This document shows positions 1 through 64,000 of a DNA stretch of 64,000 bases, piece after piece. The notes under the pieces are model-generated. The model was not told the origin of the DNA, did no database searches, and saw nothing but the letters and a program-made list of their open reading frames with translations. How positions within the stretch are numbered: position 1 is the stretch's first letter; the number at the start of each line of letters is the position of its first letter. Position numbers and translations under genes: made by a program. Source of the stretch: Obrimoposthia wandeli (Eukaryota); NCBI GenBank assembly GCA_977020255.1, contig CDROCS010001688.1, positions 62,001 to 126,000 of the forward strand, read 5' to 3'.

Positions 1-1
1 A

Positions 2-772
2 GCAGAATTAGGTTTAGTCTTGATTGATCGCAGCAAATCACCTATCGAACTAACGTTGTGCGGGAAGCAGTTTAAAACCACGGCGCAATCTATTATTCAT
101 CAAATAGATGAAGAAGTTAGTCGTTTAGCTGGGTGCTCATTTCTTGGCAGACATACGGTGCGGTTAAGTGCTGCGCACTCTATTTCCATCAGTTTGCTGC
201 CCAAGCTGCATTCAAGCCTGTTTAATCCTAGGCTGAATACCAGTTTATCTGTTGTGGCGAATGAAGTTGATGATGCCGTTGAATTGCTTATAGATGGTAA
301 GTGTGATTTCTTATTCTCATTTTATGAAGACAGGCTGCAAGTTGCACCGTATAGATCTATATATCTTGGCCGTAGTTTTTTGTATTGCGTTTCCGCTGTG
401 GATGAAAGTGGAAATGCGCTCTATGACCTAGCAAATAATGATGATGTCCCATGTCTGGATTATACTCCTGAAAGCTATATGGGAAGAGCACTTCATCGAG
501 CCAATAGCAAACTTACTTCTAATACTGTCTGTTCGTCTTCAATGACTGATTTTATTAAGGCTTTAGTGTTGCAAGGTAAAGGGATTTGCTGGCTTCCTGA
601 TTATGCAATAAAAGAAGAGCTAGCATCCGGCCAATTAAAAATATTAACGGAGAGAGAGCCCGTTCCATTAGATCTGTATGTTTATCGTTATTATTCTAAA
701 CTACATTCATCATGTGAAGCGATGTGGAATGAGTTAAGTCAAGTGAGCCCGATAAAAGAGTTGAACGGTTGA
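2..772 (+). CDS. LysR-family transcriptional regulator (5'-partial; frame open to window edge)
   Basis: Frame open from nt 2 (AELGLVLIDRSKSPIELT, the post-HTH LysR motif); substrate-binding domain with GKGICWLPDYAI. Confidence 0.85.
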   Translation, partial: AELGLVLIDRSKSPIELTLCGKQFKTTAQSIIHQIDEEVSRLAGCSFLGRHTVRLSAAHSISISLLPKLHSSLFNPRLNTSLSVVANEVDDAVELLIDGKCDFLFSFYEDRLQVAPYRSIYLGRSFLYCVSAVDESGNALYDLANNDDVPCLDYTPESYMGRALHRANSKLTSNTVCSSSMTDFIKALVLQGKGICWLPDYAIKEELASGQLKILTEREPVPLDLYVYRYYSKLHSSCEAMWNELSQVSPIKELNG

Positions 773-1001
773 ACTTCGAGTATTAAATAATAGCCATGCT
801 GTATGATTTATCCGCGCACAGCTCAAAGAATGTACCTGTACTGTTTATTAATAGTACGGGTGCATTCTTTGAACTCTAGTAAGCTCCTCAAAAACGGTAT
901 GGCGCATATTACCGTTATCTATCCAGCACTAACGATACCGTCATATTTCGTATTCACTAATGCTTTCACGAGTAATTCAGATGCATTCGTATGCTTTTAG
1001 T

Positions 1002-1029
1002 ATCGATATGTAGTAAGGTATATATCGAT
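1002..1029 (+). promoter_or_regulatory. ModE-binding site
   Basis: ATCGATATGTA-gtaagg-TATATATCGAT inverted repeat (10/11), 25 nt upstream of modA; matches the ModE box consensus. Confidence 0.85.
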
Positions 1030-1053
1030 ATTAAAAACACTAAAGGATAGGGT

Positions 1054-1833
1054 ATGTGGGCAAGTAAAAAACTTAGCGTGTTAGTTGTTTCATTGGCAGC
1101 AGTCTTTTCTTCTATAACGCCTGTTCATGCTGCTGAAAAAGTAACAATTTTTGCAGCATCGTCATTAACCAATGCAATGAACGAAATAGCAGATTTATAT
1201 CAAGAAAAAACGGGCGTGAAAACGGCGATGTCTTTCGCATCATCTTCGACGTTAGCCCGCCAAATAGCGCAAGGCGCACCTGCAGATATTTACTTATCTG
1301 CTAATAATAAATGGATGGATTATGTGTTTGATCAAGGTGCGATGGAGGTTGATTCTCGATATCAGCTACTAACTAATTCATTAGTAATGGTTGCGCCTAA
1401 GTCTTATCCTGCTGATCATGTAGTAGTTAATGCGTCTTGGAATATAAAACAAGCCTTAGATGGAACTCGTTTAGCAACAGGGGATCCCGCACATGTTCCT
1501 GCTGGGCGCTATACGAAAGAGTCGTTAGAAAACCTTGGGTTATGGCAACAAGCTGAACCTCTGTTAGCAAGAGCGAATAATGTAAGAGGGGCACTTGTAT
1601 TGGTAGAGCGCGAAGAAGCGTTACTTGGCATGGTGTATAAGACAGATGCGTTAATCTCTACCAAAGTAAAAATTGTTGCTGATATTCCTGAATCATCGCA
1701 TGTACCTATTGAATACCCTGTTGCTATTGTTAAAGATAAGTCACGAAAAACAGTAAACGATTTTTATCAGTTTCTTCAGTCTAAACAGGCGATTGATGTG
1801 TTTACTGAGTATGGATTTGGTGTCAATAAGTAA
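1054..1833 (+). CDS. modA: Molybdate ABC transporter periplasmic binding protein
   Basis: Signal peptide; FAASSL, FASSSTLARQI, ATGDPAHVPAGRY, PIEYP motifs. Confidence 0.95.
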   Translation: MWASKKLSVLVVSLAAVFSSITPVHAAEKVTIFAASSLTNAMNEIADLYQEKTGVKTAMSFASSSTLARQIAQGAPADIYLSANNKWMDYVFDQGAMEVDSRYQLLTNSLVMVAPKSYPADHVVVNASWNIKQALDGTRLATGDPAHVPAGRYTKESLENLGLWQQAEPLLARANNVRGALVLVEREEALLGMVYKTDALISTKVKIVADIPESSHVPIEYPVAIVKDKSRKTVNDFYQFLQSKQAIDVFTEYGFGVNK

Positions 1834-1838
1834 TCGTT

Positions 1839-2104
1839 TATACCCAAGTTACCTCAAGATGCTCGTTTCAGCGAGAATTTGTTGTGCTCTAGGCAAGGCA
1901 CTTATTTATAGACCTAGTCGTTCTACGTTGAAAATAAGTAACACCGCATAGAGCCCAACAAAACTCGCCCTTCGGGAGTGATTCAGCGTATCTACTTCTG
2001 TGTCAAATGTGTTTAAAAGGGAATGCCATTCCTACATACATTTTCCTTGAATTAAATACGCTGAGAACACTCTGAATCCTGCATCTTGAGGTAGCTTGGG
2101 TATA
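1839..2104 (+). mobile_element. ERIC-like MITE, 266 bp, copy 1 (between modA and modB)
   Basis: 24-bp terminal inverted repeats TATACCCAAG(T/C)TACCTCAAGATGC (23/24), TA at both ends, internal hairpins; near-identical inverted copy at 35385-35650. Confidence 0.85.
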
Positions 2105-2135
2105 TGTTCAAAAATGATGTTGGGGTAAGAATTGA

Positions 2136-2828
2136 GTGTTAACCGAATATGAGTTACAAGCACTATTACTGAGCTTGAAAATTGCAGGTATAGCGGTGTT
2201 GTTTAGCCTGCCATTTGGTATTTTATGTGCTTGGGTGTTGGCTCGTTGCCAGTTTATTGGTAAGTCGATGTTAGATGGATTAATACATCTTCCTTTAGTA
2301 TTACCACCTGTGGTTATTGGTTATATGCTTTTACTGACAATGGGTCGCCAAGGCATGGTCGGGAAATGGTTATATGAATGGTTCGGCCTTACGTTTAGCT
2401 TTAGTTGGCGGGGTGCTGCATTAGCTGTGGCGGTGGTCTCTTTTCCGTTAATGGTGCGTTCAATTCGATTAGGCTTAGAAAGTGTCGATATAAAACTTGA
2501 ACAAGCGGCACGCACTCTGGGTGCTAGCCCGTTAAAAGTCTTTTTCACCATTACGTTACCCCTCGCATTACCGGGCATTTTGACGGGCACTATTTTGGCT
2601 TTTGCGCGTGCTTTGGGTGAGTTTGGTGCCACGATTACTTTTGTTTCAAATATTCCAGGTGAAACGCAAACCATTCCGCTTGCGATGTATTCCTTTATTG
2701 AAACGCCGGGTGCTGAAAATGCAGCCGCCCGTCTCTGTATTATCGCTATAGCCATTGCACTGGCTTCTTTGGTTGTGTCTGAATGGTTATCGCGTATTGC
2801 TCGAAAGCGTTTGGAGACTGCATGCTAA
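2136..2828 (+). CDS. modB: Molybdate ABC transporter permease
   Basis: LPLVLPPVVIGY, EQAARTLGAS (EAA loop), FARALGEFGAT. Confidence 0.95.
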   Translation: MLTEYELQALLLSLKIAGIAVLFSLPFGILCAWVLARCQFIGKSMLDGLIHLPLVLPPVVIGYMLLLTMGRQGMVGKWLYEWFGLTFSFSWRGAALAVAVVSFPLMVRSIRLGLESVDIKLEQAARTLGASPLKVFFTITLPLALPGILTGTILAFARALGEFGATITFVSNIPGETQTIPLAMYSFIETPGAENAAARLCIIAIAIALASLVVSEWLSRIARKRLETAC

Positions 2829-3973
2829 CAAGTCATAAAATGCCGCCATTACACGTATCTACCGTTAAAAAACAAGATCTTATTGCTAACGATGTGTTGA
2901 CGATAAACGTAAAGCAGAAACTTGGCGATCTTGAACTTGATATGAATGTCGATCTACCGATGCAAGGTATTACGTCTATATTCGGTCGTTCTGGTGCAGG
3001 TAAAACATCTCTTATTAATATTCTAAGTGGGCTAACTCGCCCTGATGAAGGTTACATATCGCTGGGACAACGGGTGTTATACGACAGTGCGAAGAATGTT
3101 TTTCTGCCACCCGAAAAGCGGCGTATTGGTTATGTATTTCAAGATGCTCGCTTATTTCCCCACTATACGGTAATGGGTAATTTACATTACGGGTGCGATC
3201 AAAAAGATCCTCAGCATTTTAATGACATTGTGACCTTATTAGGCATCGAACATTTATTAAAGCGTTACCCCTCATCTTTATCGGGTGGAGAAAAGCAGCG
3301 TGTGGCAATTGGACGAGCATTACTGATGAAACCAGACATGCTTTTAATGGATGAACCATTAGCCTCGCTTGATTTACCGCGCAAACAAGAGCTAATGCCA
3401 TATCTTGAAATGTTAGCGAAAGAAGTGAATACCCCGATTGTATATGTTACCCACAGTCTTGATGAAATATTACGTTTGGCTGATCACATGGTAATGATCA
3501 ACCAAGGAAAAGTTGTTGTATCTGGTAATGTTAATAGCGTATGGGGATCGCTCGAAATGCGACCTTGGTTACCGGCTAAAGAGCAAAGTTCGTTGTTAAC
3601 AGCCCGTGTGAATCTTAATCACCCCAAATATGCGTTAACGCAAGTTATGCTTAGCCATAATGCCTATTTGTGGGTGAGCCGAGTTAATCAAGAGCGAGGT
3701 GAGTGGATAAGAGTACGCATTCACTCAAACGATGTGTCTCTAACAAGAGTGAAGCCAGAACAAACCAGTATTCGTAATGTGTTATTAGCTCGTATTGATA
3801 AAATTCACCTTATTGAAGCTGACCAAAAAGTAGAGGTTAAACTGCGCGTTGGTGAAACCCACCTTTGGGCTAATATAACCCTTTGGGCAGCAGACGAATT
3901 AGCGTTAAAAGTCGGTGATGAAGTGTATGCGCAAATCAAAGGCGTGAGTGTCACGAAAGATGACTTAGCGTAA
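2822..3973 (+). CDS. modC: Molybdate ABC transporter ATPase with TOBE domains
   Basis: Walker A GRSGAGKTS, LSGGEKQRVAIGRAL, LLMDEP, C-terminal AQIKGVS; ATG at 2822 overlaps the modB end. Confidence 0.95.
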   Translation: MLTSHKMPPLHVSTVKKQDLIANDVLTINVKQKLGDLELDMNVDLPMQGITSIFGRSGAGKTSLINILSGLTRPDEGYISLGQRVLYDSAKNVFLPPEKRRIGYVFQDARLFPHYTVMGNLHYGCDQKDPQHFNDIVTLLGIEHLLKRYPSSLSGGEKQRVAIGRALLMKPDMLLMDEPLASLDLPRKQELMPYLEMLAKEVNTPIVYVTHSLDEILRLADHMVMINQGKVVVSGNVNSVWGSLEMRPWLPAKEQSSLLTARVNLNHPKYALTQVMLSHNAYLWVSRVNQERGEWIRVRIHSNDVSLTRVKPEQTSIRNVLLARIDKIHLIEADQKVEVKLRVGETHLWANITLWAADELALKVGDEVYAQIKGVSVTKDDLA

Positions 3974-3980
3974 GGCTTCA

Positions 3981-5306
3981 CTAAATAAAATCGATATAGC
4001 GAGGCTCGAAATGTACAAGGTTAGGGAATAAATCCAGTATTTGAGTGTCATTTAGCCCAAACCATTTACATAATGAAGCATTAACTTGGTCGGCTGAAAT
4101 ACCTGGAATAATACGACCTTTGTTATAGTCATTTTCACTGTTTAAGCTGAGATCTGGCCATTGTCCGTAGGCTTTCCCGCCAGAGATCGCACCGCCAGTG
4201 ACTATTTGATGCCCAGCCCAACCATGATCGGTACCCGATGCATTTGCTTGCACACGTCGCCCAAAATCAGACATAGTGACAGAGGTAACTTGATCTGCTA
4301 ATCCTTCATTTTCCATATCGGTATTGAACGCAGCAAGAGAATCACTCACTTGTGCTAATAGATTATGATGTGGCACTTTTTGATCTTTGTGGGTATCAAA
4401 ACCACCCATACCGACAAAGAACACTTGTCGCTGGTGGGTAAGATCATCACGTGCTTTAATTAAACGCCCAACCATTTTTAATTGCGAGGCTAAACCACCT
4501 TCAGGGTATTCTGCGTTAGCTGGGTGTTTATCTAGAATGACTTTTAATGCTTCGTTCTCAGCGATACTTTTTTCCATGCGGTCAGAATAGTTTCGCATGT
4601 ATAGGTTGCTGTAATCGCGTTGGGTAAAGTGGTTAAAGTAGCCATCAATGCGTACATCGGTATTCATGCCATTGTAATTGCCAACCCCAGCACTGCTGAT
4701 AATGGTTTGATTAGCATTTTTACTGCGTAATAGCTTCTTATCACTGCCAATCGATATTAAAGGTGAAATGTCGCCATTTGAACCTAACATATCCATCATT
4801 CGACCTGCCCAGCCTAATGGGTTAGCCAAGTTTGTTGCACCAGATTGCCACATTTCTTGCTGCATGTTGTGGGCCATTAAAAACTCTGGCAGCTCTACGC
4901 TATGTTGGTCGATTAAACTGCGTGTTGTTGGCTGTATTAATTGACCAGTATTGACTAACGCTGTGGCTTGACCATTTTGAAATAGCGGCAGTAATGATGA
5001 CATCGCATGGTGAAGGCCAATCTCAATATCGTTGTCTGTTAGTAAACCCGTTGTGTTGATTTCGTCTAGTTTTAACCCTAGTTCAGGACGTACAGCAAGG
5101 TAGTTTGCATAGGCACCGTCTGTTACTGGCACAACCATATTGTAAGCATCATTTCCGCCAAATAAGAATACACAGACTAACGCTTTATGATCTGATGGCG
5201 TTGTTGTTATATCTGCGGCAGAAGTGATCGAAGGAAGCGTTACTGCTGCGGTTGTTGCACTTAATGCTGCACTGCCTTTTAAGAAATGTCGGCGCGATAA
5301 TTTCAT
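3981..5306 (-). CDS. DUF1501-family protein with Tat signal
   Basis: MKLSRRHFLK twin-arginine signal; LFGGND, GGFDTH, SDFGR, GTDHGW motifs. Confidence 0.85.
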   Translation of the reverse strand: MKLSRRHFLKGSAALSATTAAVTLPSITSAADITTTPSDHKALVCVFLFGGNDAYNMVVPVTDGAYANYLAVRPELGLKLDEINTTGLLTDNDIEIGLHHAMSSLLPLFQNGQATALVNTGQLIQPTTRSLIDQHSVELPEFLMAHNMQQEMWQSGATNLANPLGWAGRMMDMLGSNGDISPLISIGSDKKLLRSKNANQTIISSAGVGNYNGMNTDVRIDGYFNHFTQRDYSNLYMRNYSDRMEKSIAENEALKVILDKHPANAEYPEGGLASQLKMVGRLIKARDDLTHQRQVFFVGMGGFDTHKDQKVPHHNLLAQVSDSLAAFNTDMENEGLADQVTSVTMSDFGRRVQANASGTDHGWAGHQIVTGGAISGGKAYGQWPDLSLNSENDYNKGRIIPGISADQVNASLCKWFGLNDTQILDLFPNLVHFEPRYIDFI

Positions 5307-5310
5307 GTGA

Positions 5311-6840
5311 TTACTCCTGGCAGAAAAATTCAGGTGACGTAACAGCAACATAGAGCGTGCTTTGAATGCGATTGTCTGTTTGTGTAGGGCTTATTTTGTT
5401 TATTAGCATATCGGTTAAATAGGTCGCTAATTCTTCTGACATTAAGCCACCAAAAAAACGTTCATTAATCAGTGCTACATAATCTGTTGGTGATGCTTCA
5501 AGTTGTTCATACTCAGAGCGACTCCAAACCCAATGTTTATCATTTTTGTTTTTGTAGGCAAGAATATTACTCCAGAATCGGTTGTGGATCCGTCGCATGA
5601 TATCGGTAGTCAGAATGTTGAATTCAGGTGCAGTAAGATCAAGATCTGCTATTTCACCTTGAGGGGCAAAATCTGATGTGTAGAAGTTAAAAACACTGGA
5701 AGCGGCGAGTGGTGCTTGCCCTAAATTATGTTCTGTTCCTTGAAAGTTCCACCAACGCTCACCGACAGATGTCATATTCAATGCACGAGCTTGGTTGGCA
5801 ATGGTAATAATAGGTTCTTTTAATAAGCCAAAGTGCTGTTTACGGGCTCTACGCCCATTGCCTGCAGCATTTGCTCTGCCCTTAAAGACATCGGCATCGG
5901 TTAGTACGGATTTTAATGTTGCTTGAAGATCACCTCTTACACCTTCACCGTTATCTTTAAATGCTTTTGCCACGCGTGAAATATAACCGTTACGTGGGTT
6001 ACTGGTTACAAAACGCTTAATCAATAAGTTTGCAATAAACATAGGGGTATTGGGGTGGTTAAATAATACATCTAGCGCTTGTTGCAGATCTTGCTCGGCA
6101 CTTTGTTCTGCTGAAAAGCGTTTCTTAAGTACGATTTTTTCGTTTGTGTCATGCCTGTTATTATCGGCATACATAGGGTCAAAATCGTTTGTACGGCGCC
6201 AACCCGTCAATACACGCGCAAGTTCTTCGACATCATGCTGTGTGTAAGTTGGAATTTTATTCCCTTCGGCATCAAGCTTTGGCTTTCCATTACCACGTAA
6301 CTTCCAAAGGCCTAGTGAAAAAAGCTGCATGACTTCTCTTGCATAGTTTTCATCAGGAAAGGTATTTTTATCTGGATTGGCTTTTTGACTCCCTTCAAGC
6401 GTTAAGTAGCGGCCCATGATTGGGCTGAGTGTCACTTTCTCTAGAACATCTCGAAAATTACCAAAAGCGTGGTTAACTAAAATATCGTAGTAATTTGCTA
6501 ATTCGGCATGCCGGTTACCTATGCCGTGTTTAGATACCACAAAAATTTGGCTTAGCGCATAAGCCATACGTTGACGCAGTTGATCATTCGCTTCAAGGGC
6601 ACACTGCCACCATGCCCCAAGGCGCATGTTGTCGTTAACATCAGCATTGGTTAAAAGTGCAAAAGCTTGTGCTTTCGGTAAATGATAAGAGGGGGATGAT
6701 GAAAACTGTTGGCTAAGCCATGTATCAAAGCCATTTTGCTGCAATTGATCAATCTCGCCTTGTTGAGGTCCGAACGAACCTCGATAGAGAAATTTGGCAC
6801 ATTGTTGTCTGTCATCACTATAGATTGTGGTATCGGTCAT
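5311..6840 (-). CDS. DUF1800-family protein
   Basis: QLRQRMAYALSQIFVVS, PDENYAREVMQLFSLGL, DVEELARVLTGW, HPNTPMFIA; directly upstream of DUF1501, the usual pairing. Confidence 0.85.
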   Translation of the reverse strand: MTDTTIYSDDRQQCAKFLYRGSFGPQQGEIDQLQQNGFDTWLSQQFSSSPSYHLPKAQAFALLTNADVNDNMRLGAWWQCALEANDQLRQRMAYALSQIFVVSKHGIGNRHAELANYYDILVNHAFGNFRDVLEKVTLSPIMGRYLTLEGSQKANPDKNTFPDENYAREVMQLFSLGLWKLRGNGKPKLDAEGNKIPTYTQHDVEELARVLTGWRRTNDFDPMYADNNRHDTNEKIVLKKRFSAEQSAEQDLQQALDVLFNHPNTPMFIANLLIKRFVTSNPRNGYISRVAKAFKDNGEGVRGDLQATLKSVLTDADVFKGRANAAGNGRRARKQHFGLLKEPIITIANQARALNMTSVGERWWNFQGTEHNLGQAPLAASSVFNFYTSDFAPQGEIADLDLTAPEFNILTTDIMRRIHNRFWSNILAYKNKNDKHWVWSRSEYEQLEASPTDYVALINERFFGGLMSEELATYLTDMLINKISPTQTDNRIQSTLYVAVTSPEFFCQE

Positions 6841-7876
6841 GGTGATTCCTTTCTAGCTGTCATTATTTAAAGGCGCTGATGTATAGATAAGCACGCATTA
6901 TTCTAAAGAGTAGTGCGTTAAAGAGAATGAGAGTTAAATTTTTAAGAATAATATTTAAATGTTGTACCTCTGGCGTTGGTGTGTCATTTAAATGGCGAGT
7001 TGTTTTTTATTAGGTCACTTACTTAAGATGCTAAGTGCATGGTTGTAAAGGTTAATATTCTTATTGAATTTGATGTTTAAAATCAACATATAATCGGATA
7101 TATAGTGAAGGTAATTTTGATTTTGGAATAAAGGTTATGATTTAAATTTGCATGAATGACTTGTAAATATTTTTGTTAGACTTTTAATTTTGTTTGTTTT
7201 TCTAGCCACTAGATAAACATTGAGCCATTATTTTGACAAGTGTTCAGGTTCGATTCAGTATTACTTTTGATTTTATAATGATTGAAAAATGTGGCGGTAT
7301 AGTGTGTACCTTGTTTTTTTTGAGTAACTGTAGAGGCTGCATTTAATTTCTTATATGATTTTTAAATGAGCACCATCAACAGCTTGTGTCAGTTTTGAGA
7401 CGTAATGTTATTTTTGAGATTTGTTAATTTCTAATTTTTCCATCGTAAGTTTTTATTTTGTTTTATTGTTTTTTGTTAGTGTGTTTTTTTATTGTTATTT
7501 TTTGTCTTATTGTTTTTTGGTGGTTATTTAAAAGTTAGATATTAACGTGGAAAATATTTATTTTATTTAACTTATCAGTTCACATTCTTCATCTTTATGT
7601 TCTGGTATTTATTTGGTTTTTGTTTTTATGTTTTAATACATTGGCTTATGGTTTGCGTTGGTGTGTTTTCTGTCAAGTCTCTGTCAGGATTATAGTTTAA
7701 GTGAGGGCTGGGATTGAATTGTTAGATAGAAAAAGAGTATATTATTTGCGCGATTCATAGGTTGGTAAAAATAGCCTATATTTACTTAATCATTAGGCTC
7801 TAATTAAACGCATTAATGGCCTGTTTAATTTGTCTATTGATACACCAAGACTATTATAAATATATTGGAAGTACTC

Positions 7877-8518
7877 ATGCGATTAATATCATTATTACTT
7901 ATATCTACATTCACGTTAGTTGGTTGTGGTTCTGGCGGCTCGGATGGAGGTCAAGTTTCATCTGGTGGAAATGCTAGTACCGATGGTGGCAGTAGTGTAC
8001 CTGATAGCGGCAATAATGGCGGAGGTACTGTACCTGATAGCGGTAATGATGGCACAACAACTACCCCGCCAGTATCGCTCCCACCAGCACCTGACACTGG
8101 TTTCCAAGATGAAATGCTAACAGCAGTCAATGCAGCTCGTGCTACTCAACAAGATTGTGGTGGTACAATTATGCCACCAGTACCTGCATTAACGTGGGAT
8201 ACACAATTAGAACAAGCGGCTGAGAAGCATTCAAATGATATGGCGAATTATGACTTTTTCAGCCATACAGGCTCAGACGGTTCAAGTGTCAGTACGCGTG
8301 TTACCGCTCAAGGTTATACATGGAGCTCTGTGGGTGAAAACATTGCAGCAGGTCAGAAAGATGTCGATGCGGTTATGACCTCGTGGATAAACAGCCCCGG
8401 CCACTGTCTCAATATCATGAGTGCAAACTTCACGCAGATGGGCGCATCGTTTGTGACAAACTCATCGACGCAGTATGGTATTTATTGGACTCAGGTCTTT
8501 GCAAAGCCTCGTAGTTAA
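7877..8518 (+). CDS. CAP (SCP/PR-1) domain lipoprotein
   Basis: Lipobox TLVGC; Gly/Ser/Pro linker; HSNDMA, FSHTGSDGS, GENIA, WINSPGHC, YWTQVF. Confidence 0.9.
   Translation: MRLISLLLISTFTLVGCGSGGSDGGQVSSGGNASTDGGSSVPDSGNNGGGTVPDSGNDGTTTTPPVSLPPAPDTGFQDEMLTAVNAARATQQDCGGTIMPPVPALTWDTQLEQAAEKHSNDMANYDFFSHTGSDGSSVSTRVTAQGYTWSSVGENIAAGQKDVDAVMTSWINSPGHCLNIMSANFTQMGASFVTNSSTQYGIYWTQVFAKPRS
7996..8053 (+). repeat. Intragenic 33-bp-period tandem repeat (VPDSGNNG / VPDSGNDG)
   Basis: tgtacctgatagcgg at 7996 and 8029. Confidence 0.8.
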
Positions 8519-8568
8519 CCTGTTGTTGAAATAGGCTGATACTTGCGATTTTTATTACATCGATTGAG

Positions 8569-9879
8569 TTACATCAAGGTAATCACCGCGACTTGCCCGT
8601 CACTGAAATAGTGGCTGCTTTTTGAAAAAGCAGCAGGGCTAGCAAGATTATCGGAAGAAACCTGCCAGCCTTTGTTTTGTGCATGTTGAGCGAGGTTATC
8701 TCGTTCAACATCAACATCCGGGTCGATGGCATGTAACACGGTAATAATCCCTTTATAGTGAGCAATTTTCAAATGGTTATCGTAGCTTATAGCACCTAAC
8801 CATACCTGTTCACCTGTTGTTGTTAACAAACCAACATACCACCATCGAATATGGTTCCGTTGTAGCAGATTGCCTGTTTGTTGGTAAGCTGACCACTGTG
8901 GTTGATGGTTCCAGTACAAATCAGAAATGGGTGGCAAGTCTTGCGCCATTAAAGACAAATATTTCTTCATTGATACATTGTCTCGTGAGAATGTCTTATT
9001 CTCAATCCAGCCTAACTCTTTCATCAACGTATTTGGCTTACTGCCAACTAAAACAATATTAATGGGTTGCGCTTGGTAGACAGGGGCTAAGCCTGGATAC
9101 GTTTTATATTCCAAGGTACTTAAATCAACGATGGTTTGTAGATTCGTTGTTTTATTTAGCGTCAAGCTATCGAACGTTTCTGAATACTCATTGTTCTTTA
9201 GGGTAGGTGCTTCGTATGCATACGCATCACTGATAAAAAAGTGTACGTAGTTCATACCACACAAAACAACAATCCAGCATGTTGCGATGCTTAGCCATCG
9301 GCTTTTATTTTTTTTTCGATAGAAAAATGCACTGCAAACACTGGCAATGATGACTGATATAATCAATAAACTGTGTTCAGAGATAAACAGGGTGATTGGT
9401 GTAAGGTCGGGTAATAAATTGATACCCGCCGCGAGCATATAACCAAGAATGACAAACTGACCAACACCCAGTAATAACCCTATGAATGAATAAAGCGTAA
9501 AGACAGTCCATGACATTGCGTAGCTTCCAGCAAGAAAAGGCATAATCCAAGCAACAGGACCAAGTAGCCGCGCAATAGCAACCACCAATGGCCCTTGTTT
9601 ATTAAGCGCGAGTTTGGCTTTGGCAAAGGGACGGCGTGTTTTAGGGATTTTACGTGTTAACCAGCGCCTTCCTTTATATCCTTGTTTCCGACCAATAAAA
9701 TAGCTAATCTGATCGCCTAGAAAACCACCTATAAAAACAAAGATTATTCCTGAAATAAAACCATTATGAAGCGCATAGCCAGCCGCTAATAGGAAGGGTT
9801 CTCCGGGAAAGAAGAGGTTCGGACCAATTAATGCGTCTAGAAAACTTCCACCAAAGAACCACCACCATGAAAATTCCAT
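8569..9879 (-). CDS. DedA/VTT-domain membrane protein fused to LssY-like C-terminal domain
   Basis: FPGEPFLLAAG, GDQISYFIGR, ARLLGPVA (DedA); QPINIVLVG, RNHIRWW, WLGAISYD, HAIDPDVDVERD (LssY_C-like). Confidence 0.75.
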   Translation of the reverse strand: MEFSWWWFFGGSFLDALIGPNLFFPGEPFLLAAGYALHNGFISGIIFVFIGGFLGDQISYFIGRKQGYKGRRWLTRKIPKTRRPFAKAKLALNKQGPLVVAIARLLGPVAWIMPFLAGSYAMSWTVFTLYSFIGLLLGVGQFVILGYMLAAGINLLPDLTPITLFISEHSLLIISVIIASVCSAFFYRKKNKSRWLSIATCWIVVLCGMNYVHFFISDAYAYEAPTLKNNEYSETFDSLTLNKTTNLQTIVDLSTLEYKTYPGLAPVYQAQPINIVLVGSKPNTLMKELGWIENKTFSRDNVSMKKYLSLMAQDLPPISDLYWNHQPQWSAYQQTGNLLQRNHIRWWYVGLLTTTGEQVWLGAISYDNHLKIAHYKGIITVLHAIDPDVDVERDNLAQHAQNKGWQVSSDNLASPAAFSKSSHYFSDGQVAVITLM

Positions 9880-9888
9880 TTCTACGCC

Positions 9889-10692
9889 TTAGTGACTTGG
9901 TTGAGTTGTTTGAGGCTGTGCTTGTTCAGAATCAGGCGTTTTAGTCGGTTGAGGTTCAGATCCCGCCTTTTCGTTGTAATTATCGAACTTGTATTCCATT
10001 TCTTGATTACGCATTTCACCAAAAAAGAAACGGCGCACGTTAGCTTTTAAATAGGTTAAGCCCATTTTGATGAAGCCTTCTTGTTCAAGGCGGCGAGGGT
10101 CGAAAGTAAACGTGATTGGCAGCATGCGGTAGCGCCAGGTTTTTGCAGCTCGTTTTACATAATCACAGTCTTCGCATAGGGTGATGCTTTCATCAAACCC
10201 GTCAATTTCATTGTGAACGCGTTTGGTCGAAAACAAGCATGCACCAACAGACGTCGGGAAGAAAAATGACGTAGCAAATAAACCAGCATTGAATACGCCG
10301 TAGCCAAGACGATAGCCCAGCGATAGCTCATCGGCCCCCATGTATACACCAGCAACGTCTAATTTGTTCTTATCAAGTTTGTGCAATGCACCCGTTAGAA
10401 ATGTTGGCGAAAGACGCACATCGGCATCAAGGAATAGCAAACGTTCGTTCTCTGCAAGGCAAGCGCCAGTATTGCGACCTAAGCTTGTACCTTTATTGTC
10501 CATTCGGTGAACAGTCAGCGCAGGTAAGGCTTTGGCAAAGCCCTTTGCAACGTCACATGTGTTATCGGTACTGTTTGAATCAACAACAATCACTTCAAAA
10601 TTTTGGTGAGTTTGTTTACTGAGATCATCCAATAGACGACCAATACGTTTTTCTTCATTTAGGGTAATAATAACAATGCTGATAGCGTTCAT
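9889..10692 (-). CDS. Glycosyltransferase family 2
   Basis: ISIVIITLNEE, VVDSNSTD, LLFLDAD (DxD), GFDESITLCEDCD. Confidence 0.9.
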   Translation of the reverse strand: MNAISIVIITLNEEKRIGRLLDDLSKQTHQNFEVIVVDSNSTDNTCDVAKGFAKALPALTVHRMDNKGTSLGRNTGACLAENERLLFLDADVRLSPTFLTGALHKLDKNKLDVAGVYMGADELSLGYRLGYGVFNAGLFATSFFFPTSVGACLFSTKRVHNEIDGFDESITLCEDCDYVKRAAKTWRYRMLPITFTFDPRRLEQEGFIKMGLTYLKANVRRFFFGEMRNQEMEYKFDNYNEKAGSEPQPTKTPDSEQAQPQTTQPSH

Positions 10693-10837
10693 AATTTCTC
10701 TCCTTAGTGGGTATAGAGTTGATTATGAAAGAGATGGGCTGAATAAAAGGTGAGGGCTTGATTCATATTTCGTTCATCAAGCCCTTATTTACGTTAGTTC
10801 GGGAGGCTGGCTAGTTTTCAGTAGTGTGAATGACTGT

Positions 10838-11935
10838 CTAATTTTTGCATTGAGGCTCTTTAAATTGGATAAGACGAACCAACAAATGGTGTCCTATCCA
10901 GATGGCGAGCGACGTGCCTATAACGGCAACAAAGATAGAGCTAAAGCGGTAGATGATAGAAAAAAAGGCGTCTTGCTGTTCAGGTACAAATGATGTTGTT
11001 AAGGGCACCGTTAATGCAGACATAGCAGAAAAACCAATGCTGGCTTTAATGGTACCCGATGCTAACCACTTACAGAATATACCTGCCGCAATTGCGTAAG
11101 CTATTAAAAATAATACTCCGTTATTAGAAAGTGTATATAAACTTAGCTGCACCATCATGCCGGCTACACAGCCTAAAAAAGTACCAATTATACGGATTTT
11201 TGCAGCCCCTAAAGAACCAATTAACGTCATAGGGGTTAAAACGATGAGTATGGATGCTTGTGCCGATAATGAATCACTTAAATCGGCAACTTGGAACAAG
11301 ATGAATGCTGCCATTGCAATAACCCAACCTAACGCTGCTTGTCGTACTCTGCCTATTTCATCTTTACGTTGGTTTCTAATGTGTATTTTTCTCTCATCAG
11401 CTGTTGATGTGCAAGCCTCTTTATTTGAGGTATTCGCGTTCTCTTTTTCTATGGAATCTGAAGATGAAATACTAACCAACGGTGACGGTGGTTTTTCAGG
11501 AAATAAATACAATGCCATAGCCACAATAGGCGCGGTAACAAGGGCTGAAGCCCATAATCCCATTACAAATTCTTCAAGATCAAAACTATTGAAGCTACCA
11601 AAGTTGAGTAAAATTGAGCCAATTAGTAGCCCTATATAACCAAATAAGTAATTACTTTTATGGGTCATTGCAATACATTTAAACATAAACATAATGCCAA
11701 CTGCCAACGTCATTAAAACAGGATAAGGTTGAAAGAACCCCAAAATAAAAGTGACTTGTATGCTAACCCAGACAACACCCAAGATTACTTGAATTAATAT
11801 GCCTGAGTTCCAGCGGTCAATTTGTGTTAATACAAATAAGGGTATTAATGCGGCAAACAAGCCGTAAGACCAACCAAATAATAATGTTACAGCTAACCCC
11901 GCGACACAACCGAACCATATACGCATTATTTTCAT
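10838..11935 (-). CDS. DUF2955 / FUSC-like inner-membrane transporter
   Basis: Multi-TM; RIWFGCVAGL N-terminus, RIIGTFLGC; downstream of an HlyD-family gene. Confidence 0.7.
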   Translation of the reverse strand: MKIMRIWFGCVAGLAVTLLFGWSYGLFAALIPLFVLTQIDRWNSGILIQVILGVVWVSIQVTFILGFFQPYPVLMTLAVGIMFMFKCIAMTHKSNYLFGYIGLLIGSILLNFGSFNSFDLEEFVMGLWASALVTAPIVAMALYLFPEKPPSPLVSISSSDSIEKENANTSNKEACTSTADERKIHIRNQRKDEIGRVRQAALGWVIAMAAFILFQVADLSDSLSAQASILIVLTPMTLIGSLGAAKIRIIGTFLGCVAGMMVQLSLYTLSNNGVLFLIAYAIAAGIFCKWLASGTIKASIGFSAMSALTVPLTTSFVPEQQDAFFSIIYRFSSIFVAVIGTSLAIWIGHHLLVRLIQFKEPQCKN

Positions 11936-11964
11936 TATCGATTACTCACGTTAATAGCGATGCT

Positions 11965-13032
11965 TTAGTAGATGTAGTGCAACATACCAACTAGCGAAAT
12001 TTGTATCTTGGCCAATAATGACCAAATAGGCTTGTTGTCAGGGTAAAGAACAACAGTGGCTCGTGACCCGATAAAGAGTTGTTTAGGTAAAGGTTCATCG
12101 GTTGATAAATTCACACGTACCCGTTGGGCATCTCGTACCCATCTGTTATTTGTTTCCACAGCCGTTAATTTACCATTAGGACTTTGCTGTGCGGCGGCTA
12201 CACCAAAATCACGGCTTTGAATGTTGAATGCGAATGTTTCGCCGGGGAAAGCATCAAAAGTCACTAAGGCAGTTGAATGCTCATTCATTAGTGCAATGGC
12301 CTTTTCTCGAAAATCAGCCGCTACCCATAACGAATCGGTTGGAATGAATGTCAATAATGGCATGTTAGTACTTGCTGTGCTGCCGACTTCAAGCTGTAAG
12401 TTGGTAATAACGCCATCACTCGGTGCATTAACTTGGGTGTGTGATAAGTCGAGATTCGCTTGCTCTAGGGCGTTTTCAGCAGCGTGAACCATACTACTTT
12501 CTCCGGGAGTTATGCCTAGTTGCACTTGTAATGAAAGTAAGTCTTGTTGCGCAGCATGAAGGTTAGATAAAGCGACACTGTTATTTGCTAGCGCCTTATC
12601 TAGCATTGACGCTGATACCAGTTTTTGTCGTGCCAATTCTTTCACGCGTTGATATTCATTGCGCGCATTATTATAAGACGCCTGAGTGGTGGCCACTTTT
12701 GCCTTACCAGAGCTCACTTTTGCGTACAAGGCACTTTCTTGTTCATGAGCCTGTTTAAGGGCGACTTCTGCTTTTGCAACTGCCAACGAATATCGACTTG
12801 TATCAATAGTAAAAAGAGGCGCCCCTTTTTTGACTGCTTGGTTATTACCCACTTGTACATCTGTAACAGTACCTGTGACTTCTGGTGCAATCTGAATAAC
12901 ATAACCTTGAACACGACTTTCAGTTGTTAAAGGAGCATATCTATCTGCCACCACTATGTAGCCGGCGAAAAGAATAAAAAGAATGATGAGGCTTTGCATC
13001 CAACGGCGAAATTTTAATTCAGCAGTTTGCAT
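11965..13032 (-). CDS. HlyD-family membrane fusion (adaptor) protein
   Basis: N-terminal TM, IAPEVTGTV, V.APSDGVITNL, NNRWVRDAQRVRV. Confidence 0.9.
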   Translation of the reverse strand: MQTAELKFRRWMQSLIILFILFAGYIVVADRYAPLTTESRVQGYVIQIAPEVTGTVTDVQVGNNQAVKKGAPLFTIDTSRYSLAVAKAEVALKQAHEQESALYAKVSSGKAKVATTQASYNNARNEYQRVKELARQKLVSASMLDKALANNSVALSNLHAAQQDLLSLQVQLGITPGESSMVHAAENALEQANLDLSHTQVNAPSDGVITNLQLEVGSTASTNMPLLTFIPTDSLWVAADFREKAIALMNEHSTALVTFDAFPGETFAFNIQSRDFGVAAAQQSPNGKLTAVETNNRWVRDAQRVRVNLSTDEPLPKQLFIGSRATVVLYPDNKPIWSLLAKIQISLVGMLHYIY

Positions 13033-13131
13033 GGAATGTCCGACTGTCGATAAATAAGACTCTATTATAGAAATTTCTGATTAGATTAAATAGAATGACA
13101 AATATGACATTTGCGACCTATTGGTGAGACA

Positions 13132-14010
13132 ATGAAAGTAAGCATGGATGATCTTTATCTGTTTGTTTTAACAGTAAGGCATGGCGGAATAAGTGCCGCT
13201 GCCAAGGCATATTCGTTACAACGTTCAAAAGTGAGCCGAAGGTTACAAGAATTAGAAAAAGCGCTTGGCAGTCAATTACTCATTCGAACCACTCGACATA
13301 TCGAGTTAACAGAAAATGGACGTTTACTGTACGAGCAAGTGAATCAGCCTCTAACAATGGCTAATCAAGCGGTAAACTTGCTTGAAAACCGACAAAAAGA
13401 GTTACAAGGTGTATTGCGAATAGCGGTGCCTGCGGCGTTAATTACGTCTAGTATGTTTGCTGAGCTGATTGATAAATATGCAGTCCGTTTTCCTAATGTA
13501 TTACTAGAAATACAACACTGCCAAGAAAGTATCGACTTGAAGCGAGATAATATCGATCTACAGTTATTGCCTAATATTCTGAAGGTGGTTAATGAAGATT
13601 ATGTTCAGCAAACCTTATTGCCATTTCCTTGCTGCTTAGTGGCTTCACCCAGTTATATTGCTACACATGGTGTACCTAAAGATCTTGCGAATTTAATGGA
13701 CCATCGCATTTTAGTAAGCAGATATAATTCGACCGCACTGGCTGATGGCTTAATGATTCGATTGTGTTCTGATGATTTACGTTTAATACACCACATGGCG
13801 AAATCAGCGCATGGTATCGCGTTATTGCCGACAATACTGGTTCGTGATGCAGTCACTGCGGGTGAGCTGGTTTATGTATTATCTGAAGAGCGCTTTCCAG
13901 AAATTAAGCTCACTTTAATCTACCCTTCACGAGAATATTTGCCAGAAAAAACCCGTGTGATGATTCAGTTGTTACGTGAAACTTTTACCAATGATAGTGT
14001 GACGTTGTAA
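13132..14010 (+). CDS. LysR-family regulator, divergent from the HlyD-DUF2955 operon
   Basis: GGISAAAKAYSLQRSKVSRRLQELEKALGSQLLIRTTR HTH. Confidence 0.9.
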   Translation: MKVSMDDLYLFVLTVRHGGISAAAKAYSLQRSKVSRRLQELEKALGSQLLIRTTRHIELTENGRLLYEQVNQPLTMANQAVNLLENRQKELQGVLRIAVPAALITSSMFAELIDKYAVRFPNVLLEIQHCQESIDLKRDNIDLQLLPNILKVVNEDYVQQTLLPFPCCLVASPSYIATHGVPKDLANLMDHRILVSRYNSTALADGLMIRLCSDDLRLIHHMAKSAHGIALLPTILVRDAVTAGELVYVLSEERFPEIKLTLIYPSREYLPEKTRVMIQLLRETFTNDSVTL

Positions 14011-14195
14011 CCTTGTTTTAAACGTGCTGACAAAACCTGAACGTGTCAGTCTGAATGAGAAATTTTACTTAATAGTTAGCGAGATGTGTCTATTTTCACT
14101 ATGTTTATTGAGTGGCACTCATTCAATAAATTAAAACGACCGTATAAAAATGCGGCAATATATAACGTTGTTATTTCTAGTATCAAGGAGTCGAT

Positions 14196-15509
14196 ATGAA
14201 GCATTTGCTCTCAGCGGTCGCCCTTTGCCTTGGCATGACGGGAGTCGCACAAGCAATGAAAGTAGAAGATGTAAAAACCCTAACTCTAGAAAATGGTATG
14301 AAAATATTGGTGGTAGAGGATTACACAATCCCCAACGCTAATATGTATTTATTCTGGAAAGTCGGTTCACGTAACGAAGCTCTGGGTATTACCGGCTTGT
14401 CCCATTTCTTTGAACATATGATGTTTAATGGGGCAAAGAAATACGGTCCGAAAATGTTTGATCGTGCAATGGAATCTGCTGGTGGTGCAAACAATGCTTA
14501 TACCACAGAAAATACCACGGTATACACCAATTGGTTCCCTTCTAGTTCGGTTGAAAAAATTTTTGATTTAGAAGCTGATCGTATTGCTCATCTTGATATT
14601 AATGAAAAGATGCTAGAAAGCGAACGCGCTGTTGTGATGTCTGAACGTCGAACAGGTTTAGAAAATTCAAATTGGCGAGTGCTTAATGAAGAAGTTAAAG
14701 CGGCTGCATTCCGGGTTCATCCTTATAGTTGGTCAGTTATTGGCCATGAATCTGATATTTTAAATTGGAAGCTGGATGATTTAGTTGAATATCATAAAAC
14801 GTATTATGCGCCGAATAATGCCGTTGTGGTGATTACAGGGGCGGTTGAATTTGATGAAATTAAAACACTGTCAGAAAAATATTTCACGCCGATACCTTCT
14901 CAGCCCGAGCCTCGTAAAGTCACGGCGATAGAGCCTGCGCAAAAAGGTGAACGTCGCGTTTATGTTCAAAAAAGTTCGGTTACCACCCCGAATATGATGT
15001 TGGCGTATCATGTGCCGCAAACCACACATCAAGACTATTACGCGCTATCTTTACTCGAAACTATTTTAGGTTGGGGAGGAAGTTCACGGTTAGAGCGTAA
15101 TATTGTCGATGAAGGGTTAGCGATTTCTGCTGATACTCATATGCCAATGTCGATTGATCCTAATTTGTTTTATTTCTATTTAGTGGCGAGCGAAGGTACA
15201 AGTTCAGATGAACTAGAAAAAGCCTTTATTACACAGTTAGATGACGTGATTAAAAAAGGCGTGACAGAACAAGAGCTCACTAAAGCGAAAAATATGAAGC
15301 TAATGGATTTTTATCGAGAGCTTGAAACTATTGATGGGAAATCAAATACGATTGGTACGTATGAATTATATTTTGGTAGCTATAAAGCTTTGTTTGATGC
15401 CCCAAGCGAATTTGACAAAGTGACAACAGACGACATCAAACGTGTCGCCCATATTTACTTTCGACAATCTAACCGCACTGTTGGTGTGTTAGATGCCACT
15501 GAACAGTAG
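14196..15509 (+). CDS. M16 zinc peptidase, catalytic subunit, secreted
   Basis: Signal peptide (AQA); GSRNE...GLSHFFEHMMF (HxxEH); NAYTT; VVMSERR. Confidence 0.9.
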   Translation: MKHLLSAVALCLGMTGVAQAMKVEDVKTLTLENGMKILVVEDYTIPNANMYLFWKVGSRNEALGITGLSHFFEHMMFNGAKKYGPKMFDRAMESAGGANNAYTTENTTVYTNWFPSSSVEKIFDLEADRIAHLDINEKMLESERAVVMSERRTGLENSNWRVLNEEVKAAAFRVHPYSWSVIGHESDILNWKLDDLVEYHKTYYAPNNAVVVITGAVEFDEIKTLSEKYFTPIPSQPEPRKVTAIEPAQKGERRVYVQKSSVTTPNMMLAYHVPQTTHQDYYALSLLETILGWGGSSRLERNIVDEGLAISADTHMPMSIDPNLFYFYLVASEGTSSDELEKAFITQLDDVIKKGVTEQELTKAKNMKLMDFYRELETIDGKSNTIGTYELYFGSYKALFDAPSEFDKVTTDDIKRVAHIYFRQSNRTVGVLDATEQ

Positions 15510-15522
15510 AGGAGTGAAAGTA

Positions 15523-17283
15523 ATGACGATAAAATTACCGATTTTAGTCGCTTTTAGCTTGGCACTTGTCGCCTGTACCCTTCCACCAAGCGCTAATAAT
15601 ACCCTTCCATCAAGCTCTAATAATACCAATATGCAAGCGCCAGCCAATGAAGCAACGATGGAGCAGATGATTGCGGTAACTAACAAGAAATCCGCGATTT
15701 TTAATACAACAGCATCGACTTCTACAGCACTGAATACAGCTTCTGAAACAAATAACACTGAGGGAAAGATCGGTATAATAATGGATGCTTCGGTAACGTC
15801 GAACAATAATAAGGTTTCAAGTGTGGTGAGTGAAAGTGGTATAAACGCAACGCCACAACCTTTGGGCTTTGAAGATAAAACCGATACCGAACGTTTAGCA
15901 GGGGCTAGAGGTGATAGCCGACTGATTATTGAAAAAAAGGATAGCACGGTGAAAAAAGGGCAGTTTTCTTTTCCCCAATACAGAAAAGCAGTGCTTGCAA
16001 ATGGCATGACTGTTTATTTGCTAGAGAAACATGATATTCCGGTTATTACCGTGAAAGCTATCATTAAGGCAGGTTCAGTGAACGATCCTATTTCTGGTTT
16101 AGCTTCAATGACAGCGGAAGGTTTGTTATTGGGAACCAAGAAATATAACAAAGTGCAGCTAGAGCAAGTTACCGATAATATCGGTGCTGGTTTTGATGCG
16201 GGATCGAATAAAGAATCTAGCTATATCAATGCTGACTTTCTCACGAAAGATGCAGATGTCATGTTTGATGTAATTAGGTCGGTACTGACTGAACCGACCT
16301 TTAATGCTAAAGAATTTGCTAAATTTCAAAAACAGAATGTAGAATTACTGGCGCAGCAAAAAGAAAGTCCAAATAAGGTTATTCGGGGTTATTACTCAAA
16401 ATTTGTGTTTGATAAACATGCGTACGCCAATCCAGTAGAAGGCGATCAACAGTCAATAGCGACCATTACGCCTAAACAATTAGCAACGTTCCACAACTCT
16501 TATTACCAGCCAGTCAATACTGCCATTACCGTGGTAGGCGATTTCAATGCCAACGTGATGAAGCTTGAATTAGAAGCCTTGTTTGCAGATTGGAATAATA
16601 CGCAGCCTGTGCCGCAGCTTGATTTAAATTATGCCGTGCCAGTGATGGATAAAAGTCGAGTGCTGGTGGTCAATAAAGCTAACGCGACCGAAACAACCTT
16701 CATTTTTGGTGGGGTAGGTATAGCAAAAGACAACCCCGACTATATTGGTATTCAATTAGTCAATACCATTTTAGGTGGGCGATTTACATCATGGCTTAAC
16801 GATGAATTACGGGTGAATTCAGGATTGACTTACGGAGCAGGATCAGGCTTTAGTGCTTGGTCTCAATCAGGTTTATTTTCAATTAGCTCGTTCACCCAAA
16901 CGTCAACAACAGAGCGAGCGGTTGACTTAGCAATAGAAACGTATGAACGCCTATGGGAAAAAGGGGTCGATCAAGAAACACTTGATTCAGCAAAAGCCTA
17001 TTTGAAAGGCCAGTTTCCACCTCGTTATGAAACATCTGAGCAATTGGCTGAGGTGTTAGGTGATATGTACGTTTACGGTATTAATGAAAGTTATATTAAC
17101 AACTTTGAAAAGCAAGTTGATTCTTTGACGCTTGATGATACTCATAGCCTCGTTAACCAATATTTCCCCAATAAAAATTTACAGTTTGTGATGATAGGCA
17201 AAGCTGCAGAACTGCAACCGTTTGTGAGTAAATATGGTTCAGTTGAGATGTTAAATATTGAGCAAGTCGGGTTTGGCGGTTAA
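15523..17283 (+). CDS. M16 peptidase non-catalytic subunit, lipoprotein with long low-complexity N-terminus
   Basis: Lipobox ALVAC; no HxxEH; RFTSWLNDELRVNSGLTYG motif of the M16B partner subunit. Confidence 0.85.
   Translation: MTIKLPILVAFSLALVACTLPPSANNTLPSSSNNTNMQAPANEATMEQMIAVTNKKSAIFNTTASTSTALNTASETNNTEGKIGIIMDASVTSNNNKVSSVVSESGINATPQPLGFEDKTDTERLAGARGDSRLIIEKKDSTVKKGQFSFPQYRKAVLANGMTVYLLEKHDIPVITVKAIIKAGSVNDPISGLASMTAEGLLLGTKKYNKVQLEQVTDNIGAGFDAGSNKESSYINADFLTKDADVMFDVIRSVLTEPTFNAKEFAKFQKQNVELLAQQKESPNKVIRGYYSKFVFDKHAYANPVEGDQQSIATITPKQLATFHNSYYQPVNTAITVVGDFNANVMKLELEALFADWNNTQPVPQLDLNYAVPVMDKSRVLVVNKANATETTFIFGGVGIAKDNPDYIGIQLVNTILGGRFTSWLNDELRVNSGLTYGAGSGFSAWSQSGLFSISSFTQTSTTERAVDLAIETYERLWEKGVDQETLDSAKAYLKGQFPPRYETSEQLAEVLGDMYVYGINESYINNFEKQVDSLTLDDTHSLVNQYFPNKNLQFVMIGKAAELQPFVSKYGSVEMLNIEQVGFGG
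15577..15624 (+). repeat. Intragenic 24-bp tandem repeat x2 (TLPPSANN / TLPSSSNN)
   Basis: acccttccaccaagcgctaataat / acccttccatcaagctctaataat. Confidence 0.8.
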
Positions 17284-17285
17284 AG

Positions 17286-17681
17286 CTAATTAGGTAATCG
17301 CGCATAAAACGCGGCAGCTTGTTTACTCTCCCATTCTGGTTTATCTAAAGTGAGATCATGTCCTGCCGTAGAGTGGCTAATTAATGGCCACTCAGTATGC
17401 TTAGAAAGTGCCTTGCTGCATTGATGGCTGACTAGGCGATCGTTTGATGATCCAAGTAACATCGCTGGTTGCTTGGGTTTATCAGTAAAACGGAATATGG
17501 CAGATGCAAGCAACTGGTTGAATGCGTTTTGTGTTGTTATAGGGCACTCGTTTTTCCATTGTGTCCAATTTTCAATGACTTTAGCTTGTCTTGGTTGGTT
17601 CGATGTCATGTTGAATATTAACGTTTCTTGTTGTTCTGATTGACTTAATAGCATACGAATTATGGTTAGGTATAACTGCAT
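17286..17681 (-). pseudogene. C-terminal remnant of an alpha/beta-fold hydrolase
   Basis: PAMLLGSSNDRLV (acid) and AGHDLTLD (His) present; no nucleophile-elbow half upstream. Confidence 0.55.
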
Positions 17682-17954
17682 CTAGTGAGTCTTTTTTGCC
17701 ATCATTAAACGGTAATCTTCACTGCCAATAACCCATGATGGTCGATTAATTATTTTGGCAATAATGAATGTTGGCAATATACAGATTAATAACGGCAGCG
17801 ATTCATGTAAGTAGAGTGAGGCGAGTGTTTTTTCATCAGAGACGTAATTTAATACGGCAAGAACATCGAAAATAGCGCCTAGTAGTGCGAGAACCGAGAG
17901 TATGACGAGAATCAACCCAAGAAAGTCGCGTAAATATACTTTAGATGCGTCCAT
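17682..17954 (-). CDS. Small hypothetical membrane protein (90 aa, 2 TM)
   Basis: Two hydrophobic segments; RBS GGAG upstream. Confidence 0.7.
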   Translation of the reverse strand: MDASKVYLRDFLGLILVILSVLALLGAIFDVLAVLNYVSDEKTLASLYLHESLPLLICILPTFIIAKIINRPSWVIGSEDYRLMMAKKTH

Positions 17955-18054
17955 TTATAATACTCCTGTAAGCGTGGTGCATATTTATGGGTGATGATTT
18001 GTCTCTACCCATTCCCTGTGGTGTTAAATATACGCCTAGAGGATTAACGCTAAA

Positions 18055-18068
18055 TTGATTTACATCAT
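18055..18068 (-). promoter_or_regulatory. FNR-like site
   Basis: TTGAT-ttac-ATCAT (9/10 to TTGAT-N4-ATCAA); minus-strand TATATT at 18027-18032 gives class II spacing. Confidence 0.55.
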
Positions 18069-18103
18069 ACAAATGGATTGATTCAAATGTAAAAAACAAA
18101 AAC

Positions 18104-18133
18104 GGCTTAACACCAAGATGTTAAGCCTTTTTT
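18104..18133. terminator. Rho-independent terminator, likely bidirectional
   Basis: ggcttaaca-ccaaga-tgttaagcc with T/A tracts on both sides. Confidence 0.75.
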
Positions 18134-18155
18134 AAAGAAAGTGACAGGTTCTGTA

Positions 18156-18803
18156 TTAGAAGCTGTAGCGAGCACCTACTTGGTAGCTCATTTCTTTTAA
18201 TTCATTGTAATCACGGTGCATTAGGTTTGCTTCAATGCTCATGTGGTCAGATACTTTAATGTTGTTACCAAGGCGAACTTCGTACATTGCTTTGTCGTAA
18301 TCAGCAACACGTACCGCTGGCTCAACAGTCCACTTGCTCATTAGCTGATAGCGTGCACCGATTTCACCTGTAATACCTGAATCATCAACGCGGCGTACGT
18401 GAGAAACATTAGATGTATTAGATAATTCTAATTCGTTTAATGTACTAGAGAAACCAGCCAAACCGTATACGGTTAAGTCGTTATTGATTGGGTGAAAGTA
18501 ACCTAAGCCTAGTACGCTGTTAGAAATAGTTAGATCATCTTTAACGGTTGCATCACCACGCGTTTCTACAAAGAAGTTGTCAGTGAAGTTCCAGCTACCA
18601 CGTAAATACATACCAGCAGTATTGTCCGTTTTGCCCAATCGTGATGATTTAAGATCATGATTATAAGTTGAAATTTGTAAACCACCTGAAACGTAGCTGA
18701 AGTTTTGTGTCAGGTTTTGTTGTGTTGTTTCAGTCGTTTCCGCTTGTGCAGTAAAAGTTGTAGCTAAAAGAGTTGCTAGGGGAAGTAGCATTAATTTGTT
18801 CAT
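18156..18803 (-). CDS. Outer-membrane beta-barrel protein
   Basis: Signal peptide (AQA), alternating beta-strand pattern, C-terminal YQVGARYSF. Confidence 0.85.
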   Translation of the reverse strand: MNKLMLLPLATLLATTFTAQAETTETTQQNLTQNFSYVSGGLQISTYNHDLKSSRLGKTDNTAGMYLRGSWNFTDNFFVETRGDATVKDDLTISNSVLGLGYFHPINNDLTVYGLAGFSSTLNELELSNTSNVSHVRRVDDSGITGEIGARYQLMSKWTVEPAVRVADYDKAMYEVRLGNNIKVSDHMSIEANLMHRDYNELKEMSYQVGARYSF

Positions 18804-19034
18804 TTTAAATTCCTAATTATATTTATGACAACATTTTAATTACTTAATGTTGTTCTTATATTGTTCTTATGTTTTCAATAATGAGGATCTTACCCCCATT
18901 AAAAACATTGTGCAATAACTATTTGCACGACGTTTTTTATTAATAGTTTATTGATCGGTTTATTTTTTATTAAGTCATGCGGAGTGGCTGTTGGTTTTTA
19001 AAGGTCGTTTCATGTAGCCGTTCAAACAAAATAA

Positions 19035-19721
19035 TTATTCACCTTGAAGTACCCAGTGAAAGGCATCAGAGAATACTTTTTTTCCATTTTTCGGAATAAC
19101 TAATCCATGAGATAAGATGATACGATCGAAGGGCCATGTAAGAATTTCTTGAATTGATTGGCGTAAGCGGGTCTTATCTTTGAATGATAATCGCCAATAG
19201 AAAGGCATAGCAGGCTGGTAATAACATCCATTTATGAAGGCTAGTACCAGTGTGAGTGGGTTGTAGCTATTGTGTAGCCATGCCAACGTATCGCCAACGA
19301 TTAATGTTTTAGATTGTGGATCACAAAATACGATCTCTTCCATCGTATCGCTGCCACGTACAATCGTTTGAAGTAATTGATTCCGCCATAGATCGGGGGT
19401 TTTTGCACCTAATGCATCATCGAATGCTAAGTCAGTTCTTTTTTGTTGTAAGCCTGGTGGGGCGAAAAAATACGCTTCAGGGTAGGCAAACCACCACTCT
19501 GATAAAAACAAATGATGGTTCATATTCGGTGTGACGATTGCTTGAACTTGCCCTAATTTCGTTAACTCTAGTTGAAGTTGTGTGGTGAGTTGAACGGGAG
19601 AATGAATAAGCAGTTTGTCATTTTCGAGTCGGATAACCGTCATGCGGCTGCCCACAGGTATACCATTTACCTTGAGTGGCATATCGATGTACCAGATGCG
19701 ATCTTTCGTCCATTCAATCAT
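19035..19721 (-). CDS. DUF4336-family protein
   Basis: GSRMTVIRL, LLIHSPV, IVTPNMNHHLF, EEIVF, FDRIILSHG. Confidence 0.8.
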   Translation of the reverse strand: MIEWTKDRIWYIDMPLKVNGIPVGSRMTVIRLENDKLLIHSPVQLTTQLQLELTKLGQVQAIVTPNMNHHLFLSEWWFAYPEAYFFAPPGLQQKRTDLAFDDALGAKTPDLWRNQLLQTIVRGSDTMEEIVFCDPQSKTLIVGDTLAWLHNSYNPLTLVLAFINGCYYQPAMPFYWRLSFKDKTRLRQSIQEILTWPFDRIILSHGLVIPKNGKKVFSDAFHWVLQGE

Positions 19722-19809
19722 TGGTTATCCTTAACCGGTTAATGAACGAGTGTATGAGAGCAATGCTTTCAAACACTCGTTGAATGGGCTAAATAGCGTA
19801 CTGTTCTCT

Positions 19810-22518
19810 TTAAAAACCCATTAATTTAAGTAAGTTTTCTGCTGTATCTATTGCTTGCTGGCGATTTGCAATATTCAATTTTTGGTACAAATTACGAATA
19901 TGTGTTTTGATCGTTGTAGAAGCAACATCAAGTTCAGACGCAATTTGTTCGTTACTAAAGCCAGCGTAGATTAAGCCAAGTACTTGCCATTCACGTTGAG
20001 TGAGTGGGCTAGTACGAATAAGCTCAGGAACATCAGGCAAGTTAAGCAGTTTTTCGACAAAGTTCTCATCAAAATGAACTGAACGGTTACGTTCTTTGCT
20101 GGTCATTTCACGAAGAAGTTGCTGTACTCGATGAAGTTCTAATTCATTCAGTTGCTTAGTATCAACTAACTCTTGTAGTAAATCACAAATTTCATTTGCA
20201 TCACACAGAAAGTTACCGATCATGCCAGTACTGTTCGTCAGAATTAATGCTTGTTTTAAGTGCTCAAGAGCAACTTTGCGCTGACCTTGTTTTTTACACA
20301 GAATGGATTGTAAAACAAGGTTACGGTTACTATCCGTTATTAAATTGTGTGCTTTACAATTACTCTCAAGCATATTCAAGATTTCTTCTGCTTGGTTGTA
20401 GTTTTCTAAAATTATGCTAGCACGGGCGATATTTCGCCATTGTAATTGCTGGAAGTGGTTACAAGCGCTATCAGGGCGTTCCGCTTGATGTAACCAGTTA
20501 GCAATATTGTCTTTTTCACCTTTTATCTGCCAGTAAAAAAGATTAGATAAATCGGTGTTTGCACGCCAATCAATATGATAATCAGCGCGTTCCATTAAGC
20601 TGTTACACAATTCTAAATAACGGGCTGCTTTATCTATCTCGCCACGACTAAGTGCAATACGCGCCAACATTGAGTAAGCATGTAATGATTTGGTGTCGTC
20701 AAAGGGTGTGAGTACTTCTAAGCTCTTATGGGCACATTCTTCTGCTTCATCGAGTCGGTTCCAGCACCATAAAATCTGAGCGCGCAGGCGTAAAAGAAAC
20801 TCATGAAGAGGAACTTGTTGTAGATGTTGCTCTTTTACTAGGCGATAGGCTTGGTCGAGTAGTTCAAACGCAGCTTGAACATAACCTTGAGCGACAAGAA
20901 TTTCACTTTGTTGCAACAGCGCCCACAAAGCTTGGTGGTAGACATGGTATTGACGAGCCATTTTCTCTGTTTGCTGCATCATTGGTAGCGCACGGCTTAG
21001 ATTACCTAAACAGTGATGCACTTCACCCACAACAGAGGTGGCAACAATACGACTACGGTATGTTGTTGAAGGTAGTTGACCTAATGCTTGTTCAGATAAC
21101 ACTAATGCGTCTTCTGGTTTACTTTGGTTTATGGCAACTTGAGCACGAAGCGCATTAAACTCACCTTGCAATCCATCGTCTAAAACCAAATTACGTTGCT
21201 TCATTTCGTCTTCAGATTCAGCGATTAATTCACCAACATCATCATAGCGGTGCTGACTTTGTGCTAGCCAAGCGCGCAATAAAGTAAGGCGTGGGGCGCT
21301 GAATAGTTTGTCAGTGCTAAGTGTAGAGACGGAATCTTCTAAGAGTTTCAATTCTCCGTGATGGTACATATTCCAGCCGTAATCAGTCAAAATCTCTATG
21401 GTGAGATCTTCATTTTTACTTTTCATCGCATGCATTAAAGCTTGTTGTGGACTGTTTTGCTTTAGCCATGCTTTTGCAGCATTGTTGTGCAATTCTGTTC
21501 GTTGTTGTGGTATTTGAGAGTAGCGCTGGTGGCGTAAAAATTCAGCAAAAAGATTATGGAAGCGATACCAGTTATCAGCACCTTCAAGTGTGTTTAAAAA
21601 TAAACCAAATCGGTTGAGTGATTCCAACATAGAAAGTGCATCACTACGACCTGTTAAGTCAGACACTAATTCAGCATTGAAAATATCTAACACTGAACAC
21701 TGTAATAAAAATTGCTGGGTTTCACGATCTAACTGGTCAAATACTTCTTCTGCTAGGTAATCCCACAAATGCCCGCGGTTAAAGTTTGCCATTGAAAGGG
21801 CTGATTCTGCGAGGTTATTCGGTTTTTGTTGTGCATGTAGTGCGATAAGTTGTAAAGCTGATGGCCAACCTTCAACTTGTTCTCGTAGTGAGTTGAGTAC
21901 TGTTGTTTCAATACCAGAAGAAACCCGCTTGTGGAAAAAGCGTTCGGTCTCTTCCTGATCAAAAGCCAGTAAATGGTTATCCACTTCAATCAGTAAATCA
22001 CGTACTCGTAAATTTGCAGTGCCGAGTGGCGGTTGAGTACGGCTGGTAACAACGAGTGTGACACAATCTGGCATGTGCTTTAGGAAAAAACGCATACCCT
22101 CATGGATTTCGTCATTATTGATCACATGGTAGTCATCAAGAACTAAATACGTTTGTTCATCATAATCTGATAATTCACTGAACAATTCACTAAAGAGCGT
22201 TGTTAAACATGCAAATTGGCGGCGTTCTGCCATTGCTTGGGTTTTTAAACAGGCATTATTTGTTGCTTTATTAATGGATTGCAGTAAGTAGTTTGCAAAC
22301 CTAAAAGTATCATTATCACTTTCATCAACGTTAAACCATCCAGTGTGTGAGTGTTGATTCAACCACTGCGCGGCCATTGTTGTCTTACCGTAACCGGCAG
22401 GCGAACGGAAAAGAACAAGACGATAATAAGGCGCTTGATCGAGGCTTTCCAGCAATCGAGAACGAAGAATTGCGTTATGAAGGCGTGCTGGTCGAGTAAG
22501 TTTCGAAGGTATCCACAT
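19810..22518 (-). CDS. malT: Maltose regulon activator (STAND ATPase + LuxR HTH)
   Basis: [45 protein letters not shown]. Confidence 0.97.
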
Positions 22519-22720
22519 AGTATTCTTTACGTCTTTTATAAGGGTTCAAGATCCAATTTGAGATCTTCCTTTTGTTACAAAGGAATAGTAATTATGTGCT
22601 TTATGCTACTTGCTAGTCAAAATCATGCAGTAAGTGACTATCACAAGATTTGATCCTAGCCATAACTTTACCTTTCTCATGGGTTCAAAGCGTAGTTCTA
22701 TCGCTTCTCATCCCTAAAAG

Positions 22721-22812
22721 TATGAAGCACTTCACATAATGCGCGTATGACATAAAAAATTAAGAAGGTGGTTGCACATGCATTCTCATCAATAAATGTG
22801 AACTATGTTGCA
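22721..22812. promoter_or_regulatory. Two CRP-like sites in the malT-malP divergent region
   Basis: TATGA-agcact-TCACA (22721-22736) and TGTGA-actatg-TTGCA (22797-22812). Confidence 0.6.
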
Positions 22813-22891
22813 TTGGTCGGTCTATGATTATTTATCTACACCCTATTTTTACGGCAGACATCACAAAAAACACCCATCAATATTACCTACG

Positions 22892-22930
22892 CCCCTCCTA
22901 CTCATCCCTCATCCTCTAAGGTTAGGAGGA
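22892..22930. promoter_or_regulatory. Clustered MalT boxes upstream of malP
   Basis: TCATCC at 22902 and 22909 (GGATGA on minus strand) and GGAGGA at 22925. Confidence 0.7.
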
Positions 22931-22996
22931 TGTTTTTACGAATAAATACAGGCAACATAGATTCCAGTTGAAATAATCCTAGAGAGAGAATGAACC

Positions 22997-25459
22997 ATGA
23001 CTACACGTGGTCAGACACAACAATTTGATAAAGCCTTATTTAAGGCATCAGTAGAAAAACATTTAGTTGCTACTTATGCTAAAACTCCTGAGACAGCAGA
23101 CTCACGTAGCTGGTATCTAGCAGTCGGCAAAGCATTAGCTGAAATCAGCACCGGCAGCCTGTTAGAAACGGAAAAGCAAATTGCAGAACAAAATGTACGT
23201 AGTGTTAATTACCTTTCTTTAGAATTCTTGATTGGTCGCCTTACGGGTAATAACCTTATCAGCATGGGTTTATACGAAGAAGTAAGCGCGGCAGTAGAAG
23301 AGCTAGGGCTTAACCTTACAGATTTACTTGAAGAAGAACGCGATCCTGCACTAGGCAATGGCGGCCTGGGTCGTCTTGCTGCGTGTTTTATGGATTCTTT
23401 AGCGGCGCAAGAATACCCTGCAGTCGGTTACGGTCTTCATTATGAATACGGTTTATTTAGCCAATCGTTTGAAGATGGGCATCAAGTAGAAGCGCCAGAT
23501 GCGTGGCGCGGTATTGAGGGTTACCCTTGGGAAGTTGTTCGCCCTGAACTCGGCCAAACTGTTGGTCTGTTTGGTTCTGTTGAAACATACACTGATGAAA
23601 CGGGCACGAGTTGTCGTCGTTGGGTTCCAGCAATGACCGTTGAAGGTGTTGCGTGGGATCTTCCTATTGTTGGTTACGATAATAAGAGCGTTTACCCTCT
23701 ACGTTTATGGGAATGTCGTTCACCAGCACCATTTAATCTAGCTCGCTTTAACGATGGCGATTACGTTGGCGCACAATACGGTCAATTAGAAGCTGGTAAC
23801 GTAACAAAGGTGCTTTACCCAAATGACAATCATGATCAGGGTAAAACATTGCGCTTAATGCAGCAGTATTTCCATTGTGCATGTTCTGTTGCTGATATTC
23901 TTCGTCGCCACTTTGCGGCAGGTAACAAAATTGAAGATCTTGCGAAACTTGAATCAATTCAGCTAAATGATACTCACCCAACAATTGCGATTCCTGAACT
24001 AATGCGCATCCTTATTGATGAGCACAAATTAGGTTGGGAAGCTGCATGGGCAATTTCATCGAAAGTATTTGCTTACACTAACCACACATTATTGCCTGAA
24101 GCACTGGAAAGATGGAGCGAGTCTTTAATCTCAGACATGCTTCCGCGTCATATGGAAATTATTTTCGAAATTAACCACCGTTTCATGAGGTTGGTTGAAG
24201 AGAAGTGGCCTGGTAATAACGAAATCAAACGTAAGCTTTCTATTATTGAAGAAGGTCAGCAGCGTATGGTTCGTATGGCAAACTTGTGTGTGGTCAGTAC
24301 TTACGCGGTTAATGGCGTAGCGGCACTGCACTCAGAGTTAGTCAAGCGTGATTTATTCCCTGAATTCAACGAACTATTCCCAGGACGTCTTCATAACGTT
24401 ACAAACGGTGTTACCCCACGTCGTTGGTTAAAGTTCTGTAACCCGGGTCTTACTGAGTTAGTGAATGAAAAAATCGGTACAGAATGGCCTGCAAAACTTG
24501 AGCAGTTGTCTGGCTTAGCTAAATTCGCGGAAGATAAGAAATTTCAGAAGCGTTACCTAGCAGTGAAAAAAGACAACAAGCAGCGTTTTGCTGATTGGGT
24601 TCAAGACAACATGGGTATCGAGCTTGATACTAATGCAATCTTTGATGTTCAAATTAAACGTCTACATGAATATAAGCGTCAGCATTTGAACCTGCTGCAT
24701 ATTCTATCGCTTTACCATCGTTTGCTGAATGAACCTACATTTGATATGCATCCTCGCGTGTTTATCTTTGCCGCGAAAGCAGCACCGGGTTATGCATTAG
24801 CAAAAGATATTATCTTTGCAATTAACAAAGTGGCAGACAAAGTAAACAACGATCCTCGCCTTGGTGGTAAGTTGAAAGTTGTATTTGTACCTGATTACCG
24901 TGTAAGCCTTGCGGAAATTATTATTCCTGCGGCTGATGTGTCTGAGCAGATTTCAACAGCAGGCCTAGAAGCGTCGGGTACAGGCAACATGAAGCTTGCA
25001 CTTAACGGTGCGCTAACTATCGGTACGATGGACGGTGCAAACGTTGAGATCCGCGAAGAAGTGGGTGACGAAAACATCTTTATCTTCGGCTTACTGGTCG
25101 ATGAAGTGCTTAAACAAAAAGAAGAGGGTCACGACCCTTACCGTTATTACCATGCTGATAGCCTTCTACGTGCATCTCTAGATTTATTGGATACAGATGA
25201 ATTTACTCCGGGTAATCCTGGTCAGTTATCGGCGATTCGCCAAAACTTATTGGACGGTGGTGACCCATATTTAGTGCTTGCTGATTTCGCAGACTACGTA
25301 AAAGCACAGGAGAAAATTGATGCGGAATACCGTGATCAAGCAACATGGGCACGTAAAACAATTTTGAATACGGCCCTTGTTGGTAAATTCAGTTCAGACC
25401 GTAGTATCCGTGACTACGTCAATAATATCTGGAAACTAAAATCAGTTTCAGTTAAGTAA
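22997..25459 (+). CDS. malP: Maltodextrin phosphorylase
   Basis: LGNGGLGRLAACF, QLNDTHP, QIKRLHEYKRQ, EASGTGNMK (PLP Lys). Confidence 0.97.
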   Translation: MTTRGQTQQFDKALFKASVEKHLVATYAKTPETADSRSWYLAVGKALAEISTGSLLETEKQIAEQNVRSVNYLSLEFLIGRLTGNNLISMGLYEEVSAAVEELGLNLTDLLEEERDPALGNGGLGRLAACFMDSLAAQEYPAVGYGLHYEYGLFSQSFEDGHQVEAPDAWRGIEGYPWEVVRPELGQTVGLFGSVETYTDETGTSCRRWVPAMTVEGVAWDLPIVGYDNKSVYPLRLWECRSPAPFNLARFNDGDYVGAQYGQLEAGNVTKVLYPNDNHDQGKTLRLMQQYFHCACSVADILRRHFAAGNKIEDLAKLESIQLNDTHPTIAIPELMRILIDEHKLGWEAAWAISSKVFAYTNHTLLPEALERWSESLISDMLPRHMEIIFEINHRFMRLVEEKWPGNNEIKRKLSIIEEGQQRMVRMANLCVVSTYAVNGVAALHSELVKRDLFPEFNELFPGRLHNVTNGVTPRRWLKFCNPGLTELVNEKIGTEWPAKLEQLSGLAKFAEDKKFQKRYLAVKKDNKQRFADWVQDNMGIELDTNAIFDVQIKRLHEYKRQHLNLLHILSLYHRLLNEPTFDMHPRVFIFAAKAAPGYALAKDIIFAINKVADKVNNDPRLGGKLKVVFVPDYRVSLAEIIIPAADVSEQISTAGLEASGTGNMKLALNGALTIGTMDGANVEIREEVGDENIFIFGLLVDEVLKQKEEGHDPYRYYHADSLLRASLDLLDTDEFTPGNPGQLSAIRQNLLDGGDPYLVLADFADYVKAQEKIDAEYRDQATWARKTILNTALVGKFSSDRSIRDYVNNIWKLKSVSVK

Positions 25460-25468
25460 CGGCTTTAC

Positions 25469-25498
25469 ACGGTAAGTGTCAGCATTGGCACTTACCGT
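25469..25498 (+). other. Strong intercistronic hairpin between malP and malQ (attenuator or mRNA stability element)
   Basis: acggtaagtgtca-gcat-tggcacttaccgt followed by TTT. Confidence 0.55.
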
Positions 25499-25639
25499 TT
25501 CAATTAACTTTCTTAGTTGTTGATGGCACTTGCTAGTTAGCAAATAAAGGCATCAATATTTGGAAGTTAAGCGCCATTCTGTATTGGTATCAGCAAATTA
25601 AACATCGTAGCGGCATTAATACCGCTATCGGAGAGAACG

Positions 25640-27823
25640 ATGAAAGATGATCAAGTATTAAAACAAGTTGTTGAAATGGTTGGCCTAGCTGACAGCTATG
25701 TAAGTGCTTGGGGTGATGAAGCTCAAGTAGAGAACGAAACCCTACTTCGTTTATTATCTGCCCTTGGCTATGACACAAGAAATGATGATGCATTAATGGA
25801 ATCTGCTCTTAAAAGGCAGCGTCCAGATGTATTAGCGCCTGTTAAGGTTGTTCGTAATGGCGAATCAATGCACATTACGTTACACCTAGGCGTAAGTGCA
25901 CGAGCAAGTGATTTCAGCTGGAAACTTACTACCGAACAAGGTGTAGTAATGGAAGGTTGGTTACAGTCTCAACTGATTTCTGATGATCGTGAAAATGGCG
26001 GTCCACTTGTTTTTGCATTACCTGATGATTTGGCGTGGGGTTACCATAAATTAGAAGTATTCCGTAAACGCCGTAAATCTCCATTTGAAATGACATTGAT
26101 CGTAACACCATCGTCTTGTTATAAGCAGCAAGCGCTGTTGGATGATAAGAAACTTTGGGGTACCAGTGTTCAGCTTTATTCTGTTCGTACCAACCATAAC
26201 TGGGGTATTGGTGACTTTGGCGATCTAAAACAATTAGTGGCTGATATTGCGGCTCGAGGCGGTGATTTTGTGGGTCTTAACCCAATTCACTCACTCTTCC
26301 CGGCGAACCCAGAAGGCGCAAGCCCATATAGCCCGTCCTCTCGACGTTGGTTAAATTTAATGTACATTGACGTTAGTTCTGTGTCTGAATTTGCACAATG
26401 TGATGCAGCCCAACAACTTGTTGGTAGTACTGAATTCCAGCAACGTTTAGTGGAAGCGCGTAATACTAATTGGGTGAATTACAGCGAAGTATCATGTCTA
26501 AAAATGGCAGTGCTTCCGTTACTATTTGATACGTTCTGTGAACGTCATTTAGATAACAAAACAGAACGTGCAAAACAATTCTTACAGTTTATTGAAGAGG
26601 GCGGCGATAGCTTACTTCATCAAGCAGCATTTGATGCTTTGCATGCTGAAATTAAGAAGACAGATGACAATGCTTGGGGCTGGCCTGTATTCCCTGAAGA
26701 GTATCGTCATTTTGATAATGCAGCTGTTAAAACTTACATCAAAGATAACGCTAAGCAAGTTCAGTTATACATGTATTTACAATGGCTAGCAGACACTCAG
26801 CTTGCTGAAGTGAACGCGTTAGCTGAAGAAAAAGGCATGGCAATGGGTCTATACCGTGACCTTGCGGTCGGTGTTTGTGATTCTGGTGCTGAAACATGGG
26901 CTGATCATGGTGCGCTCTGTCAAGACGTGAGTGTTGGCGCGCCACCTGATATTTTAGGTCCATTGGGTCAAAATTGGGGTTTACCACCGCTAAACCCAGA
27001 AGCATTAAAAGAAACAGCTTACGAACCTTACATCCAGTTATTACGTGCAAATATGCGTAACTGTGGTGCACTACGAATTGACCACGTTTTAGGCTTGTTA
27101 CGCCTTTGGTGGATTCCGAAAGGTGAATTAGCAACACAAGGTGCTTACATGTACTACCCAGTAGATGACATGATGGCAATCTTAGCATTAGAGAGTCACC
27201 GTTTTCAGTGTACTGTCATCGGTGAAGATTTGGGTACAGTGCCAGATGAAATTATAGGCAAGCTGTCTACTGCGGGTATTCACTCATACAAAGTATTCTT
27301 TTTCGAAACAGCTGAAGATGGTGGCTTCTATTCTCCGTCTCATTATCCATCACAATCTATGGCGGCATTATGTACGCATGATATGCCAACCCTTCGTGGT
27401 TTCTGGCATTGTGATGACTTGAAAATGGGCGAGGAATTAGGACTTTACCCAAATAAAGAGCAACTTGCGGGATTATTTGCAAGCCGTGCTGAAAGTAAGC
27501 AAAAAATCCTTGATAGTTTAGACTGGCATGGTTATCTTCCTGAAGGGGTAGGTCACGATGCGAGTTATGTACCAATGGATTTGCGCCTTAGTGAAGGTAT
27601 GCAGATGCATTTGGCGGCTAGTTCGAGTGCATTGCTGAGCCTACAATTGGAAGACTGGTTGGAAATGGATAAGCCAGTCAATATTCCTGGTACAGTTGAT
27701 GAATACCCTAACTGGCGTCGTAAGCTTTCTACAACATTAGACGATTTATTTACACGTCAAGATATTATTGATCTAACTCGTCGTCTTACCGACGCACGAG
27801 GAAAAGCAAGCCAGAAAAAATAA
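25640..27823 (+). CDS. malQ: 4-alpha-glucanotransferase (amylomaltase, GH77)
   Basis: [47 protein letters not shown]. Confidence 0.97.
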
Positions 27824-27837
27824 TCAGGAGTAATGCG

Positions 27838-30027
27838 TTGGACACGATCAAAGTGACACGCAGTGATAAGGAATATATGCAGCTTGAAAGGGCTGCTTTT
27901 TCGGACCCGTTTTCATTTTTAGGTCCACAGTATCAGCCGACTGACATCGCACTTCGTGTGTGGATGCCTGACGCTGTTTCTGTGGTAGTCGAAATTGAGA
28001 ATGGTGAGAAATTTCCTCTTACACGCGAAGATGAAAGTGGTTTCGTTTTAACAAGTAAGATGGATCTTACCGCTGCAGTATATAAACTACATATAAGCTG
28101 GCCGACTGGCGATCAGACAATTCATGACCCGTACCAGTTTCATGAGTTTATGCCTTCAGGTGATGCACTAGTATCTCCATCGAAAATGCATAGCGAGATG
28201 GGTGCACAGTTGCTCGCCCTTAATAAAGGTGATCAGCCAATATCTGGTGTACGTTTTCTTACTTATGCACCGAATGCATCAGCAGTCAGTGTTATTGGTG
28301 AATTCAATGCTTGGGATGGTCGCCGTCACCCTATGCAACGTTTGGATGATGGGCTATGGGGCTTATTTATTCCAGACTTAGACGATGGCACACAGTATAA
28401 GTTTGAAGTAAAAGATAGCGCAGGAAATAGCTTACCGCATAAAGCCGATCCTTGGGGCTATTCATCAGAACAGTACCCATCTTTTACCTCTATCGTTTAC
28501 GATCAGTCTCGTTACCAATGGCAAGATAAAGCATGGCAAACACGTCCTGTTAGTGTGAAGCATCAAGAAGCATTGTCTTTTTATGAGCTTCATGCGGGCT
28601 CATGGCGTAGAAATGAGCAGGGTGATTTTCTAACATACCGTGAACTTGCAGAACAGCTGATCCCTTATTTATCAGAGATGGGGTATACCCACCTTGAATT
28701 AATGCCAGTTTCAGAACATCCGTTCTATGGTTCATGGGGTTATCAACCAATTGGTTTGTTCTCACCAACAAGTCGATTTGGCACGCCTGATGATTTCAAA
28801 TACTTCGTTGATCAATGCCACTTGGCGGGTATCGGTGTCGTACTAGATTGGGTACCTGCTCATTTCCCTTCCGATGATCACGGTCTTGCTAATTTTGATG
28901 GTACAGCATTATTTAACGACCCAGATCCTCGTCGTGGTTGGCATCAAGATTGGAAGAGCTACATCTATGATTACGGTCGCGACCATGTGCGTCGATTCCT
29001 AATATCGAATGCGTTGTTCTGGCTCGAGCATTATCATATTGATGGTTTGCGTGTTGATGCTGTGGCATCTATGTTGTATCTCGATTATTCCCGTGAGCAC
29101 GATCAGTGGATCCCAAATCACGACGGTGGTAACGAGAATTACGATGCAATCAGCTTGCTACGTTGGATGAATGAAGAAGTGTATTCTCATTATCCAAATG
29201 CGATGACCATTGCTGAAGAATCAACGGCATTCTATGGTGTTTCTCGTCCTACTGATATGGGCGGTTTAGGCTTCGGCTTTAAGTGGAATATGGGATGGAT
29301 GCACGACAGCCTTTCTTATATTCAAGAAGAGCCAGTACACCGTAAATATCATCATAATACGATTACCTTCCCGCTGATTTATGCATTTAGCGAGAACTAT
29401 GTACTGTCTTTATCTCACGATGAAGTGGTTTACGGTAAAGGTTCGCTATTAGATAAAATGCCAGGCGATGAATGGCAAAAAAGTGCTAATTTGCGTGCAT
29501 ACATGGGCTATATGTATGGGCAGCCAGGTAAGAAACTGAACTTCATGGGAGCTGAAATTGCCCAAAGTGCCGAATGGTCACATGATGGTCAATTAGAATG
29601 GCACTGGTTAGAGTATCCTCGCCATAATGGCATGAAAAAGCTTGTCAGTGATTTGAACCATTTGTACCAAGATTTGCCAGCATTACATGAACTCGATTGT
29701 TCACCTGAAGGGTTTGAATGGCGAGTTCAAGACGATGCAGAAACCAGTGTGCTAGCGCATGAGCGATTTGCACTGAATGGCGATAAAGTACTCGTTGTTT
29801 CTAATTTCACACCTGTTCCTCGTGAAGGCTACACCTTGGGTGTACCCGTAGAGGGCGAGTATGAATTATTGCTTAATACTGATGCTGAAAAATATTGGGG
29901 TAGCGGTACACCAATACAGCAAACAGTGAAAACGCAGTTGTTAGAAAAACACGGTTTGGCACAATCCATTACGTTGGATCTGCCGCCATTATCAACAGTA
30001 TTTTTAGCATTTAAACAACACGCATAA
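27838..30027 (+). CDS. glgB: 1,4-alpha-glucan branching enzyme
   Basis: [41 protein letters not shown]. Confidence 0.97.
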
Positions 30028-30168
30028 AACGCGTGTATGGTATGGAAGTGTTAAAAAAAACAACACCGAATACCTAGTTGCTTAGCAACATGTTGCACTT
30101 ACTTCGTTAAATTTCAATAGGTTGCTGAGTGATAAAGCAGTAAGAATTACGTTGAGTATTGAGAAAAT

Positions 30169-30202
30169 AAAGCCTGTGGTCATGTATCACAGGCTTTTTT
30201 TT
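30169..30202 (+). terminator. Rho-independent terminator after glgB
   Basis: aaagcctgtg-N9-cacaggcttt plus T tract. Confidence 0.8.
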
Positions 30203-30358
30203 GCTTAATTAATAGATTAAATATATGTTTCTTCTGTAAATACTAATCAGTGTCAATTTTTTGTCATCTTCGCAATGGTACGCTGAGGACATGTAATTTT
30301 AATTGCATATTTTAGAACAATGACCATGCAGTTAAATAAAAATAATTAGAGATAAATA

Positions 30359-31942
30359 ATGAAAAAATCTCCTAAAGAGATGACACATAACGAGTTGGAA
30401 AAAGAAGTTGATTATTCAGAGGGGATAAATCTGATATCAACCACCGATCCCGATAGTCATATTACTTATGCGAATCAGCATTTTTGTGATGTTGCAGGGT
30501 ATAGCAAAGAGGAAATGGATGGTAAATCTCATAACCTAGTTAGGCATAGTGATATGCCAAAACAGGCGTTCGCTCAACTTTGGCAATACATAAAGTCAGG
30601 TAAGAGTTGGATGGGGTTAGTGAAGAATAGTTGTAAAAATGGCGGCTATTATTGGGTTTCAGCTTTTGTCACACCGATCACCAATGACAAAGGTGAGGTA
30701 GTTGAGTTTCAATCTGTACGCAGTCGACCTGATCAGGCTAGTGTCGGTCGTGCAACTCAACTCTATAAGCAATTGAACTCGGAAAAAAAAGCCACCACAT
30801 CACGGCCTCGCTTTGCACAAACCATTTTAATTCCATGTCTTCTTTCTGTCGCTTTTGTATTGGCGATGGTACAAGTATTGATGTCTGGCCTAAATATCAT
30901 TTCTATCGCGATGCTTTTGGTTATTGCCGTAACGAGTGGGATCAGCATACATCTGTATCAACGCTTTAAAAAATTAACAGAGATAGCAAAAGAAGCTTAC
31001 GACAATCCATTAATGGAGCATGTTTATACGGGTAAAAAAGATGATGTATCTGTGATTGAATTAGCATTACGTATGCGTCAAGCAGAGCTACGAGCCATTG
31101 TAGGGCGTGCTAGCGAAACATCGGGTGATATTCTTATTTCTGCTGAGGATGAATTTGGTAACACGCAACAAATGCAGACCAACCTTGAACAACAAATGGC
31201 GGCAACAGAGCAAGTAAGTGTTGCGATGGGACAAATGTCTTCATCGATCCGTGAAGTGGCAGAAAGCGCAGCACAAGCATCGACGATTACCTCTGAAGCA
31301 CAACAGATGTCGTTAAAAGGGCAACAGAGTGTTGAAACGACAATTAATTCTGTGCATGCATTGCATCAAGAGTTAGACAACTCCAAACAAGTTATTAATG
31401 CATTATCGGATAGCAGTAAACAAATTGAAGGAATTTTGGATGTGATTGGCTCGATTGCCGATCAAACCAACTTATTGGCATTGAATGCTGCGATTGAAGC
31501 GGCTCGAGCTGGTGATGCAGGCCGCGGCTTTGCAGTGGTCGCCGATGAGGTGCGTTCGTTAGCGCAGAAAACTCAATTATCTACGGGTGAAATTCAGCAG
31601 ATGATTGCACGGTTACAACAAACAGCGAGTCAAGCTGTCGATGCTGTTGAACGCGGTGGTGTATTGTCGACAAAATGTAATGATCAGGCCGCAGAAACAG
31701 GCACCTTATTAGAGCAGATCAACGAGATGCTTAACCTAGTCACAGATAGCAGCCATCAGATAGCCTCGGCAGTAGAAGAGCAAGCGGGTGTTAGTGATGA
31801 GATCTCGCGTAATGTTCGAAATATCAACGATTTAACGGTCGCAACGTCAAAGACCAGTAATTATTCTGTCGAGAATACCCGAATGTTAGTCGATCGTCTT
31901 GAAACGATGAAACGTCTGATGGATCAATTTCAACGAATATAA
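30359..31942 (+). CDS. PAS-domain methyl-accepting chemotaxis protein (Aer-like)
   Basis: ISTTDPDSHITYAN, HNLVRHSDMP, YYWVSAFVTP; TM hairpin; IADQTNLLALNAAIEAARAG. Confidence 0.92.
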   Translation: MKKSPKEMTHNELEKEVDYSEGINLISTTDPDSHITYANQHFCDVAGYSKEEMDGKSHNLVRHSDMPKQAFAQLWQYIKSGKSWMGLVKNSCKNGGYYWVSAFVTPITNDKGEVVEFQSVRSRPDQASVGRATQLYKQLNSEKKATTSRPRFAQTILIPCLLSVAFVLAMVQVLMSGLNIISIAMLLVIAVTSGISIHLYQRFKKLTEIAKEAYDNPLMEHVYTGKKDDVSVIELALRMRQAELRAIVGRASETSGDILISAEDEFGNTQQMQTNLEQQMAATEQVSVAMGQMSSSIREVAESAAQASTITSEAQQMSLKGQQSVETTINSVHALHQELDNSKQVINALSDSSKQIEGILDVIGSIADQTNLLALNAAIEAARAGDAGRGFAVVADEVRSLAQKTQLSTGEIQQMIARLQQTASQAVDAVERGGVLSTKCNDQAAETGTLLEQINEMLNLVTDSSHQIASAVEEQAGVSDEISRNVRNINDLTVATSKTSNYSVENTRMLVDRLETMKRLMDQFQRI

Positions 31943-31997
31943 ACGGCGTTAATTATCAACAATGGCGCTTCGTATATACCCAAAATTATGTAAATAG

Positions 31998-32027
31998 AAA
32001 GCGAGCATCGAAATGATGTTCGCTTTT
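31998..32027 (+). terminator. Rho-independent terminator forming the 5' exon of the group IIC intron
   Basis: aaagcgagcatc-gaaat-gatgttcgcttt(t). Confidence 0.8.
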
Positions 32028-32029
32028 GT

Positions 32030-34114
32030 GTTTGCTCGGCGAAGCCAGCAAACCCGTCTGCTTGAAAGAAAGCAGAATCACCCAGACTGAGGGGAAGATA
32101 ATCCGAATGGCAAGGGCGTCATTGGCCAACGATGGGGTCTGAAGGAAGACATAGGAAGTTAGAGGTACATAACGCAAGTGAACCCATATGTGGCGGGATT
32201 GGTGGGTAAGTGTCCGCAATAGCACGAAGCCCGATACTCAGACAAACCAATCACGTGAAAGGGATGGGATTCTAACAGGACTGGTGCAGTAAATCGAGGA
32301 AGCCTGGCATCAACTCCAGCATATTGGAAGCATAAGCACAAGAAGTGATTCAAGGCTTATGTTGGTGTGAGGTGGCAGATGAACCCGTAGTAGTGAGTAA
32401 AAGTTCAGCCAGTGAAACCCAGTAATGGTGTGGAGGATAAACTGAATCGACCAGCAGCAACGTGTTTGCTGGAGCTAACATATGCCAAAAGCTATGTGCT
32501 GCGAAGGGGAAGCAATCTTTAATACACTGAAAAGAAGCGAAAACCAAAACAGGTGCACAAGCTGCCGATTAGGCGGGGCATCCTCCCAATGGCAAAGAGT
32601 GAAATCGGCGCGATGGCTAGGAGCTGCACATAGGAGTAGTCATTCCTACTCATTGAGGCAAGAAGGCGGGTTGGGCAGATTGCGAAATGCTAGAACACCC
32701 AACTGCGGTGACGAAACAAACCGAACTGACTTGGAAATAGCGAATGGACAGTGATGTGAGACAGTAACCGTGCGAGTATATTACAGCCTTTATGGACGCA
32801 TGCTATCACTGCAAGCGCTCTGAGGGATTCAGAAAAGTGGAAAACAAAGGCGCTCCCGGCGTAGACGGGCAGTGCGTGGAAGATTTTGCGCAAGCTCTGG
32901 AAAGTAACCTCAAACAGTTACTGCTTGAACTGCAAGAAAAGCGGTATCAACCGCAACCCGTTAAGCGCGTCGAGATCCCAAAAGATGACGGCGGCATACG
33001 TTTATTGGGGATCCCCGCAGTTCGAGATCGAATTGTTCAACAATGTCTATCGAATATCATGACCCCCATCTTCGATCCCGACTTTCATCCATCGTTATGG
33101 TTATCGTCCGGGTAGGAGTTGTCATCAGGCCATCAGTAAAGCCACGATGTTTATACGCCAGTATGGGCGTCGACATGTGGTAGATATGGATCTGTCGAAA
33201 TGCTTTGATATGCTCGATCATGACCTGATCATCCAATCAGTCAAACGACGTATCACAGACGGCAGTATTCTAAGGCTGATAGATAAATTCCTGAAAAGTG
33301 GGTCATGATAGGTGACGGTTGGCAGAAAAGTGAGCTGGGAAGCCCACAAGGTGGCGTGTTCAGTCCACTGCTTGCCAATATTTATCTCGATGCCTTTGAT
33401 CAAGACATGAAGAAGCGAAATCACCGAATAGTGCGCTACGCTGACGATATTCTGATCTTTGTGCTGCACGCAAGCTGCCGCCGAGCATGCGAGAAAAGTC
33501 GCCAGTCATATCTTGAAAAGCCAACTGAAGCTAACAGTGAATGAACGCAAAACTCATATCGCCCACAGTGACGAAGGGGTTAAATTTCTTGGCGTTGTGA
33601 TAGGGACACACTCTACACGGATACAAGAAAAGAAGTTCAACCACTTTAAAGCCAAAGTAAAGCGGCTCACCCGACGAAACAGTGGAAAGAACTTAGCCAT
33701 GGTGCTTAAAGAACTGAATCCTGTTCTGAGAGGAACCGTCAACTACTTTAAGATAGCGAATATAAGCCGAAAGCTAACCCAATTGGCGGGATGGATAAGG
33801 CGTAGACTGAGGCGTTTACAATTAAAGTTGTGGAAGAAGCCGATGAAATGCATCGGAGATTGAAACAGCTTGCTATAAGCCGCCATTCAAGTTTATGACG
33901 ATGGACTCATGGAAAAATGCCGCGAGTCCATTATCCCACTATGCCATGCCGAATCAATGGTTCAAGGAAATTGGCTTATATGCGATAGACGAAGTGAAAA
34001 CAGGGATCTTGCTCCCTGTAAGATAGGGAATAGAAGACTACAGGAGCCGTATACGAGGTCCGTACGTACGGTTCTGTGAGAGGGATGAGGCGGTAACGCC
34101 TCACCCTACTCGAT
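32030..34114 (+). mobile_element. Group II intron, class C (IIC)
   Basis: Domain V gagccgtatacg...cgtacgtacggttc (34044-34074); domain VI ending CCTACTCGAT at 34114; 5' end placed at GTTTG after TTGT, just behind a terminator stem (5' boundary less certain). Confidence 0.88.
32770..34026 (+). pseudogene. ltrA: Group II intron reverse transcriptase/maturase, broken by about six frameshifts
   Basis: Fragments RVYYSLYGR, KGAPGVDG, VEIPKDDGGIRLLGIPAVRDRIVQQ, YGYRPGRS, DLSKCFD, GSPQGGVFSPLLANIYL, RYADD, maturase GWIRRRLR; frame changes near 32821, 33095, 33301, 33460, 33849, 33871; no endonuclease domain. Confidence 0.9.
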
Positions 34115-34182
34115 ATTCTGGGAGTATTAGTTAAGTTAAATCGATCGCTTAGTTTACATATGGCCAGTCGTTTATTTTACGG

Positions 34183-35274
34183 TTAACCTTTGAGTATTAG
34201 CTGGCACTCTGCTGATAACCACTCAAATATTGCATTAAGTTCGTTATCTTCTGTATTCAACAAATTATCACCGACATACCATTCAATGAAACATTGACTT
34301 GGTAGCGCAGCTTGTTGTGGACTTCCTATCCATATTTTCTGTTCTTTAGCTAAGGTGTCTCGTAATGAAATTGCTTTTTCACTGCTAATTGGTAGATATA
34401 AATGCAGCATATTGACGTGTGGTGTCGCTGGATTAACGCATAGGTCTGGGTGTGCATCTAGTAGCTTATAGATCTGCTGGGTACGTTTGTAATAAGACGC
34501 CATTTTTTCTAAACGCTCATCAAACTGCATCGCTGCAGAAACGATATATGGGGTACGGTGATACACATTGCCACCTTGACGCATCATCCAATAACGGGCT
34601 TTCTCGATGTAATCTTTATCCCCGAGTAAAATGGATCCTCCTAATCCGTTTATACCTTTATAGAGGGATACATAAACGCTATCAAACCCTTGTGCAATGT
34701 CTTTATATGACTTTTGATAAAAAGACTGACATTCCCATAAACGTGCACCGTCCATATGAAGGTGTATGTCGTTTTGTTGGCAATGTACTTTAATCGCGTT
34801 TAGGTCATCCCAAGATGGCAATTGGCCACCAATTTCACGCATAGGTAGTTCATATAAAACCGCTGCAATATTATCTGGCCACTGCTGAAGATCGTCGAGT
34901 GTCCATGTTTGGTAAGGATTACCGACTGGAAGAACAGTAAAACGATTTTGTAGTTGGTAGCCTTGTCTTTCATGGAGGTAAATATGACTAGAAGGGTGCA
35001 TCGCAACAATTGAACTATGACGATTCTCACACGCAAGCTGAAGTGCTGTGGGTTGAGTCATGGTGCCGGTAATAACAAATAATGCTGATTCAAACCCTAA
35101 TAAATCCGCTATCTTTGCTTCGAAATCTTGAATGAGCTTACCTTCGCCATAGGTATCGTGGTCGATGTTATTCGCTTTACACCAATCAGCCATTTGTTGA
35201 AATAACGTAGCAGGGGGTATGTTCTCGTGTCCCGGAAAAATGGTGTGGCATTGTGATCGTAAATCCATTGTCAT
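34183..35274 (-). CDS. Low-specificity threonine aldolase family (PLP-dependent)
   Basis: TYGEG, ITGTMTQ, HLHMDGARLWE, SLYKGINGLGG. Confidence 0.88.
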   Translation of the reverse strand: MTMDLRSQCHTIFPGHENIPPATLFQQMADWCKANNIDHDTYGEGKLIQDFEAKIADLLGFESALFVITGTMTQPTALQLACENRHSSIVAMHPSSHIYLHERQGYQLQNRFTVLPVGNPYQTWTLDDLQQWPDNIAAVLYELPMREIGGQLPSWDDLNAIKVHCQQNDIHLHMDGARLWECQSFYQKSYKDIAQGFDSVYVSLYKGINGLGGSILLGDKDYIEKARYWMMRQGGNVYHRTPYIVSAAMQFDERLEKMASYYKRTQQIYKLLDAHPDLCVNPATPHVNMLHLYLPISSEKAISLRDTLAKEQKIWIGSPQQAALPSQCFIEWYVGDNLLNTEDNELNAIFEWLSAECQLILKG

Positions 35275-35384
35275 GATAATTCCTTATATCCAATAATCTG
35301 ATGCTAATTGATCTTGTTAAAAAATGAAACGGTTAATAGGCAGTTATAATTTTCGTGAACCCACACTTGAACAGGAGTACTATA

Positions 35385-35650
35385 TATACCCAAGCTACCT
35401 CAAGATGCAGGATTCAGAGCGATCTCAGCGTGTTTAATTCAAGGGAAATGTATGTAGGAATGGCATTCCCTTTCAAATACATTTGACGCAGAAGTAGATA
35501 CGCTGAATCACTCCCGAAGGGCGAGTTTTGTTGGGCTCTATGCGGTGTTACTTATTTTCAACGTAGAACGACTAGGTCTATAAATAAGCGCCTTGCCTAG
35601 AGCCCAACAAATTCTCGCTGAAACGAGCATCTTGAGGTAACTTGGGTATA
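35385..35650 (-). mobile_element. ERIC-like MITE, 266 bp, copy 2 (inverted relative to copy 1)
   Basis: Reverse complement of 1839-2104 with about 9 substitutions counted by eye; same 24-bp TIRs. Confidence 0.85.
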
Positions 35651-35687
35651 CAGGCCTTATGCTCGGCATTTATACCAAGGATGAATA

Positions 35688-36875
35688 ATGCAAACTGCAT
35701 CAAAAACAAATAACTGGCGAACACCACAAAATTTTTTACTGATTATTTCTATTGTTGTTCCTATCGCATTTGCCAGTTGGATGGCGTTATTGAATAACTT
35801 TGTGATTGAAGAAGCAGCATTTACGGGTGCAGATATTGGTTTATTGCAAAGTGTTAGAGAGATCCCTGGCTTTCTCGCTTTCACTGCCATTTTTATATTG
35901 CTGTTTATTCGAGAGCAAAAATTCATCATTGTTTCCTTGGCTATGCTTGCAATTGGCGTTGCTATTACTGGGTTCTTTCCATCTGTATTTGGTTTACTTT
36001 GTACGACATTATTGATGTCGATTGGTTTTCATTATTTTGAAACACTGAAGCAGTCATTATCTTTACAATGGTTAACGAAAGAAGAAGCACCAGAGGTTTT
36101 AGGTAAATTAATATCTGTTGGTGCGTTAGCATCGTTGTGTACATATGGCGTATTGTGGGTGCTGCTAGAGCAATTTGAATTAGCCTTTAAATGGGTGTAT
36201 TTGGTTGCAGGTACGATTTCATTTGCACTTGTCGCTTTTATTGCCATCGCTTTTCCAGAGTTTAAGAGTGCGACGCCACAGAATAAAAAACTGATCCTTA
36301 GAAAGCGTTATTGGCTTTATTATGCGCTGACATTTATGAGTGGTGCACGCAGGCAAATTTTTGTCGTATTTGCTGGCTTCTTAATGGTTGAGAAATTTCA
36401 CTATTCAGCGGCAGATATCACTTTATTGTTTTTAATTAACTATACGTTTAATTGGTTGTTCGCAAAAAAAATAGGTCGAATAATCGGTAAAGTGGGTGAA
36501 CGAAAAGCTCTGATGTTTGAATATACTGGCTTAATCTTGGTATTTGTTGGTTATGCTGTTGTAGAGCAAGCCGAATGGGCTGCTGCCTTATACGTGGTTG
36601 ATCATCTATTTTTTGCTCTTGCGTTAGCCATTAAAACCTACTTCCAAAAAATTGCAGATCCTGCCGATATGGCGTCGACTGCGGGTGTGGCATTTACCAT
36701 TAATCATATTGCTGCAGTCGTGATTCCTGTTACCTTCGGATTATTATGGCTTACCTCTCCGGCTAGTGTGTTCATAGTAGGTGCATTCATGGCGATTGTT
36801 TCATTAGTACTTTCTTTGAATATTCCGGCTAAACCAGAGGAAGGAAATGAAGTAAGAGTGTTGAACTGGGGCTAA
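35688..36875 (+). CDS. MFS transporter
   Basis: About 12 TM; GLLQSVREIPGFLAF, MSGARRQIF, HIAAVVIP. Confidence 0.88.
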   Translation: MQTASKTNNWRTPQNFLLIISIVVPIAFASWMALLNNFVIEEAAFTGADIGLLQSVREIPGFLAFTAIFILLFIREQKFIIVSLAMLAIGVAITGFFPSVFGLLCTTLLMSIGFHYFETLKQSLSLQWLTKEEAPEVLGKLISVGALASLCTYGVLWVLLEQFELAFKWVYLVAGTISFALVAFIAIAFPEFKSATPQNKKLILRKRYWLYYALTFMSGARRQIFVVFAGFLMVEKFHYSAADITLLFLINYTFNWLFAKKIGRIIGKVGERKALMFEYTGLILVFVGYAVVEQAEWAAALYVVDHLFFALALAIKTYFQKIADPADMASTAGVAFTINHIAAVVIPVTFGLLWLTSPASVFIVGAFMAIVSLVLSLNIPAKPEEGNEVRVLNWG

Positions 36876-37262
36876 TTTGTTCGATGGCACTGCGATGTTG
36901 GTCGAGATGCTCACTGACATGCTTGATGAATAACGCTATTTAGTATGACGCTAAATACGAGGATAGGGAAAAGAGTCGCATAAAATGCGACTTAAAATAG
37001 TAACCAAATCGCTAACTGTCGAAGTTAACGGAAGTTATATCTTGTTAGGGTAACTATTAACAAGGTGTAAAACATACCATGACAAGATCATTTTCACTGC
37101 AATTATTTGTAATATGAATGCATAAATGGGTATTCAGTTCAGTATTTATACGATAATCCTTTACATTGATGAGATTTTATCTGTTTTTACCAAAAGGCCT
37201 CATTTAAATGAGGTTAATTTAATAAAACTGCAAGCTAACATTGCAATTAACGGCATTCAATT

Positions 37263-37277
37263 TGATAATTATTATCA
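37263..37277 (+). promoter_or_regulatory. Fur box
   Basis: Perfect 7-1-7 TGATAAT-T-ATTATCA, 40 nt upstream of the iron ABC operon. Confidence 0.88.
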
Positions 37278-37317
37278 TTAGTATTATCGTTAAATATCTT
37301 TGTTGTTGTAAAATACT

Positions 37318-38475
37318 ATGAAAAACGCGTTTAAGTTACTTTGTCTCTCATCGGCACTATTATCATTTTCGTCAATTGCTGCACAATTTCCTGTCACTGT
37401 TACTGATGTTTCTGGTCGTCAGATTACGATTGAATCACAACCCGAGAATATTGCCTTATCGACAGGTCGTGTTTTTCCATTACTAGAAATCATTTATCAA
37501 CAAGAAGCCGCTGACCATCTTGTTGCTTGGCGCGATGATATGCGTCTTTCTGCACCGAGTATGTACGCCAATTATATTAAAGACTTCCCGCAGCTTAAAG
37601 ACGTTCCTCATATTGGAAAAATTAAATCGGGGGAATTTGATACCGAACGCTTTATTAATATGAAGAACCGACCGGATCTTTTTATTGTCGATATTTCCAA
37701 TATAAAACTAGCAGAAGAAAAGGGGCTTATTGCTAAATTAGATAAGTTAGGCATTAAGGTTATTGCTATTGATTTTCGTGAAGACCCTGTAAAAAATACC
37801 GTGAAATCTGTTACAACGTTGGCTAAAGCATTGGGTAAAGATGAGCAGGGAAAAGCATTTGCAGATTATTACCAACAGCATGTGAAAAGCTTAACGAATG
37901 TAGTCGCGGCATTGCCTGCATCAGAATTTAATAAGCGTGTATTCATCGAGCGTGCGGCGGGCTATGACGGTTCTTGTTGTCAAACATTTGCGACCGGTAA
38001 TATGGGCGCATATATCCCTTATTTAAAAGCAACGAACATTGCAGATAAGCCCCTGAAAGGCGCGATTACAGGGCAGATGTCACCAGAAAGTGTTATCAGT
38101 GCTCAGCCTGATGTATACATCATGCAAACAACGGGTTGGATTGATAAAAAAGGGAATGCAACGAGCGGCGTTCCATTTGGCTACGCCCCTTTGAATCAGG
38201 CTGCAATTAGCAAAGCCACTAGCAAATTGATGGATCGTTCATGGTTAAAGGCCATGAATGCTTACCAGAATAAGAACGTGTATTCGATTTATATGCCTTT
38301 TTATAACTCACCATACAATTTAGTCGCAATGGAATATTTTGCTAAGTGGGTTCATCCGGAACAGTTCAAAGATCTGAATCCAGAAAAAACATTTGAAGAA
38401 ATGAATCTGAAATTTGCTAATCGTAAAGCGACAGGTGTATTTGGTCAAAATAACTTCGAGGCAATGAAGAAGTGA
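37318..38475 (+). CDS. Iron-chelate ABC transporter substrate-binding protein
   Basis: Signal peptide; FPVTVTDVSGRQITIESQPENIAL; ESVISAQPDV; KWVHPEQF. Confidence 0.88.
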   Translation: MKNAFKLLCLSSALLSFSSIAAQFPVTVTDVSGRQITIESQPENIALSTGRVFPLLEIIYQQEAADHLVAWRDDMRLSAPSMYANYIKDFPQLKDVPHIGKIKSGEFDTERFINMKNRPDLFIVDISNIKLAEEKGLIAKLDKLGIKVIAIDFREDPVKNTVKSVTTLAKALGKDEQGKAFADYYQQHVKSLTNVVAALPASEFNKRVFIERAAGYDGSCCQTFATGNMGAYIPYLKATNIADKPLKGAITGQMSPESVISAQPDVYIMQTTGWIDKKGNATSGVPFGYAPLNQAAISKATSKLMDRSWLKAMNAYQNKNVYSIYMPFYNSPYNLVAMEYFAKWVHPEQFKDLNPEKTFEEMNLKFANRKATGVFGQNNFEAMKK

Positions 38476-39518
38476 GTTCAATTGCCCTTGAGCTAACCGC
38501 TCATCGTGCTCGTAATCAGAAAAAGAAGATTGCCTTGGCTGTTTTCTTTATTATGAGCATTATTTGTTTAATCGCAGATATTCTTATTGGATCGCAAGGT
38601 TTAACTCTTGATCAAGTATTGAATGGTATTTTTCATCCGTCGTCGAGTGATATTGCTAGCCGTATCATTATTTGGGATATTCGTATGCCAATGTCTTTGA
38701 TGGCACCTTTAGTTGGCGGGGCTTTAGCATTAGCTGGGGCGCAAATGCAAACCACGCTGAATAATCCACTCGCCGATCCTTATACGTTCGGCGTATCGGC
38801 TGCTGCTGGTTTTGGTGCGTCTTTAGTTATTACAAATGTGATTGCTATTCCATTCATTCCGGTTGAATACCAAGTTGCATTCATGGCATTTATTATGTGC
38901 TTGGTAACGACATTCATGATTGCTGGCGTGTCTTCTATAAAGCGCGTGTCGATAGAAGGTGTAATGCTATTTGGTGTGGCAATCATGTTTGCCTACGACA
39001 GCATGCTAACCATGATGCAATACATCGCGACAGAAACTCAGCTGCAAACATTAGTTTTTTGGCAAATGGGATCATTAGATCGTGGTAGCTGGGAAAAAAT
39101 CACGATTCTCGCTATTCTATTACCCGTTGTTCTTGCCATTATGATGAAAGATTCATGGAAGTTGTCGACGCTTAAAATTGGTCAAGAACGTGCAGAATCA
39201 ATGGGGATAAATGTTAATCGGTTACGTGTTAAAACCTTATTATTAGTCTCTGTTATTACTTCTCTTTCGGTGTCTTTTGTCGGTGCTGTTGGTTTTGTTG
39301 GGTTGGTTGCACCGCATATTGCCCGCATGATATTAGGTGAAGATCAACGCTACTTCTTACCAGCCTCTTTCTTGTTAGGCGCAGTCTTATTAGAGTTGGC
39401 TTCTATTGCAAGTAAATCAATTATGCCGGGTATTATTCTGCCTTTAACCGTTGTGATGTCGATGGTGGGTATACCGTTCTTTATTTTCTTAATTGTGAAA
39501 AAGGGCGGTAAGTTCTAA
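38472..39518 (+). CDS. FecCD/BtuC-family ABC permease
   Basis: IWDIRMP, NNPLADPYTFGVS, GQERAESMGIN, FVGLVAPHIAR. Confidence 0.92.
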   Translation: MSSIALELTAHRARNQKKKIALAVFFIMSIICLIADILIGSQGLTLDQVLNGIFHPSSSDIASRIIIWDIRMPMSLMAPLVGGALALAGAQMQTTLNNPLADPYTFGVSAAAGFGASLVITNVIAIPFIPVEYQVAFMAFIMCLVTTFMIAGVSSIKRVSIEGVMLFGVAIMFAYDSMLTMMQYIATETQLQTLVFWQMGSLDRGSWEKITILAILLPVVLAIMMKDSWKLSTLKIGQERAESMGINVNRLRVKTLLLVSVITSLSVSFVGAVGFVGLVAPHIARMILGEDQRYFLPASFLLGAVLLELASIASKSIMPGIILPLTVVMSMVGIPFFIFLIVKKGGKF

Positions 39519-40264
39519 TGGCGCTTAAAATTAGTAATCTCTCTGTGTCGTTTGGCGGTAACCGTGTATTGAATGACCTAACAATTCCAGAGATTCATGC
39601 TGGTGAAATGGTCTCGTTAATTGGCAAGAATGGGGCAGGGAAGTCGACGGTACTCAAACAAATGACCAAGCTGATCCGGTTTAATCCTCATTTGATCACC
39701 TTGGCTGGCAAACCGTTGGTTCTTGATGAAATTGGTTATCTGCCGCAAGATCACCGTATTACAGCGAGTATCAGTGTGGTCGAATTACTTATTACGACGA
39801 TGCATGTTGGATCAAGTTCATTATTTACCAAAGCCGATAGTGCAGAAAAAGCATTAACCTTATTACACAGTATTGGCATTATTCATTTAGCGAATAAAAT
39901 TTGTACTGAATTGTCAGGTGGTGAAAGTCAGATGGTAGGCTTAGCGCAAGCGGTTATTAATAAACCCAAAGTGTTGATATTAGATGAGCCGACGTCAGCA
40001 CTGGATATGAGTAACCAGCTTAAATTGCTTGAGTATGTAAAAGCGTATACACGCCAGTATTCAGCGTGCGCTTTAATGGTGGTACATGATTTGAATCTCG
40101 CTATTCAGTATTCCGATAAAGTGGCAGCATTGCACGACGGACGACTTTTTGCGTATGGTGAACCAACACACATCATTGATGAACAGTTAATCAAAGACTT
40201 GTTTAATGTGAAGTCTCAAATCATTCAGCTGGATGACTACCCTGTGGTTGTGGTGCGTTCATAG
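39518..40264 (+). CDS. Iron-chelate ABC transporter ATPase
   Basis: GKNGAGKST, LSGGESQ, LDEPTSALD, HDLNLA. Confidence 0.92.
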   Translation: MALKISNLSVSFGGNRVLNDLTIPEIHAGEMVSLIGKNGAGKSTVLKQMTKLIRFNPHLITLAGKPLVLDEIGYLPQDHRITASISVVELLITTMHVGSSSLFTKADSAEKALTLLHSIGIIHLANKICTELSGGESQMVGLAQAVINKPKVLILDEPTSALDMSNQLKLLEYVKAYTRQYSACALMVVHDLNLAIQYSDKVAALHDGRLFAYGEPTHIIDEQLIKDLFNVKSQIIQLDDYPVVVVRS

Positions 40265-40290
40265 TTTTAAGCTAATCACAATGAATCAAT

Positions 40291-40331
40291 AAAGCCCACA
40301 TAACACGTACTACACCGGTTGTGTGGGCTTT
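40291..40331. terminator. Hairpin terminator between convergent genes
   Basis: aaagcccacataac...gttgtgtgggcttt. Confidence 0.7.
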
Positions 40332-40391
40332 CGTTTAATATGCTAAGCCTGTTAGCTTTGAAAGCATTGTGCGAGGAGTTAAAAATATAAT

Positions 40392-40580
40392 TTATTGTGC
40401 TGTGTTAATTAGAACTGAGACTTCCCTGATCTGAATCGACGGCGTCGCTTGTTCACATGTTGGATGACTTAACTTCTCGTTTGTCAGTTCGAGTTGTTCG
40501 GCATTTACCGCTTTTGCCCAACCAAAGCAGACCATACCAGAGATTAGTAGTAAGAAACGTAATCGATTTTCCTGAGACAT
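40392..40580 (-). CDS. Small putative secreted protein (62 aa) or gene remnant
   Basis: RBS GAGGT 5 nt before ATG; hydrophobic core and AVNA cleavage motif. Confidence 0.45.
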   Translation of the reverse strand: MSQENRLRFLLLISGMVCFGWAKAVNAEQLELTNEKLSHPTCEQATPSIQIREVSVLINTAQ

Positions 40581-40865
40581 TGTATACCTCCATATTTTAT
40601 TCGTATGCTTAGCCTGATGTTGTTTGACTTGATGCAGTGTGAAGCATACTGCGACGTCTCGATGTTATTTATGTCAGCGTCATCAAGTGAGTCTGCGCAA
40701 GATTGTTATGTTGTGATATTAATTATTGTGCAAAAGAGGCAACAGGTACTGTCTCATTTAATCAAAAATGATAATTCATCCAATAATTTAATTGATGATT
40801 ACGTGATGAGTGAAATTATGGCTCTCATTACTATGCTGTTTTTTGTATCGCTATTTGCTTTGTGA

Positions 40866-40918
40866 CAAAAAAGGTCTTAGTACCTTCGTAGTGAATACGA
40901 AAGGTATCTAAGACCTTT
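40866..40918 (-). terminator. Long hairpin terminator downstream of the 190-aa KorC-like gene
   Basis: aaaaggtcttag.tacctt.cgta...tacg.aaaggta.ctaagacctttt; T6 on the minus strand. Confidence 0.7.
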
Positions 40919-41003
40919 TGTTTTAAATCTGTATTTAATCGTTCAATTTAAGCGCTATCTATGAAGTACAGTTAGAGATGAATCAATTCATACTCTATGG
41001 CAC

Positions 41004-41576
41004 TTAGCTTTGTCCGATGATCAGCTCTTCATCAAGATCTGTTAAGATCATTTTTTGAATATCTAAGCCAAAATACATCAAAATTAGGCACCAATTTAGA
41101 AAAGGAAGATTGCTCTTTTCTAAGTTGTCTTCAAAGTGGCTTGGGTTCCAGCTGAATGATTCAGCTAAATCAGTAAACGTTAAACCAGTGAATACGCCTT
41201 CGCCGACAACGCGATTAAGCTGTAAACGTGAAGGGGATACAAATTTACTTGCAGGTAAAAAAGCATTGCGATCAAATGCAGATAGTACTTTACGTACATC
41301 GACAGGCAGCGCATTACCGTAATTATTTATGTTAGGTCTGCCTACTAAAGCAACAAGAAAACACCAGCAAGTATATGGAATGTATGAAACCTCATACGGT
41401 TCTTTCTTATAGCCAGCAGTCCAGTCACAAAATCTGCGCTCAGAAATACCAGTAAGTTTAACTAACTTCGCTGAGACATAACCGTGTTCGCGAAGTAATG
41501 CTAAAACCTCTGCTACTTCAGAAACGAAAGGCTTGGTCCAATTGTTGACTGGTGTAAATGTATTTTCTCTAATCAC
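41004..41576 (-). CDS. Hypothetical protein with two tandem KorC-like HTH repeats
   Basis: Repeat 1 RENTFTP..NWTKP..EVAEVL...TGISERRFCDW...IPYTCWCFLVALVG; repeat 2 RNAFLP..FVSP...LPFLNWCLILMYFG; resemblance to IncP KorC judged by eye. Confidence 0.55.
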   Translation of the reverse strand: MIRENTFTPVNNWTKPFVSEVAEVLALLREHGYVSAKLVKLTGISERRFCDWTAGYKKEPYEVSYIPYTCWCFLVALVGRPNINNYGNALPVDVRKVLSAFDRNAFLPASKFVSPSRLQLNRVVGEGVFTGLTFTDLAESFSWNPSHFEDNLEKSNLPFLNWCLILMYFGLDIQKMILTDLDEELIIGQS

Positions 41577-41870
41577 GAGCTAACCTTTTTTGCAAGAATA
41601 AGCTTATTGAAGCTTGTTTTCTCTATTCAATTTCATACACAAATCAGTAATATTCACATGTTTGGTGTACAAATAACGTACTTTATTATGAACCATTTGT
41701 ATGAACGAAATTGGATCATCGGGGGGAATGATACTGATAAGTACCGAGATGTCTATTAAAGCTCATAAAAGTTGATCATTTCATGTCAATTGATATCAGT
41801 ATCTGACCTTTTTACTGCAAAATTGATGACTATTGACTAATTTATAGGGTATTAACTTATTCAAAGGGCA

Positions 41871-42398
41871 TTAAACAATGCCCATTATCTTTATTTTGAG
41901 GTAGGTCGCTAATGTTTTGCCATCTTGAATCTCATTTTTCAGTACTTTCTGTTCAAACTCAGCGATAGACATGGTGACGACTTCAATCACTTCATCGTCA
42001 TCTAATTCCCCGGCGGTTTCTGATAAACCTTGAGCGAGAAACAAGTATTGAACCTCATCACAAAACCCTGGTACAGGTAGGAGTTCACCAAGGCTTTGCC
42101 AATTTTCAGCTTTTAGGTTTACTTCTTCTGCCAGTTCTCTTTTCGCGCAGTTTAGAATGTCTTCTTTGCTTTCTAACGTACCTGCTGGAAATTCAAGAAT
42201 CCATTGCTTGATAGCTGGGCGATATTGATGCACCAAAACAAGCTCACCGTGTTGATTAATCGGCACAATGATCACGGCACCAGGATGTTTAACGGTGGTA
42301 AATTCAATATTACGCCCGTCAGGTAGTTGGTGCTGTTCTTGTTCTATTGAAAAGCATTTCCATTGGTAGAGCGTTTTGGCAGACGTTTTGGTAGACAT
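41871..42398 (-). CDS. NUDIX hydrolase (ADP-ribose pyrophosphatase-like)
   Basis: QYRPA, EFPAGTLESKEDILNCAKRELAEEV Nudix box. Confidence 0.92.
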   Translation of the reverse strand: MSTKTSAKTLYQWKCFSIEQEQHQLPDGRNIEFTTVKHPGAVIIVPINQHGELVLVHQYRPAIKQWILEFPAGTLESKEDILNCAKRELAEEVNLKAENWQSLGELLPVPGFCDEVQYLFLAQGLSETAGELDDDEVIEVVTMSIAEFEQKVLKNEIQDGKTLATYLKIKIMGIV

Positions 42399-42526
42399 AG
42401 GCAACTCCATTATAAGTGATAAATTTGATGAAATCGCTTTTCGATACTTCTGATCTTATTTATAAATAAGTTCAGAAGTACTGAACGTTATCTAAGAGCG
42501 AGCATGAAGTAATAGCCCGAATACGT

Positions 42527-43576
42527 CTAGCCAATAGCAATTTGGCTGCGTCCCCAGCTTTTTGCACGAAGTAGGGCACTCTCTGCTTTTATGTAATCGA
42601 AGCTATATTCCTGAAACTCGATAGGTGTAATACCAATGCTAACGGTAATACTGACCTTATGACCCGATTCTAATTCTAAAGACCAGCTGGCAATTTCGTC
42701 TTTTAATTTAGATGCAAACTCTTCAGCGGCTATTATGTCTGTTTCGGGCAGCAGTAAACAAAACTCTTCACCACCGATCCGAGCGAGGTGATCGCCTTTA
42801 CGAGTATTCTCGCGTAAGCATTTAGCTAGCATCATCAAGACTTGATCGCCAGCATGTAAACCGTAGCGATCATTAACGGCTTTAAACCCATCAATGTCTA
42901 GAACAAGCATAGAGAAATCACGTAAATAACGTTGACTACGTGCTGATTCACTTTGATAAATCGGCAATAGCCCAGAACGATTGTGTAAATCCGTTAGAAA
43001 ATCTGTGGTTGCCGTTTGTTTTACTCGCGCGATTGCTTCGTTACGATGACGAGCAAGTAAATAAGCCATAATTAAGACAACTGAATATGCACTGATGTTT
43101 TGTAATGCTTCCGCTATTTGAAGTTGTTTATCAGAAACTTCAGCGACGCCCAGTACAATGTAGAAACAACCAAATAATGAGCTATACCACCAAGCGTATT
43201 TCTGTTGTAACGCGAAGAAGCACAATAATGGAATAGTCAGACCAATGGTATTGCTGATATGGCGAGAGCTGTCAGCATAAAAACCTAGTGCACAGGCTGC
43301 TGTTGTTGAAAAGATAAAAACCCAAATTAGTAAATAGGGGTTAACTTTATATTTATTGATAATTGAAAGTACATAGCAAATGATCATACCGATAACGGCA
43401 GAAAAGGTGAAGTTAACAGGAACGTTAGAGACAAAATAAGTGAAAGCAATAATCGCACAAATCATGCCTGAGAATGGGAATAGAATAGTCAGCTGCTTTT
43501 GAAGCGTTTTCTCGCTTAATTCTATGTATGCAAAATTTGAGGATTCAAGCTGAGTGCTTTTTATAAGTGTTGCCAT
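42527..43576 (-). CDS. Membrane-anchored diguanylate cyclase (GGEEF)
   Basis: Multi-TM N-terminus; TDFLTDLHNR, DIDGFKAVNDRYGLHAGD, RKGD I-site, GGEEF. Confidence 0.92.
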   Translation of the reverse strand: MATLIKSTQLESSNFAYIELSEKTLQKQLTILFPFSGMICAIIAFTYFVSNVPVNFTFSAVIGMIICYVLSIINKYKVNPYLLIWVFIFSTTAACALGFYADSSRHISNTIGLTIPLLCFFALQQKYAWWYSSLFGCFYIVLGVAEVSDKQLQIAEALQNISAYSVVLIMAYLLARHRNEAIARVKQTATTDFLTDLHNRSGLLPIYQSESARSQRYLRDFSMLVLDIDGFKAVNDRYGLHAGDQVLMMLAKCLRENTRKGDHLARIGGEEFCLLLPETDIIAAEEFASKLKDEIASWSLELESGHKVSITVSIGITPIEFQEYSFDYIKAESALLRAKSWGRSQIAIG

Positions 43577-43703
43577 AATACGGTATTACATCCTTGTTAC
43601 ATAAAAAAACTGTCAATGCGCAACGCGGTGCATTGACGGTTGTAGAGTAACAGTAATGTCGTTTATGTCTAATTATTTTTAGTAACAAATGTAATCTGTT
43701 GAT

Positions 43704-44627
43704 TTACGACAAGAATGATTTTATTAATTTAATCATGACCTCAGGTTGTTCGTTCGTGACCCCATGGCCTGTCTCGGGAATGACGACAATCGGTGCATTT
43801 AAATACTCACTGAGTTGAATGCCACTTTTTAGCGGGAAGATCTGATCACTGTCTCCCCAAATCACCATGCTACTGGGTAGATTCTTAGGCGGGAATTCTG
43901 CAATACGATCTCTATCTTTTATGAGTGTTTGAATTAATGACGTTCTTTCTATTTGCCAAGGCGAGAAATAACTGGTGTAAATTTGATCGGCAATAAAATC
44001 GGGCATGTATTTCTTTTCATAAAAAACGTTATCAAATAATCGTCTTACTTCATTGCTGTTTTGAGGTACAAATAAATTCTCAGGTTTATCAACCCCTGCG
44101 CGTAGACATAACGCGTCAAGATCTTTTTCGGAGAATAGCGGGCCAGGGCTAGCAATGATGATCGATTTATCAATGCGTGCAGGTGTGGTCATCATGTTGT
44201 AGGTTACGAATCCACCGTATGAAATACCCGCTACATTCACTTTATCTATTTTTAAGTGATCCATGAGTTGCCAGATGGCATTTGTTTGGGTGGTTAAATC
44301 AGGCAGACCTTTACTGTGAGAATCGCCAAACCAGACAAGATCAGGTGCAATAACTTGATAGTCTTGGCTTAGAACCATCATTTCCTTTTTCCATGTGGAA
44401 ATTGCGGTGCCGCCAAAGCCATGAAGTAATAACAAAGGTTTACCCGTACCGCCGACCCAGTACTTAATGCTGCCACCTTCTTTTAAAGGCAGAAACTGCT
44501 CACTGTATCCCGCATTGACCAATGACTCTTCGTCTTGCGTAGCTTTCCATTTAACTATTTCACAGCCTGAAAGGGTAAATATAAGCACAAAAAAAAGAAT
44601 AACATGTCGATATAGTCTTGGCATCAA
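43704..44627 (-). CDS. Alpha/beta-fold hydrolase, probable lipoprotein
   Basis: Lipobox TLSGC; LLHGFGG, GISYGG, WGDSD, TGHG. Confidence 0.88.
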   Translation of the reverse strand: MMPRLYRHVILFFVLIFTLSGCEIVKWKATQDEESLVNAGYSEQFLPLKEGGSIKYWVGGTGKPLLLLHGFGGTAISTWKKEMMVLSQDYQVIAPDLVWFGDSHSKGLPDLTTQTNAIWQLMDHLKIDKVNVAGISYGGFVTYNMMTTPARIDKSIIIASPGPLFSEKDLDALCLRAGVDKPENLFVPQNSNEVRRLFDNVFYEKKYMPDFIADQIYTSYFSPWQIERTSLIQTLIKDRDRIAEFPPKNLPSSMVIWGDSDQIFPLKSGIQLSEYLNAPIVVIPETGHGVTNEQPEVMIKLIKSFLS

Positions 44628-45039
44628 ACGGTCCTTTTGGGTGACGGCGCAAACTGAGTGTCGTGTATTATACAGTGTTTTTAACCTGATTCATCAAAGC
44701 GAAATTTTTTTTGTGGATGTTTAGTATACGAATTGCACGTAAATATAGGCAATGGTCGGAATTTTGAAAACTTTGGCTTTATAATTGTAGGTATCATTTC
44801 TTATCGCATTTTTTTTTCGATATACTCGTTTCTACTCATATAGAATATGAGTCATACCTGTCAGTTTTAAATAACATGCTATAAACTTTTTTTGAATATC
44901 TTGTAGTAAAAAGAGTGTTTATACTCAAGCTAGCACGCGTTTTAATTTAAAATTCCCTTTCAAACACATTGAACAATCAACACTTTAGCGGTGTTAGTAG
45001 AACGACTAGGTCGTGCCTTTTAAAATTAGGGGAGAGAAC

Positions 45040-46056
45040 ATGCGTGTTTTAGTTACTGGGGGAATGGGTTACATCGGTAGTCATACTTGTGTTCAAATGA
45101 TAGAAGCAGGAATGACCCCAATTATCGTTGATAACCTATATAACAGTAAAGAAACAGTATTGGCTCGCATTGAAGCATTAACCGGTGTGATGCCTGCGTT
45201 TTTTCAAGGTGATATTCGTGACCGTGCTTTTTTAGATAGCGTACTCTCTGAAAATGATATCGATGCTGTTATTCACTTTGCAGGCTTGAAAGCGGTGGGT
45301 GAATCTGTTGTTAAGCCTTTGGAATACTATGATAACAACGTGCATGGTACCTTGGTATTAGTTGAAGCAATGCGTGCTGCTGGCGTTAATAGCCTTATTT
45401 TTAGTTCTTCTGCAACGGTATATGGCGATCCTGCCTCTGTGCCTATTACAGAAAACTTTCCAACGAGCGCAACCAACCCGTATGGCCGCAGTAAGTTAAT
45501 GGTTGAAGAATGCCTTACCGATATTCAGTTGGCTTACCCAGAAATGAGCATTACGCTACTGCGTTACTTTAACCCAGTTGGCTCTCATAAATCGGGCACA
45601 ATGGGGGAAGACCCACAAGGTATTCCAAATAACTTAATGCCGTTTATCTCTCAGGTAGCGGTTGGTCGTCGTGAATTCTTATCTGTGTTTGGTGATGACT
45701 ACCCAACAGTCGATGGTACCGGTGTGCGTGATTATATTCACGTTGTTGATTTGGCTGATGGTCACTTAGCGGCATTGAACTACAAGGGTTTAGAAACTGG
45801 TCTACATATCTACAACCTTGGTACAGGTAATGGCAGCAGTGTAATCCAAATGGTTGATGCATTTGCAAAAGCATCTGGTGTTGAGGTTGCTTATAAGGTC
45901 GCACCACGTCGTCCTGGTGATATTGCAGAATGTTGGGCAGATCCAGCCAAAGCAAAAGCAGAGCTTCATTGGGAAGCGAAGCTGTCAGTTGAAGACATGA
46001 CAACAGATACATGGCGTTGGCAGTCAAATAACCCTAATGGTTACCCTGACGCATAA
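45040..46056 (+). CDS. galE: UDP-glucose 4-epimerase
   Basis: GGMGYIGSHT, HFAGLKAVGES, FSSSATVYG, PYGRSK, LRYFNPVG. Confidence 0.97.
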   Translation: MRVLVTGGMGYIGSHTCVQMIEAGMTPIIVDNLYNSKETVLARIEALTGVMPAFFQGDIRDRAFLDSVLSENDIDAVIHFAGLKAVGESVVKPLEYYDNNVHGTLVLVEAMRAAGVNSLIFSSSATVYGDPASVPITENFPTSATNPYGRSKLMVEECLTDIQLAYPEMSITLLRYFNPVGSHKSGTMGEDPQGIPNNLMPFISQVAVGRREFLSVFGDDYPTVDGTGVRDYIHVVDLADGHLAALNYKGLETGLHIYNLGTGNGSSVIQMVDAFAKASGVEVAYKVAPRRPGDIAECWADPAKAKAELHWEAKLSVEDMTTDTWRWQSNNPNGYPDA

Positions 46057-46220
46057 CGAGTCTATCGATGCGTTAACGGCATTAGAGTATAAGAATAAAA
46101 GTAAACCGCTATATCGACTGTGATAACAGATTGAATAGCGGTTTTGTGCGTGTAATGACATAAATCACGTGTTTTATTGCAGTTTATATCATGAGGTCTA
46201 GATGTACCTTAGAAATACTG

Positions 46221-46270
46221 TGCTATAATCTGCAGCTAACATTTTTCACTTTTGTGTGAAGTTAATCACA
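46221..46270 (+). promoter_or_regulatory. Extended -10 promoter (TGcTATAAT) with downstream perfect CRP core
   Basis: TGCTATAAT at 46221-46229; TGTGA-agttaa-TCACA at 46255-46270. Confidence 0.65.
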
Positions 46271-46332
46271 TAAAGGTCGAGATATTATTGATTGTAAACT
46301 CTGAATCAGAGCGTTTTTACCGGAGCATCATT

Positions 46333-47676
46333 TTGCATTTTAAAGATCTTGGATTAGACCCACGCCTTCTTAAGAAACTGACACACCTTGGGTTTGATCG
46401 AGCAACTGAAATTCAGCGAACAGCCGTCCCCGTGGCTATTATGGGGAAAGACGTGCTAGCCTCGTCGAAAACAGGCTCTGGTAAAACACTGGCGTTTTTA
46501 TTGCCTGCTATGCAACGTATGTATCGTGGTAAGCCATTTACTCGTCGCGATCAACGTGTACTTATTTTAACGCCAACGCGTGAGTTAGCAAAACAAGTGT
46601 TTGCTCAATTACGTACGTTAAATGCGGGTACACCGTATGATGGCGCACTGATTGTTGGTGGTGAAAACTTCAACGATCAAGTGAAAGAATTCCGTAAAGA
46701 CCCAATGTTTGTTGTAGCAACACCGGGTCGTTTTGCCGACCACCTTGAGCACCGTAGTACAAGCCTTGATGGTCTTGAAATGCTAATTCTTGATGAAGCA
46801 GACCGTATGCTTGATCTTGGTTTTGCACCTCAGCTACGCCGTATTCACGAATTGGCTAACCACCGTCGTCGTCAAACTCTAATGTTCTCTGCAACAATGG
46901 ATAATGAAGATGTGATTGAAATGGCGTCAGAGATGCTAAATGCACCTAAGCGTCTTTCTGTTGGTAACTCAAACGAAGAACACACTGATATTACACAGCG
47001 TTTCTACTTGTGTGATCACTTAGATCATAAACAAGCACTACTTGATAAAGTGCTTGAGACTGAAGATTACAATCAGGTTATTATCTTTACGGCAACGCGT
47101 GCAGATACTGATCGCTTAACGGCTGAGCTGAACGAACGTAAACTGAAAGCTGTCGCACTAAGCGGCAACTTAAATCAGAATCAACGTAACAGCATCATGA
47201 GTCAGTTTGAACGTGTATGTCATAAGATTCTGGTAACAACAGATGTTGCTTCTCGTGGTCTAGATATTGATGGTGTATCGCACGTTATTAACTTTGATAT
47301 GCCAAAGCATGCTGAAGAATATGTTCACCGTGTGGGTCGTACTGGTCGTGCTGGTAACAAAGGTGATGCAATTTCACTTGTTGGCCCTAAAGACTGGAAG
47401 AGCTTTAAAAGTGTTGAAGCCTATTTACAGCAATCTATTTCTTTCACTGTATTTGAAGGTTTAGCCGGTAAGTTCAAAGGTCTTAAACCTGCACCGAAGA
47501 AAAAGTTCACGAAGAAGAAACCAACAGATCAAAAAGCACCTACTGCTCAAAAATCAACAGCGCCTAAAGCGAAGAAAAAAGTTGATAAGCGTTTTTACGA
47601 TAACGTTGCAGTGGGCGAAAATGTATTTAAGCCGAAGAAAAAGCGTGACGTTGATGTAAGTAAAGACGACGCATAA
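46333..47676 (+). CDS. DEAD-box RNA helicase (SrmB-like)
   Basis: TTG start after GGAG; Q-motif, SKTGSGKT, PTRELA, DEAD, SAT, HRVGRTGRAG; Lys-rich tail. Confidence 0.92.
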   Translation: MHFKDLGLDPRLLKKLTHLGFDRATEIQRTAVPVAIMGKDVLASSKTGSGKTLAFLLPAMQRMYRGKPFTRRDQRVLILTPTRELAKQVFAQLRTLNAGTPYDGALIVGGENFNDQVKEFRKDPMFVVATPGRFADHLEHRSTSLDGLEMLILDEADRMLDLGFAPQLRRIHELANHRRRQTLMFSATMDNEDVIEMASEMLNAPKRLSVGNSNEEHTDITQRFYLCDHLDHKQALLDKVLETEDYNQVIIFTATRADTDRLTAELNERKLKAVALSGNLNQNQRNSIMSQFERVCHKILVTTDVASRGLDIDGVSHVINFDMPKHAEEYVHRVGRTGRAGNKGDAISLVGPKDWKSFKSVEAYLQQSISFTVFEGLAGKFKGLKPAPKKKFTKKKPTDQKAPTAQKSTAPKAKKKVDKRFYDNVAVGENVFKPKKKRDVDVSKDDA

Positions 47677-47722
47677 AGACACTAATTACCCCGTTTCTAT
47701 CTCGGTGTAACGTGTAATAAAG

Positions 47723-47759
47723 AAAGGCGTTAACTGTTATTAACAGTGACGCCTTTTTT
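47723..47759. terminator. Bidirectional Rho-independent terminator
   Basis: aaaggcgttaactgtta-t-taacagtgacgcctttttt. Confidence 0.8.
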
Positions 47760-47873
47760 GTATATCGCATTTATCAACGTTAAATACATTTCTTATTCGT
47801 TCACCAAGCTGCACTTATTCAAGGTCGATACCAACGTAAAATACCTAAATTCTGCACTGCATTAGTGACGCTG

Positions 47874-48842
47874 TCACTTTTTAGAGGGATGCCAGTTATG
47901 CTGGTTGATAAGGCTAAGTAGCTGCTCAGTTTCTTCATCTAATCCCTTGATTAACCAGCTGATAAAATTTGTGACCTTGTCACTTTTTGTTCGGCAGTAA
48001 TAATAATACTTCCACGGGCTATCAATGATTTTTGCTTCAAGGGGCAGTTTTAAAAAACCTTGCTTCAATTCGTTCGTCACAAAAAGTAAATCGGTAATTG
48101 TGGCTCCTTGCCCTGATAGGCAAGATGTTAATGCCATGTCTAATGTATCGAATGTGAGTTCAGTTTTACCCAGTGGCTGCTGCATGTTGGTTTGTATAAA
48201 CCAAGCACGCCAATCAGAGCGATCTTTTGTTGGATGCAGTCGTGGATAAGTCAGTAATTCATCGATTGTTAGCTGCGTATCTCCCTTTACTAATAACATC
48301 GAATAAACGGGTGCTAAATATTCTTTGCGTAAAAATACGATCGGTTGTTTGATTGTTGTGGGGTCTTGATAGTTTGAAATCGCAATATCGTAATCATCTG
48401 AATCGAGATTCAGTTGATCACCAGAATTGCCGTTATTGCCAATATTCGATGAAATAATGATGTCTAAGTTGGGGTTCTGTTCTTTAAAGGAATGCAAACG
48501 GGGGATCAACCAACGTACCGCAAAGCTCATTGAAACATTTAATTTTAGGGTGTTATCTTCATGCTGTTTAAGCTGGTGAATGGTGTTGTTTAGCTCACTG
48601 AATTGGCGAGTCAGTAGTAAAGCAATTTCTTTGCCTTCCTCTGTCAGTATTAATGCACGGTGCTGACGAATAAAGAGTGCAAAACCAAGCTGTTGTTCTA
48701 ATAAACGTATCTGACGGCTAACCGCACTTTGTGTCACGTTTAGCTCTTGGGCTGCAATGGTAAAACTGAGGTGTCTAGCTGCTGCTTCGAATACGCGAAG
48801 CCCATTTAAAGACGAAGGCAGTAGGGTATGTCTTTTAATCAT
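47874..48842 (-). CDS. LysR-family regulator (GcvA-like), divergent from the MATE gene
   Basis: LRVFEAAARHLSFTIAAQELNVTQSAVSRQIRLLE; WLIPRL. Confidence 0.92.
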   Translation of the reverse strand: MIKRHTLLPSSLNGLRVFEAAARHLSFTIAAQELNVTQSAVSRQIRLLEQQLGFALFIRQHRALILTEEGKEIALLLTRQFSELNNTIHQLKQHEDNTLKLNVSMSFAVRWLIPRLHSFKEQNPNLDIIISSNIGNNGNSGDQLNLDSDDYDIAISNYQDPTTIKQPIVFLRKEYLAPVYSMLLVKGDTQLTIDELLTYPRLHPTKDRSDWRAWFIQTNMQQPLGKTELTFDTLDMALTSCLSGQGATITDLLFVTNELKQGFLKLPLEAKIIDSPWKYYYYCRTKSDKVTNFISWLIKGLDEETEQLLSLINQHNWHPSKK

Positions 48843-49010
48843 TAGTCATCATTTCTTCGCATGAGTTTTTAGAATGCTAAAGTGCCATAAAAGTCGTTTG
48901 AAAAGCAAGGCTACTTTTTTTACATTAGCTGATAATGTTTCTTGGATTCAATAGTAAGTGCATAACCATGTAATTAATAAGCATGGTTAGTTACTTTGAT
49001 TAGGTAATAA

Positions 49011-50420
49011 ATGAAAAAACTGCTCACTCTTGCTATACCTCTTATTATTTCTCAACTGGTTGCGCAATTACTGGTTTTTACCGACGTCTGGATGATGGCA
49101 CAAATGAGCATACTGGCGATTGCTGGTGGCGGATTAGGTGCATCGGTTTATTCTTTTGTCTTTATTATTGCGGGCAGTACCGTCGGGTGTGTTGCGAACT
49201 TAATTGCTATCGCCTATGGCAAGCGAGTACGACAACCTGATGCGGGTAACACTGAGATTCGAACCGCAGTGAAGGGCGGAATACTGTTATCTTTACTACT
49301 TACCGTTACACTTCAGCCATTCTTTGTCATGCTTAAAGATTGGTTATTAATGGCCGATCAAGATCCACAAGCTGTTGCTTTGGCGATGGATTACATAAAT
49401 GCATTAAAGTGGTCAATGCTACCAACTTTAATGTTGTTAGTATTACGCAGCTTAGTCAGTGCGTTTGGTGATACGCGTTCGATAATGGTGATGTCGGTTG
49501 CAACGGTTATTTTGAATGTACCTATCAGCTATGTTCTCGCATTCAAGATGGATATGGGAATAGCGGGTTTAGGTTATGGTTCGTCGTTGGCATCGCTGAT
49601 TATTATGGTTGTTTATGGGCATTGGGTCTTTAATCGTGATCGTTACCGTCAATTTACCCCCTTTGCTAAGTTACATGAATACCGTTTGGGTACCATAAAA
49701 CCATTATTAGCCATTGGTGTGCCAATTATGATCGCGACATTACTCGAGCATGCCTTGTTTTCTGGTGGCGCATTATTGGCCGGTACATTGGGTGCAGTTT
49801 CATTAGCTATTCATCAAATAGCGATGCAATGTTTGAACTTGTCATGGAATATTGCGTTTGGTTTTTCACAAGCCGCCTCTATTTTAGTTAGCCAGCATTT
49901 TGGTCGTGGTGAACCTAATATGGTAAGGCAGTATGCTAAACAAGGGCTCTTTGTTGTAACCGCGACCAGTGCCGTTATTGGTTTATTCTTGATTATTTGG
50001 CCTGAGTTTTTAACACAAGTATTCAGCATCGAAGGGGACGCAATGGCACAAGAGTTAGTTACAGCCTTACCAGCCGTGATGATTATGGTTGCGCTGTGTT
50101 TTGTTGTTGATGCATGGCAGTTAACGGCGATTAGTGTATTACGTGGCATGAAGGTAGTTATCGCTCCAACAATTTCGACTGTGATTGGCTATTGGCTTAT
50201 TGGCTTACCTGCCGCGTGGTTACTTATGAAATTAATGGGTGTAAAAGGTGTGTGGGCGGGTTTTGCCGTTGGTTTAGCGGCAACAGGCTTAATGTTAGTT
50301 ATATTGTTATTTAAATCATTAACACGCTTTGAAAACCAGATTAAAAAACAAAATGATGAAGATGCACATGATCACAGTAAGAGCGCTAATGTGGCTACAC
50401 AAACGATTACAGCAGCGTAG
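49011..50420 (+). CDS. MATE-family efflux transporter
   Basis: 12 TM; LAIPLIISQL, DVWMMAQ, GVKGVWAGF. Confidence 0.9.
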   Translation: MKKLLTLAIPLIISQLVAQLLVFTDVWMMAQMSILAIAGGGLGASVYSFVFIIAGSTVGCVANLIAIAYGKRVRQPDAGNTEIRTAVKGGILLSLLLTVTLQPFFVMLKDWLLMADQDPQAVALAMDYINALKWSMLPTLMLLVLRSLVSAFGDTRSIMVMSVATVILNVPISYVLAFKMDMGIAGLGYGSSLASLIIMVVYGHWVFNRDRYRQFTPFAKLHEYRLGTIKPLLAIGVPIMIATLLEHALFSGGALLAGTLGAVSLAIHQIAMQCLNLSWNIAFGFSQAASILVSQHFGRGEPNMVRQYAKQGLFVVTATSAVIGLFLIIWPEFLTQVFSIEGDAMAQELVTALPAVMIMVALCFVVDAWQLTAISVLRGMKVVIAPTISTVIGYWLIGLPAAWLLMKLMGVKGVWAGFAVGLAATGLMLVILLFKSLTRFENQIKKQNDEDAHDHSKSANVATQTITAA

Positions 50421-50480
50421 TTTTCAGCAAAGAGCAGTAAACGTTCACTGTAAGTGATACTGAAATTTAATAACGTATTA

Positions 50481-50510
50481 AACCGTTGCTTCAGCAAGCA
50501 GCGGTTTTTT
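50481..50510 (+). terminator. Rho-independent terminator after the MATE gene
   Basis: aaccgttgctt-cagc-aagcagcggtt plus T tract. Confidence 0.8.
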
Positions 50511-50561
50511 ATTGCCTAAGCATCGTTATTTTGTATGCATTAATCGCAATTAATAATATTA

Positions 50562-50580
50562 AATGAGAATCATTCTTGAT
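50562..50580 (+). promoter_or_regulatory. Fur box
   Basis: AATGAGAATCATTCTTGAT, about 55 nt upstream of the S9 peptidase-receptor operon. Confidence 0.75.
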
Positions 50581-50633
50581 CTCATTCGTGTTGATGTGTA
50601 TTATTTGCGAAAAATCGCTTCTATAAGTTTATT

Positions 50634-52643
50634 ATGTTGTTAAGTTCTGTGTTGTTAGCTTCGATGCTACAGAATCCTCTTTGTGATGTTTGCTGGTTAC
50701 GTGATGATAGTCGTAAAAATACGACGGTATTGGCGTATTTAAAAAATGAAAATAAAACATCTGAACACTATTTAAAACCATTGATGGGCACACAGGAAAA
50801 GCTACTCAATGAATGGGAAGCTATGGTTGGAAATAAAGCAGAATCGCCTTGGTTAGATATTAATGGGTACTACTATAGAACCTTAAATAAAGGTGTTCGT
50901 GGCGTAGTGATTCGAAAAAATCAGCAACGTGAAGATGTTGTAATTAATATGAACCAGCGCGCACAGAATCATACTTATTATAATTTAGGGAATTGGAGTG
51001 TTAGTCCCAATAACCGTTTAGTTGCAATTGCAGAGAATATCGTAGGTGATGATAATTATATTATTTCCGTTATCGATATAGCATCAGGTGAAACACTAAC
51101 TCAATTTTTGGGTGAGTATGCAGATACCTTGGTGTGGAAATCAGACAATGAAGTGATTGTTGTTGAAAATGAAGCCAACACATATAGACCATATAAAGCG
51201 GTATTACGAAATATTAAGACAAACACGTCAGTCACGTTATACCAAGAAACCAATCCTGCTTGGTTAGTCTCTGCTTATATCGCATCCGATGCGAAAAGCA
51301 TTCTTATTCAGAGTAATAATCATAATACGAGTGTTCAATACCTATTACGTTCAGAAGAAAAATTGGGTATAGATCCAAAAGCAGCGCTTCGATTGGTTAA
51401 ACCTCGAAAAAGTAGTGTTGAGTATTATGTCGATGTGCTGGATAGCAAGTATTACATAAAGTCTAATCAAGGTGGGAAATTTGCAATTTACACTGCGCAG
51501 GATGTGCAACGTGAATGGACGCCCATTATCCAGCCTAAAGGGGAGATCACTCGTTGGCACCTTGCTAATCGCCGTATTGTGATTGAAGATAAAAAACAAG
51601 GAATAACATTACTGGAAGGTTTTGATCTTCAGGGCAAAAAAGTATTCAGTAATAACCTGTCAAAAGCAGCATCTGTTGGGTGGATGGCCCGAAATACAAA
51701 CCCAGCCAGTCAGACGATTAATATACGTACCATGGGGTTAAGCCAACCACCAGCATGGACAAAGCTAAACATAGAGACAGGTGAAACAGTCAGTTCAGAG
51801 GCTGATGTATATAACCAATTTGAAACGAATAATTACGTATCAGAATTAATAAGTGTAAACCATCAAGGTGTAGAGGTTCCTGTATCTCTGGTATACCGCA
51901 AAGATATGCTTACCGACGATTCACCAGTATTCCTTTACGGTTATGGTGCCTATGGCGTCACGATGCGCCCTTATTTTATGCCACAGATTATTTCATTAGT
52001 CGACCGAGGTGCAGTGTATGCCATTGTGCATGTTCGTGGTGGTGGATTTAAAGGCGATGATTGGTATCAGGCAGGTAAAGGTGTAAACCGACTTAATAGT
52101 ATTCAAGACTTCATTGCAGCTGCTCAAGTAATGAAACAATTTCGTGCAGGATCATCGTCGACAAAGAAAGTGGGCAGGGACATTTTAGCACTAGGTAGCA
52201 GTGCCGGTGGTACGCTTGTCGCTGCAGCAATCAACCAACGTCCTGAGTTATTTAAAGGGGCTGCACTGCAGGTGCCATTTGTTGATGTATTAAGCAGTAT
52301 GTCTGATGAATCGATTCCATTAACTCGCCAACAATATGCTGAATGGGGAAACCCGAATAAGCCTGAAGAACGTAATGTAATGCGTGCTTATAGCCCATTT
52401 GACAATATTTCAGCACAAAACTATCCCGCTCTGTTGGTTCGAAGTGGCTTATTTGATAGTCGCGTACCTTACTGGGAAGCGGCTAAATATACTGCACGTA
52501 TTAAAGCATTATCGACAGCTAATAATCCTTATTTATTAGTCACAGATTTGCAGTCTGGACATAGTACAGACCGCACTAAGGCACTACGCCAACAAGCGAT
52601 GGATTACGCATTTTTGCTCAATCTGACCAACCTTAATAAATAA
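50634..52643 (+). CDS. S9A prolyl oligopeptidase / oligopeptidase B-like, probably exported
   Basis: YGYGAYG, HVRGGG, GSSAGG (Ser), DSRV (Asp), SGH (His); short hydrophobic N-terminus. Confidence 0.9.
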   Translation: MLLSSVLLASMLQNPLCDVCWLRDDSRKNTTVLAYLKNENKTSEHYLKPLMGTQEKLLNEWEAMVGNKAESPWLDINGYYYRTLNKGVRGVVIRKNQQREDVVINMNQRAQNHTYYNLGNWSVSPNNRLVAIAENIVGDDNYIISVIDIASGETLTQFLGEYADTLVWKSDNEVIVVENEANTYRPYKAVLRNIKTNTSVTLYQETNPAWLVSAYIASDAKSILIQSNNHNTSVQYLLRSEEKLGIDPKAALRLVKPRKSSVEYYVDVLDSKYYIKSNQGGKFAIYTAQDVQREWTPIIQPKGEITRWHLANRRIVIEDKKQGITLLEGFDLQGKKVFSNNLSKAASVGWMARNTNPASQTINIRTMGLSQPPAWTKLNIETGETVSSEADVYNQFETNNYVSELISVNHQGVEVPVSLVYRKDMLTDDSPVFLYGYGAYGVTMRPYFMPQIISLVDRGAVYAIVHVRGGGFKGDDWYQAGKGVNRLNSIQDFIAAAQVMKQFRAGSSSTKKVGRDILALGSSAGGTLVAAAINQRPELFKGAALQVPFVDVLSSMSDESIPLTRQQYAEWGNPNKPEERNVMRAYSPFDNISAQNYPALLVRSGLFDSRVPYWEAAKYTARIKALSTANNPYLLVTDLQSGHSTDRTKALRQQAMDYAFLLNLTNLNK

Positions 52644-52660
52644 TAATAAGTAGTATACCC

Positions 52661-54778
52661 ATGAATAAGACAGTACTCGCTGTAGCGGTTTCTGCACTCT
52701 GCGGAAATGTACACGCTGCTGATATGTCATCAACACAATCGAAAAATACATCTGTTTCTCAAACAAATGTCGTGATGGTAACCGCTCAAAAAATTGAAAA
52801 AGAACCTTATGAAGTGAATGGCTCCGTAACGGTTATTACATCTGACGAACTGGAACGTAAAGGTGCAACAGAACTTTATGATAGTTTGAAGAATATTCCT
52901 GGTGTCAGTGTTAGCGGTGGTGCGGGGCGCCCTCAAAATATTACGATCCGTGGTATGCGTGGTAACCGTATTAAAATCATTGAAGATGGTGTTGAAACGG
53001 GTGACGGTTACGGTGCTGATGATTTAAGCGACAAAGTGGGGCGTAATAGTTTTGATCTGTCTGCGGCGAAACAACTCGAAGTAGTAAAAGGTGCAGGATC
53101 CTCCCTTTATGGTTCTGGTGCCCTTGGTGGTCTAATTGTAATTACGACCAAAGATGCGTCTGATTACCTTACACCGAATAAAAATACCGCGGTTGAAGTT
53201 AGTACTAATTATGTGGGTGAAAGTGACAAAATAAAAGGCACAGTGAACTTTGCACAACGTATTGGTTCGTCTGAACACCTAATTCGTTATAGCCAATGGA
53301 CAGGAGGTGAATCTGAAAATTATACTGGAGAAGTATATGATCGAGATGTTGACGGATTTGATCTTTCTTTAACCAGTAATTTTTATATTGGTGATCATCA
53401 AGAAATCAAAACTAAAGTTTCTTATTACGAAGATACAATGGATCGCAATGATCATGATAACTATAAGTCTGGTGATTTTAACGAAAACACAGTTACCTCG
53501 TCTAATAAATATCAAGCGACGTATTTGTATAACGATGCTGATTTTGTATTATTTGATGACGCGAAAATATTGGCTTACTATCAATCAACCAAAAGTAACA
53601 ATAACAAAAAACGATATAAAACTAAGCTAGTTCAAAATATAAATTACAAAAAATTGTACCTTGAGAACGGTCAGTTTGAAGAAGAAAAAGTGGGGTTGAA
53701 AGCAGAGTTCCAACGCTACCTTGATAACCAAAATATAGTATGGGGTGTTGATACTGTTTTTAAAGAACATTCAAGAACACTTGGAAAAGCCACTATTAGT
53801 GATGGCACTACATCTATTTCTGAAACGAATCCTTTTGCTGATGCCAATACGTTTAATACTGGACTGTATGCACATGATGACATTATGTGGAATGCATGGG
53901 ATATCGGTTTAGGTGTTCGATATGATTTTCACCAGTTAACCCCGAAAGATAAAAATCAACTAGCCAGTAATGGCTATAACTCAGCCCTTAGTGATGCTAC
54001 ATCAAGTGAAATATCACCGTCATTCTCGATAGGTTATAACTTCACCGATGAACTGAAGACGTATTTTAGCTATAACCACGGTTTCAATTCACCTAATTAT
54101 GCCAAAGTGTATGGCTATGTACCTCATGATGGTGTGCCGCCATTTGAGATAGTACCCAATTATGATCTGAAAGCAGAAACAAGCGACAACTTTGAGATTG
54201 GTGTGAAATCTCGCATGGGTATTTACAGTGTCAATGCGGCGGTGTTTTACAGCAGTTTTGATAACTTCATTCGCACGAAACAAACGGGTATGAACAGTGA
54301 TAATGGCCGTCTAACAATTCAATATGTCAACCTCGACAAAGTGGAGTCATACGGCTTTGAGATGGGTGCAAGTGCAGAAGTCAGCGAGACTGTAACCGCG
54401 TCTGGTAGTGTCGGCGTAGTGACTGCAGAAGAAGAGAACGGCGCATACGTTGAAACGTCGACCCCGTGGGAAGGTAATTTAGCGCTAGATTATAGCCAAG
54501 ATTTTGATGCGTTTGTGCGGTGGAATTTTGCGGCTGCAATGAACAAAGTGCCAACTTGTTCTAGCGGTGAATGTGTGACCACAGCTGGCTGGGGAACGGT
54601 TGATTTAGGCCTAAGTTATGAGCCTATTACCGATCTATTTATTAGTGGCAACCTTAATAACCTCTTTGATCGTGAATATGTACGTTACCAAGATGTAGGT
54701 GGCATGTCGGATGCGCAATCAAAATACAATGCTGAAGCGGGACGTAATTTTAACGTCTTCCTGAAGTATAACTTTTAA
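52661..54778 (+). CDS. TonB-dependent outer-membrane receptor (heme/hemoglobin, HutR-like)
   Basis: Signal peptide; TonB-box-like VVMVTAQK; plug IPGVSV...ITIRGM; VVKGAGSSLYGSGALGG; NLFDREY; C-terminal LKYNF. Confidence 0.9.
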   Translation: MNKTVLAVAVSALCGNVHAADMSSTQSKNTSVSQTNVVMVTAQKIEKEPYEVNGSVTVITSDELERKGATELYDSLKNIPGVSVSGGAGRPQNITIRGMRGNRIKIIEDGVETGDGYGADDLSDKVGRNSFDLSAAKQLEVVKGAGSSLYGSGALGGLIVITTKDASDYLTPNKNTAVEVSTNYVGESDKIKGTVNFAQRIGSSEHLIRYSQWTGGESENYTGEVYDRDVDGFDLSLTSNFYIGDHQEIKTKVSYYEDTMDRNDHDNYKSGDFNENTVTSSNKYQATYLYNDADFVLFDDAKILAYYQSTKSNNNKKRYKTKLVQNINYKKLYLENGQFEEEKVGLKAEFQRYLDNQNIVWGVDTVFKEHSRTLGKATISDGTTSISETNPFADANTFNTGLYAHDDIMWNAWDIGLGVRYDFHQLTPKDKNQLASNGYNSALSDATSSEISPSFSIGYNFTDELKTYFSYNHGFNSPNYAKVYGYVPHDGVPPFEIVPNYDLKAETSDNFEIGVKSRMGIYSVNAAVFYSSFDNFIRTKQTGMNSDNGRLTIQYVNLDKVESYGFEMGASAEVSETVTASGSVGVVTAEEENGAYVETSTPWEGNLALDYSQDFDAFVRWNFAAAMNKVPTCSSGECVTTAGWGTVDLGLSYEPITDLFISGNLNNLFDREYVRYQDVGGMSDAQSKYNAEAGRNFNVFLKYNF

Positions 54779-54789
54779 GGGACGTTGTA

Positions 54790-57105
54790 ATGAAAAAGCA
54801 CCTTTTAGCACTCTTGCTCCCCATTGTCGGTTCTTACTGTACTGCACCGTTAGCCAGTATGATCGACTTTCCGTCAGACTCTTTTTATGTAACGTCTAGT
54901 GATGAAGCAAAGCAACTGCTCGCGCAGCGTTATACGTTAACGGGTTTAGTGAATGAAAGTGTTTCAACGAGTTTGTTGTCTACGCAATATCGATTTTATC
55001 AAGGCTTTGCTAACGCTGTAGCGTGTAGTAGTTCGGTGGTTGTTACTGTTGATATAAACACCAAAGAAGTGATGCAAATTTACACGCACCTTCTAGACGA
55101 AAGTGAATGCCAATCAGCGAAAGAAGATAATCGAGCGATTAATATTAATACGCCAGAGCAAACCTATCGTCCATTTTTGACTGCGGGTAATCCAAAGAGA
55201 ATTGTCACCACGTCATTTAATGTTTTTGACCCTGACCCATTAACGGCACTTGAAGATACAACATTGGAATATTCCGATGTGATATCAAATGCGGCCTATT
55301 CACTGTATTCAGGTATTGAAGTGACAGAAGTGGCTGGTACACGGTATTTAGAAAATAGCCGTGTTAGGGCGGTCGATGTACGTGCTTTTGACCTTGATGG
55401 TGATGGTACCTTGGAAGCAGATGTTAGCCAGCAAGGGATCATAACGTCGGCAAGTGATTTCACGATAGAGCGAGATATAAAGGATTATGAAAATAAGCAT
55501 ACCCAGTTCTTAGATACCATGGCGTTTTATCACATTGATAAATCAGTGCAGTATTTACAGCAACTTGGCTTCGATATTGTCAGTGAAAAACCTGTTCAGT
55601 TTGATGCTTTCTTTGGCAATAAAGATAATTCAACTGCGTACTTAGCCCAAAATGTGATTGTATTTGGCAATGGCGTATCTGCCGATGCAGAAGATGCTGA
55701 TGTGATTTTGCACGAGCTGGGTCATATGATTAATTTCTCTTTAGTTAAACGCTGGCGTGACGGTGATACTGGGGCAATTGGCGAAGGGCTGGGGGATTAC
55801 TGGGCGGCTTCTTCTCGTTATCACAGCAATAAAACGTTTCAACCCGATACCGTATTTCGTTGGGATGGAGTCAATACGTCGAAAACAAGTACGCGTATTG
55901 TGAATGATACCGAAGCGCGCTATCTATCGGGTGCATCGTATCCGGCGCATGTGGTCAGAAATGGCTCTAATGTGGATCAGTTATGGTCAACGCCTTTATT
56001 TCAAGTATTGAAGTTTGCGATTGCTGAACACGGTGAGCCCGCACATGAACATATCGATCGCATTATTTGGGAAGGTATTGCGGCATTAGGTGGTGGAGTC
56101 ACAATGCCTGATGCAGCCCTAAGTATCGTGAAAGCGGCAGAGCGGCTCTATCCTCAAAGCAATTACAGTGATTTATTTGTTAAGCAGTTTAAAGCGCACA
56201 ATATTTTAACGAATACTGTCGCTTTTTATGCGCCGCAGTTCTTGATGGTTAAAAATGGGAAAACCAAGGTTACACTCGATCTGTTTAATATTTCAGGTAA
56301 AAATATTCATACATTTACAGGGCGTTTTGAGCAATCTGATGATGTCGTTTCGTTTGATACCGCTTTAAACAGCAAGAAACAACAATCCATGATCACAGTA
56401 AAAGTACCCGACAGTACGCAGTGTGGTGATGCATTCACGCTTAATGCTGAAACGGTTACAGATTTCAATAACCAGCAAATTCCTACTCAAGGTGAATACA
56501 GCATTCCGTTTGTTGTGTGTACACCCAAACTGACTCATACACCAAAAGTGGAGAACTCAGACTTGAGTGATGCAACCTCTACAGAAGGGGGGCTCGGGGG
56601 GAATAAAATTGGCGTTAAATCGTATTTACTAACCTTAGCTGACACCGCCGTACTGGATAACGATTTTGCAGTTTCACTGCATATCAAACATAAGCGCATG
56701 TCTGATTTAAAAGTCACGCTAACGCCACCTGTTGGCGATCGTGAAATAACATTGCTCGCTTATGAAAATATTCCGCAAGATGAATTTAACCAGCAATTAA
56801 TGTCTCGATTTAACCAGCAAGTTAATCGCTTAAAGGGCGAATCACTTGAAGGTACGTGGACGTTAAAAGTAACCGATCGGGCTGTGGGTGAAAGTGGAGA
56901 GTTGGTCTCTTGGGGAATCGCGAATATTTCAGGTTATAGCAAACCAGAAACAGCAACAGCAACAGATGAAACGAATAATAACAATAACAATAATGGAAAC
57001 AACGGAGCGACGGACAATGGCAGCGGATCGGGTGGAGGAAGCCTAGGTTGGTTGTCGTTGTTTATGCTTGTCATCATTAATAAATTAAGAAAAAATACTC
57101 CGTAA
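54790..57105 (+). CDS. Secreted zinc metallopeptidase (M36/M4-like gluzincin) with P-domain and GlyGly-CTERM anchor
   Basis: VILHELGH plus AIGEGLGDY; HKRMSDLKVTL...GTWTLKVTD...SW (P-domain); SGGGSLGWLSLFMLVIINKLRK. Confidence 0.85.
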   Translation: MKKHLLALLLPIVGSYCTAPLASMIDFPSDSFYVTSSDEAKQLLAQRYTLTGLVNESVSTSLLSTQYRFYQGFANAVACSSSVVVTVDINTKEVMQIYTHLLDESECQSAKEDNRAININTPEQTYRPFLTAGNPKRIVTTSFNVFDPDPLTALEDTTLEYSDVISNAAYSLYSGIEVTEVAGTRYLENSRVRAVDVRAFDLDGDGTLEADVSQQGIITSASDFTIERDIKDYENKHTQFLDTMAFYHIDKSVQYLQQLGFDIVSEKPVQFDAFFGNKDNSTAYLAQNVIVFGNGVSADAEDADVILHELGHMINFSLVKRWRDGDTGAIGEGLGDYWAASSRYHSNKTFQPDTVFRWDGVNTSKTSTRIVNDTEARYLSGASYPAHVVRNGSNVDQLWSTPLFQVLKFAIAEHGEPAHEHIDRIIWEGIAALGGGVTMPDAALSIVKAAERLYPQSNYSDLFVKQFKAHNILTNTVAFYAPQFLMVKNGKTKVTLDLFNISGKNIHTFTGRFEQSDDVVSFDTALNSKKQQSMITVKVPDSTQCGDAFTLNAETVTDFNNQQIPTQGEYSIPFVVCTPKLTHTPKVENSDLSDATSTEGGLGGNKIGVKSYLLTLADTAVLDNDFAVSLHIKHKRMSDLKVTLTPPVGDREITLLAYENIPQDEFNQQLMSRFNQQVNRLKGESLEGTWTLKVTDRAVGESGELVSWGIANISGYSKPETATATDETNNNNNNNGNNGATDNGSGSGGGSLGWLSLFMLVIINKLRKNTP

Positions 57106-57119
57106 TAATAGGTGAAATA

Positions 57120-58598
57120 ATGAATTTTAAACTTTCCATCGTTGGTGCAATTGTCAGCATTGCACTAACCGGTTGTAATGGATCTTCCGACTCTGTTTTA
57201 GATGGTGTTTCTACTGGTGGCACAGACTCTAAATTAACGTATACGTTAACAGGTAAACTTAGCGAGGGGTTCAGTGACGGCATAATGGCTTGTGTCGATC
57301 TTAATAGCGATTTGACGTGTGATGATAGTGATATCGTTATCGAATCAACGAATGGTACTTTTACACTAAAAAGTGACAGCTCTTCGTTATTAACCAAACC
57401 TATCGTGGTCTATGGCAGTAACGTAAATTCAGTGAAGCTATCTAATGGGTATGATTTCAAGCTGGTAAGCCCAGCATCGAAAGAGTTTGGAGAAGGTAAG
57501 GTTATTACGGTTTCAGCTGTATCATCGCTTGTTTTTTCAAAAATGAATGATGCGATAAACCCGTTATTATTTTCAGGTGCAGTGAAAAGCGTTAAACAAT
57601 CCCTTAATACATATATCAGCAGTGATATAGATAATATTTTTGAGATTGAATTGTCTGATGAGGCTGAAAAGCAGAAACTCAATCATTTTAATGACAACTT
57701 TGTACAGTACATGAAAGAGCTTGATGCAAACGGAGGGTTTAAATCAAGCTTATTGAAAGTTGGTACTGAAGCTGAATACGTTGTAAAAGCTTTTGCTGCC
57801 GATGATAAAGATGCAATAGCGATAGTTAAAAATAAAATTAAAAATAATACCCTTAAAGCTTTTGGTTCTAATGATACGGGTGTAACTCAATATTTTGTAA
57901 ATGGTGAAATGCAAGCGCAAGTCAGTGATGAGTTTCCAGGGCAAGATGCCGATTATGGTCTTGATAGCAATGGAAAGTCAGGATTTAACTTGGTTAAAAT
58001 TGACAATAAAGGTAACGAGCTTACACAAAACGCTCAGAATTGGGATTGTGTAAAAGATCTTAATACTGGCTTTATGTGGGAAGTAAAGGTTGATGATGTG
58101 TCAAGCCCGCGCGATAAAGCGCGAGGATACGAACTGAAAACGACAACCTATACACCTAACAGAAATGATCATGCTTCTGCGACGTGCAGTACTGATGGAA
58201 ACAGTGATTTTTGTAACACCGAGCAATACGTTACCCACATTAATACAATCAAGCTATGTGGTAACAGTGATTGGCGTTTACCAACGGCTAACGAGCAATT
58301 TGATTTACTGGATCTGAGTGAATCGCGAACACTGCCAAATACAGATTTACAAACGGGTATGAATTTAGATTTCTTCCCATATGTAAACGGTGGTGATGCT
58401 GATTATGGCTGGTATTGGAATACGACCCGTTTTACAACGGATGATCCCGAAGCGCTTATTTATACCAGTGTAGATCAAGCAGGAGATACCATTGGGGATC
58501 TGACTTATGGTATTGATCTTTGTAAGAACGATAAAGCCGTCGATGAAGATGGTTGTTATTACGAGAATGCGCTATTGGTTCGCTTGGTTACAGAATAA
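57120..58598 (+). CDS. DUF1566 (Lcl C-terminal domain) lipoprotein
   Basis: Lipobox ALTGC; NDTGV...PGQDADYG, CVKDLNTGFMWEVK, LCGNSDWRLPTANE. Confidence 0.82.
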   Translation: MNFKLSIVGAIVSIALTGCNGSSDSVLDGVSTGGTDSKLTYTLTGKLSEGFSDGIMACVDLNSDLTCDDSDIVIESTNGTFTLKSDSSSLLTKPIVVYGSNVNSVKLSNGYDFKLVSPASKEFGEGKVITVSAVSSLVFSKMNDAINPLLFSGAVKSVKQSLNTYISSDIDNIFEIELSDEAEKQKLNHFNDNFVQYMKELDANGGFKSSLLKVGTEAEYVVKAFAADDKDAIAIVKNKIKNNTLKAFGSNDTGVTQYFVNGEMQAQVSDEFPGQDADYGLDSNGKSGFNLVKIDNKGNELTQNAQNWDCVKDLNTGFMWEVKVDDVSSPRDKARGYELKTTTYTPNRNDHASATCSTDGNSDFCNTEQYVTHINTIKLCGNSDWRLPTANEQFDLLDLSESRTLPNTDLQTGMNLDFFPYVNGGDADYGWYWNTTRFTTDDPEALIYTSVDQAGDTIGDLTYGIDLCKNDKAVDEDGCYYENALLVRLVTE

Positions 58599-58610
58599 GG
58601 GATAAGAAAA

Positions 58611-59174
58611 ATGAATAAGATATTAACGGCTGCATTATTGGTTGTCTCTGCGTGTTCTAGCCATGTACAAGCGGCTACAAAAGCTCAAATTTGTATTCAA
58701 GCACCCCGTACCGCAGCTGATGGTCGTTTTGAAGTCAGTCAAAACGGTACAGTGAAAGATCTGAAAACAGATCTAACATGGATGCGTTGTTTAGTCGGTA
58801 TGAAATGGGATGGCACTAGCTGTAGTAACGATCCTTTATTGCAAACGTGGCAGCCAGCTCTTCAGACAGTAAAAAACATTAATACCAATACTAAGCATTA
58901 TTTATATCAATTTGGTGAGGTTACAGAATGGCGTTTACCTAATATTAAAGAGCTGCAAAGCATTCATGAGTCTTCATGTTTGCAGCCAGCACTCAATGAA
59001 TATGCATTTCCTAATATAGGTAAAGAGCTTGGGGTTAATGCCAGTATGGTATGGTCATCAACTCCAGCACATTGGTCGAAAGAGATTTTCACTTTTGACA
59101 TATCTGATGGCTCAGTGAGTCGACGGGATGCGAGTAGTTCTGAATATCCGATGTTATTAGTGGCTAATCAATAA
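58611..59174 (+). CDS. DUF1566 (Lcl C-terminal domain) secreted protein
   Basis: Signal peptide; GTVKDLKTDLTWMRC, WRLPNIKELQSI, VWSST. Confidence 0.85.
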   Translation: MNKILTAALLVVSACSSHVQAATKAQICIQAPRTAADGRFEVSQNGTVKDLKTDLTWMRCLVGMKWDGTSCSNDPLLQTWQPALQTVKNINTNTKHYLYQFGEVTEWRLPNIKELQSIHESSCLQPALNEYAFPNIGKELGVNASMVWSSTPAHWSKEIFTFDISDGSVSRRDASSSEYPMLLVANQ

Positions 59175-59198
59175 GTAATTTTTGATATTGGTCTAAAT

Positions 59199-59234
59199 AA
59201 AAACGCCAGCTCAGTGTATGAGTTGGCGTTTTTT
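59199..59234. terminator. Bidirectional Rho-independent terminator
   Basis: aaaaacgccagctca-gtgta-tgagttggcgtttttt. Confidence 0.82.
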
Positions 59235-59255
59235 TATCTGCTTAATCCACAGCGA

Positions 59256-59651
59256 TTAACGCATACGGAACACGTCTGTTTTCTGATCACTTTGCACATC
59301 GGCAAAACTACGTACGAAAGGACCTTGTTGACGAATGCTAGAAGACAGCCCATCAATCACACTTTTTGCTTCATCTTTTGTTGCGAAATCACCATAAATA
59401 ACAGCGTACCAGTTTTGGCCACGGCTTTGTTTCCAATTCACCCAGATAGGATCTTGACCTTTTATCTCGCTGATATAGCCCCGAACATCACGTTCTTCGC
59501 TTATCGCGAGTATTTGAATGGTAAAACGTGTTGGGTCCATATGCCCATAGGCTTCGGTGGTGGTCATTACCCCCACGCATTGAGAAGAGTCATTTGAGGC
59601 ACAGCCAGAAAGAAATAGCAGCGCTACAAGAATTATTACATTACGCATCAA
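59256..59651 (-). CDS. SPOR-domain lipoprotein (DamX-like SPOR)
   Basis: Lipobox FLSGC; FTIQILA, WYAVIYGDFATKDEAK, PFVRSF. Confidence 0.8.
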   Translation of the reverse strand: MMRNVIILVALLFLSGCASNDSSQCVGVMTTTEAYGHMDPTRFTIQILAISEERDVRGYISEIKGQDPIWVNWKQSRGQNWYAVIYGDFATKDEAKSVIDGLSSSIRQQGPFVRSFADVQSDQKTDVFRMR

Positions 59652-59859
59652 TTGTCTCCATACAGATCTTTATAGTGTTTATAGCGGCCAATGGTGAAAA
59701 AAATAAAGCCGAATCTCGAATAATAACGGGATAAAAAAACCAAAGGTTCAATACAAACGAACCATGGCTTAGGTGAAACCAATGGCTTCGGTGGAATATT
59801 ACTCATGTGAAGAAAAAAAGGCTCACAAGAAGTGACTATTATACGAAGTTAAGATTAAA

Positions 59860-59875
59860 CTGTACATACATACAG
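59860..59875 (+). promoter_or_regulatory. LexA (SOS) box
   Basis: CTGT-acatacat-ACAG, 43 nt upstream of umuD. Confidence 0.9.
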
Positions 59876-59918
59876 TATCTCGTATTATGCGAGCATAAGA
59901 GAAGTACACGAGGGCGTT

Positions 59919-60305
59919 ATGCTTACATTGCCTATGTTTATAGAGTCGGTGAAATGCGGTTTTCCATCACCAGCTGATGGGCATCAAGAACAATTGGACC
60001 TTGATGAATATTTAATTCGAAATCCGAATGCCACGTTTCTGTTAAGGGCATCAGGTGAATCGATGATTGGCGTCGGTATTTACGACGGGGATTTGCTGGT
60101 GGTGGATCGGGCAGAGCAGGCCGTTGCAGGGCGAATTGTGATTGTGCGTATTTATGATGAATTTACCTGTAAACGCTTAATACGTTACAACGATGCATGG
60201 TGGCTAAAAGCAGAGAATCCAACATTTAAAGCCTTTCCGATACCGGAAGATGCTGAAATATTTGGCGTGGTTACACGTAACATACATGACTTGTTGAAAG
60301 CATAA
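59919..60305 (+). CDS. umuD: DNA polymerase V subunit UmuD
   Basis: CG/FPSPA cleavage site, ASGESM (Ser), GDLLVVD, FTCKRL (Lys). Confidence 0.92.
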   Translation: MLTLPMFIESVKCGFPSPADGHQEQLDLDEYLIRNPNATFLLRASGESMIGVGIYDGDLLVVDRAEQAVAGRIVIVRIYDEFTCKRLIRYNDAWWLKAENPTFKAFPIPEDAEIFGVVTRNIHDLLKA

Positions 60306-61609
60306 TGACAGGTCATCTTAGTGGGTATAAAAATCAAGTATGGGGACTCGTCGATGTAAAGAGCTTTTATTGTTCTTGTGAGCAGCTCTTTGACCCGCGA
60401 TTAGTTAATCAACCCATGGTGGTATTGTCGAATAACGATGGGTGTTGTGTTGCCGTTTCAGAGCAAGCGAAAGCATTAGGCATACAGCGAGGCGCACCTT
60501 GGTTCAAAATTGAGCGCGAAGCTCGGCGTCTAGGCGTACAAGTTCGCAGCTCTAACTATACGTTATATGCCGATATGAGCCGACGCTTTATAGAAGAACT
60601 TCATCATTTTTCACCGCATGTTGAACAATATTCCATAGATGAAGCCTTTGTGCGTTTAGATGGCTTCAAGCTTGATACTCTTGAACAATATGGTTCAACA
60701 ATACGAGACGCCATTCGCAATCATATTGGTTTGCCTGTGCGTGTAGGTATTGGTGCAACGCCAACCTTGGCCAAGCTTGGCAATCAGGCTGCTAAACAAT
60801 TTGAATGTCGAGTTGAAGGTGTCATTAAAATTGATTCAGATGTACGCCGTCAGTGGATTCTTGAGCGAACAGATATACAAGATATATGGGGGATCGGTGC
60901 TAAAACGGCGTCGCGTTTACGTACAACAGGCATTGATAATGCGCTACAGCTAGCGAACAAGACCCCAGAAGATATGCGCAGACTATGGAATATCGGTTTA
61001 GCGCGTACAGTCATGGAACTGCAAGGTATTGCTTGTATTGAGCCAGGAGACATTGATGAAACGCGTAAACAAATATTATCAAGCCGAAGCTTTGGCTCAG
61101 GTATTTCCAATTCTGATGAATTAAAAGCAGCGTTAGCATTTCATTGCCAGCGTGCGGGAGAAAAACTGCGTAAGCAAAGTAGCCAAGCTAATGTTGTTGG
61201 TGTGTTTTTACGTACGAATAGGCATAAGAACCTGCCACAACATAATAAAAGTAGTGCGATGCCACTAAGCTGCCCCAGCCAAGATAGTTACAAGTTTCTT
61301 GATCTTGCTTTGTTGCAGTTAAAGCAACTCTACCGACCGGGCTATGAGTACCAAAAGATTGGTGTAATTCTTAATGAATTAACAGAGGCGAAGAATGATA
61401 GCTTTCAATTGGATATGTTTAATACTAGTGCGCTTGATGAACATAAACGGCGAGATTTAATGGCAATCACCGATCAAGTGAATGCTCGATTTAAAAACGG
61501 TATTAAACCAGCATCTATTATTGGCTCAACAAACTGGCATATGCGACAGGCTTTTCGCTCTAACCGCTGGACAACGAGGCTTGATGAGCTGCCTATCGCG
61601 AAGTGTTAA
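60305..61609 (+). CDS. umuC: DNA polymerase V subunit UmuC
   Basis: SFYCSCE, VLSNNDGC, SSNYTLY, YSIDEAF, SSRSFG, C-terminal WTTRLDELP. Confidence 0.95.
   Translation: MTGHLSGYKNQVWGLVDVKSFYCSCEQLFDPRLVNQPMVVLSNNDGCCVAVSEQAKALGIQRGAPWFKIEREARRLGVQVRSSNYTLYADMSRRFIEELHHFSPHVEQYSIDEAFVRLDGFKLDTLEQYGSTIRDAIRNHIGLPVRVGIGATPTLAKLGNQAAKQFECRVEGVIKIDSDVRRQWILERTDIQDIWGIGAKTASRLRTTGIDNALQLANKTPEDMRRLWNIGLARTVMELQGIACIEPGDIDETRKQILSSRSFGSGISNSDELKAALAFHCQRAGEKLRKQSSQANVVGVFLRTNRHKNLPQHNKSSAMPLSCPSQDSYKFLDLALLQLKQLYRPGYEYQKIGVILNELTEAKNDSFQLDMFNTSALDEHKRRDLMAITDQVNARFKNGIKPASIIGSTNWHMRQAFRSNRWTTRLDELPIAKC
61571..61609 (+). repeat. Direct repeat copy 1 (last 39 nt of umuC; putative attL)
   Basis: acaacgaggcttgatgagctgcctatcgcgaagtgttaa. 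Confidence 0.9.
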
Positions 61610-61755
61610 TTATAGAGATGATGGGTATGTATGGTTATAGATAAATTTTTCCCTTGATAAATAAAGAACTCAAATACGGCAATGGAACTGTTCGCTGCAA
61701 GGTTTCAATATACAAGAAGAGTAGAATGTAAAAAGTTGAAATAACGCATTAAGCA

Positions 61756-61771
61756 TGTGAGCATTGTCGCA
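61756..61771 (+). promoter_or_regulatory. CRP-like site within the cargo
   Basis: TGTGA-gcattg-TCGCA (9/10). Confidence 0.5.
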
Positions 61772-61866
61772 CATGGTGATGTTTGTGAGATTAATTCCCT
61801 TCAAACGACGATTTACTATATTGATGAGCTAGTATGTGTGTAGTTTTATATTCATATTGGTAATGA

Positions 61867-62079
61867 ATGTTAGGCATAAAAGCTTATCGGCTCCGCACTG
61901 ATTTTAAGATAACGCCTTCTATATTGACGGCTCTCGATGCCTTACCTCAGAGTACCTGGCTGTCTCACGTTAACCAAGCGTGTTATTCAGGTAAGTGGCA
62001 AGTGCATCCTTTGCGAGGGCTTGCTAAGCACTCCCGACTATCGCCAATAACTGACACTACAGAAATCGAGGGTTATTAA
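61867..62079 (+). pseudogene. N-terminal fragment resembling aspartyl/asparaginyl beta-hydroxylase-domain proteins
   Basis: LDALPQSTWLSHVNQACYSGKWQVHPLRG resembles the N-terminus of this 2OG-Fe(II) family; ends before any HxD motif. Confidence 0.45.
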
Positions 62080-62081
62080 TT

Positions 62082-62849
62082 ATGCAAAAAGGATCACGAG
62101 TAGAATTAGATCAGCAACGTCGTCAGTTTATCGGCTCTAGTTTTGCGGTTTTTAGTGTGGCCTGTATGGCCGGGGTATCAGCTCCGGTATTTGCCAACAA
62201 TCATTTATTAACGGACATTGCTTCTCAAGGAAACCTCAGTCGAATTACGCAAGAGCAGGTTGCTTCAATGGAAATAAGCGCACCAACCTTTACGGTTGAA
62301 ATGCCTGAAGGTGAAACGATGACATTAACACGTCAGTTGCGTATAGCACGTCGGTATCAGGATCTCTTGTATCTTTCATACCAGAACGAGCCTTCAATTC
62401 ATGTCTATGATTCAGCCTCTTTGCAGTATCGTTTCGAAATCCAATTTAGTGATCAATTAGGTATATTGAAAGATTTTGCAGTGAGTGATAATGGCGATGT
62501 TTTTGCGCTGTTTACCGGTCAGCACGCCATTACTCATCTGAGTTCCAATGGGGCGTTTGTCCAAAAAATAGGTGAGTTTGGAATTGATAAACAAGAGCAG
62601 CTGAACGGGCCCAGCTCACTAACTATAGATTCCTTGGGCAATATTCATGTTTGGGACTTAGGTGCACGACAAATAAAAGTATTTACTTCTAATAACCAAT
62701 TCGTGCGGCAGTATGGTCAAGCGCGGCTAAGTCCGGTGCAAAGGGTGAGAAGTATTGATGGGCGAGACTCTTTGGTCGTGAAAGGTGGCGTATTGGGCGA
62801 TAGAGAGTGGTACTTTACGCCGGACGGGAATGCGCTACCAACCATCTAA
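62082..62849 (+). CDS. Tat-signal NHL-repeat (beta-propeller) protein
   Basis: QRRQFIG twin-arginine signal with PVFA cleavage; GEFG...QLNGPSSLTIDSLGNIHVWD...IKVF NHL repeat. Confidence 0.75.
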   Translation: MQKGSRVELDQQRRQFIGSSFAVFSVACMAGVSAPVFANNHLLTDIASQGNLSRITQEQVASMEISAPTFTVEMPEGETMTLTRQLRIARRYQDLLYLSYQNEPSIHVYDSASLQYRFEIQFSDQLGILKDFAVSDNGDVFALFTGQHAITHLSSNGAFVQKIGEFGIDKQEQLNGPSSLTIDSLGNIHVWDLGARQIKVFTSNNQFVRQYGQARLSPVQRVRSIDGRDSLVVKGGVLGDREWYFTPDGNALPTI

Positions 62850-62855
62850 AACAAC

Positions 62856-62894
62856 ACAACGAGGCTTGATGAGTTGCCTATCGCGAAGTGTTAA
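62856..62894 (+). repeat. Direct repeat copy 2 (duplicated umuC 3' end; putative attR)
   Basis: acaacgaggcttgatgagttgcctatcgcgaagtgttaa, one mismatch to copy 1. Confidence 0.9.
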
Positions 62895-63038
62895 GGTCTA
62901 TTTAGACTGGCTCTTATATCAAAAAAATGAAAATTATCGATTCTTATAGCTTTTATTTATGACATAGAGGTAAACGGTATTTTTCTTTCTTACTGATCTT
63001 TCACGATAATGAGAGAACAGAAGAAAAGGATAGTGTCT

Positions 63039-63248
63039 ATGTATAAATGGATTGGCGCCGTGGTTGTTTTATTGTTGATACTTGGGTCTTTGATGACATC
63101 AGGCTTAGTAACGGCATTATTCGATCTTACTGCTTTTTTGGTTTTATTAGCTTTAGTGTGGATTCGAGCTGTTAAATCATCAGATAAGAAGCAACAAAAG
63201 CAGCAAAGCAACGGAAGTGATAGCACACCCGTTTTTAAAGCAGATTAG
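63039..63248 (+). CDS. Small hypothetical membrane protein (69 aa)
   Basis: RBS AAGGA; two hydrophobic helices and a polar tail. Confidence 0.55.
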   Translation: MYKWIGAVVVLLLILGSLMTSGLVTALFDLTAFLVLLALVWIRAVKSSDKKQQKQQSNGSDSTPVFKAD

Positions 63249-63253
63249 ACTAT

Positions 63254-63279
63254 AAAAAAACGAGTGCGGCTGCACTCGT
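63254..63279 (-). terminator. Terminator downstream of the YeiH-family gene
   Basis: acgagtgc-ggct-gcactcgt with T7 on the minus strand. Confidence 0.7.
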
Positions 63280-63301
63280 CTTGTCTTTGTTGCTCATTTA
63301 T

Positions 63302-64000
63302 TTACGCAACATTCAGCAATATATAGCTTAAAGAGCCCGTACCAATAGCCACCCAGAGTAAAACGCCCAATAGCAGTGGCTTCAGCCCTGCTGCGCGTAG
63401 CTTCTGAATGGTAATGCCTGAGCCGATTAAGAATAAGCACAGCACTAATAGTCGTTTAGATGCAACGAATACGTGGCTATAAACACTTTCTAAAGACGGA
63501 ACAAAGTGCGCGAATACAATCGCAAGGCAATAAAACAAAATAAAGTAAGGGATACCAATTTTCTTATTGTCACCTTTAAATAGAAATGCACTTAAAAAGG
63601 CAATGGGTACAATCCATAATGCACGTGCCAGCTTAATGGTTGTGGCCGTTCGTAATGCTTCATCACCGTAAGCGCCCGCAGCACCCACCACCGATGATGT
63701 ATCGTGAATAGCAATTGCAGCCCAAGTACCAAAAGCGTGTTGGCTCATTTCAAGTAAATGACCAATCGCAGGGAAGATAAACAACGCAATGGAATTCAAT
63801 ACAAATACCGTTGCTAATGCTAAAGAGGTTTGATCGTCTCGAGCATTAATCGCAGGTGCGACGGCAGCAATGGCACTACCACCACAAATAGCGGTACCTG
63901 AAGCAATTAAATGCCCGGTCTTTTGGTCTAAACGTAGCGCCTTGGTAAGAAACCAGCCGAAAATCAGAGTGAAAAAAATTGATCCGACAATTAAGCCAAA
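63302..64000 (-). CDS. YeiH / UPF0324 putative sulfate exporter family (5'-partial)
   Basis: Frame open to window edge; [36 protein letters not shown]. Confidence 0.9.

What the first reader, a model, noticed from the sequence alone, without database searches (positions are those of the whole stretch)
50562..59234. Fur-boxed five-gene operon couples two unrelated proteases to a heme-type TonB receptor and two DUF1566 proteins
Seen: a terminator, then a Fur box, then S9 peptidase (intact Ser/Asp/His), TonB-dependent receptor, HExxH metallopeptidase with P-domain and GlyGly-CTERM, DUF1566 lipoprotein and secreted DUF1566 protein. Gaps are 11-17 nt and one terminator closes the unit. Recalled: V. 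cholerae ptrB-hutR and V. vulnificus hvtA operons have this layout, with only the receptor well characterised. Inferred: a 'proteolytic iron mining' machine. A surface-anchored (rhombosortase/T2SS) metalloprotease cuts host or environmental hemoproteins, DUF1566 proteins capture substrate, the receptor imports heme or heme-peptides, and a periplasmic oligopeptidase trims them. An alternative is maturation and re-uptake of a peptide metallophore.
Basis: partly seen in the sequence, partly recalled or inferred. Interest (0 to 1): 0.7.

Follow-up and report, generated by a model that had tools for sequence, protein, structure and literature searches.

The report
Iron-regulated heme-uptake operon with helper proteases
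This is the Photobacterium copy of a five-gene, iron-repressed heme-receptor operon already shown in Vibrio vulnificus; its four helper proteins (two proteases, two lectin-like proteins) remain untested and probably free heme from proteins outside the cell.

Summary
A terminator, a Fur-box-like operator over the -35 element, five tightly packed + strand genes (gaps 17, 11, 14, 12 nt) and a strong closing terminator lie at 50480-59240. The genes encode an oligopeptidase-B-like S9 peptidase, a heme-type TonB receptor, a thermolysin/M36-fold HExxH protease with P-domain and GlyGly-CTERM, a DUF1566 (Lcl_C) lipoprotein and a small secreted DUF1566 protein.

The contig is a Photobacterium close to P. 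indicum and P. profundum. All 25 other Vibrionaceae loci examined keep the same five genes in the same order. One is V. vulnificus, and its promoter holds the exact published hvtA Fur box. So this is the ortholog of a published operon: RT-PCR showed five co-transcribed genes under Fur and iron control, the last three of unknown function (PMC6813434).

New here:
- Shewanella violacea keeps receptor, protease and both DUF1566 genes, but no S9 gene, next to a CobN-like chelatase.
- The S9 enzyme has a Sec signal peptide in 20 of 25 orthologs. That is unclear in this clade. Its specificity residues differ from oligopeptidase B.

"Proteolytic heme mining" is plausible but unproven. V. cholerae proteomics found the protease in supernatants, not membranes.

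Verdict: new member of a known kind, moderate interest.

The parts
50480..50513 (+). Intrinsic terminator of the upstream MatE gene; it isolates the operon from upstream transcription
   Evidence: 12-pair stem followed by a T run; conserved in four Photobacterium species
50559..50590 (+). Fur-box-like operator (core AATGAGAATCATT at 50562-50574, then TTGATCTCATT) overlapping the -35 hexamer
   Evidence: related motifs lie upstream of the S9 gene in all loci; the V. vulnificus ortholog holds the exact published Fur box (PMC6813434)
50576..50604 (+). Sigma-70-like promoter: TTGATC, 17 nt, TATTAT
   Evidence: 9/12 match; invariant in four species
50634..52643 (+). Oligopeptidase-B-like S9 serine peptidase (PtrB-like, 669 aa). 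Triad S523/D608/H643. R445, Q567 and A569 stand where oligopeptidase B has D460, E576 and D/E578
52661..54778 (+). TonB-dependent heme/hemoglobin-type outer-membrane receptor (HutR/HvtA ortholog, 705 aa). Signal peptide, plug, barrel, H489 between FRAP-like and NPNL-like boxes, C-terminal Phe
54790..57105 (+). Secreted zinc metalloprotease (771 aa): signal peptide, PepSY-like prodomain (about aa 24-130), thermolysin/M36-fold catalytic domain (HELGH 308-312, E332), beta domain (477-600), P-domain (625-710), disordered linker, GlyGly-CTERM (748-768)
57120..58598 (+). Lipoprotein (492 aa): lipobox LTGC with C19, Ig-like domain (37-134), helical domain (133-242), NDTG/PGQD motif, C-terminal Lcl_C/DUF1566 domain (310-448)
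58611..59174 (+). Small secreted Lcl_C/DUF1566 protein (187 aa), type-I signal peptide, conserved Cys near the mature N-terminus
59199..59240 (+). Intrinsic terminator closing the operon
   Evidence: dG -22.2 kcal/mol, z -7.15, T run

Best explanation
This is the Photobacterium ortholog of the Vibrionaceae ptrB-hutR/hvtA operon: one Fur-repressed transcript for a heme-acquisition module.

Shown for orthologs, or read directly from the sequence:
- When iron is scarce, Fur leaves the operator over the -35 element and all five genes are transcribed.
- The receptor is a heme-type TonB-dependent transporter. HutR and HvtA import hemin.
- The metalloprotease is exported, and its level in culture supernatants depends on rhombosortase.

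Inferred:
- The M36/thermolysin-fold protease loses its PepSY-like prodomain and cuts hemoproteins outside the cell, so that heme or small heme-bearing fragments become available to the receptor.
- The outer-membrane DUF1566 lipoprotein and the soluble DUF1566 protein have C-type-lectin-like domains. They bind the protein or glycoprotein substrate, or act as co-receptor partners of the barrel.
- The oligopeptidase-B-like S9 enzyme is exported in most Vibrionaceae and carries altered specificity residues. It degrades short peptides (up to about 30 residues) that reach the periplasm.

Receptor, protease and the two DUF1566 genes form the conserved core. The S9 gene is a Vibrionaceae addition.

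Confidence by layer: about 0.9 for identity as the hvtA/hutR-type Fur-regulated heme operon, and about 0.4-0.45 for the proteolytic heme-release mechanism. The single figure given (0.5) is for the statement as a whole.
For: Anatomy.

Synteny: 20/20 sampled Vibrionaceae loci plus three close relatives keep the five genes in the same order while the flanking genes differ. V. vulnificus and P. damselae do the same.

Link to the published operon: the V. vulnificus promoter contains the published Fur box verbatim. RT-PCR of the five-gene transcript, a fur mutant and iron dependence are reported in PMC6813434.

Co-regulation: the five V. parahaemolyticus orthologs are listed in the Fur regulon. Their fold changes fall along the operon: 20.7, 11.9, 5.1, 3.6, 2.8 with copper treatment, and -10.5 to -2.4 in a cueR mutant (PMC12341060).

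Receptor function: HutR and HvtA act as heme receptors (PMC8706444; PMC12607845).

Protease: VCA0065 is secreted, and its supernatant level depends on rhombosortase. Close relatives of this organism each have one rhombosortase. The protease model matches thermolysin, aureolysin, vibriolysin and M36 structures (E 1e-8, TM 0.66-0.69 on the target), and its zinc ligands are invariant.

Shewanella violacea: a heme-type receptor, the protease and two Lcl_C genes, without an S9 gene. Fur-box-like sites lie in the spacer, and a CobN-like chelatase, DUF2149 and an ExbB-like gene lie beside them.

S9 export: classical Sec signal peptides in 20 of 25 orthologs.

DUF1566: a C-type-lectin-like binding fold (PMC11162425).

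Expression in nature (weak): marine-sediment metatranscriptome contigs 90-99% alike lie on the S9, receptor and protease genes.
Against: - No experiment links any of the four helper genes to heme use.
- HvtA is only a minor hemin receptor, and a single hvtA mutant was as virulent as the wild type (PMC6813434, PMC8706444).
- VCA0065 was found only in supernatants, never in membrane fractions. It was detected in ordinary cultures, and PMC6219818 describes it as RpoH-regulated. So it may be a released, general protease.
- More distant relatives of the protease stand alone, with no receptor or DUF1566 neighbours.
- I recognised no heme-binding motif in the DUF1566 proteins, and their models are weak in the Lcl_C part.
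- In this clade the S9 N-terminus has no K/R n-region, so export is uncertain.
- The Fur box is 13/19 to the consensus, which is not significant on its own.
Confidence: 0.5

Rival explanations
1. The helper genes are co-transcribed but do not serve heme uptake. Iron limitation is simply the cue for contact with a host or with detritus. On that cue the cell releases a general protease, two lectin-like adhesins and a peptide-degrading enzyme for colonisation or amino-acid scavenging. The receptor imports free heme on its own.
For: HutR and HvtA support growth on free hemin. VCA0065 is a released supernatant protein seen without iron limitation. Relatives of the protease stand alone elsewhere. 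The one studied DUF1566 domain, in Lcl, is an adhesin.
Against: The five-gene order is kept in 26 loci down to 27-41% identity while the flanks change. The receptor, protease and two DUF1566 genes also travel together in Shewanella. Unrelated functions rarely stay linked this tightly.
Confidence: 0.2
2. The DUF1566 proteins do not capture substrate. They are chaperones, inhibitors or secretion and tethering partners of the proteases, for example a periplasmic inhibitor that protects the cell, as in metalloprotease-inhibitor operons.
For: A small secreted protein is encoded directly after an exported protease and is always co-inherited with it. The two Lcl_C domains are only 27% alike over 84 residues, which suggests two different jobs.
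Against: The fold is lectin-like, not that of a known protease inhibitor. One of the two is an outer-membrane lipoprotein with Ig-like and helical domains typical of surface proteins. I know of no precedent.
Confidence: 0.1
3. The receptor's natural cargo is peptides or heme-peptides rather than free heme. The system would then work like RagAB: a surface lipoprotein binds peptides made by the protease, the barrel imports them, and the exported S9 oligopeptidase digests them.
For: The set comprises a barrel, a surface lipoprotein, a secreted protease and a periplasmic oligopeptidase. The S9 enzyme is exported in 20 of 25 orthologs, and its specificity residues are changed in all of them.
Against: The receptor scores above the curated heme-receptor cutoff and keeps the heme-receptor His. 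Its orthologs import hemin. Regulation is by Fur, not by nitrogen or carbon status. Shewanella has no S9 gene in the cluster.
Confidence: 0.08
4. One reading: the operon matures and re-imports a peptide metallophore.
For: Only the co-occurrence of proteases with a TonB receptor under Fur control.
Against: There is no precursor ORF, since the gaps are 11-17 nt. No biosynthetic or export gene lies in or beside the operon; the neighbours are LysR, MatE, SPOR and umuDC genes. The receptor is of the heme type.
Confidence: 0.02

Closest known systems
Vibrio vulnificus hvtA operon (ptrB-hvtA-VV2_1550-1552) and the V. cholerae ptrB-hutR region with VCA0065
   Same: The five families occur in the same order, with tight gene spacing and a Fur box upstream of the S9 gene. 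The protease has a GlyGly-CTERM tail, the first DUF1566 protein is a lipoprotein and the second is secreted (PMC6813434, PMC6219818).
   Different: Identity is only 27-41%. The receptor's FRAP box is degenerate here (FNSP). The S9 N-terminus in this Photobacterium clade lacks the clear signal peptide seen in V. vulnificus.
Shewanella violacea four-gene cluster (heme-type receptor, P-domain metalloprotease, two Lcl_C proteins)
   Same: The core genes occur in the same order, with GlyGly-CTERM, a lipobox and Fur-box-like sites.
   Different: There is no S9 peptidase. The cluster sits divergently beside a CobN-like chelatase, DUF2149 and an ExbB-like gene. From memory, that set resembles the hmuS-type genes of Bacteroidota heme loci.
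Porphyromonas gingivalis gingipains with HmuY-HmuR (and RagAB)
   Same: It works like this: secreted or surface proteases degrade hemoproteins, and a TonB receptor with a surface lipoprotein partner takes up the product (established knowledge; review PMC12094164 was listed but not read).
   Different: The proteins are unrelated: cysteine proteases, the HmuY hemophore and type IX secretion. There is no homology beyond the barrel.
Neisseria bipartite receptors (HpuAB, TbpAB)
   Same: A TonB receptor of the hemoglobin/transferrin/lactoferrin family (TIGR01786 at 350 bits) is encoded with a surface lipoprotein.
   Different: The lipoprotein here has Ig-like, helical and lectin-like domains rather than a TbpB/HpuA fold. 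A co-receptor role is only inferred.
Oligopeptidase B (PtrB/OpdB; Serratia enzyme 7ywp)
   Same: It has the propeller plus hydrolase architecture and the catalytic triad. The Glu equivalent to T. brucei Glu655 is kept (E615) (PMC3827171).
   Different: It scores 420 bits against the equivalog cutoff of 1313. D460 is replaced by R or K in 24/24 loci. D/E578 is non-acidic in 24/24. E576 is Q here. The enzyme is exported in most orthologs rather than cytoplasmic.
Thermolysin (M4) and fungalysin (M36) metalloproteases; V. cholerae GlyGly-CTERM proteases VesA, VesB and VesC
   Same: It shares the gluzincin fold, the HExxH...E ligands, a PepSY-like prodomain, a C-terminal P-domain and a rhombosortase sorting tail.
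   Different: It falls below the Pfam M4 and M36 thresholds (16.9 and 14.8 bits) and is 12-16% identical to solved structures. VesA, VesB and VesC are serine proteases.

Membership tests
Vibrionaceae ptrB-hutR/hvtA operon | S9 peptidase gene immediately upstream of a heme-type TonB receptor, followed by three more co-directional genes | tested here: met
   same five families and same order in 26 loci, including V. vulnificus
Vibrionaceae ptrB-hutR/hvtA operon | Fur box in the promoter upstream of the S9 gene | tested here: met
   the V. vulnificus locus holds the published box verbatim
Vibrionaceae ptrB-hutR/hvtA operon | One transcript, repressed by iron through Fur | not testable with these tools
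   Shown for orthologs only (PMC6813434, PMC12341060). Here there are only short gaps, flanking terminators and contigs from an RNA library, which cannot show a transcript.
TonB-dependent heme/hemoglobin receptors (TIGR01785) | Score above the curated cutoff | tested here: met
   365 bits against 317; TIGR01786 at 350 against 324
TonB-dependent heme/hemoglobin receptors (TIGR01785) | FRAP and NPNL boxes with a conserved His between them | tested here: inconclusive
   His489 is invariant in 23/23. FRAP reads FNSP here (FRAP in many relatives). NPNL reads PNYDL.
TonB-dependent heme/hemoglobin receptors (TIGR01785) | Transports heme | not testable with these tools
   Orthologs HutR and HvtA do
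Oligopeptidase B (NF007511 equivalog) | Equivalog score cutoff | tested here: not met
   420 bits against 1313
Oligopeptidase B (NF007511 equivalog) | Ser/Asp/His triad | tested here: met
   S523, D608 and H643 in 24/24 loci
Oligopeptidase B (NF007511 equivalog) | Acidic residues that select basic P1/P2 side chains | tested here: not met
   E576 is Q, D/E578 is A and D460 is R; only the Glu655-type Glu is kept (PMC3827171). The roles of positions 460 and 578 are recalled from Salmonella mutagenesis, not checked here.
Thermolysin/fungalysin-type gluzincins (M4/M36) | HExxH plus a downstream Glu ligand on the thermolysin fold | tested here: met
   Invariant H308, E309, H312 and E332; Foldseek E 1e-8, TM 0.66-0.69 on the target
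Thermolysin/fungalysin-type gluzincins (M4/M36) | Pfam M4 or M36 gathering score | tested here: not met
   M36 at 16.9 against 23.3; M4 at 14.8 against 22.4. Some relatives do pass M36, FTP or PepSY.
GlyGly-CTERM / rhombosortase substrates | C-terminal Gly/Ser-rich motif, hydrophobic helix and basic tail | tested here: met
   TIGR03501 at 19.8 against 15.5; conserved in 17/17
GlyGly-CTERM / rhombosortase substrates | Rhombosortase in the same genome | tested here: inconclusive
   One copy each in P. indicum, P. frigidiphilum and P. profundum. The window's own assembly holds many organisms and seven rhombosortases, so none can be assigned to this contig.
Lcl_C / DUF1566 (PF07603) | Pfam gathering score | tested here: met
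   46.2 and 88.4 bits against 34.9
Bipartite TonB receptor with lipoprotein co-receptor (TbpAB/HpuAB) | TbpB/HpuA-type lipoprotein partner | tested here: not met
   The lipoprotein has Ig-like, helical and Lcl_C domains. The resemblance is functional only.

The most novel reading that the evidence does not exclude
Receptor, secreted M36-like protease and two C-type-lectin-like proteins form a self-contained, previously unrecognised hemoprotein-harvesting module shared by Vibrionaceae and Shewanella. The lectin-like lipoprotein is a true co-receptor and the small one a shuttle. In Vibrionaceae an exported oligopeptidase-B variant with re-charged specificity pockets trims imported heme-peptides, for example those from c-type cytochromes.
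Probability: 0.25. Interest if true: 0.7.

Novelty: new member of a known kind. Interest (0 to 1): 0.4.

Why it matters
The operon is conserved in about a fifth of sampled Vibrionaceae species, including V. vulnificus, V. parahaemolyticus, V. cholerae and P. damselae. Only its receptor has a tested function. If the helpers do free protein-bound heme, that would explain how marine vibrios use hemoproteins from hosts and detritus. It would give DUF1566 its first role outside adhesion. It would also define an exported oligopeptidase-B variant with new specificity. The genes, controls and phenotypes needed to test this are now explicit.

Tried and rejected
- The genome search 'relatives' failed. 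The window's assembly is a 1.35 Gb mix of organisms, so I re-centred the searches on P. indicum.
- A 400-genome sample of the class found only P-domain matches plus one weak catalytic-domain match. That genome had no nearby receptor or S9 gene.
- I first assumed a cytoplasmic PtrB. I dropped that after aligning the N-termini.
- The listing of cluster members did not return the published HvtA accession. It did show that many loci I had taken for 'vibrio' are Photobacterium species. The link to V. vulnificus came instead from the protease homolog's contig and the verbatim Fur box.
- Foldseek found nothing significant for the lipoprotein. VIA-align gave only Z 6.8 to the PgcA non-heme domain, below the level that shows kinship.
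- The ESM Atlas was busy on both tries.
- Read laying returned contigs only, so it shows no strand, level or junction. The pieces across the receptor-protease gap have fewer than 31 letters on one side.
- A search of the Serratia oligopeptidase B paper for residues 576 and 460 found nothing.
- I rejected the peptide-metallophore reading: no precursor ORF and no biosynthetic neighbours.
- No paper in the library joins GlyGly-CTERM with hutR or a heme receptor.
Full report
**What is there.** Five + strand ORFs lie at 50634-52643, 52661-54778, 54790-57105, 57120-58598 and 58611-59174, with gaps of 17, 11, 14 and 12 nt. Pfam and NCBIfam assign them as follows:
- a Peptidase_S9_N plus Peptidase_S9 enzyme closest to oligopeptidase B;
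- a Plug plus barrel TonB receptor that passes the curated heme/hemoglobin receptor cutoff (TIGR01785, 365 bits against 317);
- a protein with only a P-domain and a GlyGly-CTERM tail recognised;
- two Lcl_C (DUF1566) proteins.

The MatE gene upstream ends in a terminator at 50480-50507. A strong terminator closes the unit at 59199-59233 (dG -22.2 kcal/mol, z -7.15). The neighbours are unrelated: a LysR regulator and MatE upstream, a SPOR lipoprotein and umuDC downstream.

**The Fur box.** The core AATGAGAATCATT (50562-50574) is 12/13 to the consensus core and abuts a TTGATC-17-TATTAT promoter at 50576-50604. The window has three such cores against 0.32 expected, and no shuffle of 100 reaches three. 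One of the others lies about 40 nt upstream of a periplasmic-binding-protein/FecCD siderophore-type transporter, which is an internal positive control. The whole block from the Fur box to the ATG is invariant among four Photobacterium species while the spacer 5' of it varies. Taken alone, the 19-mer is only 13/19 to the E. coli consensus, which 15% of random 380-nt windows reach. The case therefore rests on position and conservation.

**Origin.** The proteins are 86-97% identical to those of P. indicum, P. frigidiphilum and P. profundum, and the flanking genes are syntenic. The window's assembly is 1.35 Gb in 6912 contigs and holds seven rhombosortase genes, so it contains many organisms.

**This is a known operon.** The protease has homologs in 32 of 151 sampled Vibrionaceae species. 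In all 20 loci I fetched, the five genes lie in the same order while the flanks differ. Many of these loci are other Photobacterium species, and some belong to the V. splendidus group.

The contig of the V. vulnificus homolog shows S9 (684 aa), receptor (711), protease (763), Lcl_C (483) and Lcl_C (186), downstream of a DEAD-box helicase. Its promoter holds the published hvtA Fur box letter for letter. P. damselae has the same five genes. Identity to the window's proteins is 27-41% for V. vulnificus.

PMC6813434 showed by RT-PCR that ptrB, hvtA and VV2_1550-1552 are co-transcribed. It showed iron and Fur control, and it called the last three products proteins of unknown function. In V. parahaemolyticus the five orthologs are listed in the Fur regulon. 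They change together, with a gradient along the operon: 20.7, 11.9, 5.1, 3.6 and 2.8-fold (PMC12341060). V. cholerae VCA0065, next to hutR by locus number, is a known GlyGly-CTERM putative metalloprotease whose supernatant level falls in a rhombosortase mutant (PMC6219818, PMC12889589).

**The receptor.** It has a signal peptide, a plug, a barrel and a C-terminal Phe. An invariant His (H489) lies between a FRAP-like box (FNSP here, FRAP in many relatives) and an NPNL-like box. HutR and HvtA are heme receptors, HvtA a minor one.

**The metalloprotease.** H308, E309, H312 and E332 are invariant in 17 homologs, and all 17 end in a Gly/Ser-rich motif, a hydrophobic helix and basic residues. The model (mean pLDDT 75.8) shows, in order:
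- a helix plus four-strand unit at about residues 24-130, which I read as PepSY-like;
- a two-lobed catalytic domain;
- a beta domain;
- the P-domain;
- a disordered linker;
- a terminal helix.

Foldseek puts thermolysin, aureolysin, vibriolysin and fungal M36 enzymes on top (E 1e-8, TM 0.66-0.69 on the target, 12-16% identity). Pfam M36 and M4 match only below threshold. Wider relatives in Shewanella, Oligoflexia, Acanthopleuribacter and Pelagibaculum often carry FTP, PepSY or M36 hits, and those I checked stand alone in their genomes. So this is a secreted M36-like bacterial family that was recruited into the receptor operon in a few lineages.

**The conserved core.** Shewanella violacea has a heme-type receptor (TIGR01785, 348 bits), the protease with GlyGly-CTERM, an Lcl_C lipoprotein and a small Lcl_C protein in the same order, but no S9 gene. 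Fur-box-like sites lie in the divergent spacer. A CobN-like chelatase, DUF2149 and an ExbB-like gene lie on the other side. From memory, that neighbour set resembles the hmuS-type genes of Bacteroidota heme loci. Receptor, protease and the two DUF1566 genes are therefore the conserved unit, linked to a tetrapyrrole theme in a second family. The S9 gene is a Vibrionaceae addition.

**The S9 peptidase.** Its best solved relative is Serratia oligopeptidase B (E 7e-114). The triad S523/D608/H643 is conserved in 24/24 loci. It is nevertheless not a canonical oligopeptidase B:
- It scores 420 bits against the equivalog cutoff of 1313.
- The residue equivalent to D460 is R or K in all 24 loci.
- The residue equivalent to D/E578 is never acidic.
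- E576 is Q here, and Q or E in relatives. This is the equivalent of T. brucei Glu607, which binds the P1 Arg (PMC3827171).
- The Glu655-equivalent (E615) is kept.

The roles of positions 460 and 578 are recalled from Salmonella mutagenesis and were not checked here. Twenty of 25 orthologs, V. vulnificus included, begin with a classical Sec signal peptide. The window's clade instead has a short hydrophobic N-terminus without Lys or Arg and a CxxC just before the conserved WLRDD. P. indicum and P. profundum have no second oligopeptidase-B-like gene at E 1e-20 or better. Export is thus well supported for the family and uncertain here.

**The DUF1566 proteins.** The larger one has an invariant lipobox with Asn or Gly after the Cys. 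It continues with an Ig-like domain, a helical domain, an invariant NDTG...PGQDA motif and the Lcl_C domain. Its only fold lead is a weak match to the non-heme domain of the Geobacter lipoprotein cytochrome PgcA (Foldseek E 2.4e-3; VIA Z 6.8 over 132 residues). The small one has a type-I signal peptide and a conserved Cys near its mature N-terminus. The two Lcl_C domains are only 27% alike over 84 residues, so this is not a recent duplication. In Legionella Lcl, the one DUF1566 domain with a solved structure is C-type-lectin-like and binds sulphated glycans. Its authors say the general role of the domain is unclear (PMC11162425).

**How it most likely works.**
Shown or near-certain:
- Fur-controlled co-expression, demonstrated for orthologs.
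- Heme import by the receptor, demonstrated for orthologs.
- Secretion of the protease, with a supernatant level that depends on rhombosortase, demonstrated for an ortholog.

Inferred:
- The protease degrades hemoproteins outside the cell.
- The lectin-like proteins bind the substrate or partner the barrel.
- The exported oligopeptidase clears short peptides in the periplasm.

Evidence against parts of this:
- VCA0065 was found in supernatants and never in membrane fractions, so "surface-anchored" is not supported.
- It is made without iron limitation, and PMC6219818 describes it as RpoH-regulated.
- HvtA is a minor receptor without a virulence phenotype.
- The protease family is otherwise made of free-standing enzymes.

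The main rival is co-regulated but independent colonisation or scavenging factors. The Shewanella core and the strict synteny weigh against it.

**Expression in nature.** Two RNA libraries from one marine-sediment sample yield short contigs, 90-99% alike, on the S9, receptor and protease genes. Contigs cannot show strand, level or a joint transcript, and DNA carry-over is not excluded.

**Verdict.** The unit is a new member of a published operon type. The helper mechanism is an open question that can be tested directly. No paper in the searched library joins the GlyGly-CTERM protease to the heme receptor.

Noticed in passing
window 37267-40264: A second Fur-box core (AATGATAATAATT, 37267-37279) lies about 40 nt upstream of a Peripla_BP_2/FecCD siderophore-type ABC transporter operon (ORFs 37318-38475, 38472-39518, 39518-40264). 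This is probably another Fur-regulated unit. A third core match at 5532 lies inside an ORF and is probably chance.
   Followed up: partly
G000 (whole assembly); window = C1688:62001-126000: The assembly is 1.35 Gb in 6912 contigs and carries seven rhombosortase genes above the cutoff on different contigs. It therefore holds many organisms, and this contig is a Photobacterium close to P. indicum and P. profundum.
   Followed up: partly
L050:635-12471 (Shewanella violacea): A four-gene variant (heme-type receptor, GlyGly-CTERM protease, two Lcl_C proteins) without the S9 gene. It lies divergent from a CobN-like chelatase (1318 aa), DUF2149 and an ExbB-like gene, with Fur-box-like sites in the 153-nt spacer.
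   Followed up: partly
L030:12450-13031; L032:8166-10301; L029:10042-11511: In three related species the module looks damaged. The receptor is split in L030, the protease is interrupted by a TAG in L032, and the lipoprotein appears N-terminally truncated in L029 (and matches only over residues 251-492 in L032).
   Followed up: no
window 50634-50700 and L001-L003, L028: In this Photobacterium clade the S9 protein starts with a short hydrophobic stretch without Lys or Arg and has a CxxC (CDVCW or CDECW) just before the conserved WLRDD. All other orthologs have classical signal peptides and no CxxC.
   Followed up: partly
window 57228-57845 (lipoprotein residues 37-242): The Ig-like plus helical N-terminal half gives its best structural match, weakly (Z 6.8, 132 residues), to the non-heme domain of the Geobacter extracellular lipoprotein cytochrome PgcA (9i0e, 9i0d).
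   Followed up: partly
P0053 and P0056: Photobacterium kishitanii carries two paralogs of the protease, 84% and 47% identical to the window's. I did not check whether each sits in its own five-gene module.
   Followed up: no
window 51720-56231: Marine-sediment metatranscriptome contigs (one sample, two runs), 90-99% alike, lie on the S9, receptor and protease genes. A close relative's operon is thus present, and possibly expressed, in sediment.
   Followed up: partly
literature (PMC4496571, citing Wong and Shyu 1994): V. parahaemolyticus was reported to make 43 and 90 kDa proteases in iron-limited medium, the 43 kDa one degrading hemoglobin. These sizes would fit the pro-form and the mature catalytic domain of this about 84 kDa protease. 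This is an untested lead.
   Followed up: no

What the first reader, a model, noticed from the sequence alone, without database searches (positions are those of the whole stretch)
61571..62894. The umuC 3' end is used as an attachment-like site: a 39-bp duplication brackets an integrase-less 1.25-kb cargo
Seen: the last 39 nt of umuC (encoding TTRLDELPIAKC*) recur at 62856-62894 with one mismatch, in direct orientation, 6 nt after the stop codon of the cargo gene. Known: integrative elements that target a gene's 3' end rebuild the gene on one side and leave a duplicated 3' fragment on the other; this is typical at tRNA/tmRNA genes, and umuC-family genes (rumB, rulB) are known insertion hotspots, mostly by disruption. 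Inferred: a non-disruptive element family uses the conserved C-terminal tip of chromosomal umuC, next to a LexA-controlled operon. What remains is either a decayed island or a minimal cassette mobilised in trans. Near-identity of the repeats suggests a recent event.
Basis: partly seen in the sequence, partly recalled or inferred. Interest (0 to 1): 0.78.

Follow-up and report, generated by a model that had tools for sequence, protein, structure and literature searches.

The report
Decayed gene island at umuC's tip
The 39-letter repeat is real and marks the two ends of the shrunken remains of an old gene island that entered the very end of the DNA-repair gene umuC without breaking it, in one group of deep-sea Photobacterium; it is a tidy but fairly ordinary case, with no sign that it still moves.

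Summary
Observation confirmed: 61571-61609 and 62856-62894 are direct repeats, 38/39 identical, never matched in shuffles. The window is a Photobacterium (P. profundum group) contig.

Three related species have the empty site: one umuC end, then the flank that follows copy 2 here. P. frigidiphilum and two metagenome contigs carry the same left junction with larger versions of the same island (16.7 kb in P. frigidiphilum). In those three, the last 34 nt of umuC are a foreign, almost wholly synonymous version. P. frigidiphilum keeps 20 nt of the resident end on the far side. So an insertion at the pentamer ACAAC rebuilt umuC and displaced its old end, as prophage e14 does at icd.

- No copy holds a recombinase.
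- Only this one island lineage, in one clade, uses the site. No second umuC end turned up in 401 Vibrionaceae genomes, viral contigs or plasmids.
- The island is old: copies differ by 8-12%, dS 0.28.

The window's 1.25 kb is a double-deletion remnant: a promoter region, a 61-codon gene stump and an intact Tat-exported NHL-propeller gene. The near-identity of its repeats is best read as later homogenisation.

Verdict: a new member of a known kind; modest interest.

The parts
59860..59875 (+). LexA (SOS) box-like palindrome upstream of umuD
   Evidence: Read directly: CTGT, then 8 nt, then ACAG. The consensus comes from general knowledge and was not tested further. It overlaps the promoter-like hits.
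59919..60305 (+). umuD (128 codons, Peptidase_S24)
   Evidence: PF00717, E 1.6e-28.
60305..61609 (+). umuC (434 codons), intact
   Evidence: IMS, IMS_C, DUF4113. It is 92-95% identical in protein to P. frigidiphilum, P. indicum and P. profundum.
61571..61609 (+). Repeat copy 1: the functional last 39 nt of umuC. It starts with the pentamer ACAAC (61571-61575), where native sequence gives way to the foreign end in the other island-bearing genomes.
61610..61866 (+). Left end of the island: 257-nt non-coding region upstream of the cluster's first gene. It begins directly after the umuC stop codon, and the junction is shared with P. frigidiphilum, L075 and L076.
   Evidence: Identity is 92% to L075 and 88.5% to P. 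frigidiphilum. The stretch 61646-61710 is missing from P. frigidiphilum and L076.
61867..62049 (+). 5' stump (61 codons) of an aspartyl/asparaginyl hydroxylase-methyltransferase fusion gene. The deletion joint is at 62049/62050; the mechanical ORF runs on to 62079.
   Evidence: The full-length gene has 544 codons in L075 and 563-564 in G171. About 1.4 kb (L075 9262-10686) is missing here.
62082..62849 (+). Intact cargo gene: a 255-residue protein with a twin-arginine signal and an NHL-like beta-propeller.
   Evidence: RR at residues 13-14 is invariant in 7 homologues. The AlphaFold model has mean pLDDT 60.8 with a core of 70-88. The best Foldseek matches are NHL domains, and the atlas neighbours are NHL-repeat clusters. 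omega is 0.17-0.20. The gene is a mosaic: its 5' part resembles P. frigidiphilum and its last ~80 nt resemble L075 and G389.
62850..62855 (+). Right joint: 6 nt (AACAAC) between the cargo stop codon and copy 2. It resembles what follows the same stop codon in L075.
   Evidence: The exact break cannot be placed closer than a few nucleotides.
62856..62894 (+). Repeat copy 2: the displaced umuC end, now non-coding, directly followed by the flank that follows umuC at empty sites.
   Evidence: It matches copy 1 at 38/39 and the native end of the three empty-site species at 35/39. The next 56 nt are only 58-68% like the relatives.
62895..63301 (+). Ancestral downstream flank: a small conserved membrane ORF (63039-63248 in the relatives' register) and a terminator-like hairpin at 63260-63279.
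63302..64000 (-). yeiH-family gene; it runs off the end of the window.
   Evidence: PF03601, E 1.5e-46. It is syntenic in most Photobacterium loci.

Best explanation
The repeat marks the two ends of what is left of one old genomic island in the last 34-39 nt of umuC, in the P. profundum / indicum / frigidiphilum group.

The island entered at a single point, the pentamer ACAAC. It brought its own version of the umuC end, so the gene stayed whole, and it pushed the resident end to the far side. Prophage e14 does the same at icd.

I think the entry was most likely made by a site-specific recombinase of the island that has since been lost. That step is inferred.

The island carried an accessory gene cluster:
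- a hydroxylase-methyltransferase;
- a Tat-exported NHL propeller;
- acyl- or formyl-transferases;
- phage-tail-collar proteins;
- in one variant, a 3,941-residue Ig-repeat adhesin.

In the window, two deletions cut it to 1.25 kb: the upstream region, a 61-codon stump of the first gene and the intact NHL gene.

The two repeat copies are almost identical here because they were homogenised later. This could be gene conversion, or overwriting of both copies by recombination with the population's umuC allele. It is not a sign of recent insertion.

Today the remnant is probably immobile. It is gained or lost only through homologous recombination in its flanks or between its repeats.
For: SHOWN
(1) Empty sites. 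P. indicum, P. profundum and G105 have one umuC end, followed at once by the flank that follows copy 2 here.
(2) Shared left junction. The junction right after the umuC stop codon is the same in P. frigidiphilum (16.7-kb island), L075 and L076.
(3) Foreign umuC end. In those three, the last 34 nt of umuC differ from the clade's native end at 12 positions. Only one amino acid changes, through multi-step synonymous codon swaps. The foreign end resembles the ends of distant Photobacterium species. The switch comes right after ACAAC in three different upstream umuC backgrounds.
(4) Matching right boundary. Homology of the window's copy 2 with umuC starts at that same ACAAC, so both junctions map to one 5-nt point. 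P. frigidiphilum keeps the last 20 nt of the native end (19/20) next to the conserved flank.
(5) Age. The window's island differs by 8-12% from the other three. The NHL gene has dS 0.28-0.42 and omega 0.17-0.20.
(6) Decay. Three of the four copies carry independent internal deletions; one has a 9-of-10 microhomology at the joint.
(7) Homogenisation. Copy 2 is 38/39 like copy 1, although the 56 nt next to it are only 58-68% like any relative. All its differences from the native end are at third codon positions, and 3 of 4 (4 of 5 in copy 1) match the foreign end's state.
(8) Frequent recombination. umuDC in this clade is a mosaic, with pairwise identity by segment ranging from 0.83 to 1.00.

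PRECEDENT
Against: - No integrase, excisionase or transposase in any copy, including the complete P. frigidiphilum island, whose 16.7 kb is filled by cluster genes.
- The same cluster at other loci in five Vibrionaceae genomes has no umuC-like ends and no recombinase nearby.
- No element with this site was found in 401 Vibrionaceae genomes, viral contigs or plasmids.
- The P. frigidiphilum right junction keeps only 20 nt, so only the window's right junction agrees with the ACAAC point.
- The window's island is the outgroup of the four. Which left end is ancestral, foreign or native-like, is therefore not settled.
- Homogenisation of 39-nt repeats is inferred, not seen.
Confidence: 0.5

Rival explanations
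1. Same history of old insertion, decay and homogenisation, but the original insertion was a one-off illegitimate event. It would not have been made by a site-specific recombinase. A linear fragment from a donor Photobacterium, in which the cluster lay just downstream of umuC, was captured during natural transformation or break repair. Its left end was joined through the 8-11 nt of identity around TGGACAAC. Its right end was joined by microhomology at the same spot (homology-facilitated illegitimate recombination or similar).
For: - No recombinase anywhere.
- The foreign end looks like a real umuC end of another Photobacterium lineage, as an anchor fragment would.
- Microhomology-mediated deletions are active in this island.
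- The clade recombines heavily.
- Only one lineage and one event are needed.
- This kind of recombination is documented in transformable bacteria and in E. coli conjugation (PMC3240628).
Against: - No genome among the 67 Photobacterium species has the cluster next to umuC apart from this clade.
- Such recombination normally uses an anchor of well over 100 nt and leaves a stretch of donor sequence inside the anchor. Here donor sequence starts only 34 nt from the gene's end, in three different upstream backgrounds.
- A short core followed by imperfect, coding-preserving homology is the textbook look of an attachment site.
Confidence: 0.27
2. One reading: the 1.25-kb unit is a minimal cassette that is still mobile. 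It would be excised and re-inserted at the umuC tip by a recombinase encoded elsewhere, or by RecA acting on the 39-nt repeats. The near-identity of the repeats would then reflect a recent move between close relatives.
For: - The repeats are 38/39 identical, while their non-coding surroundings are much more diverged.
- The native end is invariant over a 42-nt run in the three empty-site species. Only 0.4% of 39-nt windows in umuC are invariant. This could be a common scar.
- Copy 2 starts exactly at ACAAC.
Against: - No helper element or second site in 401 genomes, viral contigs or plasmids.
- No alternative allele in the assembly.
- The unit is plainly a deletion product of a larger cluster, and its copies have diverged in step with the core genome.
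- The ends have no inverted repeats.
Confidence: 0.08
3. A Xer-dependent element of the IMEX kind: integrase-less because it uses the host's XerCD at a dif-like site. A dif-like site lies about 20 kb further along the contig.
For: The element has no integrase of its own, and a dif-like 28-mer lies at contig position 145695-145722 (lead from note s1-204646).
Against: Neither junction resembles either dif-like site of this genome better than shuffled sequence does. The best match is 16/28, and p ranges from 0.13 to 0.8.
Confidence: 0.02
4. Copy 2 is the end of a second, decayed umuC, or the duplication is an assembly artefact.
For: None beyond the repeat itself.
Against: - Upstream of copy 2 lies the intact 3' end of the NHL gene, matched to its stop codon by L075 and G389.
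- The left junction recurs in three independent assemblies.
- There is no shared sequence at the right joint at which an assembler could mis-join.
- Reads could not be inspected.
Confidence: 0.03

Closest known systems
Prophage e14 and phage 21 at the icd gene of E. coli
   Same: The element enters the 3' part of a protein-coding gene and supplies a substitute end that differs mostly at synonymous sites. The displaced original end stays as a pseudo-fragment at the far side. PMC2973815 reports that loss of e14 changes 10 synonymous and 2 non-synonymous icd sites, citing Hill, Gray and Brody 1989. Here 12 nt and one amino acid differ.
   Different: e14 encodes its own integrase and excises. Here no recombinase is present in any copy, and the substitute end is 34 nt rather than about 165 nt (that length is from my own knowledge). 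The cargo is a metabolic or surface gene cluster, not a prophage.
Genomic islands that integrate into the last bases of a gene: SGI1 and MGI-type islands at trmE, and tRNA/tmRNA islands (from my own knowledge)
   Same: Non-disruptive use of a gene's 3' end, short direct repeats at both ends, and empty sites in relatives.
   Different: Those islands carry a tyrosine recombinase next to one end, and they recur across many hosts and with many cargos. This island is found in a single clade, in a single lineage, without a recombinase.
Cis-mobilisable elements (CIMEs) of Streptococcus: attachment-site-flanked remnants of integrative elements that lack their own recombination module (from my own knowledge)
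   Same: Direct-repeat-flanked cargo without an integrase, thought to derive from a complete element by deletion.
   Different: CIMEs share their site with a known, co-occurring integrative conjugative element that can move them. No such partner for the umuC tip was found.
Insertions in umuC-family genes of mobile elements: rumB of SXT/R391-type elements and rulB of Pseudomonas plasmids
   Same: The same gene family acts as a landing place.
   Different: Those insertions lie inside the gene, disrupt it, and sit in the copy carried by the mobile element (PMC8239412, PMC9058013). Here the chromosomal gene is hit in its last 34-39 nt and stays intact.
Products of homology-facilitated illegitimate recombination in transformable bacteria (PMC3240628)
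   Same: Foreign DNA is joined on one side through homology with a resident gene and on the other through microhomology. No element-encoded enzyme is needed.
   Different: The homologous stretch used here would be only 8-11 nt, and both joints fall at the same point.

Membership tests
Integrative island or prophage using a gene's 3' end (e14/icd, SGI1/trmE type) | Direct repeats at both ends derived from the target gene's 3' end | tested here: met
   The window has 39 nt at 38/39 identity. P. frigidiphilum has a 20-nt native remnant at its right end.
Integrative island or prophage using a gene's 3' end (e14/icd, SGI1/trmE type) | The target gene stays intact, with an element-borne substitute end | tested here: met
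   umuC has 434 codons in all four occupied genomes. A foreign 34-nt end is present in P. frigidiphilum, L075 and L076. In the window the left end is native-like with 4 foreign-state positions.
Integrative island or prophage using a gene's 3' end (e14/icd, SGI1/trmE type) | Empty sites in close relatives with a single copy of the repeat | tested here: met
   P. indicum, P. profundum and G105.
Integrative island or prophage using a gene's 3' end (e14/icd, SGI1/trmE type) | Element-encoded tyrosine or serine recombinase | tested here: not met
   No such ORF or Pfam domain in the window's 1.25 kb, the whole 16.7-kb P. frigidiphilum island, or the first 6 kb of L075.
Integrative island or prophage using a gene's 3' end (e14/icd, SGI1/trmE type) | Excision to a circle and a restored site | not testable with these tools
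Integrative island or prophage using a gene's 3' end (e14/icd, SGI1/trmE type) | The same site used in several lineages or by several cargos | tested here: not met
   Only one island lineage in one clade. Of the 67 Photobacterium genomes, only P. frigidiphilum has the island at umuC, and no genome in a sample of 401 Vibrionaceae has a second umuC end. Weak hits in two other species were chance.
Cis-mobilisable element (CIME) | A complete integrative element that uses the same attachment site exists and can supply the recombinase | tested here: not met
   Neither umuC end was found in viral contigs. There was no plasmid copy and no extra umuC end in the genomes searched.
Xer-dependent element (IMEX) | dif-like 28-nt site at the junctions | tested here: not met
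   Best 16/28 against the genome's own dif-like sites; not better than shuffles.
Transposon or insertion sequence | Terminal inverted repeats, a short fixed target duplication and a transposase | tested here: not met
   No terminal inverted repeats in the window or in P. frigidiphilum, and no transposase. The repeat is 39 nt, although the junctions do overlap by 5 nt (ACAAC).
Homology-facilitated illegitimate recombination product | One joint within homology to a resident gene, the other at a microhomology | tested here: inconclusive
   The left switch lies in 8-11 nt of identity. The right joint cannot be placed closer than a few nt. The donor is unknown.

The most novel reading that the evidence does not exclude
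The umuC tip (core ACAAC) is a true attachment site for integrase-less cassettes that are still moved in trans by an unlinked recombinase. They swap umuC ends with their hosts as they go. This would explain three things: the foreign end in three genomes, the identical 42-nt end in three 'empty' species (a common scar), and the near-identical repeats here. Because the cassette lies downstream of the LexA-controlled umuDC operon with no terminator in between, its cargo, and perhaps its movement, could be tied to the SOS response.
Probability: 0.07. Interest if true: 0.7.

Novelty: new member of a known kind. Interest (0 to 1): 0.3.

Why it matters
If the best reading holds, this adds the 3' tip of chromosomal umuC to the list of gene ends that islands use without breaking them. 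It also gives a clean natural series, from the empty site through 16.7-kb and at least 6-kb islands to a 1.25-kb remnant. The series shows how such an island decays through microhomology deletions while one gene stays under selection.

It carries a caution as well. Near-identical flanking repeats do not date an insertion when the repeat is part of a recombining gene.

It does not open a long-standing question. Only the unlikely reading of a still-mobile cassette would be of wide interest.

Tried and rejected
- Second decayed umuC: rejected. The intact NHL gene end lies upstream of copy 2.
- Longer decayed umuC fragment at the P. frigidiphilum right end: not supported. The alignment of the 98 nt upstream of the remnant to umuC ends is no better than shuffles (p 0.32), and the profile search did not pick it up.
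- Second umuC ends in other species: none within 6 kb downstream in 32 Photobacterium loci, and none in 401 Vibrionaceae genomes. Weak profile hits in L007 and L008 are a chance 12-mer inside a hydrolase gene.
- Transposon: no terminal inverted repeats.
- Xer/dif-like site: not significant.
- RNA structure that could explain conservation of the umuC end: z-scores from -0.14 to +0.17 for the native-type ends.
- Phage or plasmid carrier: none found.
- Alternative allele in the same assembly: none.
- Recombinases beside the same cluster in other genomes: none.
- Earlier notes of the scan on umuC: none.
Full report
**1. Observation**

The last 39 nt of umuC (61571-61609, stop codon included) recur in direct orientation at 62856-62894. 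There is one mismatch: C at 61589 against T at 62874. The window has no further copy, and none of 100 dinucleotide-preserving shuffles gave a match.

Copy 2 begins 6 nt after the stop codon of the 255-codon ORF 62082-62849. The stretch between the copies (61610-62855, 1,246 nt) has no recombinase-like ORF.

**2. Setting**

- The window lies on a contig of a 1.35-Gb assembly, but the DNA is bacterial.
- UmuC is 92-95% identical to that of Photobacterium frigidiphilum, P. indicum and P. profundum.
- The nearest genome at this locus is an unnamed species representative, G105. It is 94.6% identical over umuDC and 97.5% over the last 600 nt of umuC.
- The operon is typical: an SOS-box-like CTGT-8 nt-ACAG at 59860-59875, umuD at 59919-60305 and umuC at 60305-61609.
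- Downstream lie a small conserved membrane ORF, a hairpin terminator (63260-63279) and a yeiH-family gene on the other strand.

**3. Empty and occupied sites**

*Empty sites.* In P. indicum, P. profundum and G105, the window's sequence up to 61608 and its sequence from 62856 onward map onto overlapping stretches. Each of these genomes has one umuC end, followed at once by the flank that follows copy 2 here.

*P. frigidiphilum.* It has the same left junction, directly after the umuC stop codon, but a 16.7-kb insert.
- The genes in order are: a truncated hydroxylase gene, the NHL gene, a 415-codon gene, a formyltransferase-like gene, a phage-tail-collar gene and a 3,941-codon Ig/cadherin-repeat gene.
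- About 100 nt after the last gene come the final 20 nt of the native umuC end (19/20), and then the conserved flank.

*Metagenome contigs.* A scan for the left junction found two more occupied sites.
- L075 has an intact 544-codon hydroxylase-methyltransferase gene and a 255-codon NHL gene with the same kind of 3' end as the window's. A GNAT gene, a DUF6916 gene and tail-collar genes follow. The locus is cut before the right end.
- L076 is a P. frigidiphilum-like island that lacks the NHL gene through a deletion.

**4. The umuC ends**

- The three empty-site species share an identical native end.
- In P. frigidiphilum, L075 and L076, the last 34 nt of umuC differ from that native end at 12 positions. 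Only one residue changes (Pro to Gln). Several codons differ by two or three steps.
- This is the mark of a long-separated homologue, and it resembles the ends of distant Photobacterium species.
- The change from native to foreign sequence comes right after the pentamer ACAAC in all three, although their upstream umuC sequences belong to different haplotypes.
- Homology of the window's copy 2 with umuC starts at that same ACAAC. The left and right junctions therefore map to one 5-nt point.
- The anatomy is that of an element that enters a gene's 3' end, supplies a substitute end and leaves the old one behind. e14 does this at icd (PMC2973815, citing Hill, Gray and Brody 1989).

**5. What the window's copy is**

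Measured against L075, the window's island has lost two pieces:
- about 1.4 kb inside the first gene, leaving a 61-codon stump (joint at 62049/62050);
- everything from just after the NHL stop codon to the displaced umuC end.

Other points:
- The NHL gene is whole and is a mosaic. Its 5' part resembles P. frigidiphilum and its last ~80 nt resemble L075 and G389.
- It is under purifying selection, with omega 0.17-0.20.
- Its product has an invariant twin-arginine motif and a cleavable-looking signal.
- A moderate-confidence model has NHL propellers as its best structural matches.
- P. frigidiphilum and L076 carry their own, different deletions. One has a 9-of-10 microhomology at the joint.

The island is decaying.

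**6. Age**

- The window's island left part is 92%, 91% and 88.5% identical to L075, L076 and P. frigidiphilum. Those three are 95-99.5% alike.
- dS of the NHL gene between the window and P. frigidiphilum is 0.28, against 0.42 for umuC.
- The island is therefore roughly as old as the species split, or it has moved between already diverged lineages. It is not a recent arrival.

**7. Why the repeats are nearly identical**

- Copy 2 is non-coding, and the 56 nt next to it are only 58-68% like any relative. Yet copy 2 is 38/39 like copy 1 and 35/39 like the native end.
- Its four differences from the native end are all at third codon positions, and three match the foreign end's state. In copy 1 five positions differ and four match. 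The single mismatch between the copies has the foreign state on the left and the native state on the right.
- This points to patchy exchange between a foreign-type and a native-type end, followed by homogenisation. The numbers are small, and a rough estimate puts the chance coincidence near 0.1.
- umuDC in this clade is a patchwork of recombined segments, with pairwise identity from 0.83 to 1.00. Overwriting of both copies by the population's umuC allele is therefore as plausible as direct gene conversion.
- Either way, repeat identity does not date the insertion.

**8. Is there an element family or a recombinase?**

- The same gene cluster occurs in five other Vibrionaceae genomes at other loci. 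There it has no umuC-like ends and no recombinase nearby.
- Among 67 Photobacterium species, only P. frigidiphilum has the island at umuC.
- A degenerate pattern for the umuC end found exactly one credible copy per genome in a sample of 401 Vibrionaceae.
- A profile of the end found no second copy in any fetched locus apart from the window and the P. frigidiphilum remnant.
- Viral contigs and plasmids gave nothing.
- The island ends have no inverted repeats.
- The junctions are not dif-like, although a dif-like site lies about 20 kb away.
- Papers mention umuC only as a disruptive insertion site inside SXT/R391-type elements.

**9. Mechanism**

*Shown:* a single-point insertion at ACAAC with a substitute gene end, later deletions and later homogenisation.

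*Inferred:* the enzyme. I favour a site-specific recombinase that has since been lost (0.5 for the whole account). A short core followed by imperfect, coding-preserving homology is the classic look of an attachment site. Donor sequence starts only 34 nt from the gene's end in three different backgrounds. Both right ends show loss of the DNA where an integration module would have been.

*Main rival (0.27):* a one-off illegitimate capture during transformation or break repair. It needs no enzyme of the island and fits the total lack of recombinases. However, it would have used only 8-11 nt of identity.

*A still-mobile cassette (0.08)* is not excluded. The 42-nt run of identity of the native end in the three empty-site species is unexplained; only 0.4% of 39-nt windows in umuC are invariant. 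That run could be read as a common scar.

**10. Limits**

- The window's species has no second genome in the collections, so polymorphism within the species is unknown.

**11. Verdict**

The finding is real and is a neat case. It is a decayed member of a well-known kind of island at a site not reported in the papers searched. It is not a new kind of mobile element and not a recent event.

Noticed in passing
L074 (reverse strand, about 10250-10335) and L003 about 7670-7960; in the window about 2022-2104 (-) and 35385-35467 (+): An ~83-nt sequence lies downstream of the small membrane ORF in G105 and P. indicum but is absent at that spot in the window. It recurs at least 38 times at 80-99% identity (mostly 90% or more) on many contigs of the assembly. 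It looks like a dispersed MITE- or REP-like repeat of this Photobacterium.
   Followed up: no
Last 42 nt of umuC in L003, L004 and L074 (equivalent to window 61568-61609): The native umuC end is identical in three species that differ by about 8-10% in umuDC. It is the longest invariant run within umuC, and only 0.4% of 39-nt windows in the gene are invariant. No RNA structure explains it. The cause is unknown.
   Followed up: partly
window 59339-61609 against L002, L003, L004, L074 and L075: umuDC is a recombination mosaic between species. Pairwise identity in 200-nt windows swings between 0.83 and 1.00, and the nearest relative changes from segment to segment.
   Followed up: partly
L057, L058, L059, L060, L061; L045 1395-17803; L075 9079-14120: A conserved accessory cluster is scattered over a few Vibrionaceae genomes at different loci. 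It comprises an Asp/Asn hydroxylase fused to a methyltransferase, a Tat-signal NHL propeller, a 415-residue protein, a formyltransferase-like protein or GNAT plus DUF6916, and one to six phage-tail-collar proteins. Its function is unknown.
   Followed up: partly
window 62049/62050 and L076 (reverse strand) about 634-640: Two independent deletions in the hydroxylase gene, one in the window and one in L076, start only 6 nt apart in an AT-rich stretch but end at different places. This may be a fragile spot.
   Followed up: no
Contig C1688 at 145695-145722 of the assembly, 19.7 kb past the window's end: A dif-like 28-mer with 3 mismatches to the consensus used. A perfect one lies on contig C1028. 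umuDC therefore sits near a replication terminus region.
   Followed up: partly
L007 7430-8317, L014 and L016 7305-10720: The umuC-to-yeiH interval varies in length (0.4 to 3.4 kb) and content across Photobacterium species; one example is a 295-residue hydrolase-like gene in L007. No repeat of the umuC end is present, so the interval is a general variable spot.
   Followed up: no
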